DNA of 64,000 nucleotides from the NCBI RefSeq assembly GCF_963506605.1, contig NC_083284.1, forward strand, positions 30,194,001 to 30,258,000. The letters run 5' to 3'. Of this stretch, positions 1-64,000 are shown piece by piece; position 1 is the stretch's first letter, and every line of letters starts with the position of its first letter. The notes under the pieces are model-generated. The model saw nothing but the letters and a program-made list of their open reading frames with translations. It did no database searches and had not been told where the DNA came from. This DNA comes from Zootoca vivipara (Eukaryota). Position numbers and translations under genes: made by a program.

Positions 1-1048
1 ACCAACTTGTTTCATTCATTTCTAGAGAGGGGTGTAATCTCCTGGGTTTGGGCTCTGCAGCCTCAGCTGTTTCTCCAGATTTTGGAACCTTGAATTATGC
101 CTCCCCTGCCAGCCAATTCTGAATTGGGAACCTTGCCATGCTCCTGAATGGGGAATGGTAAGCTTTCTTCTCTCTGGTGTGGCACCTGGAGTGCGGAGAA
201 AGCAGCGTCACAGAAATAAAGCGCTTAGGAAAATATAGTTCTCTAGAGCTTGTCCTTACAGTTTAGACTTAGGAGACATGGTGAGTTATGTTTCCCATAG
301 CCCCTTGCAGCTGGGATGCTGCTGTTGGGATGTTCTGGGTGCTGTGGCAGATGGAAGGAGGTAAGGGAAGCATTGCTTCTTCTGTTCCTCACCCATGTGA
401 AAAGAAAGGGAGGAGAGAGAGGGTGAGCTAGCAACAGGGAAGCTAGGCATACCATAATGCGAACCAATACAAGCCCAGTCCTGCATTTGGAGGGGAATAG
501 GCTTGCCTTGGGTTCTGAATGGGGGCAGAACTCCAAATTCACCTGATCAACAGCTTGACTGACTGTTTGACTAACTTAGTTTGACTCACTTGATCTCTGT
601 ATGGATGTTTCTATGTATGGATATAACTATCATGACTTAGTGTATTGCTGCCATGTTGATCCACATAGCAAGATGTGAAGTTATTAGGGGGGGAAAGGCC
701 TTTTATTGAACAGGTGGCAGAGAAAATGATAGGGACATGTCCCTCTACAAATGCCATTTTGTTAGTCTTGGGAGACAATGTGCACAACACGAGACAGAAA
801 AGCATGTCTTAATCCAGCATTTACTTGATTGCAGAGAAAAGCCTTGCGGACGACAGGACACTGATATTTTTCATAGCAAATTTCCCTAGGGGTCACACCT
901 GCTTTCCTAATGAAAATGGAGAAGAAGAAAATGAGGAATGTATAAAATCTGCCCTGTGATTTATTTATTTTTATAAAAGAAAATCAAATTCATGATGGGC
1001 AGAATGAAAGCTTTTAAGAGTAGAAAGGTAGCTGTATAATTTGAAGCT

Positions 1049-1142
1049 AGTTACAGGTAGGTAGCCATGTTGGTCTGCCGTAGTTGAAACAAAACAAAAA
1101 TCCTTCCAGTAGCACCTTAGAGACCAACTAAGTTTGTTATTT
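1049..1142 (-). mobile_element. Penelope-like pLTR fragment
   Basis: gttacaggtaggtagccatgttggtctg...gtagcaccttagagaccaactaag is the same family as 11153-11372. Confidence 0.7.
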
Positions 1143-2249
1143 AGTGGGGAGACTCAGTTTCAGCCATCAAATTGAACTTGTCCTTAATTAATCACAGGGA
1201 ACGGTACCATATTATTTTAAATCCAATTCTTGACAGATTTAAAGCACTACATGGCCTTTGCACTGATAGAGAAAGACTGAATTGGGAGTAAATACTTTCC
1301 TTGCAAGGCAAGATCCTATTGGGTAAGAAACAGAAATACACATGCCTGCCAAAATACTTGGCTCAGGCGAAAGGGACACAGATGGCTGTGACTGATAAAT
1401 ATGTCCATTGTTATTTTTTCTGATCAGCACTTTGTGTATGAAATATAGAAGTGTAAGATAGTGAGAGCAGCCATTTAAAAGGCTGAAATAAATGTTGAGA
1501 GCTCGTTGTTCTGCTGCAACTTTCTTCAATGGTGGGGCAATGTAAGTCGAACATAAGGAACAGCACAGAACCAAGACTATTTGATATTTATACTACAGGA
1601 AAGATAATAATCGGTACTCTGGGACTGTTTCCCCCTGCATGTGAAGACAGGCTCTGGGGGTTTGAGCGGACAAGACCAATAATGGGTCCAACAGTCAAAA
1701 AGGCAGTTTCTGCATGTGATGTAGAAGGAAGTAAGGGATACATGGGGCTCCTCAACCTGGGATGGTAGCCCATCTAGAGGAAGGAAGACTCTGATCCTAA
1801 ACATCCACTGCCTTGTGGGATATCTTTGGGAGAAGAAAAGGCTAAGGAGCAAACCCAAATCTGGAGTGGAGTCCCTAAGATGGTTGGATGGTCCCTTCCG
1901 GCAACTCCTGCAGTCAACTGGTGCCAAATGTATTGCTCTGCTTTCCTTTGGGCCTCATCAATGAGGCTGAGAGGGCGTCTTGTCATCTGGGCCTTGCACC
2001 TTGGGGAGGTCACTTCAGTGCTGCTAACACAGCAGTTTGACTTCACCCCCGGAGGCACCCTCCATTCTTTCTCAAGACAAATGGATGCCAATAACAAGTC
2101 CGTCTCCTTGTTCTATAAGCCAGTCCATGTGTGCTAATAACACCTTCAGGATCTTTTTGCCCCACAAGTGGGGCTGTGGTCTGTTGGGGCATCAGTGGTT
2201 GGTGTGCTGGCATTGTTAGTGATCAGTGAATGGTCTATTTATTCTGTTT

Positions 2250-2572
2250 TTTTAAAAAAAGATTTTTATTGGTTTTCACATAAACACACAAATTAACAAA
2301 CATAAAACAAACACACACAAAGAAATACACACATAACACAACCTCTTGCATCTTATACTCTTGTATCTTAATATAATTCGCTCCGCCGAGCTAAGACTTC
2401 CCTCCCTCCCATCCTTCGGCTTTGTTTTTCCACTCTTATCCCACAGTTTCTTCTACCTACTTATTCAAAGTCAGTTCATAGGATTTATTTTAGTCCTGCA
2501 AGTGTCCTTAAACTTCTACAGTTCCTCTTCATGTATTGAATGAATTTACTCCATTCTGGTCTATTTATTCTG
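2250..2572 (-). mobile_element. L1/Tx1-like LINE 3' end
   Basis: Minus strand EWSKFIQYMKRNCRSLRTLAGLK*, followed by a GT-rich 3'UTR, AATAAA and a T/A-rich end. Confidence 0.55.
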
Positions 2573-3628
2573 TATGGACCATAGAAGGGAAAGCTATTGC
2601 TGGGTGATAGAGCACATGTCTTTCATGTAGAAGGTTATGGGTTTCACTCCTGGTATCTCCAGGTTGAGCTGGGAAAGGCTTCTGAATGACACTTTGTGTC
2701 CAGGTCTGTGGCTTTCAGGGAAAGCTGGCAATATCGATTCATAAGAGTTAAAGGCCAGGCCAAGCAGAGGGTATCCAGGACCTTGGACAGGTGCAAGGGA
2801 CCCTATGAAGGCAGCCAGAGGAAAATGTCTCAGCATGGATGCAGATGGGCTAGAGTTCGAGGCGAGTTTGAGGTGGTCAAGTTTGCTGTTGTTCAGTGTG
2901 GTTAAAATAAAAGGAATTGTGAAGAACTCCAAAAGGACCCATACCAAACAGGGTGAATGAGCCATATAATTCTCCTCATTCCAGTTGTGTTCCTGGTCAC
3001 GGGGAACAATGCTACGATGTTCCCTGCTGCAACTCTCTGTGTGGCATAACAAATCACATGTGAGGAGTTTCAAAAGAAGTTTGTGTGATGCTTATGAAGC
3101 TGGGGGGTGGGGAAGGCCCAAAATCACAGCGGGAAAGGGTAAATTGTGTTTTTGATCTGGAGCACTGAATCATATCCTAGCCATTTACTTCAGTAGGATT
3201 GAGATGATGTCCATTATATTAGGTCATCAGCACTGCAGCAAGAGACAGTCGTTTTCCAAAAGCTCCCATAGTGGGTGTTACAAATGAGCAATAAATAACT
3301 CATGAAAAATCCATTCTTTGTTTTTCTTAATAGCCAAAGGAAGGTGAGCCTGCTGAGGCTCAGGCCTGCCCCCTGAGAAGATTTTTCTTTTTCTTTTTAG
3401 AGGCAGTTAAACAGACTTTCTCCAGCAGGAGTTATTGCTCTCTTAAACCAATTTTCAACATGTGTTTGCAGAGCAGTAATTCACGGTGTCTTTCATTTCT
3501 CTGATAACACTGTCCCTGATGAACAGCTGATAATTTCTAATAGTATTGATCTTCCTATAGGTTTTTCTGCTTCTAGTAATTTTTTTAATTGAACAATTAA
3601 TTAATTATTTTTTTTTGTTTTGGTTTTT

Positions 3629-3916
3629 AGAATAGAATACTTTATTGTCATTGTACATAGTACAATGAAATTGAATGCCATCCCATAAAAAACAAAATAA
3701 AAACACAATTACAGCCACACATACATACACACCCATCACAACTCCCCGGGATCATATTATTTAGTTACAGCATTTAAGATGGTTATAGCTCTTGGATAGA
3801 AACTGTTTTTCAATCTATTTGTTCTTGATTTAATTGTTCTGTATCTCTTGCCTGAAGGCAATGGTGCAAAAAGACTATAGCCAGGATGAGATGAATCCTG
3901 TAAAATATTATTTGCC
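3629..3916 (-). mobile_element. Rex1/Babar-type LINE 3' end
   Basis: Minus strand ANNILQDSSHPGYSLFAPLPSGKRYRTIKSRTNRLKNSFYPRAITILN; (CTATT)n-type tail. Confidence 0.8.
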
Positions 3917-5148
3917 GTGCTGGCTCATGGTGGCTTTCATAACAGTTTGTAGTGTTTGAAATATCTGGTCTAACCTATAAATAGATAAATAAATGAATAG
4001 CAATAACTTACTTGATGGGATAGCTGAAACCAAACATGAGAAAACTAAAACTGTGATTGTAACGATTATTCAAATAATGCATATAAAATACTATGAATAC
4101 TTTACAGTATTATAGGAATGTTAAGTGTTAATTGCCAGCAATTCCTATCACCTTGGTCTAATTCTATGGTGTGATAAACCTAAGAAAGGGGGTTGGGTTA
4201 GGATCCTGAATACGACTGGGCATTATATGTGCACATCTCAAGCTGTTAAAATTGTCTTATTGAAGCAATATATTTAATGTGGGATTCTGCCAAATTCTGT
4301 CTGGAGTCCAACTACAAGAAAAGAATCCTATGTAAACATTCTGTGAATACATCTAACTTCTTTGTATTTGAACTTCTGCCTTTAAAGGACCCTACCGTAC
4401 ATATACCATATGTAGCTCCTATTTTGTCAAGAGTGTAAATTGAGTTTGGAGCGTAGAAATGTTGGGGATGTATATATATAAAACCTCCTTCTGACAGAAC
4501 TTCGTAAGCACGGGTTGGGTGCATGAAAGATTGGGACCATGAATTACGACCCCAGGTTCCCCTTCTCCCCTCCTGCATGTTATCGGTTCACACACAGAAT
4601 ATCTGCAAATGCCTAAGTTCACTGTGGGATGAAAAAAAACTCAGCCTCAGTGACAAATCTTTTATGGTGAAATTGTCAAAGGAGAAACACAGTTTGTGTT
4701 ATCAGCATTAATCGCTTGGCAATCAAGGTATTCTTTGCCCCATAATAAAACAGTCTGCATGGGCAGAATTCATTTAATGAGAGCTGTGAGGCAATATTGT
4801 TAACACAGTACCCACTTGAATGGGGTTAGCGATAAATTCAAGTACTAGGAGGACAACAGTGCAACTTAATAGACAACCCTTCTATAGAAACCTCTGTCAG
4901 GGAGTCAATTAGACTCCATCCAAAGCAGTGTTTATTGTATATGTCTCTTAATAAGCAGGCATTTTTGAATATTTTTTGTTATTTTTTGGCTTCTTTGGGG
5001 ATATAATTTTAAGAAGACTAAAGAAAGTCTTCCCATTTTCCTTTGAGAGAATACAAAGGAATCGGGTTTTGCTTACGCCGCCAAGAAGTGTGGTAAATGC
5101 AAAAAAGGGTGCTCTAATAAGGAGGCATATACAGTACTGAGGAGCTAG

Positions 5149-5152
<4 letters not shown>

Positions 5153-5229
<77 letters not shown>
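5153..5229. repeat. Compound (GT)n(GA)n microsatellite
   Basis: Directly visible. Confidence 0.95.
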
Positions 5230-5234
<5 letters not shown>

Positions 5235-5798
5235 GTGTTTGTATAAAAACTCTTCAGCTGGCTGTCAGTTCATGCATAAAGAAGACTTGAAAGTGTTAAG
5301 ATGGCATTATTAACTATTGAAATTATTGTTTTTTTATTTTTTTATTTTCAAATATTTTCTAAGTTCTTCCGAACTGGGGAGAAATGGTTGAATAACTGAT
5401 TAAAACACCTTTCTTTATACGCATAGGGGAGCCTGTATTGGTGAACCTTGGTTCCTGGCCTACTGAATGGGCCAATTCTGATAGAATAAGGGCTTTGGGA
5501 AAGGGGAGCTACCGTCATGGAAGCTCAAGGAGTCTTGGAACAGTGGGGTCTCCTCTGCTCGTTTTAGGGAAACAGAGGGCCATTTTATACAACCAGCAGA
5601 ATCATGTGCTGAAACTTTTCCTATATAGTACCACTTGGTACCACTGCTCCCCTACATCAAAAACTCTGTATGGGAATAATAGAGTTACAGAGATCAGATT
5701 AGCCAAATATTTGTTAGGAGGTGCAGAGTTCCTCTGTGAAGGTTCCCAGCCTGAAGTGGTGCAGTCGGGAAACGCTTTTCCACACGTGTGATCCAGCC

Positions 5799-5936
5799 CA
5801 GGGATGGGGAACCTCTGACTCTCCAGATGTGGATGAACTACAACTCTCAGCATCCCTCACCATCAACCATGCTGGTTGGGGCCAATGGGAGTTGCATTCC
5901 AACAGCATCTGGAGGGCGGCAGGTTCCCCATCCCTG
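5799..5936. mobile_element. Older related hAT MITE
   Basis: TIRs cagggatggggaacct/aggttccccatccctg; degenerate TSD atccagcc/gtctagcc. Confidence 0.85.
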
Positions 5937-6789
5937 GTCTAGCCTTAAGTATTAACAAATTTAAGAACCTGATCTCTTATCGGATAGATCTGCCATCTAC
6001 AGATGATTCTCAGTTACATACTGTGAAATAGTAATTTCCTTTCACATCAACTCTAATTAGCGATTCAGACTAGTACTGGGAAATTCTGTCTTCTCCGTAC
6101 TTTTTAATCTGCTCCATTGAAAAACTTCTAGAAATGCTGACAGATATTTTGTTTACATAGTGTAGTGCGAAAGTTGCAGAATAGCCTGGAGTGTGGTGAC
6201 TTGGCTTTAGTTTGCTGTTTTCCCTTTTAGTTGTTCATGAGTGGTTACATATGCTGCAAAGTCATTGTGGGATGCTGTGTGTACATTCCTTTGCAACAAT
6301 TTCCAGATTTCACTTATTTACAACATTGTAGGCCGCCTTTTTGGGTATCGTGTGCCCAGAACGGCTAAAACAGCAACATCGCGATACATTCTTCATGATG
6401 GCCAATTGTGTGTGACATCCTACTGGAAAGCACATTTTATGCAAGTAATTGAAGTGAAGCAATAGTGTACTCCTTTGTAGCAGTTAACAGAACACTTCTA
6501 AACTCACGTGAACTGCCAAGAAACTCACCAGGAAATAGGAGGGAGGGTAGGGAAGCACACAAACATGTGGGGTGATTCTGACCTCTTAAGCAAGTCTTAG
6601 AGATGGCACATTTTTCCTTCTGCACCAGCCCCTTGCATGCAATTCATCCCATGGGACTGTGTAAGAAAAAAACTCAACAGTAAGTGCAGACTCTGGCAGG
6701 TTCCTAAGCTTGCCCCAACGGTCAGCATCATCAGGCACTTGCCCCAAACTGCAACCTAGCAGAGCACACATTGCTGAGCCCAAGCCACC

Positions 6790-6936
6790 TGATGGATAGC
6801 TCAGCTAGTAGAGCATGAGATTCTTAATCTCAGGGTTGTAGGTTCGAGCCCCACCTTGGGTGAAAGATTTCTGCATCGCACAGGGTTGGGTTAAATGACC
6901 CTATTGGTCGCTTCCAACCTTACAATTCTGTTATTC
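6790..6936 (+). mobile_element. tRNA-Lys(CTT)-derived SINE with CR1-type 3' tail
   Basis: tagctcagctagtagagcatgagattcttaatctcagggttgtaggttcgagccccac (A/B boxes), followed by a CR1-like end cttccaaccttacaattctg. Confidence 0.85.
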
Positions 6937-8059
6937 GAGCTGATTTTTATTGCTGCTGACACCTGTTTACCTGCCCTCTCTGAGTGAAAGGGCAGAGGAA
7001 AGGAGGAACAGCAGCCTCTGTTTGCTTAATATTCTGTGATGGTACAGATTGGACCTAGGAGAAGAGGGATAAGCCAATGGGCAACAGTGTTGGTGGTGTG
7101 GAGGAAGGGGAGCCCCACAGGAAGGGCCATCCACTGAGGGCACATTCCACAGCTACCGCCAAAGCTGGAACTTTCCTTATTTCCCCCCGTAGTACAGTAG
7201 GGCATATTCCAAATTCTCCATGGCCATCAGAGAGTAATTCAGATGCACATATCTTGCTGCCAGCACTTTGCATTTGCGCCACCATTATGTATAGCTGGGC
7301 TTTATTAGACATCAGCTTTGTGGCATTAGAAAAGCACATATTTAAAGCCAATGCAAATTAGTGCTCTCTTTTCATTGTGAGTTTACTACTGAAGTAGTAC
7401 AACCTTTCAAGAAACAAAGACGTTTTCTAACAGCAAGAAAAAAGATTATAGCTGGAGTCTCTTCATTGAATGCTCAGAGATACTCTTAGTAGGCAGTCTG
7501 TGTGAGGCATCCCCGGGGTTCCTAACAGAAATCTCTCCTTTACTCCTCCTGTTTTGTTACTAGTGGATTATGTGCAGTAGCTGTTATCCCATTATATGGT
7601 CCATTTATAACTATTTGGTTCAGGTTTTTAAGTGACTGGGACAGAACTCTATGTAGTACAGCTGAGATAAAGAACCCTTAAAACAAAAGGAAAAAGGAAT
7701 TTACTCGGCTGCTCAAAAGACCTTCAGACCCTCTTTCCCAGTCCTGTGCATTTTGCCTTAAGCAATTTTTAAAAAAATAAAATATAAAAGGATAAACTAT
7801 AGCATGATTCTGTTTTGTAAATAGCTGTGCTTCATTGCATTCCCATCTATCTTTAAATTATTATTCTTAAGGCAGCAAATGATAACATTTGTCAGAACTA
7901 TTCAAGTCCTATTACCCCGAGCCCAAAAGAAGTGCCACTGAACACATTTCAGAAAATAGGCTGAAATAAAAATACAAAATAGATCAGAGCAACAAGTATC
8001 TAACAATCTGAACAATTGAAGTAAAGGAATTGTTGTCATGCATGATGCTAAATGTTAGG

Positions 8060-8231
8060 AACATTCGAAGCTGCCTTATACCGAGTCAGCCCATTGGCCC
8101 ATCTAGCTCAGTATCATCTGCACTGATTGGTAGCAGGTCTCCTATGTGTCAGACAGGATTCTTTCCCAGCCCTAACAGGTCATATCTGGGACTGAACCTT
8201 TAGCTCTACCATTGAGGTATGAACCTCTCCC
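8060..8231 (-). mobile_element. Squam3-like SINE
   Basis: gaagctgccttataccgagtcagcccattggcccatctagctcagtat...ctttcccagccct matches the recalled Squam3 body. Related pieces at ~2586-2685 and ~24562-24620. Confidence 0.65.
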
Positions 8232-9079
8232 ATTTAATGTATTTAACTTTGGCGTCCTGTATTCTTCACTACATGTTTTTGTACATATTTTGTCCCTACA
8301 TGTTTCTGTCTTTTTTTAACAGTTCAGAAACTAGCACACAGTGATTTATCCATAATAAATAGTGTCCATATAATACAAATACGGTCTGTGACACCCAGGC
8401 TACAGATTGGCCACCTAAACTTTGAAAGCAATTAATTTTTTCTTAAAAATAATAATACTTATCATAGCCTGTAACAAACTTGTGTAAACGAGTTTGCATT
8501 TTCATACCAGAAATGGTTGATATAAGCATAAAGAGTAAAAAAGGACCAGGCCGGTATACATCTCAGTATTGACTTTCTGTGTTTGTATGCTGGGATTTGT
8601 TTTTTTGTTTACTGTTGTTATCTGTAAAATATATTTAAAAAGTGATGTTATTTATCTGGCAAAATCCAGAAAGGAGGATGCGTCATTTCCCTCTGATTTT
8701 AGGATCTAATGGGCAAGATGGAGTTTATAAGAGAGCAGAAAGAGATATGTGGAATATCCGTATATGAAGTTAGACTATTCATATCAGTTTTCGTTACGAA
8801 AGATGGCTTCAGCTTGTAGGTCTAGCACCAGAAAACACTGGTATGGCTTATGGATGTTTATACAGATGGATAATATGAAGATAATAATAGCATTTTTGTT
8901 AATATTTTATGAAGACTGATGTGCTGAAATAAGTAAGAGAAATAAGTAAGATGCTTTGCAATATTGAAGGAAAGAGAATACCTCTCTGAGGTATTCCATT
9001 TAAAAAGCTAAAAGAAGGATCAAGCCCTTGCAGGAGCATTCGTACTGTGCTAGGTCAACACATGGATCTGATAAGAGTG

Positions 9080-10720
9080 TTTATTTCCATAAATTACTCC
9101 TACCTTTACAAGCTCCCTGACTTGTTTTGATAAATTGGGAGCAGACCATTTAATTTGCCGTATGTAAATATTTCTCTTTCCATTTGTGCGATGTTCAGGT
9201 ATGTTATAATAACTGCCGTGCAAAGGCCTGCAAGCGATTCACCGCTGATGCGCAACTGAAAGTTTTTAGTTGACAGCCCAGTGATAAGTAGATTTATATG
9301 TGATTTTGATTTCAGTGAGAGAGTTAAGCACATGCTTCTCTCTTGTCCATTGAAACTTATGGGGTCAAATCAATGGGGCCAAAAACAAGAAAAGAAGACC
9401 TCACTTCGATTGGATCACACTGGCATTGTTTTCAGATGTTATTGCACCAGAGATTACAAGATGGTTAATTTATTTAATAGACAGAAATGCTGATCGCTCA
9501 CTCTCCTCTCCCCTCGCTCACCATTATCTGCTCTGACCCCATCTTGAGCCACAGCATGGTATATGGTAACCGTCATGGTTCATTTGGGTGTGTGTGATCT
9601 TGTGGAGATTAATTCTTGTAAATGTTTCAGCAAAAGATTTTTTTAAAAAATTGTCGTCGTCAAAATGATGCTTTTAGGCGGCCATTTGACTTTAGAAGGC
9701 TATTCAGACTTTTGTCCCCATTGCTGAAACTCGGGATTCTGATTAGTGACGCTTTAATAAAGTCATTTGAAGTTCAGTGGACTGCATCTTCGACCATTTC
9801 TAATGTTTCTATGGTCACCAAGAAGCAACTCCCCATTCAAGCCTCTGTACCGTCTTCTTTTTCAAGTGCACGCCTTTGAAAAGTAAAAGGATTCCTGGGT
9901 GTATATGGTTCTTCATTGGCTGCAGTTTCAAATGGCTACAGAAGCAGGTTCTCTCCCCCCCCTTTATAATTATTCCTTTTTAGTTCACTGTTTCCATTTT
10001 GATGTGACAGCAATTGACTAAACGTGCGCCTTTTAAATGACCAAAGTTTGGGGAAATATTTAGGCTTTTTTTATTGCCGCAATTTTCTACAATGGAACAT
10101 GGCAGAGAAAGGCTCTTTCCGCTTGATTAGGTAGTAAGGCGAACACAGCCTGTGAGTAAAAAAAAAAAATACCTTAACACCCCCTGATTTTCCCTCCTTT
10201 TATTTTCTCTCTCTTCCCTTCCCCCCGAAAATTGACAAAGAAGAAAACTGTGCCTAATCAGCCACAATACGACCATTCAAGGAGACCTTAACTTTGCAGG
10301 AACTGATGCATTTTTGTATTGGCTAATGACTTGAGAATGAACATTTACAACATGTGAAAACTGAGGGGGGAAGAAAAATTATAGCCATCTCTTGGTTCAC
10401 AGGAGCAAGGGATGCAGGTCATTGACTCGATTTTCATGGGAAGACTGACTCTCGCCTGCTCGCAGACTCCGAGGCTAAACAACCTGATATTGACAGCTGT
10501 GGCTTTGGGGAGGGCAGCCTGCAACAGCTTTGTACATTGGGTTGTTGAGGCAAAACAAGGCAAGATTTAAAAGAAAGCACTGAAAGAGAACAGTAGTTCT
10601 AGTGTCCGGGAGCCGCCGACTGGCTGCTTCTTATTAGAGGCTTTCTCATTGAAAATGTCATTTAGCATTGTGACAGGAGAAATATTTATCATTAAAGTGA
10701 CCAATGCCACTTAATTAAAT
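9080..10720. promoter_or_regulatory. Candidate conserved non-coding element cluster (intronic enhancer)
   Basis: TE-free, AT-rich, dense in TAAT/ATTA and TGACAG/TGTCA motifs with some retained CpGs. Inference only, no alignment available. Confidence 0.4.
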
Positions 10721-11152
10721 GGAAGGGGAGAAAATAAAAAAAAATGCTCTCCGTATACTCTGATTGGAATCAAAATCAAGGAGGAGTTACTCTTTTTTCC
10801 TGTGCACAGGGCAGAAACCGTTATTAGGTGTTTTGGGGTTTGTTGTTGTTTTTACGAAATAAGTGCTGAATGTATGGTGAATGCAAAAGGATTTGAGCCA
10901 ACGTTTTGTATTTTAAAAATACATGTTCCCCCATGTGTGCATGATTACGGTTGAAATCCTAACCCTGCTTATCTGGGGACAAGCCCCACTAAGTTCCATA
11001 GGGCTTACTTATGAGTAAACAAAGTTAGAATTGTACTGTTAAATATTAGTTAACGCATTTGCTAGTTACAGCCTTGTTATTCTCTGTGTGTGTCACTTTC
11101 ATCCACCCATAAACATATATGGGTTTTCTCATACACACCTCTCACACTCTTA

Positions 11153-11372
11153 AGTTAAAACAAAATTTTAAAAATTCCTTCAGTAGCACCTTAAAGACCA
11201 ACTAAGTTTTTATTTTGGTATGAGCTTTCGTGTGCATGCACACATCTTCAGAAGGTACACTTCTTCACACGAAAGCTCATACCAAAATAAAAACTTAGTT
11301 GGTCTTTAAGGTGCTACTGGAGGAATTTTTAAATTTTGTTTTGACTCAGACCAACATGGCTACCTACCTGTA
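11153..11372. mobile_element. Penelope-like terminal (pLTR) remnant in inverted arrangement
   Basis: ~80-bp inverted arms (11153-11234 and 11266-11346) containing gtagcaccttaaagaccaactaag and cacacgaaagctcat. Flanking direct repeat actcttaagtt at 11146-11156 and 11373-11383. Confidence 0.8.
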
Positions 11373-13549
11373 ACTCTTAAGTTGTTTATTTTCTTCCTCA
11401 TGCCTGAAAATGTGATATTTATAGGCCCAGGTTGCCTCCCTTGATCTCCATTCTTAACTAAATTTTCATCTTTCAGCACTTACAGTATGTGCCACTGATA
11501 TATTTGCCGTACCAGATTATTATACAGTATTGGTCATGCCTATGGCGTGTGGGTAAATTCCCATGAGTGTCAATAGTCCTATCAGAATAAAGTCTCTTTT
11601 TTTGCTCCTATTTGATGCCACATCTTTCTGCCTAGTTTATACAAAGTTCTGAATCCTCTGTGTATCCTCTGTGTAACAATTGCAAAGTATATAACTCATC
11701 AGCCTGTGAAGTGCATAGGAGATCAGCCCATGTTCTTGTCGCTGCTCTGAAATGTCTGAGTCAATTTGTCACAAGAAAGCACTGCAAAATGGAATTGGTT
11801 TGATCAGTGATCTTGACACTCTGCCTAAGAGATTATCTCTCTTCATCTGATTTGCAGGGCGACAATTTGTTAATCCTGAGAAGGAAAAATGTCATCTACA
11901 ATTCTGATTCTATTTCCAATGAACTTTTTTTTTTGTACACAAAGGTGTCTTCTCTTCCTTCTAGCAGCCAAATGAGCGTGACACAACATTCCAAGGCCCA
12001 AATAGAACCACAAAACAAAAGGCCAGCACTTTCCAAAGAGGGCCAATCATTCCTTATTGGTATTAAATATTGCTGGTTGCTTTGGGTGCCATGTAATGTT
12101 AAACCGGAGCTGAACTTCCAGCTGAAATTCAAAGTTGCATGTAGACTGCAAGAAAGCAAGGATTTACACATATGGTATGTCTCATAGCACAAAAATCATG
12201 TTCTTATATAACCATCACCAGGTTTGTTGATAGATATACATTGATACTAGCCTGCTTTTTTTTTTTTTGCTGTTGCTTTTTCATGATTGAAATATTAAAT
12301 AAAGGCCACAGTTCTTGCTCTCTGCTAGAAACACGAGGATACGATTGCAACCAGTGTGACTTCCATATGTTTAGCTGGGTGCAAGATTGCCTCCCCTAAT
12401 CATATTAACTAATTAAGTTCAATTAGTTAAAATCCATGGCTAGAAATGTACTTGACACAAATAAAGCTTTTGGTCAGAAGCCAATGCAGAAGGTAGCATG
12501 TAAGGTGCTGTCACTCTTGAGCATGGCCAGCCACAGCTCAGTTCCACACAATGGACTGGGCCATTGTGTGCCTTTATGTGTTAAATGGTGTTGATGGTTC
12601 ACAAGAGATAATTTCACAAGCCGATAACTGCATGAGAGAATCAAGGAGAAACACACATTCAGTACTTATATATAAATTATTTACAAGCGAGCAGCTATTA
12701 TGGACTACATTCAACTAAATAGTTACACTGGTGCAAGGATTAGCACTGGCACAAAGGGACTTTCCCCCTCTGCCTGCACACCCCAAATCTGCTCTGGGAG
12801 GTTGGAGAGAGAACCCAGAACAGATTTAGGGTCTGTGGAAGAGGAGAGAGCAAGAAAAGCTTGCTGTGTGCAAGGAGGTATCCTTGTGCTGATGGAAGTT
12901 CTCCTTGGTGCTACATTGCCTACAACCCTTGGTGGCTGTGTTTGCGCATAACAATAAGTCAAACATTATGGCTTAGTGTGAATGAGCAGCATCCTAGAGC
13001 CCACTACCCACTCCCACTTGGCTCCCTGGAGTGCGCAAGTTCATGGTTTGCTGCTCCTTAAGAAGCCCCGACCAGCAAGATGTCAATACACAATGGCTTA
13101 AAGTTGGCTAGCGGTCATGGCTTGTTCGGATACAACAAACCACAGTCCCTGGTTCCAATGTAATGAGAAGCCAAGGCTTGCCCCTTTGTCTATGCCCCTC
13201 GCACTCGGAAAGAAGCAGAGCAGTCATGCAGTGTGCCCCAGCATGCTGCTGATTCACAACAAACCGCAATAAGCAGGGAGGTCTGGCTTATCCTTCCTTG
13301 AAAATGTGACCTGTCTGTTCATTTGCAGACTGATGAATCTGAGTGAACTGAAATATTTTTTGGAAGCCAAAAAGGCTTCCTGGCTTCCTATCACTTCAGC
13401 ACGGTGGCTAAAAGGTGAACCTGACAAAGACTGGCATACCTAAGACATGCTGCAAAGCTGTCTGTACCACGGCTGCATCCCCCGATTGACACTGTAATTC
13501 CATCAAAGTAGAGATCCTGCTGTTTTGATTGTGTGTGCGCGCACACACA

Positions 13550-13940
13550 CGCATTTGTCAGCTGTATATCAGCAGTATTTTCTTCGGTGGGCACAAGCTC
13601 AGAGCTGATAAAAGCTGCCTTGTCATTGTAACTCTCTCTGAATTATTTCAGAGGACAAGGTGGCAGTTGCCTTATTGCTCACATGGACAGCCAGGGTGGC
13701 CTCATTTTTGTGCAACCTAATAATTTGTTCCCAGCAAAGCGGTGCATGTCATTATTTAGTTCAACCACCAATTCCTTTTATCCGGCAGCGGCTGCAAATA
13801 ATGAACTGCTGAATGTTTTAATGGCTCTTTATATAACCCCTTTGAAGAGTTTGGAGAGCATTTACCAGGGTGGCAATGGAGGCATCATATTTAAAGGTAT
13901 TCACAACACTGACATTGTTTTTTGTGGTATTAATGACAAA
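13550..13940. promoter_or_regulatory. Candidate conserved non-coding element
   Basis: Repeated TGTCA/TGACA, TAAT and AGATAA-type motifs in TE-free sequence. Inference only. Confidence 0.4.
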
Positions 13941-16900
13941 GATAATAAAGCTGAGTGAGCACAATTCTACCCTTTTGTGCTCTCTGGACTGTATAAATCC
14001 ACTGACGCTCACTTCTTAAAAACCAGGGCAAAAGGACTGTGGTTTTCCTCATCCCATCTTCCTGCCGCTTCACAGAAGGGAACACTTGCACCATTTAAAA
14101 TCATACCAGAGAAGATGAGGAGATCCTTATTCTTTCCAAAAGTGTGTACCACCAGTGTACTTGAGGCTGCGTTCAGATGTGAGGTTTATCGTTGTGGTTA
14201 CAACATTAGCGCTCCTCTCCTGGTTTCTAATGTTCCTTTTACACCTATCGCATTATGGGATTACGGTTTTTTCCTTACTATATCACCACATTATACTAAA
14301 CTTAAACGTTCACGCCATGAATGAATTACATTGCAAAGCTGCAGTTTCCCAAGTTAAGGGTTGCAGGTGGATTTATGGAAACAGTTAACATGGAAACTTC
14401 CATTTGATTTCCCAAGATTTCCAGAAGTGGATTTCACATTGTGTGAAAGATCATTTAAAATACAGAAATTAACAGGTAAGGAAATATTGGGAAGATGGAA
14501 TAAAGTGTTGTCCGAATCAGCCTAAGCTTTCACTGATGGGGTGGGGAACATTTTTGGCTTGGCAGGCAATATCGTTCACTCTTCCTCTCCCACAGGCCAA
14601 CTCTCAGAGGTGGGCAGGACCACACACCTATCAGTCATCTGATATCGTGGTGATGTCAGGTGACTGGTCCTATCTGTCAAAGTCGACCCACAGGGATGGG
14701 TAGGAGGGGTCAGCTTTGCCAGTGATTTCCTTTCAAGGAACGCATTGGTGAAACAGCACTCAGCAAGTTTGATGTTCATGTAATTTTGTTTCATTGAAAT
14801 AATAATGATTTTTTTCAGCCGTGTGTTTGCAATCGTGATGGTATTTGAAGAATTAAACTTTAAGTGTGTAGTCAAGTTACATTTCAAGTAAGAGTGAAAC
14901 CGGCAAGCCCCCCCCCCCCGGGCTTAATAATATCAGTACTGGGACTGGAGAAAACTACCCTGCCTTCTAATGCCAAATTAAGAGAGAGATTTGAAATGAA
15001 AGGTCACTGCTCTATAATCGTTACTCTTTGTCTATGTACCAGTTATCTTAAAGACAATACATTACTGTCACTATTGTTGCTGGCTGTAGAGTGTCTGTGC
15101 TATCTCTTATTGATTATAGAACCTCACGTTGCATTTTTCTTATGACTGAAACCAATCTTAAGGTTCAGTCAAAATACTTCTCTTGCTTTGGTAGCGTTCC
15201 TATCTTTAATGGAATGCTTCTTTTTTTAAGAATTAGAAGTTGCTTGCGTCAGGCATTGATTTTTTGCTGTGTTGCTTTGTGAGATACTTTATTCAGCTGA
15301 ACTGAGCATTTTTACAAACAACGTGGGTGATACTTCCAGTTGTCAGTTCCACATGCCCTCTGTTGTCAGGCTGCAACAGCCTTATGTGAGTGATGACCTG
15401 AGCAGGATCTGAAATGTTGACCTCAAGTTGAAAGGGCTTGTATCCCATTGCAAACTTCACAGCTCCTCCACTCTTCATACCAAGCCTTAAAAAAAGGGAA
15501 AGAAGTGATGCAGCTGGATCAACATTAAAACAATTAATAGCAAAGTACACGAGTCCCAATAAGATTCAGATTGAGAAAACTGCAAAAACCACTTAAAACT
15601 TCAATCAAAATTTATTGAAAATGACATCAACTTAAAATCCATTGATTTCATTGGGTGTTTTTTGAGACTTAGCTGGATATCATCCTTAGGATGATATATG
15701 ACATGAGTCAGACTCAGAGCAGACTTGCTGCAATCAATGGATTTAGGTAGCCTTATAGACTTCAGTGGGTCTTGTGTGAGACTTAGATATCATCCATCTT
15801 GTTTAGTTTGAGTACCTATCAATCTTATATGAACCAATGTTAGAAACTCAGGTATATAAGCTAGGTGCCAATTGGTGCCTTAAACTAGGGTTACAGTTGC
15901 CCAAACGGAATGCCTAGTTGCCATTTTTGGGTCAGACTGTTTGAGAGTCATATTATTCAAAACAACTTTTTGGTTCCTGAAATTCATTCTGATTGTGCAG
16001 ATAAAATATAACAGATAGAATTCCACAGGATGTGTTGCTAGTGTGTGAAAACAGTCAAGAACCAAGGATCCCCAGGCATGCACCTCCAGATGGTAGAGAC
16101 ACCAGGCAAAATCCTGGTGCCTAGGAAGCTTCACTTGTTTGCAAGTGGCTGATAGGTGCAAAATGTGCCTGGTGCCTAGTACATTTTGGATGCTGATATG
16201 AACATAACCTGATATCAAGTAGCTATGATTATGCGTGAGTTTGCTGCAGGTTCCATAGACACAAACATTTTGGAGTGTGGTGGAAGATGCTCCTAAGCAC
16301 ACTTTCCTGGGGTAAGCCCCATTGAGCAGTGGGGAAATTAGCTCTTCCATTAGCAAGGATTGTGCATAAGGACCTCTGAGCACAAGTACTAATTTCCAAA
16401 TAATAATAAGAGATTTTGTACTAGGCAAGATCTCAAAGCATTGTAGGTCATCAAAGCATACCCTGGAAGAGATTAGAAAAAGTAGACTACAACAAAGGAA
16501 AAAATCCACAGTAAGTTGTAAGAATTCGCAGTGACTGATTTTCAACTGAATAGGTCTTTATTGCTTACCTTGTAATGTCTCCCCTTATGCTTTCATACAT
16601 TTGAACTGTTTGTTTAGCTTGTGATTTTTGGCATCCCTCAAACCTTTCTTGAGTCGCTGCAGAAAGCGTTTGAAGGGGAACTTTGCTAGGCTTCCCCCAA
16701 TAGTTTTGCATGGGTTTTCTTGGGCTGCAGGTGTGTTATGCTGCATGGAAGAGGGGAAGCAGATGAAAGTGAAAGCACTGGGAAATGGTACTGAGACCAG
16801 CTGTGAAATTCCCTCGAGCTGGGCTGGAAAAAAGTAATGTCGGATGTCTGACATCCTTGTTTTTAACATGCTTTATTTTCATTTTGATTCCTTATCTTTG

Positions 16901-18299
16901 CAGTTCAATCCTTTATATGAGCAGCCAATAAAAACAATAGTCAAACTTGATAAGTTGGAAAAAGCATATGTTAAGCAAGGTAAGTCAGGGGAAAGTATTC
17001 AGTTCCCATCTGTAGTTTTACTAAACTATTGTGTGTAAGTGAGTAAAGGAATTGGTCCTGTTTGCAGAGGCTGCTGTGTAAATGCTCATCTTCTGTAGTT
17101 CTTGCTTAATCGTGTGTGTGTGTGCGCGCGCATGTGCGCGCAATGGAAAACCTGTAGTGTCTGTTGTATCACCTTTATCAGCAGATTTTTACTGGAGTCT
17201 CCATCTCACTCTGTTCTGCTTGGCATGTTGCAGAACTTGCCAGGAACTCTAATTCAAAGTCTAAGCATAAAAATGATAATACTACGTATCATAAGATTTC
17301 TCCTGTTAAGCAATTTAGTCTTCTGTATTCCCATCTGTCTTCAATCTCCACAGTACAGTTTCATTTATTAAGTTTAGTTTATTAGATTTATTCATCGCTT
17401 CTCACAGCCAAAGGAAATCCCAAAGCGACGTACAAAAAGAATAAAATATCAAAATACAGTCTGTAGGATATACTCATTAAAACAGTCGAAATGGACACCT
17501 CCAGATCGCCTCCTTTTTCAGTATTCATCCTGATTTGTTTGCATACAAAAAGATGCCCATTTTTTATTGAACATTCTTCCTGATTTATTTGCGCAAAGGT
17601 CAATCGGATGTTATCCCACACTTTCTAGTGCGGTTTCCCATTCCTTGCTCCAAAAGCAGATTGTTATGCTGGAGCACTTGAATCCACTTTAACTGCAGAA
17701 ACCCAAATTTGCTGGTATGGCACTGAATCCTCGCAAAAGAGCAGTGAGCTGGAGGGCTCTGTGATGTAAAAGGCTTCATCCACAAAATCACTTAAACAGA
17801 GATACCCACCCCCAGCTGGATGAATACCAAAATATAGCCACTAAAAATAGAACCATTATTGTTGACTAAATGCTTGAGAGAATAAATATTTGCCAGGCAC
17901 AGAAAGCTTGCAATAGTGGCACCAGGCAAGCTTCTATGGGGAAAAGCTCAAAAGTGATGCAAAAGGCCACTTTTTTGTCACAGAATCCTTGTAACAGTCA
18001 CTATGCTTTGCATTAAAAAAAAATCTCTACAGACATTGATCATAGAGCGACTTAATTAAAACACCTTCCTCTCTCTATATATATTCCCAAATGATTTGAT
18101 ATTTGTGGGGTTTCACCCCGTAAAGAATTATTTACTAAACTATTGAATTTCTGTTATTAGGGAGAAAACAGGAAAAATTGCTTACATATGAGGAAAAGTT
18201 ATCAAGAAAGAAAGTGTCCCCACACCCACTTTTCTGATGTTCTTGTTACTATACCAAATGATAAGACTTCCTTCCTCCCATTGAGCTTTAGAAAACATT

Positions 18300-18303
<4 letters not shown>

Positions 18304-18355
<52 letters not shown>
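18304..18355. repeat. (AG)n microsatellite
   Basis: Directly visible. Confidence 0.95.
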
Positions 18356-18361
<6 letters not shown>

Positions 18362-18999
18362 ATTTCTGTAGAACTTTAGAAGGCCAATGAAAAATTGAAG
18401 TCAAAGATTAGCCTTAATCTTCCCTTTCCCCTTAGGAGAAGCTATTTCTTTCAATTGGAAAACAATATTTCCTCCTTTCCTCAAAATCCCCAACTGCAAC
18501 CAAAGGGGCTAAATTAAATGGCATCAAATATGGCCTGTAGCTCTGGACCTCTAACACAAATGAGCCTAGTTTATATTCCCCAATTTGAAACCTGCCGTGA
18601 TACATTGATCTTTATCTTTCAGATTCTTGTGCAGCAAGGTTATTGCTATCACATATTAAATTTCTCACAAATTGGAGGAAGGCTGCTTTTGCTCATCTTG
18701 TTTGGGTTGGGAAGGGGAAGAGAGAGGTGTGTCAAATGAATCCAGCACAAGCAATGGGCTGAGGTCACAGAGAGGTGCTGTCATGGAGAACAGCAGGGCC
18801 CCATTTTTATTGAGGCTGTCATCTGTAATGCTCTGTGAACAATGGTTAATCTAGTCCTGCTATTCCTAACAGTACTTGAATAAAAATGGTTTTATAATAT
18901 TTGATCTTGCTGGCATTTTAAATGAATCGTTTATATTGCTTTATATTAAACCACTTGGAAGTTGATTAAAATGATATAAAATTAGTTAGGTTCAAAACC

Positions 19000-19253
19000 C
19001 TCTAGTGGGTAGGACCCAAACCAATGGATTCAAATTATAGGAAATGAGATCCTGACCAGGCATTAGGAAGAACTTTGTAATGGTAAGAGCTTTCTGATAG
19101 TGGAACAAACTTCCTCGGGCAGCGGTAAACTCTCCTTCATTGGAGGTTTTTAAGCAGAAGTTGGATGGCCACCTGGCAGGGATTCTTTAGCTGTGATTCC
19201 TGCATTTCAGGGGGTTTGACTAAGTGACCCTTGGGATCCCTTCCTTCTGTGTA
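19000..19253 (+). mobile_element. CR1 LINE 3' fragment (tail interrupted by the solo LTR)
   Basis: Degenerate ORF2 end (attaggaagaacttt, gaggtttttaagcagaagttggat) and CR1 3'UTR cctgcatttcagggggtttgac...cccttcc. Confidence 0.85.
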
Positions 19254-19731
19254 TGTCAGGGGGACTCCCTACAGGGACCCACCCCCAGTCATCCTGATCA
19301 GCACTTCGCCCAGTGACAGCGCTAGCAGTGGGTCAGGAGGAGGGAATGAGGAATGGAGCGGAGTGAGGGGGCTCCGAGACGTGTCAGAGCCTCGGCACCT
19401 ACCTAGCTGGCCAGAGGGGGAGGGACAGCTCATCAAGGTGTCAGAGCCTCGGCAACACTCCAGCCAAAGGACGGGAGAAGGTACGCAGCCCCTTCCGGTG
19501 CCCGAATTGAGGTGCGCGCCCACACGTAGGGCTAGGGGGCGGCGGTTTGGGGTGCCCAGGCTTTTATGCTGGTCCAAGACGCGACGGAAGCCATTGCCGG
19601 GTTCTGAATCGGACTAGGCAGTCATGTTTTCTGATGTCTCTGCACTGTAAATAATATGCACAATAAAGCTCTTAAAGACAGAGCAGATTGGAGCATCTTT
19701 ACTCGAGAGTAGCCGCAACAATCCCCTGACA
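19254..19731 (+). mobile_element. Solo LTR (478 bp, probably Gypsy/ERV type) inserted in a CR1 tail
   Basis: TG...CA ends with 9-bp inverted termini tgtcagggg/cccctgaca. AATAAA at 19662-19667. Flanks gtgta/gtata (5-bp TSD, 1 mismatch). GC-rich. Confidence 0.8.
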
Positions 19732-22464
19732 GTATAATTCTTTGAAATACCTACAGTGAATTAACAACTGGGCAGTAAATTTCAGGTGTAGTGCATTCAA
19801 AATTTCACCAAAATTCTGCTCTTAAGTAATGAAAGGCACCCATTACTTTCAGCAAACAGGAATGTATTCTGTTCTTTGACGTAGGCAAAAGAATAGTGTT
19901 GGTTTGGGGTAGGGTGGGGTGGCCATGCTCTCTGCTTCACAGGGGACAGCCTTTGGTGTAAAGAGCTGTTAGAGGATAGGTAATTCTGTATTTGAAGGGC
20001 TGTCTAATCCAAGTCTGGTTTAAAGATTTAAAAACCCATAAGAATAAAAAACAGGGGCCTTGGAATTGCTCATCGAAAGCTCACACCTGAACAACAGACT
20101 GAGCTGCTCACATTCAGCTACTCACAGTTTTGTCCACTGTGGTGAGATGTGTATTTCTCTTTAAATTGTATTAATGATGCCCAAATTTAGCATGTGCCAG
20201 TCAATATACCTGCTTTGGCAATGTTGGTGTCTGCCTGCCTGTCTGTATGTCTGTCTGTCTGTATGTAATGCAAGCCATATTTATGCATCTGCAACTGTTG
20301 TAGCCTATTGGAAAGCTGCTGTGAGAATTAGGCTGCTTTTAAAAATATAGGCAGGGATAGTATATTACCAAGAGATTGTTTGTAAAGTGCTGATAAATAT
20401 CTCAAGATAATGTTATTGGTAACGTTACCAGTATTTATTTTAGTACGGTATGATATGTAACTACCCAAGTCTCTGGGTTCAAAAAGGCACATTTCCTGTT
20501 CTGGCATATACCTGACACCAAGAATCCTTAGTAGATAGATGAGGTTTCTTCTTCTGTAAGATTAGAGTAGTTCATCATCTTTGCCTTACCTAAATAAATT
20601 GCTTTGAATTTCAGGGCCATGATACGTAAAATAATTGTGGGTTGCATCTAACTTGATTCCATTGAGGGTAGACCCCCTGATATTAATGGACCTATATTAC
20701 AGCTCAATCCTTACTATGACTACTCTGAAGTAACTTCTGTTAAACCTATTGGAGCTTACTCCAAGGTATGTAGAGGCAGGATTCCAGCCTCAGTAATGCC
20801 TATTAATTTCAAAGGGTCTTCTGTGAGTATTAATAACATTGGCCACAGTCTTTTTGAAATGCATTATTTCAAAGATTAATCTTTAAAGGCTATTCTTTTT
20901 CTAAATCACCATTTCTATTCCACAAAGTTTTTCATTTTGATTGAATTTTACCATATTAACAGCAGGGGAAAAATAAACCTATTGCGAGTTCAAAGGGATA
21001 TAACCACCTGGAGAAGGATTCATTTATGCTTGATATTTTAAGGTTGGATATCGTCATTATGATCTACTCAGCACTCCCTTTAATAGCAAACTCAGATGGA
21101 GAGTCCTGACAGAAATGGAGCCAAAACAAGGCCACTGAGGAACAGGAGGGAGATATCTACAGTACCAGTACATGTTTGGGGAATCCTGAGGTCTGCAGAA
21201 GTATTACTACTAACACTACTACAGATGTAAGAAAGCATCAATTTCCATTCCGACCTGTGTTCTTCAGGTGTAGTGCCGTTTCCATTCCAATGAAGTTTGG
21301 CTTCCAACAAATGCTAAATTAATCATCTTAATGTGACAGAATTTTACATAGTTCGCATAAAATCAGAGAAGATAACAATACAGCACAGTAAAAACTTAAG
21401 TAAATATGTGGAGATTCAGAGACGGAGAGGTGGATTCTTCAACAAATATTTCCATCCAGATGTCAAATGTTTAAGAGCAATACAAAACGAAAACTTAGAG
21501 TAGGTTCTTTATACTGCTATTAAAACTATCTGTAGCTGTGTATAGGGTATGTTTGTAAATCTCCTTGAGACCCATGTAAAAAATGATTAAAAAATCAGTC
21601 AATACTAATATAAATAACTGTTATTTAAATTAGATATATACATGTATTAGAATCTAGTTAGGGGAGCCATAAGCGTGAATTTGGGAAATGTCACTCTGAC
21701 GCTTCACAATATAGCTTTCTCTTCTACCATATTTTTTTAATGGCTAAAAACTATTAATGGTAGTACTGTAGTTCAGATTCTCAGGGGAAGTCAGAAATTA
21801 TCATTGAGAATCTTTCTATCAGTTATCAGTTAAACACATCACTGATAACAATTTAAGCACTCATGTAACTTTGACAATATTATTTTTACATAATATTTAC
21901 AGGTGCACACATTTTCTTGGAAATTATGCCCCATTATCTGATGTGGAAGCTGTGAACATTAAACAATAGGAACTAACCGCTATGGATGATGAAGGAATGC
22001 TCACTTCATTAATGAGTTCCAGGAAGCTATAGATTAGTGACTGGGGAAATTAGGTTCATTTAGTGCCAATGAGAGCTGTGTCTGCTTTTCACCTTTTCTC
22101 ATGAGAAAGCTGTAAGGGAAGGTAATCCACCAGCAGCTGTGGCATGTCTGGTTTTAAATCCACTTACTCTGAGACTCTCGAGTGTTTGAGAATTCGTTTC
22201 CTAACAGCTTCTTGGGAAAGCTGCACATTTCTCAGTAAGCAAACAAAAGGAATGTATACAACTGCAGCCCTAAATTGCTATTGTCACACATTTATTCACA
22301 GGGCTAATTAAAATTACCGTACTTTACTGTGTGAGAGACAAACTCATTCTCTGTGAAATAATACGTTAGAAGCCACCTTTGTGAATACATGCTTGTACAT
22401 AGAGGTTTCATTACCTACTGAGATTCAGAGCTCGTTCAGATGTAATGATCTCAATCTTGGACCA

Positions 22465-22752
22465 GGTTTATAGCTCACTCAGTAGAGCACAAGACTCTTA
22501 ATCTCAGGGTTGTGGCTTCGAGCCCCACATTGGGCAAAAGATTGATGCATTGCAGGGGACTGGTCTAGATCAGGCTTCCTCAACCTTGGCCCTCCAGAAA
22601 TTTTGAGACTACAGTTCCCATCATCCCTGACCACTGGTCCTGCTAGCTAGGAATCATGGGAGTTGTAGGCCAAAAGCATCTGGAGGGCCGAGGTTGAGGA
22701 AGCCTGGTCTAGATGACTCGCATGGTTCCTTCCAACTCTACAATTCTATGAT
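22465..22752 (+). mobile_element. Second tRNA-Lys/CR1 SINE, interrupted by a hAT MITE
   Basis: tagctcactcagtagagcacaagactcttaatctcagggttgtggcttcgagccccac; the CR1 tail resumes after 22714. Confidence 0.82.
22571..22706. mobile_element. hAT MITE (~136 bp)
   Basis: TIRs caggcttcctcaacct/aggttgaggaagcctg; perfect 8-bp TSD gtctagat. Confidence 0.92.
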
Positions 22753-23395
22753 AAACCATGGTTCCCCCTTCCCTCCTTCCTTTCTTCCATGTTATTTAAT
22801 GCAATACTTCAATGCTTTCTTAATCTATAGTTGTTTGATCCTAGGTTGCAAGCCTGGATTGTAAGAGTTTAAACCACAGTTTGTTGGTTCAGATGTAATG
22901 GGAAACCGTGCTTTAATAAAGCCCAGATGTCTCTTGCATTAAGGTATGCAAGAGAAGGAAAATAGGGATCGGAGAGGAAATAAACTGTGGTTATTGCATT
23001 GAGTTCATTACATTAGTCTGTGGGGCTGGGGCAGTGCAAGCAGAGCAGCATTACACACCAGCCTTTTGCACATGGAGTGTTGCTACCAGTTCCCGGGGGT
23101 GGGGACAGCACAGGGAGTTCAGCACAGTGCAGGCCACAGTAGCATGCGTCTTGGATTATAATTGATGTGTTTGCCATCCTGGGCTCCTTTGGGAGGAAGG
23201 GCAGGGTACAAATTGAATAAATATAAATATGCAACTCAATAGGGCTTGCTTATGAGTAGGCATGGCTAGGTCCATGCTGCTTGCCTCTTATCCTCACAGT
23301 TTGGTGCTAAACCAGGCTTCCTCAAACGTAGCCCAGAATATACTTCAAATGTGATTTAAAGGTATAGGTGTGTATACAGTGTCAAGAGGCTACAC

Positions 23396-23530
23396 CAGGC
23401 ATAGGCAAACTCGGCCCTCCAGTTGTTTTTGGCCTACAACTCCCATCATCCCTAGCTAACAGGACCAGTGGTCAGGGATGATGGGAATTGTAGCCCAAAA
23501 CATCTGGAGGGCCTAGTTTGCCTATGCCTG
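23396..23530. mobile_element. hAT MITE, same family, flanked by an inverted duplication instead of a TSD
   Basis: TIRs caggcataggcaaact/agtttgcctatgcctg; interior homologous to 22571-22706. Confidence 0.9.
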
Positions 23531-26507
23531 GTGTAGCCTCTTGACACTGTATACACACTATACCTTTAAATCACATTTGAAGTATATTCTTTCCCTCAAA
23601 GATTTATGGGCACTGCAGTTTATACATCACAGGGGTTCAATCCCCAGGAACTCTTAACAAACTATGGTGCCTAGAATTCTTTGAGGGGGGAAATGTCTTT
23701 TAAAGGTATCGTGTGTACACTAGTTCTCTGCCTCTCTCCCCCTTCTGCCAGCCTAGCATCTAATGTGTATTTGTGACCAGTGGCTGTAAATGTGCAGTAA
23801 GAATGATGGCAGAAGTATAGTAAAATGAAGACATAACTGTAATCTGGGATGTTTGGGTATTAAGCCCAAGGCAGTGAGTTTGTGTTTCATAGTTGGGGGG
23901 GGGGCATTAATGTTCAAGGGTTAGCTTATGGTTCCTGAAGCACAGCCCCAAATGGGTCGCAGATGTGTTTGCAGAAGGCTTGCCAGATGCCAAAATGAAA
24001 GCTTTAGGAATTTACCTAAATGCCAATAGCATATCTTCTCATTGCTGACTGGCCATTGCATGAACTGAAGGTTATTGAAACACACACGGTTCTCTTGCTA
24101 CAAGCCCGGGGTTCTGAATCTCTTTTTAAAAACACAGAGAGTCACCCATAGGCACAAACTCTTTTAGTGTTAAAATAATCACCAGAGGAAGGAAGACTTT
24201 TTCAAAGGAAACAATAAGCCTACAGTACAGTTTTATTTCTGAGTACCTCTTTGCTCTTCATTTTTTCAACAACAACCCTGGATTCCGCCTATTTAAGTGA
24301 TTTTAATATTATCTTGGAATACTAGTTTCTTTATGACATATTAAAGAAATGGCAGCTTGACCAGATATTATTTTCCAACCTGGTGCCTTTATGAAAAAGA
24401 ATAAGAATAAACAACTTCTTATACCCTGTCCCAGTCGCTCTGGGTGACTTCCAAAAACAATACAAAGAAAACAAAAAAAAAGAAAAAAAGAATGTTTTGG
24501 TTCACAAATAGTCAAACACATCTGGAGGCTGCCAGGTTTGTGAAGCAAGATGTATCTTCATGGGGAAGGGCCATAGCTCAAATCTCTGTCTGAAACCCTG
24601 GAGAGCTGTAGCTTATCAGTTGGAGAACAGCTGTCCCTAACCTGGTGCCCTCCAAACTACAAGTCACATCAGCCCCAGCTAGCCAGTGGTCAAGGGTTTT
24701 ATAGCCCAACAAATACACAGGCTGACTTGATAAAAGGCATAAATTGGGTGAATAGTTTGGCTATTATCTAAAATATTGTCATAGATGAAGGAACTATGCA
24801 GAGATCATAGTATGTGTTTAAGTTTCAATTATTTTAATTATTTCTTGATTTATCATAACATATGGCTCCCAAGGGGCTTGCAAGGAAACCCCTACTACCC
24901 ATTGTTTGTACTGAAGAGCTTGCTAAAGTTTCACTGAAACAGAAGGCACCACGTATGTCTCCTGTGCCCAGTTGTCCAGAGGGGTTTACGTTTGGCTTGA
25001 AGGTTACAAAAATAAATGTGAATCAGTGTTTCTCCAATTGATTCTGCTGGCCATTTTACTGCAGATAATACTATCCACATTTCTACAGAGGAAGAAAATA
25101 TCCAAAACAACTCTTTGTAAACAGCAGAAAGCAAATAGGATGCAACAGAATTTCAAATTTTTATTACTTAGCTAATGGCCAAATCATACAAACCTACAAT
25201 AAAAAAATACCGCACCACTCAAAATATAGAATACAGAATTGTAGAGTTGGACGAGATCCCAAGGGTCAGCTAGTCCAACCTCTTGCAATGCAGGAATATG
25301 CAGCTGTCCCATTCAGGGATCAAAGATTATAGACAGAGGCTCTGAGATTACATTCACTACCTCCTTTAGTACCCTTGGATACAGCTCATCATGTGTTAGA
25401 AATTTGAATTAATTTAAAGTAGATAGATGTTCCCTTACCAGGTCTTTTTATCATGGTGTTTAGTGTTTGTGTGTGTGTTGCAACTACATACTAAAAAGAA
25501 AGTCTAAGAAATGGTTTTGTAGCTGTTAAAATCCTCACAGCCTTACCATGATAAGGAGAGACATACCCCCACCTCCTGACATCCCAGCTACCCTTCCTCT
25601 AACATGTGGTGCTGACTGAAAACAGAACCAACCTCTTCTTGCTGGGCCTGGCCAGCCACAATGATCAGAAACGGTTCATATGTTGTCACTCACACTTGTT
25701 TCAGCAGTCTGTCAATAACCGACGTTTTAAAAGATCGAAACTGGTCCAAGTGAAACAAAATGGTGCCCACAATGGTGCTGGCTTACATTCTTCTGAAATG
25801 TAGCACCCAAACCCCCTTGCCTCCCATCTCTCACACACAGTGTAAATAATGAGGAACTTTTACTGCTCTCAAACTTGGCTGACTTTCAGCCATTGTGTCC
25901 TACGTGTTGTCTAACCGCATTGAACATCACATCTTGTGGTGCATATCTGCATAGAGAGAAAGCCACAAAGGTGCTAAAGCCTACAAAATTCTGCCAGCCC
26001 GCCCCCCGATTTTGCTTTGTAATGGTTGTGTACTATTTCTTTATTTGCATTGTCCTAGACTTCTGAAAAACACAACATGAATGGATTTTTTTTGGGGGGG
26101 GGCATTTCCCACCTCAGACTGAACTCCAATGTATCTTGGCATAGTAAAATATCCCAAAACAAAGCCATGTGTGTTGGGTCAGAAGAAGATACATAAATCT
26201 ACTTTTCTGGATCAGTTTTTCTGTGAAAAAGCCATGGGATTTTTTTTTAGAAAAATTCCAATGTATGAATGTTGTATTGGGCAAAGAAAAGCGCACCATA
26301 ATGGAAAAATAAGCAGATTTCTGGATACATCTCTTTTCCCCGGTCTATTTTTGGTTTTCAAAAGGAAAACTATCTATGTACTTAAACTTGCATCACCAAT
26401 TCAGTAATTAATCAGGAGGAGGAACCTCCAACAGGTGACATTGGCTAGGGCACAAAAAGTACCTCTTAATGGAAAGCTGAGGGATTTGGGGGGTATTTTT
26501 GTGTGTA

Positions 26508-26590
26508 CAGTGGTACCTCGGTTTATGAACACAATTGGTTCCGGAGCGTTCATAAACTGAAGCTAACTTTCCCATTGAAAGTAATTGAAA
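26508..26590. mobile_element. Truncated Tigger-like MITE
   Basis: TA|cagtggtacctcggtttatgaacacaattggttcc...ttcccattgaaagtaa is homologous to the 34720 element. Confidence 0.7.
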
Positions 26591-27827
26591 GTTTCTTCTG
26601 TACGGTTCTTAGCTATGCATCCCCCAATCCTACTGATTTCAAAGATGTACCTGTTCGTCTCTACAGAACTGCAGTTAAAGTCTTGTCACAGCTTATATCA
26701 GAGCCTCTCAAGACATGTACCTGACACACCAGAGACCGCTAAAATATTCATGTAGCACAGCATGTAACCCAAAGGAAGGTAGGCGTATCATTTACAAGGG
26801 CCACGGGGTGTGTAAATAAATAATGTTGGCAGCTTCCAAGTCGATTATTAAGATTCATTTTACCAACAACTGTACTCATGAAGAGAGGGGCGTTTTATAT
26901 AAAGCACTGCATTTAATTAAATAAATAAATTAGGAAACCCATTGCTGATTTTATTCATTTCTTTGGTTTAGAAATATTCACAAATGTGTGTGTTGGCAGT
27001 GCGAGAGAAGGGTGCCAGAGAGAGAGAGAGAGATTATATCCATCTGTATATGAAATGGTATGTGTCAGGTTCAATGGAAACAAATTATGATGGAATATGG
27101 TAGGTAATGACTGGACCTTAATGTGCTCAACCTACCAGTAGTAGTTAATCACTACTGTTCTACCGCAGTTTCTTCCCTTCTTGCATTCCTTCAATGATAG
27201 CTGGAAGCTAGCTCACTGATATTGTAGTTTAGTTTTTACCCTGGTGTGCTAGTTATCAAATTCCAGGGAATTTTTTGTTTGCTTGTTATAATGCGGAGCA
27301 GCATTGTGGATTTCCTGCATGTGGTCTGAAATGGTTCAGTACGGCTACCTACCTGAATCTAGTATCATTTTATTAATGCATTCTACCACCTTATTCCAAT
27401 CTGTTCATTTGTTCTATGTCTAAAATTGGCCTAACTGGCCCTTTATACTTCACTTAGTAGTCATAATGTTAGTAAGCATTCCATCACACCATAGTTCACT
27501 CAGTGGCTAGAGTAAGCATTTCCTCTCTTTAATCAGTAAAGTTATGTAATGTCACACTATTGATTCTGAGGAGGTAGGATCCTTCCCTCCTTAGAAATTT
27601 CCATGTCTAGTATATGTGTCATATTGTTTGAGGCCCATACACCTATGGTATATAGTTTGGAAAGTGGTGTTCTTTGCTATACATTTGTACTCCTCTGAAG
27701 ATATTGTAACCAAATTGTGCATGATGGTTCCTGAGATCAAAGAGAATGGGAGGGGAGGTATTGGCAGAGCTCAAGCAAGCTCATTCATGTATGAGGACTG
27801 AACCAGTAAGTTTAACCATGTCTATAA

Positions 27828-27903
27828 TGCGAGATGAGCGCGCAACCCCAGAGTCGGTCACGACTGGACCTAATGGTCAGGGGTCCCTTTACCTTTACCT
27901 TTA
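27828..27903 (+). mobile_element. Sauria SINE (Squam1-like) 3' end
   Basis: gagatgagcgcgcaaccccagagtcggtcacgactggacctaatggtcaggggtcc followed by an (ACCTTT)n tail. Confidence 0.8.
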
Positions 27904-30900
27904 TTTATAAGCAATACAATGGGGCTTACTCCCAGGTAGGTGAGGTTAGAATTGCAGCTTTAGTCTTTAAAATGTCGCAAGACTTTTTCGCTCTGTGTGT
28001 AATAGATTAATGTAGCTGCCCTTCTGGAATTTTGCCTCCTCAAATGATGTCTTAAATATGATTAATAATGTGTAGTCAGACTACAAGTCATATATAAAGG
28101 CCCTAGATTGCCCAGTTCAGTCTCAATTAGCTTCATCAGCTTGTCAAAATAACCATCTAGCAATGCAGAATATCATCACACTTAAGCATTTATTAATTCT
28201 ATTTTTAGATCTACGGTTCAGGAAACCTATATTGAAAATCTCAAGGCTTTCCCTGGAATGATCTCATGGAAGTAATAAAGATTGTTGTAAACTACAGAGC
28301 TTGACAGTTGCTTTTTAAAATCTAAACCCATTATACAGGGATTTGCATCAGAATAGATAGCTATTTAATACTTTATTCACGATTTTTGACTAATAATCTC
28401 TCTCTAGCAGAAGACAATAAAGGAGCAGAATGAGGATCTAGGATGATCTTCATCCTAATAAAAGTGAGAAAAATTGGCTGCAGTCCAAAAACCATTCGCT
28501 TCAGTCACACAAACGACACTAATAGACCTACTCCAAAGTAAATAGCTTGGAGATTACAGCTACTCTTGCTTTGGATGCAATACAAAAACTTTCCCCTCCT
28601 AAATGCAGCTATTAGTTAAAAAAAAATGTGGAGCTCTGTTAAAGAACTCAGAGTAAGAGATTTATGTTCTATCTATCTATCTATCTATCATTAAAGAGTA
28701 CGGGAACATATCCAAGTGTTTGTGTTTTGTTTTTTTACATTTAATGAATAAAAAGTTGTTTGTGTGTGCATGCGTGCATGTTTTCTTGCTGGAGAGGATT
28801 GCTATCATTTCTCATAATTGTGGCAAATGGCATGGCTACCTAAGGCCTTTTTGGTAACTATATATGGAGGGCAGGAGTTACCTACTGTGACTTACAATTA
28901 AACAACTACAGTATAGGGGAATGTAAGAAATTGGTCCCGGATGAGACATAAAGCCGTATTCTATATACAGCTGTGCAGAGATGATTGGTTACAGTCCAAC
29001 TCTAGGGAAGAAAATATTAACACTTCCTTTAGTTATTGTGAGTATCATTCATGGTTGGCGATGTCAAGTCATCTTCAGATGGATGCAGATAAGGTTAATG
29101 AGCTTTTCCACCTTCATAGTTCCCATCTCACATGTCTGCTGTTTCTTTGCTGTTAAGAGCACATACACTTAACACTCTGGTTCTAAACCTTCGCACTGGA
29201 ATCACCGCCTGCAACACTAGGGTCCAAACATTTCCTGCAATGCCAGCATTACTCCTTTATTAAGTAATTAATTAAATGTATACCTTGTGCTTCCTTCCAA
29301 AAGGGCCTAAGGTGGCATCAGTTTCCATTGTGGTGCTTCACGAGCCCAACTGTTGATATGCCCCCACTCTTAGTAATAAAATCTTGGGATTAGGATGCTA
29401 AACTCATATAACTAGAAGAAACCAATGTTGTAAGGGGAGGGGGAAATGCATCTATTTTAAAAATTTACATCTATTTGAAGGTGTCATTTGATTGTTAAGA
29501 CCCCAGCAAAGAATGAGGCTTAGCATAAATTGACTCACATTCTTTGGCCTTTCTTTTGCTCCTGCTGTGGAAATTATCCCTGTATGAAACGAACTTAGAG
29601 TGATTCTGCTCTTAAGGCTGAAAAAGGGTCTCTGTTGAGTGTTCTCCTCTCCTGGTAAGATGCTTTGTTTAGGGACCTGCCCTCTTCTGCCGCCCTTATT
29701 TAATCTGTCACAATGGAGACCGATGCCCCCCAGAGGCAGGATTAGCACAGGCTGCTACTAAAAGCAGTACGTACAGTAATTTCATGAGAAACCTTTGTGA
29801 TTTATACATGTAATAGAATTAGTCGAAGAGAGTTGCTTCTCTCCCCCACCCCCTTAATTCTTTGTTAGCTGGTTGTGTCTTGGAACACTTTATAGGTTTA
29901 AACTGAAATGATTCCAAGAATGCTTGAGTTATTTTCATAGATTTGGTTCTGAGTTCTGGATTTCTCTTAAAAGATATTTGATATTCTGACAGATAGGGCA
30001 AAATAGCTGGCATGTAACTACAGTCTATTCGATATTTGCTTGTATACAAATCAGGGTGAGATAAATACCCTTAGGAAAGCAATAATAAAATAAAAGGCTA
30101 GCTTATAAATTTCATGTAATGCCAAAAGAATGCAATTGCGCATAGATTTTTCCATCAAACCAATGCACAAAGATCTGGAGCCAGTGAACATGGTGGCATT
30201 GGAGGCAGAACAAGAGTTCTACATGCATGTCCCTGCACACATTCGTAGAGCCTGTGGAGGGTAACTTTTGAAGAAAGCTCAAGTGAGACTTTGTATACAT
30301 TTGCAAACTAGAAGTTCAGTTTTGCACAAGCCTGGAATTAATCAGACTTGCAAAATTTCACAGGATTCAACATTTCCAAGTTTTGCATGATTGGACTGCT
30401 GTCTAAATAAAATTGCAAAATATACTTGGGAGCCCAAAGAAGGAAACAACTAAGGTTATTTCTTTATTTATCCATCAGCGTATTCGTTTTAAGCATACTG
30501 TTGTTGCAGGGACCACATTTCTGGTGATTATATTGAGTATGAAAGGAAATTAGAATAAAAACAATTCCAGGAAACGTCTACAATATCTACAAGCAGATGG
30601 GATCTTCCTGAACAGAGCTGTGTGCTATATATATTTTTTAATATGAGTCCATGACTTTGCATATTATGTTGTCATAAGGATTGGCAGTGAAGCGTAATAA
30701 CGTAATAAAAGGGCAGTGTGTCCAGCCAAACCCGTCTGGTTGTGATTGTGGTGGTGGTAAGCTCAACGGCAGGAAGAACAAATCAGATGCAGATGTTTTT
30801 TTCATGAAGACTTCGACGTTTATTAGGGATATGGTCCTCAAGGTGACGTTGAGAGTGTGAAAAGGGGATAAAGAATGGTGCGCGTTATAAACTGTGTCTG

Positions 30901-32453
30901 TATGTGCATTGTATATATTGACTGTCCTTGATTTCCCTGACCTGGGAATTGCTTTAGACAACTGTGCATGGAGCAGCTGTTCTGTGTGTGCAGACTTCTG
31001 TTGCATTTGGAAAGTGTGGGGTGCAGAGATTCCCTTCTTGTGCTTATGCATATGGGTACCTTCTGTAGATCTATCCGATTGCAGATCACTGAAGGCACAC
31101 ATTTCTGTTCTACCCCACAGTGAAAATGGAAATTCATCTTGTCTTATGTTGCTGTGTACCACTTTGTGGGTCTCTCTCTCTTTTTTGGTGCTATGTGTTA
31201 TTTGTTATACTGAAGTCTCTTGGCCTGAGGGGTCAGCACCCTTGAGAGTGCCCTGTGTGCTGGGAAATGTTTATGCTAACTTTTAAATTACTTTGGAAAT
31301 CTCTACAGAAGGCTGAGCTGAGCACCAGGACTGAGATTTCTTTTTCTGCAGGTGATGACTTAGACACTGATCTGCTGCTTCTTAAAGCCATCAAAAGTTT
31401 TTGTGTAATAGTTAAGACATTCTCTCAGATGGTCTTGCAATGGCCGAGGGCATCAATATTAATTTCTTTAAATAATAATAATAAAAAGATAGGGAAGTAA
31501 AGGCAGCTGCGGCAGCTGCAGCAGCTGCTAGCCTTTGGGTCACATCGTAGAGCCAGGTCCCTCGTCACTCTGGATGCATGTAAGGGGGCAGCATCAGTTA
31601 TAAAATATAGGAAGTTGTAATAATGCAGTGACAGTACACAGCTCTCTGTAAAGTCCTTAGGCATCAGCATCCACCTGTAATGTCACTCTTCTGGTTCAGG
31701 AAGGATATGAAGGGTGGGGGGAAATTCCAAGTAGAAGAAATTAAACCCAGATTGGGCCAAAGATGAATAATATTGTGGGGGGGGGATAGGAAGGAGTGAC
31801 TTTTCATAGGCCAGAGGAGAGAATATTCAGCCAGTTCTTATTCACAGCCTATAAATAATATTTAACCAAACAAAATAAATGAAGGAAAGAGGTCGTTCAT
31901 GGCTGCAGGTGTGGACTGAAGGGAGCAATGACAGGATGCTGCAGCAGGAAATGTGTATGATGTGAATTGGTAAATGTTTAATGGTTAAGACACTGAGAGG
32001 TCAGATGGATGGCTGCATTATTATCACTACCCATAACAGCTTTGACAGGGTAGCTGAAATAATACGTTGTCTCTGATAGCCTAATTCAATTTAATCTTTC
32101 TTCAGTGGCTCCACAGCTGGATCTTAGTGGCTTCCAGAGAACGACCCTTTAACTGGCAGGTGTGTTAGCAAGAAGCATAATGTTTTCCTGGCTGAACCAA
32201 ATATGAAGTTGGTTCCGCAGGATGGGTGTACAAGTCAGGATCCGAATGTTCAGCAATTTGCAAATGGTGGCTTGACAATGAAAGAATTATTGGGTGATAT
32301 CCAAGTGAGATATACTCATAAAAGAACCATTATCAATTAAGTTTAAGATTTCTGTGGCTCTACTCTGAGTACAACTGACAGTGGATATTATCCATTGCTT
32401 TTAATATGCCAGTGTCTGTACATCTGCAAGAACAGGCCTATGCCACTGATGAG

Positions 32454-32913
32454 CATAGCTGCCAAGTCCCGGTTGGAAAAATACGGGATCAGCAGCGCCG
32501 GCACTGGAAGTCGCTTCTACGCATGTCCAGACATGCGTAGAAGCGACTTCTGCCACTGGCTGCCCGCAACCCGTCACCTTAACCGACGACAGAGATCCCC
32601 TCACCTTCCCTAGACACTTGTCAGTGTCCCCAGGACCGGCGGTGGCGAGGGCTGGGGAGAGGCAAGAGAAGGAAGGGGGAGACAGAGCCGGGGATTGGAG
32701 CTGAGCCCTGAGCTGGGGGCTGACAGCAGCGGCGATCGCTCATCTACCCCGTCTGCAGCCATGACTACTGCAGCAGCAGTAGCAGCAACAGCAGCAGGAG
32801 AGAGAGGGGGAGAGAGAGAGAGAGGCTGGCGAGGGAAGAGCCCTCTCCACACACTCACACAATGTGCATGTCACAAGGCGGGGGAGGGCAGGGGAGAGGA
32901 GAGGCAGAGCGGT

Positions 32914-32948
<35 letters not shown>

Positions 32949-33325
32949 GCCCGGCTTCTCGGGGGTGGGAGAAAGCTTAGCCCTGGCTCCTTCTGAGGTG
33001 CAACTTAATCGATGAGTCGCTTGGAGGAGGGGCTCTGACTCTGGGGTAGGGAGGGGGAAGATCGTAAATGGCAGGACCGGCCTCCGAGTCACCACAGCAG
33101 CCACCGAGTGCTTCCCTCCGCCACCTCCATAGAGATCGGACCAACTCACCGCCGCTTCTAGCACATACCGAGACAGCCCCACTAACTTTATTACACAGTG
33201 CGCAGCGAAAGCGGCACCGGAAGAAATCGGGGGAATTACGGGATATTTTGCCATTCGGGATGACAGCGGGAAACGGCTTTAAAAAGGGGGGTTTCCTGGG
33301 GAAAACGGGAGACTTGGCAGCTATG
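32454..33325. mobile_element. Non-autonomous hAT-type DNA transposon carrying captured gene fragments (Pack-hAT)
   Basis: TIRs catagctgccaagtc (32454-32468) and gacttggcagctatg (33311-33325) are perfect 15-bp inverted repeats. TSD ctgatgag at 32446-32453 and 33326-33333. No transposase; interior GC/CpG-rich. Confidence 0.92.
32706..32800 (-). pseudogene. PIP4P2: Captured fragment of PIP4P2 (TMEM55A) exon 1: GCT-rich 5'UTR plus first ~19 codons
   Basis: Minus-strand ATG at 32762 gives MAADGVDERSPLLSAPSSG, versus recalled vertebrate PIP4P2 N-terminus MAADGVDERSPLLSASHSG. Similarity stops abruptly and the frame ends at TAG 32612-32610. Confidence 0.88.
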
Positions 33326-33734
33326 CTGATGAGGCAGGGTGAGGTGTCCATTTTGAGTGGCAGAAGCCCAAGAGGCAGCACCCACCTTGCCTCCTCCTCC
33401 TCCTGTCCTGCCACCTCCATCTTCAGCAGAGAAGTGGCACTGGCAGCAGCACCTGTTTCTGGCAAGATCTCATTAGATCTCATGGAGCTCACGAGATTTC
33501 TCAGACAGTCGGCACCACTGCCAATGGTTTGCAGGTGCACAACGCAGGTAATAGAGGAGAGGCCTCAGCAGCAGGGTAGCAGTAGGTGGGGGAAGCTAAT
33601 TTTGCCTCAAGCAGTCCTGAAAGGCACACAACGTATATTAGAAATAAAACATTAATTGGATTTTTCAGTGTATTAATTGTGGAAAATGCCACTTTAGAAT
33701 ATTACACCATAGGGTCTGGTTTCTCGCCCATATC

Positions 33735-33850
33735 TGAAAAGTTAATTTCAAAGGTACATTTATATAACGGAATAATAATTGATGGGGTTTGTTCCCCCCA
33801 TGTGAAAAGTTAATTTCAAAGGTACATTTATATAAAGGAATAATAATTGA
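33735..33850. repeat. Direct duplication, 48-bp core, period 68
   Basis: tgaaaagttaatttcaaaggtacatttatataa(c/a)ggaataataattga at 33735-33782 and 33803-33850. Confidence 0.9.
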
Positions 33851-33938
33851 AAAATGACTTATCTGACATTGCGCTATTTTATTCAATTTGTATCTGAAGG
33901 CATTGAAGCTCTGGTAACCCCAGCTCCATCTGCAGGTA

Positions 33939-34165
33939 CAGTGGTACCTTGGTTTAAGAACAGTCCTGTTTATGAATGATTCCGTTTACGAACTCCGCAA
34001 AACTGGAAGTAGTGTTCTGGTTTGTGAACTTTACCACGGTCTAAGAACGGAATCTGAACAATGGAAGGGCACAGGCAGCGGGAGGCCTCATTAGGGAAAA
34101 CACACCTCTATTTAAGAACAGATTCGATTTAAGAATGGACTTCAGGAACACATTAAGTTTGTAGA
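33939..34165. mobile_element. Tigger-like MITE, right end degenerate
   Basis: TA|cagtggtaccttggtttaagaac; same terminal motif as the complete copies. Confidence 0.65.
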
Positions 34166-34719
34166 CCACAAACATTTATTCCCCCAAAATGCCATTGGTT
34201 TAAAGTGCCACAAGACTTGCTGAGTCCACCCCACTCTCATGCCCCTGCCACAACAGACTAACATAGCAAACTTGTTTAACTAAAATAGTAACTGGGGGGG
34301 GGAACAACCCCAATTTTTTGTTTTGTTTTAACAATCAGTAAAAAAATGGCTAGAGTACTGTATTGGGACAGAGGCCTTTCCACACTTACCATTTACAGTG
34401 ATACAGTTTCTGTTTGAGCCAATACTTTTAAGAGCGAATTACATTTGTGTCAACAAATTTGCTTCTTTGTCTCTCTGCAAGGTCTGCAATTTTAGCCACT
34501 TTGTTTGTAACAAGGTTATCCAACGTAAGCTTTTTTAGATAAACGCTTGGCATTTGTCATGCCACTTAACAAATTCATAATATTCCTCTTCTCGCTTAGG
34601 TTCCTTCGTTGTATAGGATCTAAGCACTACAGTACATAAAAACTGCCTGAATAATGCATAAGTGTTATTTCTATTTTACCTCCAATGTATGCTGCCTATA
34701 GTCCCTGGTAGAACACCTA

Positions 34720-35054
34720 CAGTGGTACCTCGGTTTAAGTACACAATTGGTTCCAGAAGTCTGTACTTAACCTGAAGCGTATTTAACCTGAAGTGAAATT
34801 TCCCATTGAAAGTAATGGAAAGTGGATTAATCCATTCCAGACGGTCCGCGGAGTACTTAAACTAAAGCGTACTTAACCCGAAGTATGAGTGTAATTGGTT
34901 CTAGAAGTCTGTACTTAACCTGAAGCGTACTTATCCTGAAGCGAAATTTCCCATTGAAAGTAATGGAAAGTGGATTAATCCGTTCCAGACGGTCCGCCGA
35001 GTACTTAAACTGAAAGTACTCAAACCGAAGCGTACTTGAACCGAGGTATGACTG
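34720..35054. mobile_element. Tc1/mariner (Tigger-like) MITE with internal tandem duplication
   Basis: TA|cagtggtacctcggtt...aaccgaggtatgactg|TA; ~148-bp unit present twice. Confidence 0.85.
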
Positions 35055-36139
35055 TACTACATTTTTTAGAATTTGCTGTAAGAAGTTTCAAGTTGACCTG
35101 TCTTGATTTAAACCATACCTTGACTTTCATTTTTATTCTGTTGCTTTTTAGCTGGTTTTGTTGGCTGCAGTTGCCTCAGCTTTTATTGTTGCTAAACTTT
35201 TGTACAGAATATTCTTAATCTTATTCATTCCAGAATGATGTGAGCTACCCTGAGTGCTGTTTTGACAGTGGATGGGTGGGATATTTAATTACCTATTTTC
35301 AAAATAAATTACTCAGGAAGCACGTTGCCTCCAAATAACTTAAGCACCAGAGATTCCAAGCTCCACACTTTAGACTGAGCAATGCTCAAAAGCAACTCAT
35401 CTTAATCTGGTGAAAAGTTATTTGGGGAGATGATGGCAGTAGCTGAGTGATTGCACAATTGCCAGTTCCCCACATAGTCGTCATGATACACCTGTCACTA
35501 CATGAGAAACTACCTTGTAGCATATGGACAGGTTACCAGGAGAATTCACTAACCTCTGCTTCCTGGTCTTCTGGAAATTACCACTGTAGCCTGTGAGCTT
35601 CCCACGTAGTAGGGCCAACCCTCCCCTAAGGCAAGATGAAGCAGTCACTGCTGGCAGTGGAAACAGCACCCCAATGAGTGCTCTACCCATCCTGTCACCT
35701 CTGCTGCCACAGAAGTGGTGATTTCCTGTGACATCTTGTGAAGAGCATGAGATCTTGTTGAATTTTGGTGAGATCTTGCCAGAACCTCACCATCACCACC
35801 TTGCAACCTAGGTAAGGGATGCTTTGGCAGGGGCAGCACAATAACAACAGAGGGGGTGGCACTTCTCGTTTCTCCTCAAGCTGTGAAATGGGACACACTG
35901 CCACAAAGTGACTGCAGTGTGCGCCAGTGCAGAAAATATTCTGCATAATTCTGTGACGGGAGACAGCTAGGCTAGGCCTACTGACAGATCACCTTCCATT
36001 CAGGTGAAACTTCCAGCTAGTTTACATCAAGAGTGGGGAATCTTTTTCAACCCAAGGAATGTATTCCCTTGTGGGTGGGCCCAGACCAGCCAATGTGACT
36101 GTTACCTTTGTACAGTAGGCTACATTCAGTTCTACACTT

Positions 36140-36262
36140 AGGAAAAGCAGCTGCACAAATATAAGATGGGAGTCCACTGGCTTGCCAGTAGTACGTGTGA
36201 AAAGGATCCAGGGGTCTTAGTAGACCACAGGGTTAATTAACACGAGTCAACAGTGTGATGCA

Positions 36263-36302
<40 letters not shown>

Positions 36303-36893
36303 CTGGGGCTATTCTAGGCTGCCTCAACAGAAGTATAGTGTCCAGGTCAAGGGAAGTAATAGTACCACTCTATTCTGCCTTGGTCAGACCATACTTGGAA
36401 TACTGTGTCCAGTTCTGGGTGCTACAATTTAAGAAGGATATTGACAAGCTGGAATGTGTGCAGAGGACAACCAAGATAATCAAGGGTCTAGAAACCAGCC
36501 TTATGAGAAACAGTTGAGGAAACTGTGTATGCTTAGCCTGGAAAAGAGGAGACTAAGAGGAGATATGATAGCCATATTCAAATATTTAAAGGTATGTCAC
36601 ATGGAAGATGGCGAAAGCTTGTTTTCTCCTGCTCTGGGAGGGTAGGACACAAACCAATAGATTCAAGTTACAAGACAGAAGATTCTGACTAAACATCAGG
36701 AAGAACTTTCTGACAGTAAGAGTTGTTCAACAGTGGAATGGACTTCCTAGGGAGGTTATGGGCTCTCCTTCCTTTGAGTTTTTAAAACAGAGGTGGGGTG
36801 GCCATCTGTCATGGATGCTTTAGTTGAGATTCCTGCATTGCAGGGGGTTGGACTAGATGACCCTCAGGATCCCTTCCAAGTCTACAATTCTAT
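36140..36893 (+). mobile_element. 5'-truncated CR1 LINE with internal (AG)n
   Basis: ORF2 remnant [31 protein letters not shown] and 3'UTR ending cccttccaagtctacaattctatt. Confidence 0.92.
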
Positions 36894-38180
36894 TACTTTA
36901 TTAGGAGTTTCTAGGCACAGGCACCCATCCACACCTACTGCTCTGTGTCCAGACAACCAAGAAACATTGTCTCAGTTCAAGGACATATTCCAGTCAAGCA
37001 AGAGCATTCCAGGAGAGTGAGGAGCAGAGCCAGTGAAAGGTGTGGTCTAGGAAAGGAACATGGCCAAAGTCCCAAGGGCCTGATAGAGAGGCCTGGAGGC
37101 TCACAATTGCATCCCTGTATATTCTGCACAATGCAATGTGCCTAATGAAGGGGGGTGAGGATATGTTTCACTCAGTATAATGCAGCCTTTTGCACAGAAC
37201 AAAACCAGGAACCAAACTTTTTTGTGTTTATCTTCTGATGTTGGCGAAGTGTGCCTTTTCTTCTCTATCTGGGGTTTGATCACTTGTCAAACTCCGATAC
37301 AGGAGCAGATACAGATTCTTATGCCCGTTGCAAAGAGAAAAATCAAATCTCAGATGCAAATCGGATATGAATCATTAATATCCAAGTGCACTCCCCACAC
37401 GAGCAGTTTCTAACTTACATCGCCCTACTGGAATACATATAGATTTGCTGGGTCAAAGTACTAACAGTTCTTCAACGCTTTCCAGCATAATGCAATTATA
37501 CAGAACTTACTGTTAAGGAATTTATTGGTAAATGGAGGGTTCCCTGCTAAGAGTTTGCAATTTGGAACTTGTGCATTAAAAACGTCCGTTGGGGATTGGA
37601 CTGACTACAGTGAATACCGTGAAATCTGTGTTGCGAGAATAAACCAGGAAAGGTCAAAATGGTTTAACCACAAAGTGTAATAGAAATCATATGCTTTTCG
37701 ATGTTCTCAGCAGTTCCTGACTGCCCCGCCAACAGCATATTGTACCAGGGATTTCAAAAGTGTCCCTACCTTTTAATGATGAAGATTAGGCAGAGGACAT
37801 AGAGAGATTGCTACATAATTTACTTCAAACCATTTTGACTAAGATATTAATTTAGACTTCAGCCCCTGTGGTTTTTTCCAAGTACAGTATTCATGAATTT
37901 ATAAAATCAGCAAGGTCAACGTTTGCAGACAGTAGTGTTCTTAAAGCATGATCTCATGTGTGTGCGCTTGGAATTAAGTTGTACTCCTGTTTCCAGTGGG
38001 TATTAGCCAGGTGTATAAGATTGCAATATTAATCTGTTGACATTGGCTTGGTTCAAGAGTTGCCCTTCCATTGACCATAAAAAAGGTTGGCAAGAGATTG
38101 GCAAGACATAAAGATGTGTCTTTATTATTATTATTATTATTATTTGTAAAGAGGGCAACTCAACAAACAGTGGAGTGAAT

Positions 38181-38184
<4 letters not shown>

Positions 38185-38234
<50 letters not shown>
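38185..38234. repeat. Compound (CT)n(CA)n microsatellite
   Basis: Directly visible. Confidence 0.9.
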
Positions 38235-38304
38235 ACCCCTTCTTCAAATTCAGTGGGACATCTCTGTAATGTGAGGGCTTCATTTAGAACTGCTAGATGC
38301 TCTG

Positions 38305-39537
38305 ATCATAAAATCATAGAATTATAGAGTTGGAAGAGACCACAAGGGCCATCCAGTCCAACCCCCTGCCCTAGCAGGAAACACCATCAAAGCATTCTTG
38401 ACATATGCCTGTCAAGCCTCTGCTTAAAGACCTCCAAAGAAGGAGATTCCACCACACTCCTTGGTAGCAAATTCCACTGCCGAACAGCTCTTACTGTCAG
38501 GAAGTTCTTCCTAATGTTTAGGTGGAATCTTCTTTCTTGTAGTTTGAATCCATTGCTCCGTGTCCGCTTCTCTGGAGCAGCAGAAAACAACCTTTCTCCC
38601 TCCTCTATATGACATCCTTTTATATATTTGAACATGGCTATCATATCACCCCTTAACCTTCTCTTCTCCAGGCTAAACATACCCAGCTCCCTAAGCCATT
38701 CCTCATAAGGCATCGTTTCCAGGCCTTTGACCATTTTGATTGTCCTCTTTTGGACACATTCCAGCTCGTCAGTATCCTTCTTGAACTGTGGTGCCCAGAA
38801 CTGGACACTACTCCAGGAGAGGTCTGATCAGAGCAGAATACAGTGGTACTATTACTTCCCTTGATCTAGATTCTATACAATTGCATTGACTTTTTAAGCT
38901 GCTGCATCACACTGCTGACTCATGTCAAGTTTGTGATCTACCAAGACTCCTAGATCCTTTTCACATGTACTGCTCTCAAGCCAGGTGTCACCCATCCTGT
39001 ATTTGTGCCTTTCATTTTTTTGCCCAAGTGTAGTACTTTACATTTCTCCTTGTTGAAATTCATCTTGTTTGCTTTGGCCCAGTTGTCTAATCTGTTAAGG
39101 TCATTTTGAAGTGTGATCCTGTCCTCTGGGATATTAGCTACCCCTCCCAATTTGGTGTCATCTGCAAACTTGATCAGGATGCCCATCATCCAAGTCATTG
39201 ATAAAGATGTTGAATAAGACTGGGCCCAAGACAGAACCCTGTAGCACCCCACTAGTCACTACTCTCCAGGATGAGAAGGAGCCTTTGATGAGCACCCTTT
39301 GGGTTCGGTCAGTCAGCCAGTTACAAATCCACTGAATGGTAGCATCGTCTAGCCCGCATTTTACCAGCTTCTTTACAAGAATATCATGGGGCACCTTGTC
39401 AAAGGCCTTGCTGAAATCAAGATAGGCTACATCCACAGCATTCCCTTCATCTACCAGGCTTGTAATTCTGTCAAAAAATGAGGTCAGATTAGTCTGACAT
39501 GACTTATTTTTCAGAAACCATGCTGACTTTTAGTGAT
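38305..39537 (-). mobile_element. 5'-truncated CR1 LINE with frameshifted reverse transcriptase
   Basis: Minus-strand peptides [48 protein letters not shown] and [13 protein letters not shown]; ttctatgatt-type tail at ~38305. Confidence 0.95.
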
Positions 39538-40899
39538 GCAAGTTAAGGTCATATTACGCATGATCGAGTTATTTATTTTGGCACCTGAGTTAGAAAATCT
39601 GTCAAACAACTTGCTGCCTTTTCATGACCACTCAAATCAGGTATCTGAAGCAGCTACCTCTTGATGGTAGGAAAGACTGCTTTTGCCTTTCTGGTTTTCA
39701 AGTAAGTACTCAGTTCACAATCCAGTCTGAATATAGGAACTCATCACTGAACAGAAGGAACTGGTGAACATTCACATAAGCAGAAGTTAATACAAGTGTG
39801 GTACTTAAGAGAGTTGATACATCATGACACTGCTACCATTTGAATTTGCACAAATGAGACTTTGAATAATTAACATTTAAATAATTGCTATTTTAACTGT
39901 ATTTTAACTTGGGTTCATGCTTGAATGGCTGAATTGAACTTTTTGTACCCTGAAGAATTGTGACTGTTTTGTTTCAGATGTAATTCTGAATCATGTGCAT
40001 TAATTACTTGCTTTGTTTCATGGAAATAATACTGAAACACAGCATAATTTGTATGAACATAATTTGCTCATGGCTGTGTCTGGAAAGTCTTGTAAACTGA
40101 CAAACTTCACAAAGAAAGCAGTGAATTTTGACAGAGTGCTACTGTCTTAAATGAATTATTATATGCATTCAACTACAGATGGGGAAAAGGTTCATTTTTT
40201 AATTAAACAGTGGATGGAAATACAAGCTACTGCATTGTAGTGGTCAGCTCTAAATCTTTTCCAGACTAGCAGGAGAATTCTATGCATGGTTTTCCTTCTT
40301 TGGTGGGAACGATTCGAGTTCCAGAAAAGATGCATATCCTTTTATTTCATTTGCTTCAATTATTTCAATATTTTTGAAGCTGTGATGACTAGTGATTTAG
40401 AATTATGGGTAAATACTAAGAGGAACTCATTTTTATCATCCTAAAAGCTTTGACCCTTCCAATAAAAGCAAAATGATGTGGCGTGATGGTGATTTTCAGT
40501 GTCTCATTTCACTATAAGTGGCTGTGTTATTATCGCTACAGCTAAATTTAATCATTGTAACCATTGATTCAGAATCGTTGCCAAAACAGTGTGGACCTGA
40601 TCCAAAGAACATTAATCCAGTTCAAAGTAATGAAGCGAGTTAGCTATCCATGCTATGGTAGCATTTAGGAGAGTCTGCTACAATGTCTCACAGTTGGACC
40701 TGCTTCAAAGACTGTTAAGAAATTGCAGATAGTTAAGTACATCTACTAGGTTGAGGCAGTGAACACAGTATACATTTAAAGCCCATTTTCCCCAAAGAAT
40801 CCTGGGAACTTTAGTTTGTTTAGGATGCTGGGAATGGTAGGGATAAACTGTAGTTCTCGGGTTTCAGGGGAATGTGTTTTAAATGTGCACCAAATGTAT

Positions 40900-41214
40900 G
40901 AAGCATCTCCACCCCCATCGTTCTGCCCGGACACTGAGGTCCAGCACCGAGGGCCTTCTGGCGGTTCCTTCGTTGCGAGAAGCCAAGTTGCAGGGAACCA
41001 GGCAGAGGGCCTTCTCGGTAGTGGTGCCCGCCCTGTGGAACCCCCTCCCATCAGATGTCAAAGAGAAAAACAGCTACCAGATTTTTAAAAGACATCTGAA
41101 GGCTGCCCTGTTTAGAGAGGCTTTTAATCTTTAATTGATTGTTTTATTCTTCTGTTGGAAGCCGCCCAGAGTGGCTGGGGAAACCCAGCCAGATGGGCGG
41201 GGTATAAATAATAA

Positions 41215-41259
<45 letters not shown>
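40900..41259 (+). mobile_element. L2-clade LINE 3' end with (ATT)n tail
   Basis: RTLRSSTEGLLAVPSLREAKLQGTRQRAFSVVVPALWNPLP...FKRHLKAALFREAF; 3'UTR gccgcccagagtggctggggaaacccagccagatgggcggggtataaat. Confidence 0.85.
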
Positions 41260-41795
41260 TGTACACAGCTTGGGACTGGCATATCTTACAGACACTGCAA
41301 GAACAGCACTGCCTTCTGGTCTATTTCCAAGCACAATTCAAAGTGCTGGTGCTAAATTGCGTTAAAAGGTTAGAACCAAGATACTTGAATGAATGCTTGT
41401 TCCCATACCAGCTGTCTGCATACTGAGGTCGTCTTTGGAGTTTTTATTCGGGTTGCGACTGGCTGTGTGTGCCGAAGGGACCTTTGGAAAGGGTTTTCAT
41501 ATACCAAATTGCAAAGTAGTTTTGAAACTGAAAGAAGTTTCCAAACATCTTGTGATATGCGGGTCTCTTGTTGAAAGAACAACATTTGAAAATCCCACTG
41601 GGTGCCCGCTAGGTCTTGTACTCACCTAAAGTAGCTTTTTGGATTCCAGCCAGTTCTTGAAAATAAGTCTCTTATTTCAGTAGAACTCTGCATTCAAGTC
41701 CACATGTGCTTAGGCTGTGGCCTAAATGGGCCTTTGACCTTGCATTTTCCAAGCAAATATACACTCGGTGACACATCATTTTGAGACCACTCCCT

Positions 41796-41798
<3 letters not shown>

Positions 41799-41860
<62 letters not shown>
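41799..41860. repeat. (TC)n microsatellite
   Basis: Directly visible. Confidence 0.95.
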
Positions 41861-41863
<3 letters not shown>

Positions 41864-43489
41864 AAGCTGATATAATTTATGAGCTACACTCTCATTAAAT
41901 AAGAATTGAATGTATGATATCTTTATAGTTGGCAGCAGGTTTCAGATCTGGCTGAACAACACTGTGAATATTGAATATCGTCTTTGGAGATACGTAAAGC
42001 TGTATATGAGATGCAGACAGACAGGAACAATCTTAGGAATGTAAGCTAATAAGTAAGGTCTGAATTTAACAGAGATAATGTAACTATAAATGCAGCACTA
42101 GGAATTTATGCTGTAGAAACAGGATGATTTGGCCATAGATTCAGATTTGTTATTTTTAACTAGAGCTGTGCTGAAGGTTTCATACTTTCCCACCCGCGCC
42201 CCCCCCCCTGACATTCATTGATTGGATGGGTAAAAAACAACAACAACCCCTCTAGAAAGATTGTGGAGAGTGGAGCCAAAGAGGAAATTCACCAAAATCT
42301 TCAGGAGGGGATTGTTACTGTTTTCATTTTTCTCCTTGGTTGTTTTTTAAGCACTCTGTGCCACTTGTGGCTGTATGGTGTGTTGCGAAAGGTTAATCCT
42401 ACTCTACTCAAGTTCCATTCTGGATCACGCTACCTTTTAGATTTAACAATACAAGTGCAAACTAGGCATTCAGCATAATGCGTGGTTTGGCTCTATGCTT
42501 GGGATATCCGGATGTAAACCTGTTTTGAATGGTATGCCCAGTCTACCTTTTTTGTGTGTGTACGAATTTCCCCTTATATGTTGGGCTTTAGCATATATAT
42601 TTTCTGTGGAATGCTAAGGGAATGTTTAGAATTTTCTGTGCCCTGAAGAGGCCATTCAGATTGCAGGAGATTCCATTGTTTAATAGAGTATTCCCTCTTG
42701 CATTTAAAATCATAGACTATAAAATACATAAATACCACAACTAGAAGAACAGCATAGTTTTTTTTTCTACAACATTTATTAACATGATGCAGACCATGCA
42801 GATCCTGGCAGTCTAGAAAGGAGAACTGTATTGTTTCCTTCTTGCCACCATCATTAATTTTGACAGATCTGAGTAGTTTGCATTTTTGCACTCGCATGTT
42901 GTGATTAACCTCCCCACCCCCTTCTTTGCTTTGGAGGTCTTGCTCAGCAAAAGTGAGCTTATAAGACACTTTGTGTAATGTGAGAAGAAGGCCATTGATG
43001 CAATTGGATTCATTTAGAATTTACAATGGTCTAACACAATATATTTCAGTATTAACATAATGTACAGATTTTTCTTTTCTTTACAGCTTTTGCTGGTCTC
43101 TCTAGTTACCAAAGTCACTTCCTATCTGTAAGCACTTCATGCAGAACTAGAATACTAAGCACACTATTTTACGGGTTAGTTTCTAGGAATAGTCAGTGGT
43201 TGAACATTTTGGCAAGCTGAATGGTTATTTACATTTGTATCCCATGTTTCCTCAAAGGAAGTCAAAGTAGTGTACATGGTTCTCCCCCTTAGGAATAGAT
43301 TTTGGTCATTCAAATTTCAGCAGTGCCCTGTGTGAGCCCAAGATTTGGCACCCACCCCCCAATCTCTCTCCTTTCGTTCTGTTCAATTCACTGCATCATC
43401 ATTGCAACACCCTGTAGCATCTCTTAGGCTTGATGCCCAGTGTGGTGGATCGGTCATGCTGCCTTAAATCTGCCTCTGTCCCCTTAATT

Positions 43490-43620
43490 CTATCTTCACA
43501 AAAGGTCTGTGGGGTAGGTTAGGCTGAGATAGAGTGACTGGCCCAAGGTCATCCAGTGAACTTTGTGGCTGAGTACGGATTTGAACCCTGGTCTCTCGGG
43601 TCTGACAACCTGACCACTAC
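43490..43620 (-). mobile_element. MIR-like (CORE) SINE fragment
   Basis: aggctgagatagagtgactggcccaaggtcatccagtga...ggatttgaaccctggtctc. Confidence 0.7.
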
Positions 43621-45094
43621 ATGTAGCCAATAAGTTATGAGGTTGTTGTGAGGGAGGGGGAAGAACCATGTATGCCACCTTGAGGTCCTAAATGTAAAAT
43701 AAAATAAAATAAAATAAAAATGTTCACTGTTAAGTATGTAGGGTTATGAGCTGTACCACAGTCTGAAATAGCACACTGATTAATGGAACAGTGATACTCA
43801 TTTTTTCTCATAGATGCAAATCAGGGGAATATTTTACCAAACACCACCAATGGATTAAACACTGAAATTCTTGCTCTGATTGACATAACTGCAATTTAAA
43901 ACAACACAAACATCTCAGTTAGAAATAATCCAATGAATTATCGATACAGCAGCAATCTTGACAACTTTACTTGTTTCTGCCTACTTGCTCTCTAACACTC
44001 ATTCTTCTAATGATGTTTCACTTATCATTGCTTCTCAGCTTTGCACATAGGACATGCATTGCCATAAACTCTCTTAAAAAACAACAACAACTAATATTGC
44101 ACTCCCAGCTCACATTTCTCAAGCTTCCACTAACAGCAAACATACTGACCTTCCTTTGAATGGAGGCACCCTGCTTCTAGTTACAGTTCAACCACATTTC
44201 CAGGGTTTGTTTTCTTATTTTAATCCCAACAGACTCCAGCCCTCAGTTCTTTGCATCTCAAGCAGTTCCAGCTCACAGACATCTTCATTTGCCCCCTCTC
44301 TAACTCTCTGATGCCCCTGTGGATTCCTGACCATGTGTCTCATTCTCCTTCCTGTTTCTTAGATTCCAGGCAGTATCTGCTCCATCACCCTGGTCATATT
44401 TCATTTCAGGTTTTTTAGCCTCTCACTGTCCTGAAATATTCGTTGTGTCTTTTCCAGAAACTTGCAAGTCTCTGATGCCAGAATTACATGCTCATGCTCA
44501 TGCTCATGATCATGATCATGGTTGTGGTGTTTTTGTTTTTAAATAGATGCTGAATTTGTCCAATTGCAATTATCCAATTCTGCACACCTCCCATTTAGTA
44601 TATTGTAGACAACAAAAGAAGATGGATGCCTTGAGAGGTATTATGAAATAGCTAGTTTTGAGTGTCAAGATAGTGGCTATGTGTTTTTAAAACACTGTTT
44701 GCTACAGAACCAATTAGAGCTATTAGTGCAGTGATTTAGTTGCAGTCCCACCTCCCAAAAGTAGCAATGGAAGGTTTTAGGCAATTCAGTCTCAGTCTTC
44801 AGTAATCATGCAAATGCTCATGCCTCTTCATTGGCATGCATAAAAAAATAGGGAAATGAAGTAGAAGTGGTGTCAGTTCATGCAATGTGGTATGCATAAC
44901 AACCACTGCTTGCACAAATATAGGTATGTATCACATCACACAAAGAACTGCTGAGGTGGACAAAGCTAATTCATTTCAATTCTTTTGGCACTGCCAACAT
45001 TCATACCCTGTTCAACATTTCCAATACCGGAAACAAGCCTTACTTCCTTTATCATCTATGTAGTATTTGTGCAAGCCCATTAGATGGGCTTGCA

Positions 45095-45409
45095 CAAACC
45101 TATCCATTCTGAAGGAAATCAGCACTGAGTGCTCACTGGAAGGACAGATCCTGAAGCTGAGGTTCCAATACTTTGGCCACCTCATGAGAAGAGAAGACTC
45201 CCTGGAAAAGACCCTGATGCTGGAGAAAATGGAGGGCACAAGGAGAAGGGGACGACAGAGGATGAGATGGTTAGACAGTCTTCTCGAAGCCACCAACATG
45301 AGTCTGACCAAACTGCGGGAGGCAGTGGAAGACAGGAGTGCCTGGCGTGCTCTGTTCCATGCGGTCACGAAGAGTCAGACACGACTAAACGACTAAACAA
45401 CAACAACAA
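45095..45409 (+). mobile_element. Bov-B (RTE) LINE 3' fragment
   Basis: SILKEISTECSLEGQILKLRFQYFGHLMRREDSLEKTLML...GRQRMRWLD; (CAA)n tail; TSD attagatgg at 45079-45087 and 45410-45418. Confidence 0.93.
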
Positions 45410-45589
45410 ATTAGATGGCTCATGAGGACTCAGTGGAGCTTCTCTGGTTGAATCAAAAAATAGTCTTGGCATGCTGTGGTCTTGTTTCTGGTATTCTTTC
45501 ACTTTAATTAGTGCCAATTTAATTAGAGGAAGATTTCCTGCTAATATCACTTACTGATACATAGTCTATCCCATATACAACAGGATCAG

Positions 45590-45590
45590 A

Positions 45591-45638
<48 letters not shown>

Positions 45639-45716
45639 TTATACCCCACCCATCTGACTGGGTTTCCCCAGCCACACTGGGCGGCTCCCAATAGAACACT
45701 AAGAACAGAATAAAAC
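45590..45716 (-). mobile_element. L2-clade LINE extreme 3' end with (ATT)n tail
   Basis: Reverse complement of the 3'UTR at 41160-41259. Confidence 0.8.
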
Positions 45717-47949
45717 TGTCTATTGGGATCAGCTGAGTCCCCCCCCCCTTCCTGAGAGATCATCATTCTCCTTGGTTTCCCAGTCAATCCGTTCTGCTTC
45801 TTAGAGCACCTAGGATGTGGTTCAAAAGACTTAACTTAGAAACCCTGTTGAATTCAGACGGATTCTCCCAGGAGCACAAGTAGTTTGCAACATTCTTAAT
45901 TGCCACTGTGAACTTTATAGATCAGAAATTATTATGGGTTTAGGCTTCAGTCAAGCATGCTTGAGGCTAGAAATACCAGCAGGTGCTCTGCTGTTTTTTA
46001 CCCTGAAGTCTTTTGAAGATACAAATGGCTTCATTCATTTTTTTTCACTCTATGGCTTTTGTCTGGTTTTGCTAACAAGGCAAAGAAGTCCTACTGTGAA
46101 GCTATGTAATAAAGGTGTTAGCATCAGTCACAGCCAACTTTAAAAAGAATTTCTAAGCACTAAACAGGAGAGTTTTGTAGGTTGCTTTTCCCGCAACCTA
46201 CATATTATATTATACATTATAATATAATGTATTTATAATGCATATTTCAGTTTAGAGTAAACAAGATTAGTTTAGCAGCAGTTAAAATAAAATGTTACCA
46301 ATCCCTAATTATTGGTACGTGCTAACTAAATTTAAATCAAACCAATCTTTGCTTTTCAGTCATCTTGTGAAGATGACAAATGCACTTGTCATTTGCCACT
46401 TACTTGCAGATTTATTCAAACTCTAATTGACGTACTGAGGAAGAGGATTTCCTGATTGAATGGCTATTAGCTTCCTAAGAATGGGAAATAAATGCAAGTA
46501 TTTATTTTGATTAAATTAAAAATTCTACTTTTTCCTTTAAACATTTTAACTTTTTAAATGTAGTATTTGAAAACATTTCCATGCAGTTGTTGATATAATC
46601 ATGATTAAATATAACATTTAAAAATCCTTTTTCTTTCCCCCAAATTTATCTTCTGAATAGTTTATTCATATTTACAGAGGCAGATGAACGGTATGGGCTC
46701 AGCAACAGACATAGAGTCACAGCAGCCTCAAAGCTCAGAACAAATAATTGGAACAGTGGGACTAGCTGGGCCATAAGCAAAAGTCCAAGTTTAAGGAGTC
46801 CAAGAAACCAGGCAAGGAGTTCAAAACAGCACAGAAGCAACAGAGTTGTCCCAATGAATTGACACACCCATCCACCAAGCTTGTAAAGGTGAGGTGAGGT
46901 GAGGCGAGCTTACTTGCAAGGCTGCTGTGCTTTATGGGAATGTTAAGTTTGCAGATTGAGGAGGATGGGTCTGTTTCAGTGATAGATCTAGTCCTGAGTG
47001 GCTCAGCTGTTATTCCCCATTCTGACTCTGGTTCCTCCACCCCCAGCAGTTGGTTGAAGCCCACTCTTGACTCCACTGATGTTCTCCTGTTCCTGGGAAG
47101 GAAGAGAAAAGGCCAGATTCCTGCTTCCCAATCCAGAGCTCCTGGTTTATGGGAGAGGGGAGTATCTGCCTCTTCTAGTCTCTGTTTCCTGGTCTCAGCT
47201 CTTTCCCAATTTCATCCTCCTCTTCCCCCTCTTTTCCTACCACAGCGTGGCATGGATTGTGGAGATATTCCTGGAGTTCATTCTTGAAATGCGGTGGTGT
47301 CCAGAAAGCTTATAGTATCTCAGTCTCCAAAGCAGGCATCTATTGCATTGTCTTTTTATTTTTATGTTTTAAAAAATGGATATGGAAGTTGAACTAGGTT
47401 TATACTTGAAACACAGGATGATGCTCTCCTGAACATGCTCACTAGTTCTCATTTCATTGTTTCAGCCTTCAAATGCTTCATCCAACCAATTAATTTTTCA
47501 TCATTCTTCTTTGGTTACAATCCTTGTTTTCCTTCAGAGGTTGACACTGATGAAATTTGTTACTACTCTACGACGATATCTGCAAAAATCATTAGTGGAT
47601 ATTATATTTCACTGTTAGGATGTCATTTTAACATAATAAGTTTGCTCTGGAAATGAATGGTATGCAAAAAAAAGGAGAACTAAGCAGTTTCACTGTTTTG
47701 CCATGGTCTCCAGAGTGATTAAGTAATGTGGAGATTTTGATGGGAATCTAAAAATATATATATATTTAAAAAATCTATAAATTAACTCAGATGCTAGCCA
47801 TATCTCTTTATGATTTAATTGCTCTATTATGGACAATTTTATAGCCTCTACCTTAGTCAGTGAACTTTCGGCACATTCTTCTTGCCATTAATAGGTACCA
47901 TACAAAGTTACAAAGTTCTTAGCGTGTGAATAACAACACGTGAACTCTT

Positions 47950-48425
47950 TGTTAAAACATCTGCACTGGCTGCTACAGCTGGGCCAGGTTCAAGGCCCTT
48001 GCATTAATTTGCAAAGTCCTGAATAGCTTAGGTCCAGGGTATCTCAGGAACTGCCTAAATCCTTATACTGTATCTCAGCTCAGTCACTGAGATCATCTGT
48101 AGAAATGTCACTGGTCGTTGCTTGAGGCTCATTTGACAGCAGCAAGTAATAGAGCTTTAATGTCATCAGTCCAGCCCTGTGGAATAATACTCTGCCAATA
48201 GAAATTCAGCAGGCTTCTTCTGTTTCAACTGCTGAAAACCTTTCTATTCTGTCAGGTTTGTGAGAGCAGTTAAGAATACCTCTTTCCACAACAATTACCT
48301 GATTTCTTATTTAAACTTTTTAAAATATGGTTTTTATTGTAACCTTTTTATATGTTTTTTTATTGTATGGTTTTACATATGGTATTTTTTTGTTATGAGT
48401 TAGCAGTATTTTCCATAAATAAAAT
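47950..48425 (+). mobile_element. Older L2-clade LINE 3' fragment
   Basis: Frameshifted LKHLHWL...RFKALALICKVLNSLGPGYLRNCL and ALWN-like motif; boundaries approximate. Confidence 0.6.
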
Positions 48426-48654
48426 AAATCAGCACAAGTGATCATGCATCACTGCATATATCTAGAGCTAGATCAAGATGTTTGTGGGGAAAGTCTAATG
48501 ATCAACATTAAGGGGACGATGACACTGGATTGGAATCAGAGTGTCCCTTCTGCTAAGGAAAGGGCTTCTTCCATTTGTGGAAAGGAGAGCTGATTTTGGC
48601 CAATTCCCCCTTCTACCTGCATATCCCTGCACCATCGCTCTCATTGTTCTAGAA

Positions 48655-48790
48655 CAGGCATCCGCAAACTGCGGCCCTCCAGATGTTTTGGCCTACAACT
48701 CCCATGATCCCTAGCTAACAGGACCAGTGGTCGGGGAAGATGGGAATTGTAGTCCAAAACATCTGGAGGGCCGAAGTTTGGGGATGCCTG
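48655..48790. mobile_element. hAT MITE, same family
   Basis: TIRs caggcatcc.caaact/agtttggggatgcctg; perfect TSD ttctagaa. Confidence 0.92.
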
Positions 48791-50879
48791 TTCTAGAAGG
48801 TTCCTCTATTTTCTGGAACAGTTTTTCAGAAGCTACAGAGTTGTGCGAATGAAAGAAGGAATCGATGAAAATAGTCTGCATCCTTTCTCCAGTGTGAGTG
48901 CTTGTGAGTGGAGATAGAATCCGCTCAAATGAATTCTGGACACCAATATGTGTATGTGTGCTTGCAGATCAGATTTTGCAGTACAAACCACCCCAGCCTC
49001 TTGCTATAATGCACATCAGTTTGTGAAATTGGTCTTTGGGGGGGGGGAGGCAGGTGGTGTAACAAGAACCCCACATGCCCAGAAGGTGTTTTGGGAAAGC
49101 AGGAATATCCATGTCACTCGGTGGACTTTTGGTTGATATCCCAGACTATGGAAGGCAGAGTCAAAAACTGCATGGAAAGAGAAGGCTTCTTTAAAAAGGA
49201 AAAGCCTGTAAATATGCAAGAAACCATTTTGAAAAAGTATCTCTGTTAAACACTAGAAAGGTCATCCTGGTCAATCTGTTTCATCTGTTTCTTTTCACAT
49301 CCATTATTGTACATCTTTAGGAAGCACTTCAGAAGTGTGTAATGGAAATAACAGAGGAGAAAGGTTCTTTATAGAGGTGTTACAGTAAGAAGATGAGGGG
49401 TAGGGACACAGAGAGAGGTTCTGATGATTCACATCTTGTGTAATGTGGACTCTGATATACATACGCAAAAGGAACATTACCAATGGTTTTGACAGCTACC
49501 TAGATAAGATTAATCTAAAATAAATTCATTTCTGGCCTCAATCTAACAGGCACCATTGAATGCACTAGTAGTATGAAGTGACACCTATAAACCTAATTGC
49601 TCATTTATAAATTTACTGTCGGTGACATTTCTGCCCTTAAACTGCAACCTGGCTTCTCCCCCACCTAGAATGGTAATATGCATGCCTCTGAAATCCATAT
49701 ATTATTAAACAGTGATACATCTCATTTAGTTAAACATAAAGTTGTAAACTATATGATTCCCAAATGTATAGAATTCCAGTATTTTATTCTTAACGTATCC
49801 TATGAAAAGGTGCTTGCCAAGCATTTGTATCAGCCTGGCAGATGGCTAAAACAGATTTTAATGACTGAAGGTAATGCTAGCTGCAGAAAGTTTAATGCAG
49901 GCTTAAAGAAAAATCACCAGACTTTTCCGAAGGGAATGACACACTGTCTGTAAGACTGAAGTTCTGATGCCCGGGTTATTCAGGTGTAAAGTGTAAAATT
50001 CACATGGGGATCCTCCTCCCCTATTCTGTCCTGTGTTCAGTTAGTAGGGAAGCAAAAACCATTCATATATAACACTCTGAGGCACATCCAGGCATGCAGA
50101 TCCCATGCAGCACCGATTTCACGACTTGGTAAAATTGCCCTTAGGAAGAAACTGCAAACTACTGAGACCAAGTTCACAAGGACATCCTGTGAATGGTGAC
50201 CCAGACTGGGAAGCCACTTGAAATGGATGTGTATGTTGGCTCTCTGCCCTGGGTGAGTTGGTCATACTCAGACACCACCGCACACAAAACCATTTTTATT
50301 TTATTTGTTGTGTAGCACCGCAAACCACATCAAATGTAGACTTACAAGAGAAAGACAGACCACTGTCAGCTGGGACTGGGTCACCACTCAAGATTAGAAC
50401 AAGTCAAAAACTGAGGGCATCGACCTAGGGGGTCTAGAAGATGGAAATTGCCTTCAGAATCCACATTTGCCTGTATGCTGTAAAATGTGAAGTGTCTACT
50501 TGCTTGGAGTGTGAGTTGTTTTACTTATACAGTACAGATCCCTGATCCCACCTTAATCATCACTGAAAGAACGGGAAAATTGACTTGCACACAAGATCAC
50601 TCTGAAACCAGTCCAGAATCGCTATCATTTCCTGGGTTTGTACTAGCTTTTACAAACACGTATCTCCACTATGGATTGAAAGCTGAAGAAAGTCACCTGA
50701 ACTATGAGATCAGTTTCTCTTTCTCCACACCCCTAAGGTTTTCACAGGCTAGGATTCTTCCACCTCTTTCGTGCTGTATTTCCATTCCTAGGTGTAGCTG
50801 CCCTCATCCTGCTTTGAGAGTGTGAGTAGGTGTGTTGTGTGTTCGTACGACTGTGAGAATGAGAGAATCAGGCATCATC

Positions 50880-51160
50880 TGCACTATTTATTTAAAGCAG
50901 CGTCATAAAACTGTCATGGCTCCTCGCCCCAGAGAATCCTGCGAACTGTAGTTTGTTAAGGCTGCTGATTCTCTAAGCGGTTTTACAGTGAACCCCTCTT
51001 CCCTGGGAACTCTGGAAATTGTAGCTCTGCAGGTAGAATAAGGGTATCTCAACAACTCTCAGCATACTTAAAGTACAGTTCCCAGGATGCTTTGTGGGGG
51101 GCGGGAGCAAGCCATGACTGTTTCAAGTGGTATGATACTGCTTCAAATGTATATTGCAGA
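50880..51160. mobile_element. Fold-back MITE (relatives at ~23548-23720, ~40765-40900, ~57350-57755)
   Basis: Imperfect long inverted arms (agaatcctgcgaactgtagtttgttaag / tacagttcccaggatgcttt) recur at several sites. Confidence 0.6.
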
Positions 51161-53909
51161 CAGGGATGGAGAGAGTAAGTGTGTTGTGTGCCTGCAAATG
51201 TGGTTGCATGTGTATAAATTTAGGTGGGGATGTGTGCAAAATAGTCACACCCACACTGGTATTTGGCGCTTGGAGGCGTGCCTGTCACTGCAGCCCTCAG
51301 TTCTCCTTCCTCAAAAAAGTTGCTATCTCTATCTTAAAAGGTCAGCAAATGAGTTTAACAATTACTTAAGCTGTAATAGTTTAAAGGAAAGCTAAACAGG
51401 GCAATTTGATTTCCTTTGACTTTGGGTGAGTGAAAAGGGGGAATGACTTATTCAGTTCCAGCTTTTCAAGCAGCATGGCAAGCGCACAAAAGCACGACTC
51501 TTTATTATGTCACCACACACTCAGTGGGCTTTCGAAGGCATTTCTGTGTCAAGAGGAGAGCTAACCACTTCTTGTCCACACTACTGGGCTGTTCTTGCAA
51601 TTCTTGGCCGGCTGCCCGGTTTGTCTGTCATTCATCCTGCGTTTTTTCCCCCTTCGCCCTTGACAAGGAGTACTCTCAGGCCCCAGGAACACATGCCTCT
51701 GACTGCTAGGTGATACGTAGTGATTAATAGAAATAATCATCTTAATTCGTGAAATAAAATCAATTGCCCTATACATGCAGAAGCCCCAGACAAGATGTAC
51801 GCAAAAAAAAAAAAAAAAAACCTTGTCTGCACGGCTGCCTCTTATGAAACTGGGACAGCGCTCAAGATTTATGTTTTGCCTTCCCCTTCCAGGCTTGCCC
51901 TGGAGTGGCTTAACTCGACACCCCAATAAATCTTTGCACAAACTAATTTGACAGAATATTTAGACTTATAAATGAGTTTGTTTCAATCAGGGGAGCCAGG
52001 CTGGGAAACACAAAGTGCATCTTTGTTTGGGAATTCGAGGCAGGAAGTATACATTGGGACAGAGGGCCTTGGATCAATCCCTGGCTCTAGTGTTTATTTC
52101 ATTAGACAATGTATCAGAATTCTCTTTAGCATGCCTGAAAATGTACAGAGGGTGTGTTAGGATTAAGTGGTACAAATAGTGGTATCTAAGTGACTGACTA
52201 TGTATACAGTAATGTTTATTCATCTGTTTCCGTGCAGTTTGAAAGGGATAAAATTTATCAGGCACATGCATTTCTTCACCCACTAATAATTTTGTTTCCC
52301 ATGCCACAGTGGTTAATGAATGCTTTTTTTGGTGTGATGGATTTTTACGCAAGAAGATAAAACACTACAGTCTTTACTAAAAATAGCACTTGCCTGCCTT
52401 CCATTCCCATGTACAGTACAAACAACAGTGGAACTCTTAGTATGCCCCTTCCTAAGCACGCTTTGTGTGCAACTGTAAGAATTTGCTTTCAACTCCTTTT
52501 TTCCTGCTCTTTCACTGTGGTGGGATATGACAAGTCACAGTTTGGCCAAGTGTGCTCTAAGGTTTTACATCAGAACTGGAGAACCAATTACCACGAGTGT
52601 TTTTGACTGGCAGAAATGTGCCACTGAACTCCCATTAGGCCTCTTGCTTTCCTGGATGAAAGACAGACAGTGTGAGTGTGTGCAGAAAATAGCCTACTGT
52701 ACAATGATAAAAGTTATATTCATTGCTTGTCCCGCCTTTGCCTCTAAACCTGCCTACTGCTGGCACACGGCTCTCAGAAGGTGGCCCAGAAAGGAAGGTG
52801 GCCCTCAAGCTTGGGAAGATTTGTCACCTCTAATGTAGGAGAAGGCGCTCCTCTAGGTCCTTTGAGATGAAGCTATTGAGAGCTAAGATAAGCACAAGTA
52901 CTTTGAATTGAATTTGGAAATGGGCCAACAGCCAATGCAGTTGTTTCAGAAATGGAAGATATAGTCCCTTTGGCTGGTCCCTGCTGTATTTAGACTAACT
53001 GAAATTTTTGGGAAGTTTTCAAAGGCACCCCCACTACCACTATGAACAAAGACATTCCCAGAGTGTTAATTTGTTGCAGAAAAAACAACAATGAAGAATA
53101 TTGTGGCACCTTAAAGAGTCACAAATTAATTATGGCATTTGCTTCTGTGGACTAGACTCCATCAGAGGCATGTTGTTATTTTGTGTGTGTGTGCGTGTGT
53201 GTGTGTTGATCACAGTTTATTATTCACTTCCAACAAACCATGCACATATACTTACAAACTAAGGATGTCATTTCATCCAGCTGTTGTGTTGGGCTCAGCT
53301 TTCTTTGACTAATTTGTTAGTTTTGAAAGATGTCACGGTACTCTTTGATGAGATGCTGTTTGTCCTGGTGAAAAAAATTACTTGAGATGTGATTAGTTTC
53401 TTTGGTGCAAAAGAGAAGCTTATTTGAATATCTTATGGGATGTGACAGATTCATGTACATGGTGAGGAAGAGAGCAAAAAGAATTCTGAAAATCAGTTGC
53501 CCACCATCACACTAGTTTCCTCTGTGTTTTATTTTTAACAAAATGGTAGTGTGCAAATAAATATAAATATGGAATAAGGCATCTGGTGGCCTCTTTCTTC
53601 TTAGATCATATTCCTTCCGTAGCTCTCTGATGGGATATATGCACAAGGACACAGTGGTTAGTAGAAAGGATTATCAAATAGATGCTTGCCTTGCCAACGC
53701 AAACTATAATTGCCACATATAAGCTGGCTCAGCATTTTTGTGGGCTGCCTGTTTCCTTTCTTTTGCTAGGCAGTTAAAAAGATGTTGGAGGAAAAGAGTA
53801 GAAACAATGCTTTTTTTTTCCTAAGGAGAGGATCTTTTCACCCTAAAATACTTGCCCATTAGAAAAAGAAATAACTCATTTTTAAATACCCCCCCCCCCA
53901 AAATGTAGC

Positions 53910-55135
53910 CCTGTTATTCTATTGCAGCATAAACAACAAAGAGTCTTGCGTCATGTTAAAGAATAACAGCAGAACCTTTTGTAGACTGCAGACCATCTCA
54001 TGAGATGCATGAAGTGTTCTCCTGAATTGCAGGCATATATATTGCAGACACATGGTTGAAATTCCTAACAGTAAGGTCAGAGGCAAACAAAATGCAGCAA
54101 AAGTACAGGAAGTGATAACTGTGGTCATTCACAATAGAGTTGTTGATAACGCAGACATCCTGGCATTGGTAAGTCAATAAACAAATACAGAGTGAGATAA
54201 AACCCTTTGTCTTGATTTGTTCTGTAAGTGATAGCATTGAACTTCTTGATGTAATTCAGCATATTTCAGGCTCCTTTTGAGGTTCCTGTGTTCCAGTATA
54301 GCCACCTTAAGGTCAGCCACAGAGTGCTCAGGGAGACAGAAATGTTCCCTCACTGCTTTTTGAATATTGCCATTTCTGATGTCTGATGGTTTGTTTAGTC
54401 GTTTAGTCATGTCCGACTCTTTGTGACCCCATGGACCAGAGCACGCCAGGTACTCCTGTCTTCCACTGCCTCCCACAGTTTGGTCAGACTCATGTTGGTA
54501 GCTTCAAGAACACTGTCCAGCCACATTGTCCTCTGTCGTCCCCTTCTCCTTGTGCCCTCTTTCTCAACATCAGGGTCTTTTCCAGGGAGTCTTCTCTTCT
54601 CATGAGGTGGCCAAAGTATTGGAGTCTCAGCTTCAGGATCTGTCCTTCCAATGAGCACTCAGGGTTGATTTCCTTAAGAATGGATAGGTTTGATCTTCTT
54701 GCAGTCCATGGGAGTCTCAAGGGTCTCATCCAGCACCATAATTCAGTGTCCATTTATTCTTTTGCATGGAGATTGGCTGGCTTGCCCTATGTAGAAGGGC
54801 ATTGCTGGCAGATAGTGTCTTATATGTCATTGGAAGATGGGCAAATGCATGAACCCCATATGTTGTATATGACATTATTAGGTTCTGTAATAGTGTTGCC
54901 AGGGTAGGCATGAGCACAGAGTTGACATCTGCCTTTGCTGCAGCGTCTAATCTCTGTGTCTGTATCTCCGTTATTTGGCCATGTGTTGCTGGCCAATAGC
55001 TGTTTTGGATTGAGAGGTTGTCAATAAGCAAGAACAGTCCTACCACCTAAGTCCTGGGATAGGAAAGTGTCATTATTCAGGCTGAGCTGTTGATCATTGA
55101 TGATATAGGTGTCAGTAGTTTCAGTCTTTGAGAGT
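53910..55135 (-). mobile_element. Degenerate Penelope-like element with GIY-YIG endonuclease remnant, split by Bov-B
   Basis: Minus-strand remnants CSKGRCQLCAHAYPGNTITEPNN...YIGQASQSPCKRINGH / SDIRNGNIQKAVREHFCLPEHSVADLKVAILE, typical of vertebrate PLE endonucleases. pLTR-like sequence near 53920-54010. Boundaries approximate. Confidence 0.8.
54389..54745 (-). mobile_element. Bov-B (RTE) LINE 3' fragment nested in a Penelope element
   Basis: ELWCWMRPLRLPWTARRSNLSILKEINPECSLEGQILKLRLQYFGHLMRREDSLEKTLM; tail gactaaacgactaaacaaac on the minus strand. Confidence 0.93.
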
Positions 55136-56552
55136 AAATAAATCAATGAACTGAGCATGAACTCATTACAAAATCATGGTCTCCTCAAGCCTGTCTCTCC
55201 TATGCCAAATTTGCACCTGGAGCTTTCTGTAGCTGCATTTTAAAGCTTCTGATCATAAGAATTAGCATACACATTGCTGATACAGCATCCCAATCACAAA
55301 CTCTAGAATTAAACAGCTTAAGAGTTTAATTTTCAAAGAATTAAACCACTCAAGAGGTTTGCTGAGGGTGGACGGGGGGTGGGGCGGGGAGAGAAGAAAA
55401 ACACTGCAGCGTTGTAATAATTAATTTTAACACATCGACAACAACCATACTAAGGTCATTAGAAAAGCAAAGATGAATTACTGCTATATGCCACAGCTGC
55501 CAATCAAGTCTTGGCCCTTAAACGAGCACAGCTAGAGCAATCAGTCGTGCTACCAAACCTATTACATTTCACCAGATCCTGTTTCAAGGTACTGCAGCTG
55601 CAAAGCTCTGCAGTTTATTTATTAATACCATATATATCACACACAGCTTGTGTTTCAGCTACAAGCTGACATTTTACCACCAGAACCCAAATTCACAATG
55701 TGCAACTGGCAGCTGTCCTTTGTAAGCATCTATCTAGCTATTGTTTTAAGGTAGCTGTGCAACCTGCATAAGATGCTATGTTACCAGGGAGAAAATTCAT
55801 GAAGCACACAGAGGATTAATGGAAAGAGAGGCTCTGTAACTAGCATTTGGAATGATGAAAAGGAAGGGAAGGAAGAAATAGAAAGATGGTTGTGTAAGTT
55901 ATTCTGAAAACTCTGTGTACTCCATGAAATACAACAGTAATATTACATGCTAAAGTTCCAACGTAAACTCAGGAACATGGCAAGTTTATTTGAAAACAAA
56001 AGAAAACAAAATTTAACGATGTGAATAGCTTAATTTTTTTGCAGATATTTTAGCACTTGGCACCTAACATTAAAACACTACATAATATTAATATGCGGGT
56101 TGTGTTACCTTCTCAGACAGCACAAAGAAGTCTAAGACACTACAAACATACAAAATAGTCATTAAATTTTGACGACACTAACGTAATTCACCTTTCGAGA
56201 ATATAAATTGCATCCCTCAGTTTTCCCAGAAAACACAATAACACAACCTTTTCTATTCCTAGGATTTACACTCCTGCACATGCCTGTTTCAACTGTCAAG
56301 CTGTCAATTTTGGGGACCTATTGGCAACTAACAAAACTGTGTTTTAGTGCGTGAAAAATAGGGCCACCTGCAACCCCCCCCATTTATTAGTATGTATTGT
56401 TAATTGAGAGGAAATCTTTGAAACGGGGCTTCAAATAATGAATTGCTATTATTCTAGTACTTTAGTGTGTTGAATTGCAATTGCTGTAGCATTTTAGTTT
56501 GCTGGGGGGAAAGATCAACAAGGCCAGGTTGGTACTCAGGAACAGTCTACTA

Positions 56553-56794
56553 CAGTGGTACCTCTGGTTACGAACTTAATTCGTTCCGGAGGTCCGTTCT
56601 TAATCTGAAACTGTTCTTAACTTGAGGTACCATTTTAGCTAATGGGGCCTTCCTCTGCCACCGCACCACTGGTGCACAATTTCTCTTCTCACCCTGAGGT
56701 AAAATTCTTAACCCAAGGTACTATTTCTGGGTTAGCAGAGTCTGTAACCTGCAGTGTCTGTAACCTGAAGCGTCTGTAACTCGAGGTACCACTG
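56553..56794. mobile_element. Tc1/mariner (Tigger-like) MITE
   Basis: TA|cagtggtacctc...gaggtaccactg|TA. Confidence 0.88.
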
Positions 56795-57369
56795 TACAGG
56801 AGAGATGTGGAAGAGGAGAAATGACAGAGCGCTTGTCTCACCCTGCATGTGTATGTAGGCCATACATATTTGGTATCGTAGCTTCTATCATGGGAAGGTA
56901 CAACCTGAGAGAGATGCAACATGGGCCATGTTAGTTCCAGCAGCTCAGCTCCACACTCGTACCTCTGAGGCCCTTCGTGGGAGCTGTTGCCAACTGCCAA
57001 CCAGAGAAGGTCTACCTCCATCACAAGCTGAGTGAGTTCAAGCTGACTGACCCTGTTCAGAAGTGATCCAGCGGACTCTGCTGCCTTGTAGGGACAGGCT
57101 GAAGGGTGACACCAGGGAAGACCAAGGATGAAAAAAGGAAATGCCACCTGAATTATCCTGGCACCAGAGGAGCACCATGATTTCTGTTACAGTATTGATT
57201 TTTATTATGTGAATCTTTTGTAAGCCGCTTTGAAAGCTTCTCAGGGCTATAAAGCAGGTTATAAGCATTCAAGCTAAACAACCCAAACATAAACAGGTGG
57301 GATATTTATAAAATTCTACTTCCTGCCTTCATATATTTTGATATATAGCACATCCATGCCATACATTTA

Positions 57370-57470
57370 ATTATTATTATTATTTATTATTTATACCCCG
57401 CCAATCTGGCTGGGTTTTCCCCGCCACTCTGGGCGGCTTCCAACAAATACCAAAATACATTAAAATATCA
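57370..57470 (-). mobile_element. L2-clade LINE extreme 3' end, nested in a fold-back MITE
   Basis: ataccccgccaatctggctgggttttccccgccactctgggcggcttcc matches the same 3'UTR. Confidence 0.75.
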
Positions 57471-59175
57471 CATGACTTTAAACAGTTTTGGCCTCTCCCA
57501 AAGAACCTTGGAGACTGTAGTTTGTTAAGAGTGCTGAGATTTATTCAGAGACCCCCCTATTCCCACCATAGAGTGACAGCTCTCAGAGTTTCTGGATGGC
57601 AGGAGAGATATTGATTTTTAAACTACTCTGTCAAGTGTATGAGGAAAATACACTTAACAACTCTCAGCACCCTTAAGAAACTTCCAAGGATTCTTTGGGG
57701 AAACCAGGAGCCATAAATCTCAAAGTTGTATAATAGTGCTTTAATTGTATAGTTTGTATAGTTTAATTGTATAGTTTGCATTGTATTAGAGAAGAGTTCG
57801 GGCAAGCATCACAGAATTTATTTTTCCACTGAGCTTCTTTCTATTCATTAAATTTTTACTACCCTCATTCGGTTAAGATTGGATTTAATTCTCCATTTCA
57901 AAAAAAATGCCAAAATGTGTTGGATTTTGGCTTTCCTGATCAAAGAAGCTTGGTATTGTAATGCATTGTTCATATCCCCCGAAGAGTGGGAGATATGCAA
58001 ATTTGTTGGATGAACAACACAAGTTTCAAAAAAATATTTGTGCTGGTTTTTATACTTGGATTATTTCCATCCATGTTTCTGAAACCAGAAATCTCTTGTC
58101 AATAGTGATGAAGTGTGTTGCTGAAGTACAATGACGTTTCTGTCTGTCAATCTGCTTATCTCTTTTGACTTTTAAGTTGTCCCTCGCTCTCCCCCTCCCC
58201 TTTCCAGCCCTGCTAAACAATCAGCTATCTAATGTTTGCTGAAGGCAGCTCGGCCCCCCAACTATGCCATTATCTCCTTGGTGGTCTTCACGTTTTGGTG
58301 ACCACTTATTGGTCCAGGCCTTCTGGGAATCCTTTGCTTTCACTATAGATAGAAACCATCTGTTGCCCGCCTTTTCTTTATTGGGAGATTATTAGTATGT
58401 GTCTACCTAGCAGTGGAACTCTAAGCTCTTGGCTTTTTAAATGCAGCATCGGCAAGCCTATGAGAACTAAACAATCTTGCTTACACAGGAGAAGGAGTAA
58501 ACAGCTTTGGCAAATAATTTCAGACACTGCCATTAGTGTTTGTAAAAGATATAAACATAACTTGTGAAAAATAAAATGTGTTTGGGTTTAAGCATGGAAA
58601 GGGAGAGGGAGAGATCCAGAGAGATGTTACAACAACTTGCTTCCAATATTGACTTTAAAAAAAAACCCTAACACTCTCATACAAGGAAGGGCAAATCAGA
58701 ACTCATTTTTAATGTTAAAAGTTGCACTCTTTCTTTCTAGCTGTTGAACATGCCAATATGTAAACATTTCAGGGAGAATTTTACACCACCTCATCTTTAT
58801 GTCAAGCAGCATTTAATGGTTGAATGATCCCGTGCCCCAGGTCTTGGCAGCTATCCTCTGGGGTCCAACTTTTAGGGATTACATTGACAGTCAGTCAGTG
58901 GACCATGTCCAATGTAAACTAGACTAGGACCATTTAAAATCAGTTACTATCAACAAGTCAAATTAGCTTTATGTAGGTTACAGGCTTTTTCTTGGGAGAT
59001 TTCATAACAATGTGGAATTTTAACCATCACGGGACTTTTTCTCCCATTTGTGTTTTCAGAAAAGTTCCTGAAACATCAGATTGCGCACTGCTTACCTGAT
59101 TCAATGTAAAGTTAAGCAACTTGCACTACTTATATTTAATAAATGAATCACGAGCTTTCCCCCTTTCCTTCATAG

Positions 59176-59307
59176 GTGGAAATAACTCTTCAAGATGTCA
59201 ATGACAACCCGCCAGTGTTCCCTACAGATATGCTTGATCTGACTGTCGAAGAAAATATCGGAGATGGTTCTAAAATAATGCAGCTGACAGCTATGGATGC
59301 TGACGAG
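59176..59307 (+). CDS. FAT4: FAT4 internal coding exon (132 bp, phase 0/0), cadherin repeat
   Basis: Acceptor ttcatag| and donor |gtagga. Translates VEITLQDVNDNPPVFPTDMLDLTVEENIGDGSKIMQLTAMDADE with cadherin DxNDNxP and AxDxD Ca-binding motifs. Matches my recollection of the second coding exon of vertebrate FAT4. Confidence 0.95.
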
Positions 59308-62300
59308 GTAGGATATTATTGCTTCTTTGAAGGGTAGCAGGACACTTCTGTCACAACAATGTTGTTAGGCATAGATTTCCAGCCTTGTTTCTACTCCACC
59401 CACTGATTTTTGCCTGGAAGTGGGTGGCGTGGAGTGGAAAAATGCAAGTGTTTAATTTTTTCCTGCGAGTTGAGACTGCCCATTCTATCCCTGTGCGCCT
59501 GATTCCAGGACATTTCAGAACCCCAGGTGGTCTCTTGTTCTCAGAGACTCCCCTAGTGGGGACCTTACTTAAATTAATTTGATTGCCCTCATCTATCACA
59601 GGGCATTGCTTGCTTTGCTTTATTTAATATAGCTACAATGTTTTTTCTCCTGTGTGTCTGTCCTCTACTTCCTGTTTTCTAGTCTCTTGTCTTGCCTATC
59701 TTTCATCCATTCCCTCTCTTCCTTTTGTACAGTTTCCTGTTTTCCTGGTCCTTCTTTCTGCTGGGAGATGGTTCAAACTCTCCCTCATGCCAGCCTTTTA
59801 ACAGTTGCTGGATGCTCTCTGCCTTTTCTCAACATGCGGTACACCTGAACAGCTCTTCTTCTGGTCCCAAAGCCTACATATTGGGGGCCACACATTTTGG
59901 ACCAACCTCACCTGCCACAGCCCCCTCAAATAGATCCAATACATTTTGCAGAAATGTGTGAGGTGGCAGATTCCTAAACATTGGAGAGCCACATGGGGGG
60001 GGGGTGTTAAGGCACCATTTCTTCCTTTTCTCTGTGTCTGCCTTGCATGGCATGATTTTATTAATCTATTTTTTATATCTCTTGCCCTCTTCAGACGTTG
60101 TCCCCTCATGTTCTTTTTCGACACAGGATCTGAGTGCTGCATCTTGATGTTCATACAAGTAGCTTGACCACCTATAGTGCACATACATTGATTTGCAAGA
60201 AGGCTTCCACATGTCCCAGAGTTCCAAATCGTATGGAAATCTTCATGTGTCCAGCTGTATCTGTGAAAGCTATGTCACAATAGTCATTTATGTTAGCTGC
60301 ATAGTCACCAGTGGCAGGGCTAGCCAGCATGTCCAAAGTTGAGTAATTTGACAGTTATTAATGCCTGAAGGAAGTTTCTGTCATGCGCCTATATCCAAGA
60401 AAGCCTCTGAGCTTCAGAAGAGTATCAGAAATCCGTGACATACGAAAACCTCTACTTGAAATCTGTAGTGACATGTTTTTTAAAGTGTGCATGCCAATGA
60501 CAAGACTAGGTTCAGGCTTCCTTGAAACCCATTCCCTAAACGTGTAAAAGAGTGTTTCATATGACAGAAATTGATTGCTGCATTTGGCTAATATTCAGCT
60601 TAATGGGATCAAGGTGCTCACTATTTTGCAATCTGCACAGAAGGTGTAACTTTTTCTCTAGTGCCATGGGATGAATATTAATGATAGCTATGGTATCTCA
60701 CAGCACAGTACTACTGTACTTCAAAAGTGTTGACAGGGAGCTTCTAGATTTTCTTCTTACTTGCCTAATTTATAGGATTTACTCCTTACCCACAGCAGGA
60801 GTTATGGTAGAGGAGTCTATAGCTGGGTCACATTGTTGTAAAAACAATGTATCAACTTGGATGATAAAGATTGTAACACTTGAGTAATATAAGATTATTC
60901 TTGAAAGAATCTGTTCAAACATTTTAATTATACTTTTACGAGTAAGTGTTCTACACACTGCACAGACATTGAGTATGAAAGTAATACTGTGGAATGTATC
61001 CCCTGAGTAGGCAAGGAAGTAAGACTACAGCGAATTTTTGTTCACAGAAATGTGGAGGCAAAATAAGGGTTTTCAGAGTCAAAGATTTCTCAGACCCCTT
61101 GCTTCTCTTTTTATGTGTCATCACAACTGCTGCACAGTGCATTTTTTTAAAAACAATTTCTTCCTGAGAGAATTGCAGCCTATCAAGGATCATATAGAAA
61201 ATGTTACCTAGCCACACATCCAGTTACGTTGGTCAACATAACGCAGTCAATCACAGTGAAAACTAGACGCACTATCTCACTCTGATGAGGCTTGATGATG
61301 TCATCGCATTGACAAATCTGCTTGGCTACATGGCTTTGAAGTCCATTCAGAGTGAGAGCAGTACTCCCTGCCATTCCATTGAACAGATAAACATTTTGTT
61401 TGTTTTCATAGTCTTGTGAATCACCAAAATGAGGAAGTGTGTTTTACAAGACAATGTTCAGTATGAAACACAGCCCTATGCTTCATATCAGCCCTCCAAA
61501 AAAGTTCATATGGGTATATGATTTCCTCAAGACTTAGCTCAGATCTGTCCTGTCCTACCCCAGTTAGGCTCCAAGTTTTCCCCAAAGCAAGCTGCCTTGG
61601 GTATTGTAAAATAGAAAGACAGTATACAAATTAAAAGTCATCATCATCATCATCACTTTTAATTTGTATACTGTCTTTCTATTTTACAATACCCAAGGCA
61701 GTTTACAAGCTGAAGAAAGAAAGAATGTACACTATATAACAATCTAATCCAATACAAAAATGTGATAATAAAACATAACTTTAAAACAGGCAACTTATAT
61801 CAAATAAAGTAATATTCAACAATCCATTAGAATGATATAGAATAATATTAAATATCAGCATATAAAATTAAACAGAAATCCACTCTTAACAATTATAATA
61901 AAAAAATTCTAAACTATAATCAATAAAACAACAGCAAGTCACGGTGCATAAAATAATACAATGCAAACTGAGAAGCAGAGACTGGAGGGTGGGGCAATGC
62001 AGGTGGAGGAAGGCCTTGCCTGATGAAGTCTCTATCCTCGCAGTTCTTCCTTAACTATCATCTCTTAACCAGGTGCTATAGTGGAGTAGGGGTGAAGAAC
62101 TGGATCCCCCACTCCCACAGGATGGGTAAGAAGGGCTGCCCACTGGTGAGTCACCTGACAACACAACATCACATGGCCCATTTTTGCAGAGTGCTGGGTA
62201 CAGAAGGGGCACAGCAGTATCTTTCTCTTTTATATGATCAGTGCCAGTGCAAGTAAATACATCAGGAATGACAGATTGCTGCAAAAAATGTTTATTTGGC

Positions 62301-62570
62301 AAGGGAATCTTTTATGTCAGGGAGCCTCGAGGGACATTATAGGGAGATTCCAGTCTTCGCTCTTTGTACTCTAACTTTTCTGGATACTTTTTAATATAAA
62401 AGTGGTATGATCAGCTCATCATTCCAAATCCATGGTTTACTTGCTTGCTTGCTTACTTACTTGAAAATTTCTTTAAAATTTGTAAGCAAATTCTTAGAAT
62501 CAGTGCAAAAACTTACTGTTAATTTGGATGGAAATATAATGCACTTTGACCTTTTCTTTTCACTGTTTAG

Positions 62571-62832
62571 GGTGCAAATGCTCTGGTCACTTACACCATC
62601 ATCAGTGGTGCAGACGACAGCTTCCATATCGATCCAGAATCGGGAGAGTTGATAGCCACCAAGCGCTTGGACCGAGAACGCCGTTCTAAATATTCTCTGC
62701 TAGTCCGTGCTGATGATGGCCTGCAGTCTTCAGATATGAGAATAAACATTACTATTAGTGATGTTAATGATCATATACCCAAGTTCTCCAAACCTTGCTA
62801 TTCCTTTGACATACCAGAAGATACCACTCCAG
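62571..62832 (+). CDS. FAT4: FAT4 next coding exon (262 bp, phase 0/1), cadherin repeat
   Basis: Polypyrimidine tract and tttag| acceptor, |gtgaat donor. Translates GANALVTYTIISGADDSFHIDPESGELIATKRLDRERRSKYSLLVRADDGLQSSDMRINITISDVNDHIPKFSKPCYSFDIPEDTTP(G), with LDRE and DxNDH motifs, in frame with the previous exon. Confidence 0.95.
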
Positions 62833-64000
62833 GTGAATAGTAGATGTCATTACTGTCCTTATCATTCCTGCTTCCTTGTGCTTTTAACAGCTATAATAAC
62901 TCAGAATTCTTTGGAAATATTTTGGTCTTGTGCGTTCCACAAAAGTTTTTGGATTTCAGCAAATTAAATATCAGTTAAATAAATGATCAGTCAACCAATG
63001 ACATTAAAAGGGCCAGGTATCCAGGCTTAACTGATTTGTGCATAAATTCTCTGCTTATGATTTTGTTTACTGCACGCTATGGACTCGCTGCCCTTGTCCC
63101 ATAAAACTCTTACATTGCTACTACAATTACTACAACTTGAAGTTGTCACTCTCAGAAGAGATAGGCAAATATATGCACATTATTATCCAAATGTTAGCTT
63201 GTTCTAGCCCAGATCTCTCTTTTCCAAGCTTGTACAGGTGGAGGAGCGAGAATAAGTTCACTAGATTCCCTCTGTTTCTTTTTCTTTTTAAAAAATTATC
63301 ATTCTTTGACTGGCATAAGAACAGAATTTAGAATAAGTGAAAACACATGTGATATCTGAAGTACTATATAATACTCTGTTCCAAGTATAAAGAGAAATTC
63401 AAAACCAGCAAGTGGAGTGATTAGCTGCTGACCATTTATAACATCTCGCTATGTATCAGGAGTTCTTGGCACACCTATGCATAAGAGGCTGCGAAAGGAG
63501 GTTAGGTTATCTCTTTGAAAAAGTTATAAATGTGCATTTATTTTCTCAAAGATCTGTGAAGAAATAGGGTAGTACACCATATTGAAACATGGTTGCTCCT
63601 TAAAGGAGTTTTACTGGCCTTATCTTAAACACCATTTTCCCATTAAGAGCATAACTGTATCATGCTTTTTTCCAAGGAGGGAAAAAAAAAGTTAAACTTC
63701 AGTTAAAATTTTGCTGGGCAGAGATTTTGGTTTGCATATATATTCAAAGGCTTTGTTCATGATAACACTAAACTATGGGTTATTAAAACATTACCCTTCC
63801 AACTCTACAGTTCTATGATTTGACATAGTATGGGATGCTAGCTGTGAACAAACTATAGTTAAGCTGCTGCGCAGAGTTCACAAATCACACCAAGGCTCAA
63901 TATGCTGTGTGAACCTGTGTTATTTGTTTCCTACCAACAAACAACAAACTGAAAGAATGGTTAGTTGTTGGCTACATACAATGGTTTGTTTTAACTATGG

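Follow-up and report, generated by a model that had tools for sequence, protein, structure and literature searches.

An 872 bp insertion in the 64 kb window (the whole 64,000-nucleotide stretch of DNA that was analysed, in whose positions all coordinates are given) is very probably a transposed Pack-TIR, i.e. a non-autonomous, cut-and-paste element of hAT type that carries the starts of two host genes and was moved to its present site already loaded. Ordinary relatives of this element are short, MITE-like and composed of the two ends only, and in the present lineage of the family host DNA fills the space between those ends. The loaded element, ends included, is absent from the orthologous site in two species, B and C, related to species A.

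Ends, target site and superfamily

The element is bounded by perfect 15 bp terminal inverted repeats (TIRs), CATAGCTGCCAAGTC on the plus strand at 32454-32468 and its exact reverse complement at 33311-33325, and flanked by a perfect 8 bp target site duplication (TSD), CTGATGAG (no strand assigned), at 32446-32453 and 33326-33333, all as the initial annotation described. Such a TIR and TSD pair within 3 kb would be expected by chance about 3e-6 times in the window, where the two perfect TIR copies are both the element's own and near-TIR matches at 58841 and 19612 are at chance level. The 872 bp previously assigned to the interior is the length of the whole element including TIRs, the part between them being 842 bp. 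This interior is indeed GC- and CpG-rich (GC 0.55-0.64 vs about 0.41 in the flanks; CpG observed/expected 0.60 for the element vs 0.25 for the window) and, as was also claimed, contains no transposase: a Pfam search of five interior ORFs gave no match above threshold, and only a sub-threshold match to DUF1272.

The insertion lies in an older repeat upstream of conserved cadherin-repeat exons, encoded on the plus strand at 59177-59308 and about 62571-62837, and both cargo pieces, being on the minus strand, are antisense to this downstream cadherin gene. The site had been called a FAT4 intron, but none of the proteins matching these exons is named FAT4. A protein search with the 89-residue exon returned 64 matches (79-96% identity), unnamed or only 'cadherin domain-containing', comparison with a protein atlas gave cadherin clusters, some of them FAT4-like, and comparison with the PDB gave many cadherins, none decisive.

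Transposons of the hAT superfamily favour the target pattern nTnnnnAn, their TIRs are short (about 10-25 bp) and mostly begin with YARNG, and in Ac/Ds-like ends a short TIR is typically accompanied by direct pentamer repeats in the subterminal region; 8 bp duplications are also made by P, Merlin and certain other superfamilies. The designation hAT is read from TSD and TIR only, as neither a transposase nor an autonomous partner came to light. The 8 bp TSD (cTgatgAg, one copy of which remains where B and C lack the element) matches the target pattern, and the TIR has a fitting length; on these grounds the element is probably a non-autonomous member of the hAT type, as initially annotated, albeit with a TIR that starts CATAG and so departs from YARNG at the third base. 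This start, not typical of hAT, and the lack of a transposase would also suit an element of the same structure from another superfamily with 8 bp TSDs, e.g. P or Merlin, but such an origin is unlikely given a TSD that conforms to nTnnnnAn, a short TIR with direct subterminal pentamers that looks Ac/Ds-like, and the dominance of hAT as the source of animal Pack-TIRs (208/370, Tan et al. 2021, PMC8277862). A full-text literature search with the TIR sequence returned unrelated PCR primers only.

The two ends mark the element as part of a recognisable TIR transposon family, one that is very abundant in species A. The contigs aligned number 6,446 in species A, 261 in B and 71 in C, and summed contig depth reaches 270,301 in the bin 32488-32548 and 422,047 in the bin 33281-33341, vs 13-20 for the single-copy flanks. 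Sixty-one contigs of species A lose likeness at 32454, and 345 exit at 33325/33326, in both cases with unlike flanks; the other TIR-bounded copies anticipated by the initial annotation are thus seen as termini in thousands of species A contigs with unlike flanks, and in fewer from the relatives. Self-BLAST of each element piece found no other family copies in the 64 kb window, only microsatellite matches.

The family-owned left end (32454-32550, plus strand) includes a perfect 21+21 nt palindrome (32507-32527 and 32530-32550) predicted to form a perfect 44 nt DNA hairpin (-37.7 kcal/mol, z = -8.9); an Rfam search of 32000-33800 gave chance-level matches far under the gathering scores, among them a miRNA-like call on this hairpin. 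After the left TIR comes TCCCG, which inverts the subterminal motif CGGGA; that motif occurs in four direct copies (33239, 33256, 33267 and 33306) in the family-owned right end (33228-33325, plus strand). Likeness to other family members ends at the palindrome's outer edge, with contig joints departing at 32523-32550 and 58 loose ends at 32550, and the cargo starts just beyond. Between the family likeness, which runs to 32550, and the donor likeness, which starts at 32562, is an 11 nt junction stretch (32551-32561, no strand) that pairs with 32497-32503 and may either extend the palindrome imperfectly or be filler. The right junction stretch (33211-33227, no strand) is of uncertain ownership: its GGCACCGGAAG is similar to GGCACTGGAAG at 32500-32510, and its AAATC is common to other family members just before 33228. 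Short family members are the ends alone, with 32523-32550 joined to 33228-33307 through 6-36 other letters, and contig comparison shows many members with variable short cores.

Two captured gene starts

The outer cargo derives from a host locus, D1, and is present in two minus-strand pieces. The right piece (33044-33210) runs from the promoter-proximal region into the first exon, of which it has the 5' part; the left piece (32562-32703) holds the 3' part of that exon (to about 32610), the splice donor GTGAGG at 32609 (minus strand) and some 47 nt of intron. In one contig each from B (1,843 nt) and C (3,122 nt), both at single-copy depth, 32562-32703 adjoins 33053-33210, with 10 letters between the pieces (GGGTAGGGAG, corresponding to 33044-33053); these contigs show 12 differences in 142 positions to the left piece and 10-12 in 158 to the right piece. 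One species A contig also has the pieces side by side, and the joint from 32703 to 33053 is crossed by nine species A RNA reads with the first mate on the plus strand. RNA coverage begins near 33165, spans 32610-32731 and falls to 0.8 in the bin 32549-32609. D1 is a contiguous, single-copy, transcribed locus (contiguous in all three species, with RNA from A), a parental copy identifiable outside the element, and its sequence looks like the start of a host gene, with promoter-proximal region, first exon and splice donor. This is in line with the expectation that interior segments match single-copy host loci.

A complete 47 nt mini-exon with both splice sites had been proposed within 32598-32690. 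The donor RNA reads run from about 33158 to 32610 without a break, passing unbroken through the supposed acceptor, and lend support to just one of the two sites, the donor at 32609; the stretch is therefore the 3' part of the D1 first exon.

Nested inside D1 in the same orientation lie 340 bases from the 5' end of PIP4P2 (32704-33043, minus strand). Read on that strand, they comprise an upstream region with (GT)16, (TC)13 and (TGC)9, followed by an ATG at 32762 and codons 1-19 (32762 to 32706), which read MAADGVDERSPLLSAPSSG and are identical at 18 of 19 residues to the N-terminus of a UniRef entry named phosphatidylinositol-4,5-bisphosphate 4-phosphatase 2 (a fragment), in agreement with the PIP4P2 exon 1 piece recognised earlier. 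The PIP4P2-like ORF has no match among PDB sequences, and a full-text literature search with the peptide MAADGVDERSPLL gave none. The piece ends in CTG, the same three nucleotides that precede it (32701-32703), and is missing from the D1 locus in B and C as well as from the species A RNA. Across 32957-33035, other contigs of B and C show 4 differences in 79. This is the one part in which the genomic PIP4P2 donor is seen, the contig and RNA comparison having skipped the microsatellite part, 32761-32956, and the 340 bases are only presumably one contiguous donor segment.

Insertion history and rival routes

The orthologous site is cleanly empty in both related species. Contigs of B and C (4,361 and 771 nt) join 32445 directly to 33326, skipping 880 bases and keeping one CTGATGAG, the 8 letters common to both sides of the joint, which is the empty site, with a single copy of the target, that the initial annotation predicted; with the intact TIRs and TSD it bears out the claim that the cargo was brought here by transposition. 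Nor is the element an assembly chimera, as an independent species A contig runs through 32000-32503 with 0 differences. The annotation had named in advance what would tell against it (no empty site, no further TIR-bounded copies, an interior unlike single-copy host genes, a chimera), and in every case the outcome favoured its reading.

The insertion is younger than the split of species A from B and C, whose flanks differ from those of A by 4-9%. It had been called recent; it does postdate this split, but the cargo is already about 8% off its donor and the age is relative only. The divergence is largely CpG decay, with 6 of the 11 listed cargo-donor differences having CpG in the donor and TpG or CpA in the element. 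Nevertheless, about half lies outside CpG, and some 8% is more than would be expected of an insertion that postdates a 4-6% species split and whose 46 terminal bases are still perfect, and is not fully explained.

In species A the cargo is found in 3-6 distinct contigs per position, at a summed depth of 56-308 vs 13-20 for single copy, or 3-20 times the latter (a depth, not a copy number), and in B and C it stays at single-copy depth, indicating that among the three species it is multi-copy only in A. A 226 nt species A contig bridges 32957-33088 with 9 differences; no further complete composite copy flanked by a TSD of its own was seen among the species A contigs. The recurrence of a cargo junction in further contigs fits movement of the loaded element.

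These observations bear on gap filling independent of transposition, in which a plain family member would have inserted first and been filled with copied host DNA afterwards, where it stood. This route, the most frequent one in animals, accounts for most single-copy animal Pack-TIRs (Tan et al. 2021, PMC8277862), and the cargo adjoins a hairpin that might be a fragile site. It is nonetheless improbable here, because B and C lack the whole element and not just its cargo, and cargo pieces together with at least one cargo-cargo junction (32957-33088) recur in further, diverged contigs of species A.

In the preferred reading, that of a transposed Pack-TIR, a first capture would have taken about 310 bp of D1 (promoter-proximal region, first exon, splice donor and start of intron 1) and a second would have placed the 340 bp of PIP4P2 upstream region plus 19 codons into D1, bounded by the 3 nt CTG microhomology. 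Capture may have occurred by template switching at the hairpin during repair or replication, i.e. gap filling or fork stalling as proposed for Pack-TIRs. The loaded element then moved as a unit, presumably with transposase supplied in trans, and inserted here after species A had separated from B and C.

The copy itself most probably functions neither as a promoter nor as a gene and is a silent passenger, because its CpG loss continues (CpG observed/expected 0.36-0.78 in the cargo vs 1.06-1.13 in the ends) and no RNA read has its letters: in one run, of which about 6% was read, all reads at discriminating positions (5/5 to 12/12) carry the donor letters and none the element's own. The captured D1 start, which on the minus strand has an intact GT donor as well as its promoter-proximal region and first exon, could in principle serve within the intron of the cadherin gene as a novel antisense promoter, but this is very improbable with such uniformly donor-lettered RNA and with CpGs decaying as expected for methylated, silent DNA. 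Least credible of all is that the GC-rich core is native to an ordinary non-autonomous family and resembles host genes by chance or ancient likeness: the family ends are themselves CpG-rich (1.06-1.13) and many members have variable short cores, but the core pieces here are single-copy in B and C within long contigs without family ends, the core is transcribed in species A as one exon, and the 19-codon PIP4P2 match starts at the ATG with 95% identity to a mammalian protein.

Relation to known systems

In plants, the capture of gene fragments by DNA transposons is one of the main ways in which exons are shuffled. Among animals such capture is known but thought rare, mostly a by-product of in-place repair, and copies that jumped and multiplied are rarely documented. 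The locus described here offers a clean and fully dated case of the transposition route in an animal, with an exact empty site, two donors and signs of amplification.

The initial annotation went further, to a squamate family that shuffles CpG-island first exons; the two 5'-end cargos agree with this, but this element alone lends it support. It is conceivable, though on present evidence rather doubtful, that the abundant hAT MITE family is a vertebrate counterpart of plant Pack-MULEs in this lizard lineage, repeatedly capturing pieces of CpG-island promoters and first exons through template switching at its hairpin, sometimes several per element, and amplifying them to tens of copies. If so, potential promoters, start codons and splice donors would be scattered through introns, this element being one instance. 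If similar elements in the genome prove to be of the same family, the lizard would offer a natural system for asking why 5' CpG-island ends are preferred and whether scattered copies become promoters or new exons.

Plant Pack-MULEs favour GC-rich gene 5' ends. Like those of rice and maize, the present element holds several gene fragments and may have been amplified in loaded form; Pack-MULEs have 9-10 bp TSDs, long TIRs and a Mutator transposase, whereas this element, with its 8 bp TSD and 15 bp TIRs, is therefore not one of them. It also recalls the Ds1-type and heterogeneous Ds elements of the maize Ac/Ds system in its short common TIRs, subterminal repeats, variable unrelated interiors and presumed mobilisation in trans, but unlike these it has a vertebrate host, an interior that is demonstrably host gene DNA and no known partner.

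The closest parallels are the multicopy animal Pack-TIRs, which number only 4 of 370 (Tan et al. 2021, Nat Commun, PMC8277862), and in particular Pack-hAT-N8_XT of Xenopus tropicalis, which carries 291 bp of CAPSL 5' UTR (PMC8277862). In common with these, our element is a presumed non-autonomous hAT with identifiable ends, a few hundred base pairs of gene 5'-end DNA, an outgroup orthologous site lacking element and ends, indications of more than one copy, and breakpoint microhomology. Lizards are absent from the main text of that study (PMC8277862), and our literature search on squamate or lacertid Pack-hAT elements returned nothing specific. The present case differs from the Pack-TIRs of Tan et al. 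in its squamate host, in a nested cargo from two unlinked donors that are both gene starts, and in a carrier family that is very abundant and appears recently active.

Element ends, insertion site and empty site

The element (32454-33325) is 872 bp long, 842 bp of it between the terminal inverted repeats (TIRs). As the initial annotation had described, the TIRs are perfect, CATAGCTGCCAAGTC at 32454-32468 and its exact reverse complement at 33311-33325, directly inside two identical copies of the target site duplication (TSD) CTGATGAG (32446-32453 and 33326-33333). They form the longest inverted pair that the repeat finder returned for the region and are the only perfect copies of the TIR in 64 kb; for a sequence of this size, the expected number of 15-bp inverted repeats paired with an 8-bp direct repeat inside 3 kb is ~3e-6. 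GC content and CpG observed/expected (o/e) are 0.59 and 0.60, compared to 0.41 and 0.25 for the window. None of the interior ORFs has an above-threshold protein-family match, leaving the element without a transposase, as had also been claimed. Typical hAT ends combine an 8-bp TSD of target pattern nTnnnnAn, a short TIR and subterminal pentamers. The TSD here, cTgatgAg, fits this pattern, but the TIR start CATAG deviates from the usual YARNG. Judged by its ends and TSD, the element probably belongs to the hAT superfamily, an assignment we hold at this strength because of the CATAG start and because there is no transposase to type.

We compared 32000-33800 with contigs from one sequencing run of the same species (A) and one run each of two related species (B and C), and with raw RNA reads of A. 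A 4,361-nt contig of B and a 771-nt contig of C each join 32445 directly to 33326, skipping 880 bases, with eight letters that fit either side. Both contigs show the site as it was before insertion, with only one CTGATGAG; this is the empty site proposed earlier as a check, and the insertion postdates the splits from B and C, to which the flanks diverge in the contig comparison by ~4-6% and 4-9%, respectively. In A, a 4,624-nt contig spans 32000-32503 with 0 differences and another spans 33304-33764; such independent contigs across both edges establish that the insertion is not an assembly artefact, disposing of the chimera that had been raised as an objection. No empty allele was seen in the one A run. 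Contig depth over the flanks (32305-32445 and 33334-33463) is 5-9x single-copy in all three species, so the element landed in an older, shared interspersed repeat. The right flank (33334-33463) is GC-rich yet CpG-poor (o/e 0.14), and a tandem-like 65-bp direct duplication (33718-33782 / 33786-33850, 89% identity) lies just downstream of the insertion.

On the plus strand are two conserved exons that code for cadherin repeats. The first (VEITLQDVNDNPPVF..., 59177-59308) has a clear AG acceptor and GT donor; the second (about 62571-62837) matches unnamed proteins of many assemblies at 79-96% identity, and FAT4, given in the initial annotation, is a candidate name for the gene. No cadherin exon is evident before 59177 within the window, and the element therefore most likely lies in a long intron upstream of these exons, antisense to the cadherin gene.

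An abundant carrier family

Contigs matching 32000-33800 number 6,446 in A, 261 in B and 71 in C, and nearly every A contig falls on 32454-32550 or 33228-33325. On these ends the summed depth in A is 270,000-420,000, versus 13-20 for single-copy flanks. In hundreds of contigs likeness ends precisely at 32454 and 33325/33326, giving way to flanks that are unlike one another (agreement 0.31-0.34). These are the many independent insertion sites of a family, and so the further TIR-bounded copies expected by the initial annotation do exist. In other members no more than 6-36 other letters separate 32523-32550 from 33228-33307; a typical family member is therefore a short MITE consisting of the two ends. 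The repeat finder also returned a perfect 21+21-nt palindrome in the left end (32507-32550), with a predicted fold as single-stranded DNA of -37.7 kcal/mol (z = -8.9), and family likeness stops at its outer edge, with 58 loose ends at 32550. CGGGA motifs occur as four direct copies in the right end and as one plus one inverted copy adjoining the TIR in the left.

In RNA run X21 hundreds of reads, on both strands, start or stop in the family's right terminus (33281-33326); beyond it they pass into a small number of other, highly consistent sequences (agreement 0.88-0.97), indicating that some members lie inside abundantly expressed transcripts. Within the window all other BLAST matches of the element are long GA/TC and AC/GT dinucleotide microsatellites (5153-5229, 18304-18355, 38181-38245, 41799-41860 and 53179-53206).

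Two nested gene starts as cargo

The cargo consists of the start regions of two host genes, the second inserted within the first. A single contig in B (1,843 nt, depth 8.8) and in C (3,122 nt, depth 63), each at single-copy depth, carries 32562-32703 and 33053-33210 side by side, the ten letters between them, GGGTAGGGAG, being those of element positions 33044-33053, and both contigs extend for hundreds of bases, unlike the element, on either side. One A contig has the same joined form, and the joint 32703 to 33053 is crossed by nine A RNA reads with six starts. Thus 32562-32703 and 33044-33210 copy one contiguous, single-copy, transcribed locus (D1), a host match of the kind anticipated for the interior. 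RNA reads cover ~33165 to 32610, their first mates lying on the plus strand, which suggests a minus-strand transcript; coverage falls to 0.8 past 32609, where the minus strand reads GGGAAG followed by GTGAGG. Judged by this extent and drop, D1 appears to comprise a first exon of ~215 nt, preceded by a short promoter-proximal stretch in which CTTCCGG occurs (33216-33222) and followed by a splice donor and ~47 nt of intron. There is no convincing ORF in the putative first exon. The complete 47-nt mini-exon annotated here was half right; its proposed acceptor falls, as RNA reads of the donor locus pass through it.

D1 is interrupted by 340 bases (32704-33043) which, on the minus strand, comprise an upstream region with (GT)16, (TC)13 and (TGC)9, then an ATG at 32762 followed by MAADGVDERSPLLSAPSSG. 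A search of 5.8 billion proteins, restricted to short candidates, gave a single match, a UniRef fragment named phosphatidylinositol-4,5-bisphosphate 4-phosphatase 2 (PIP4P2), with 18 of 19 residues identical from the first methionine, returning the very gene name predicted beforehand. The E-value is weak database-wide (0.94) because the match is short; pairwise it is 3e-11. Likeness stops at codon 19, the junction with D1. The contig and read comparison skipped 32761-32956 as repeats and the donor match covers 32957-33035, where separate B and C contigs show four differences in 79 and plausibly represent the same PIP4P2 donor upstream of its microsatellites.

Divergence between the cargo and its D1 donor is 6-8.5%. 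At the listed difference positions the donor letters are identical in A, B, C and RNA, placing the changes on the cargo's branch. At six of the 11 listed differences (32625, 32643, 32664, 33109, 33163, 33165) a donor CpG corresponds to TpG or CpA in the element, a pattern that reads as the signature of methylated DNA, and CpG o/e is 0.36-0.78 in the cargo versus 1.06-1.13 in the family ends. Every discriminating position has donor letters in all RNA reads (5/5 to 12/12), and no transcription of this copy was seen in the ~6% of one RNA run covered. A chimeric minus-strand ORF of 19 PIP4P2 and 31 D1-derived codons ends before the D1 splice donor, so no coding role is evident. Cargo positions are covered in A by 3-6 distinct contigs (summed depth 56-308) and in B and C at single-copy depth. 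A 226-nt A contig bridges 32957-33088 over the PIP4P2/D1 junction with nine differences and four gaps, which points to one or more additional, diverged copies of the composite; 'several to about twenty' cargo copies in A is an indication only, since summed depth is not copy number.

Route of capture and known Pack-TIRs

The locus combines an insertion with an 8-bp duplication, the ends of an abundant family and an interior copied from host loci. That host DNA was filled into an element already in place at this site, by gap filling, is unlikely, as the element is missing in its entirety from B and C and the composite junction recurs in other copies. We favour acquisition by template switching, which would have taken place in the course of repair or replication, at the hairpin or next to it, because it is there that family interiors diverge. 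D1 would have been captured first, the PIP4P2 piece later placed within it, and the loaded element mobilised in trans. CTG stands both directly before the PIP4P2 insert and as its last three bases, and microhomologies of about this length are common at the breakpoints of Pack-TIRs, TIR transposons carrying host DNA (median 2 bp; Tan et al. 2021, PMC8277862). In addition GGCACTGGAAG, where the left hairpin has its inner edge (32500-32510), has a counterpart, GGCACCGGAAG, at the right cargo boundary (33213-33223), and the pair may be a longer microhomology used in capture, of family or donor origin either way. Oddly, the ~8% by which the cargo has diverged, roughly half through changes outside CpG, fits poorly with 46 perfect terminal bases and an insertion after the species split; it may stem from mutagenic repair synthesis, from GC-to-AT pressure, or from an older capture whose amplification was confined to A.

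Template switching followed by mobilisation corresponds to 'FoSTeST', the transposition-dependent model proposed for the rare multicopy Pack-TIRs (Tan et al. 2021, PMC8277862). Among 370 animal Pack-TIRs in 100 genomes, 208 of them hAT, most arose without transposition and only four are multicopy, three in Xenopus and one in alligator (Tan et al. 2021, PMC8277862). The present element, from a squamate, carries a nested cargo from two donors, both pieces being gene starts, and is most likely a new and clearly resolved case of the rare, transposed class.
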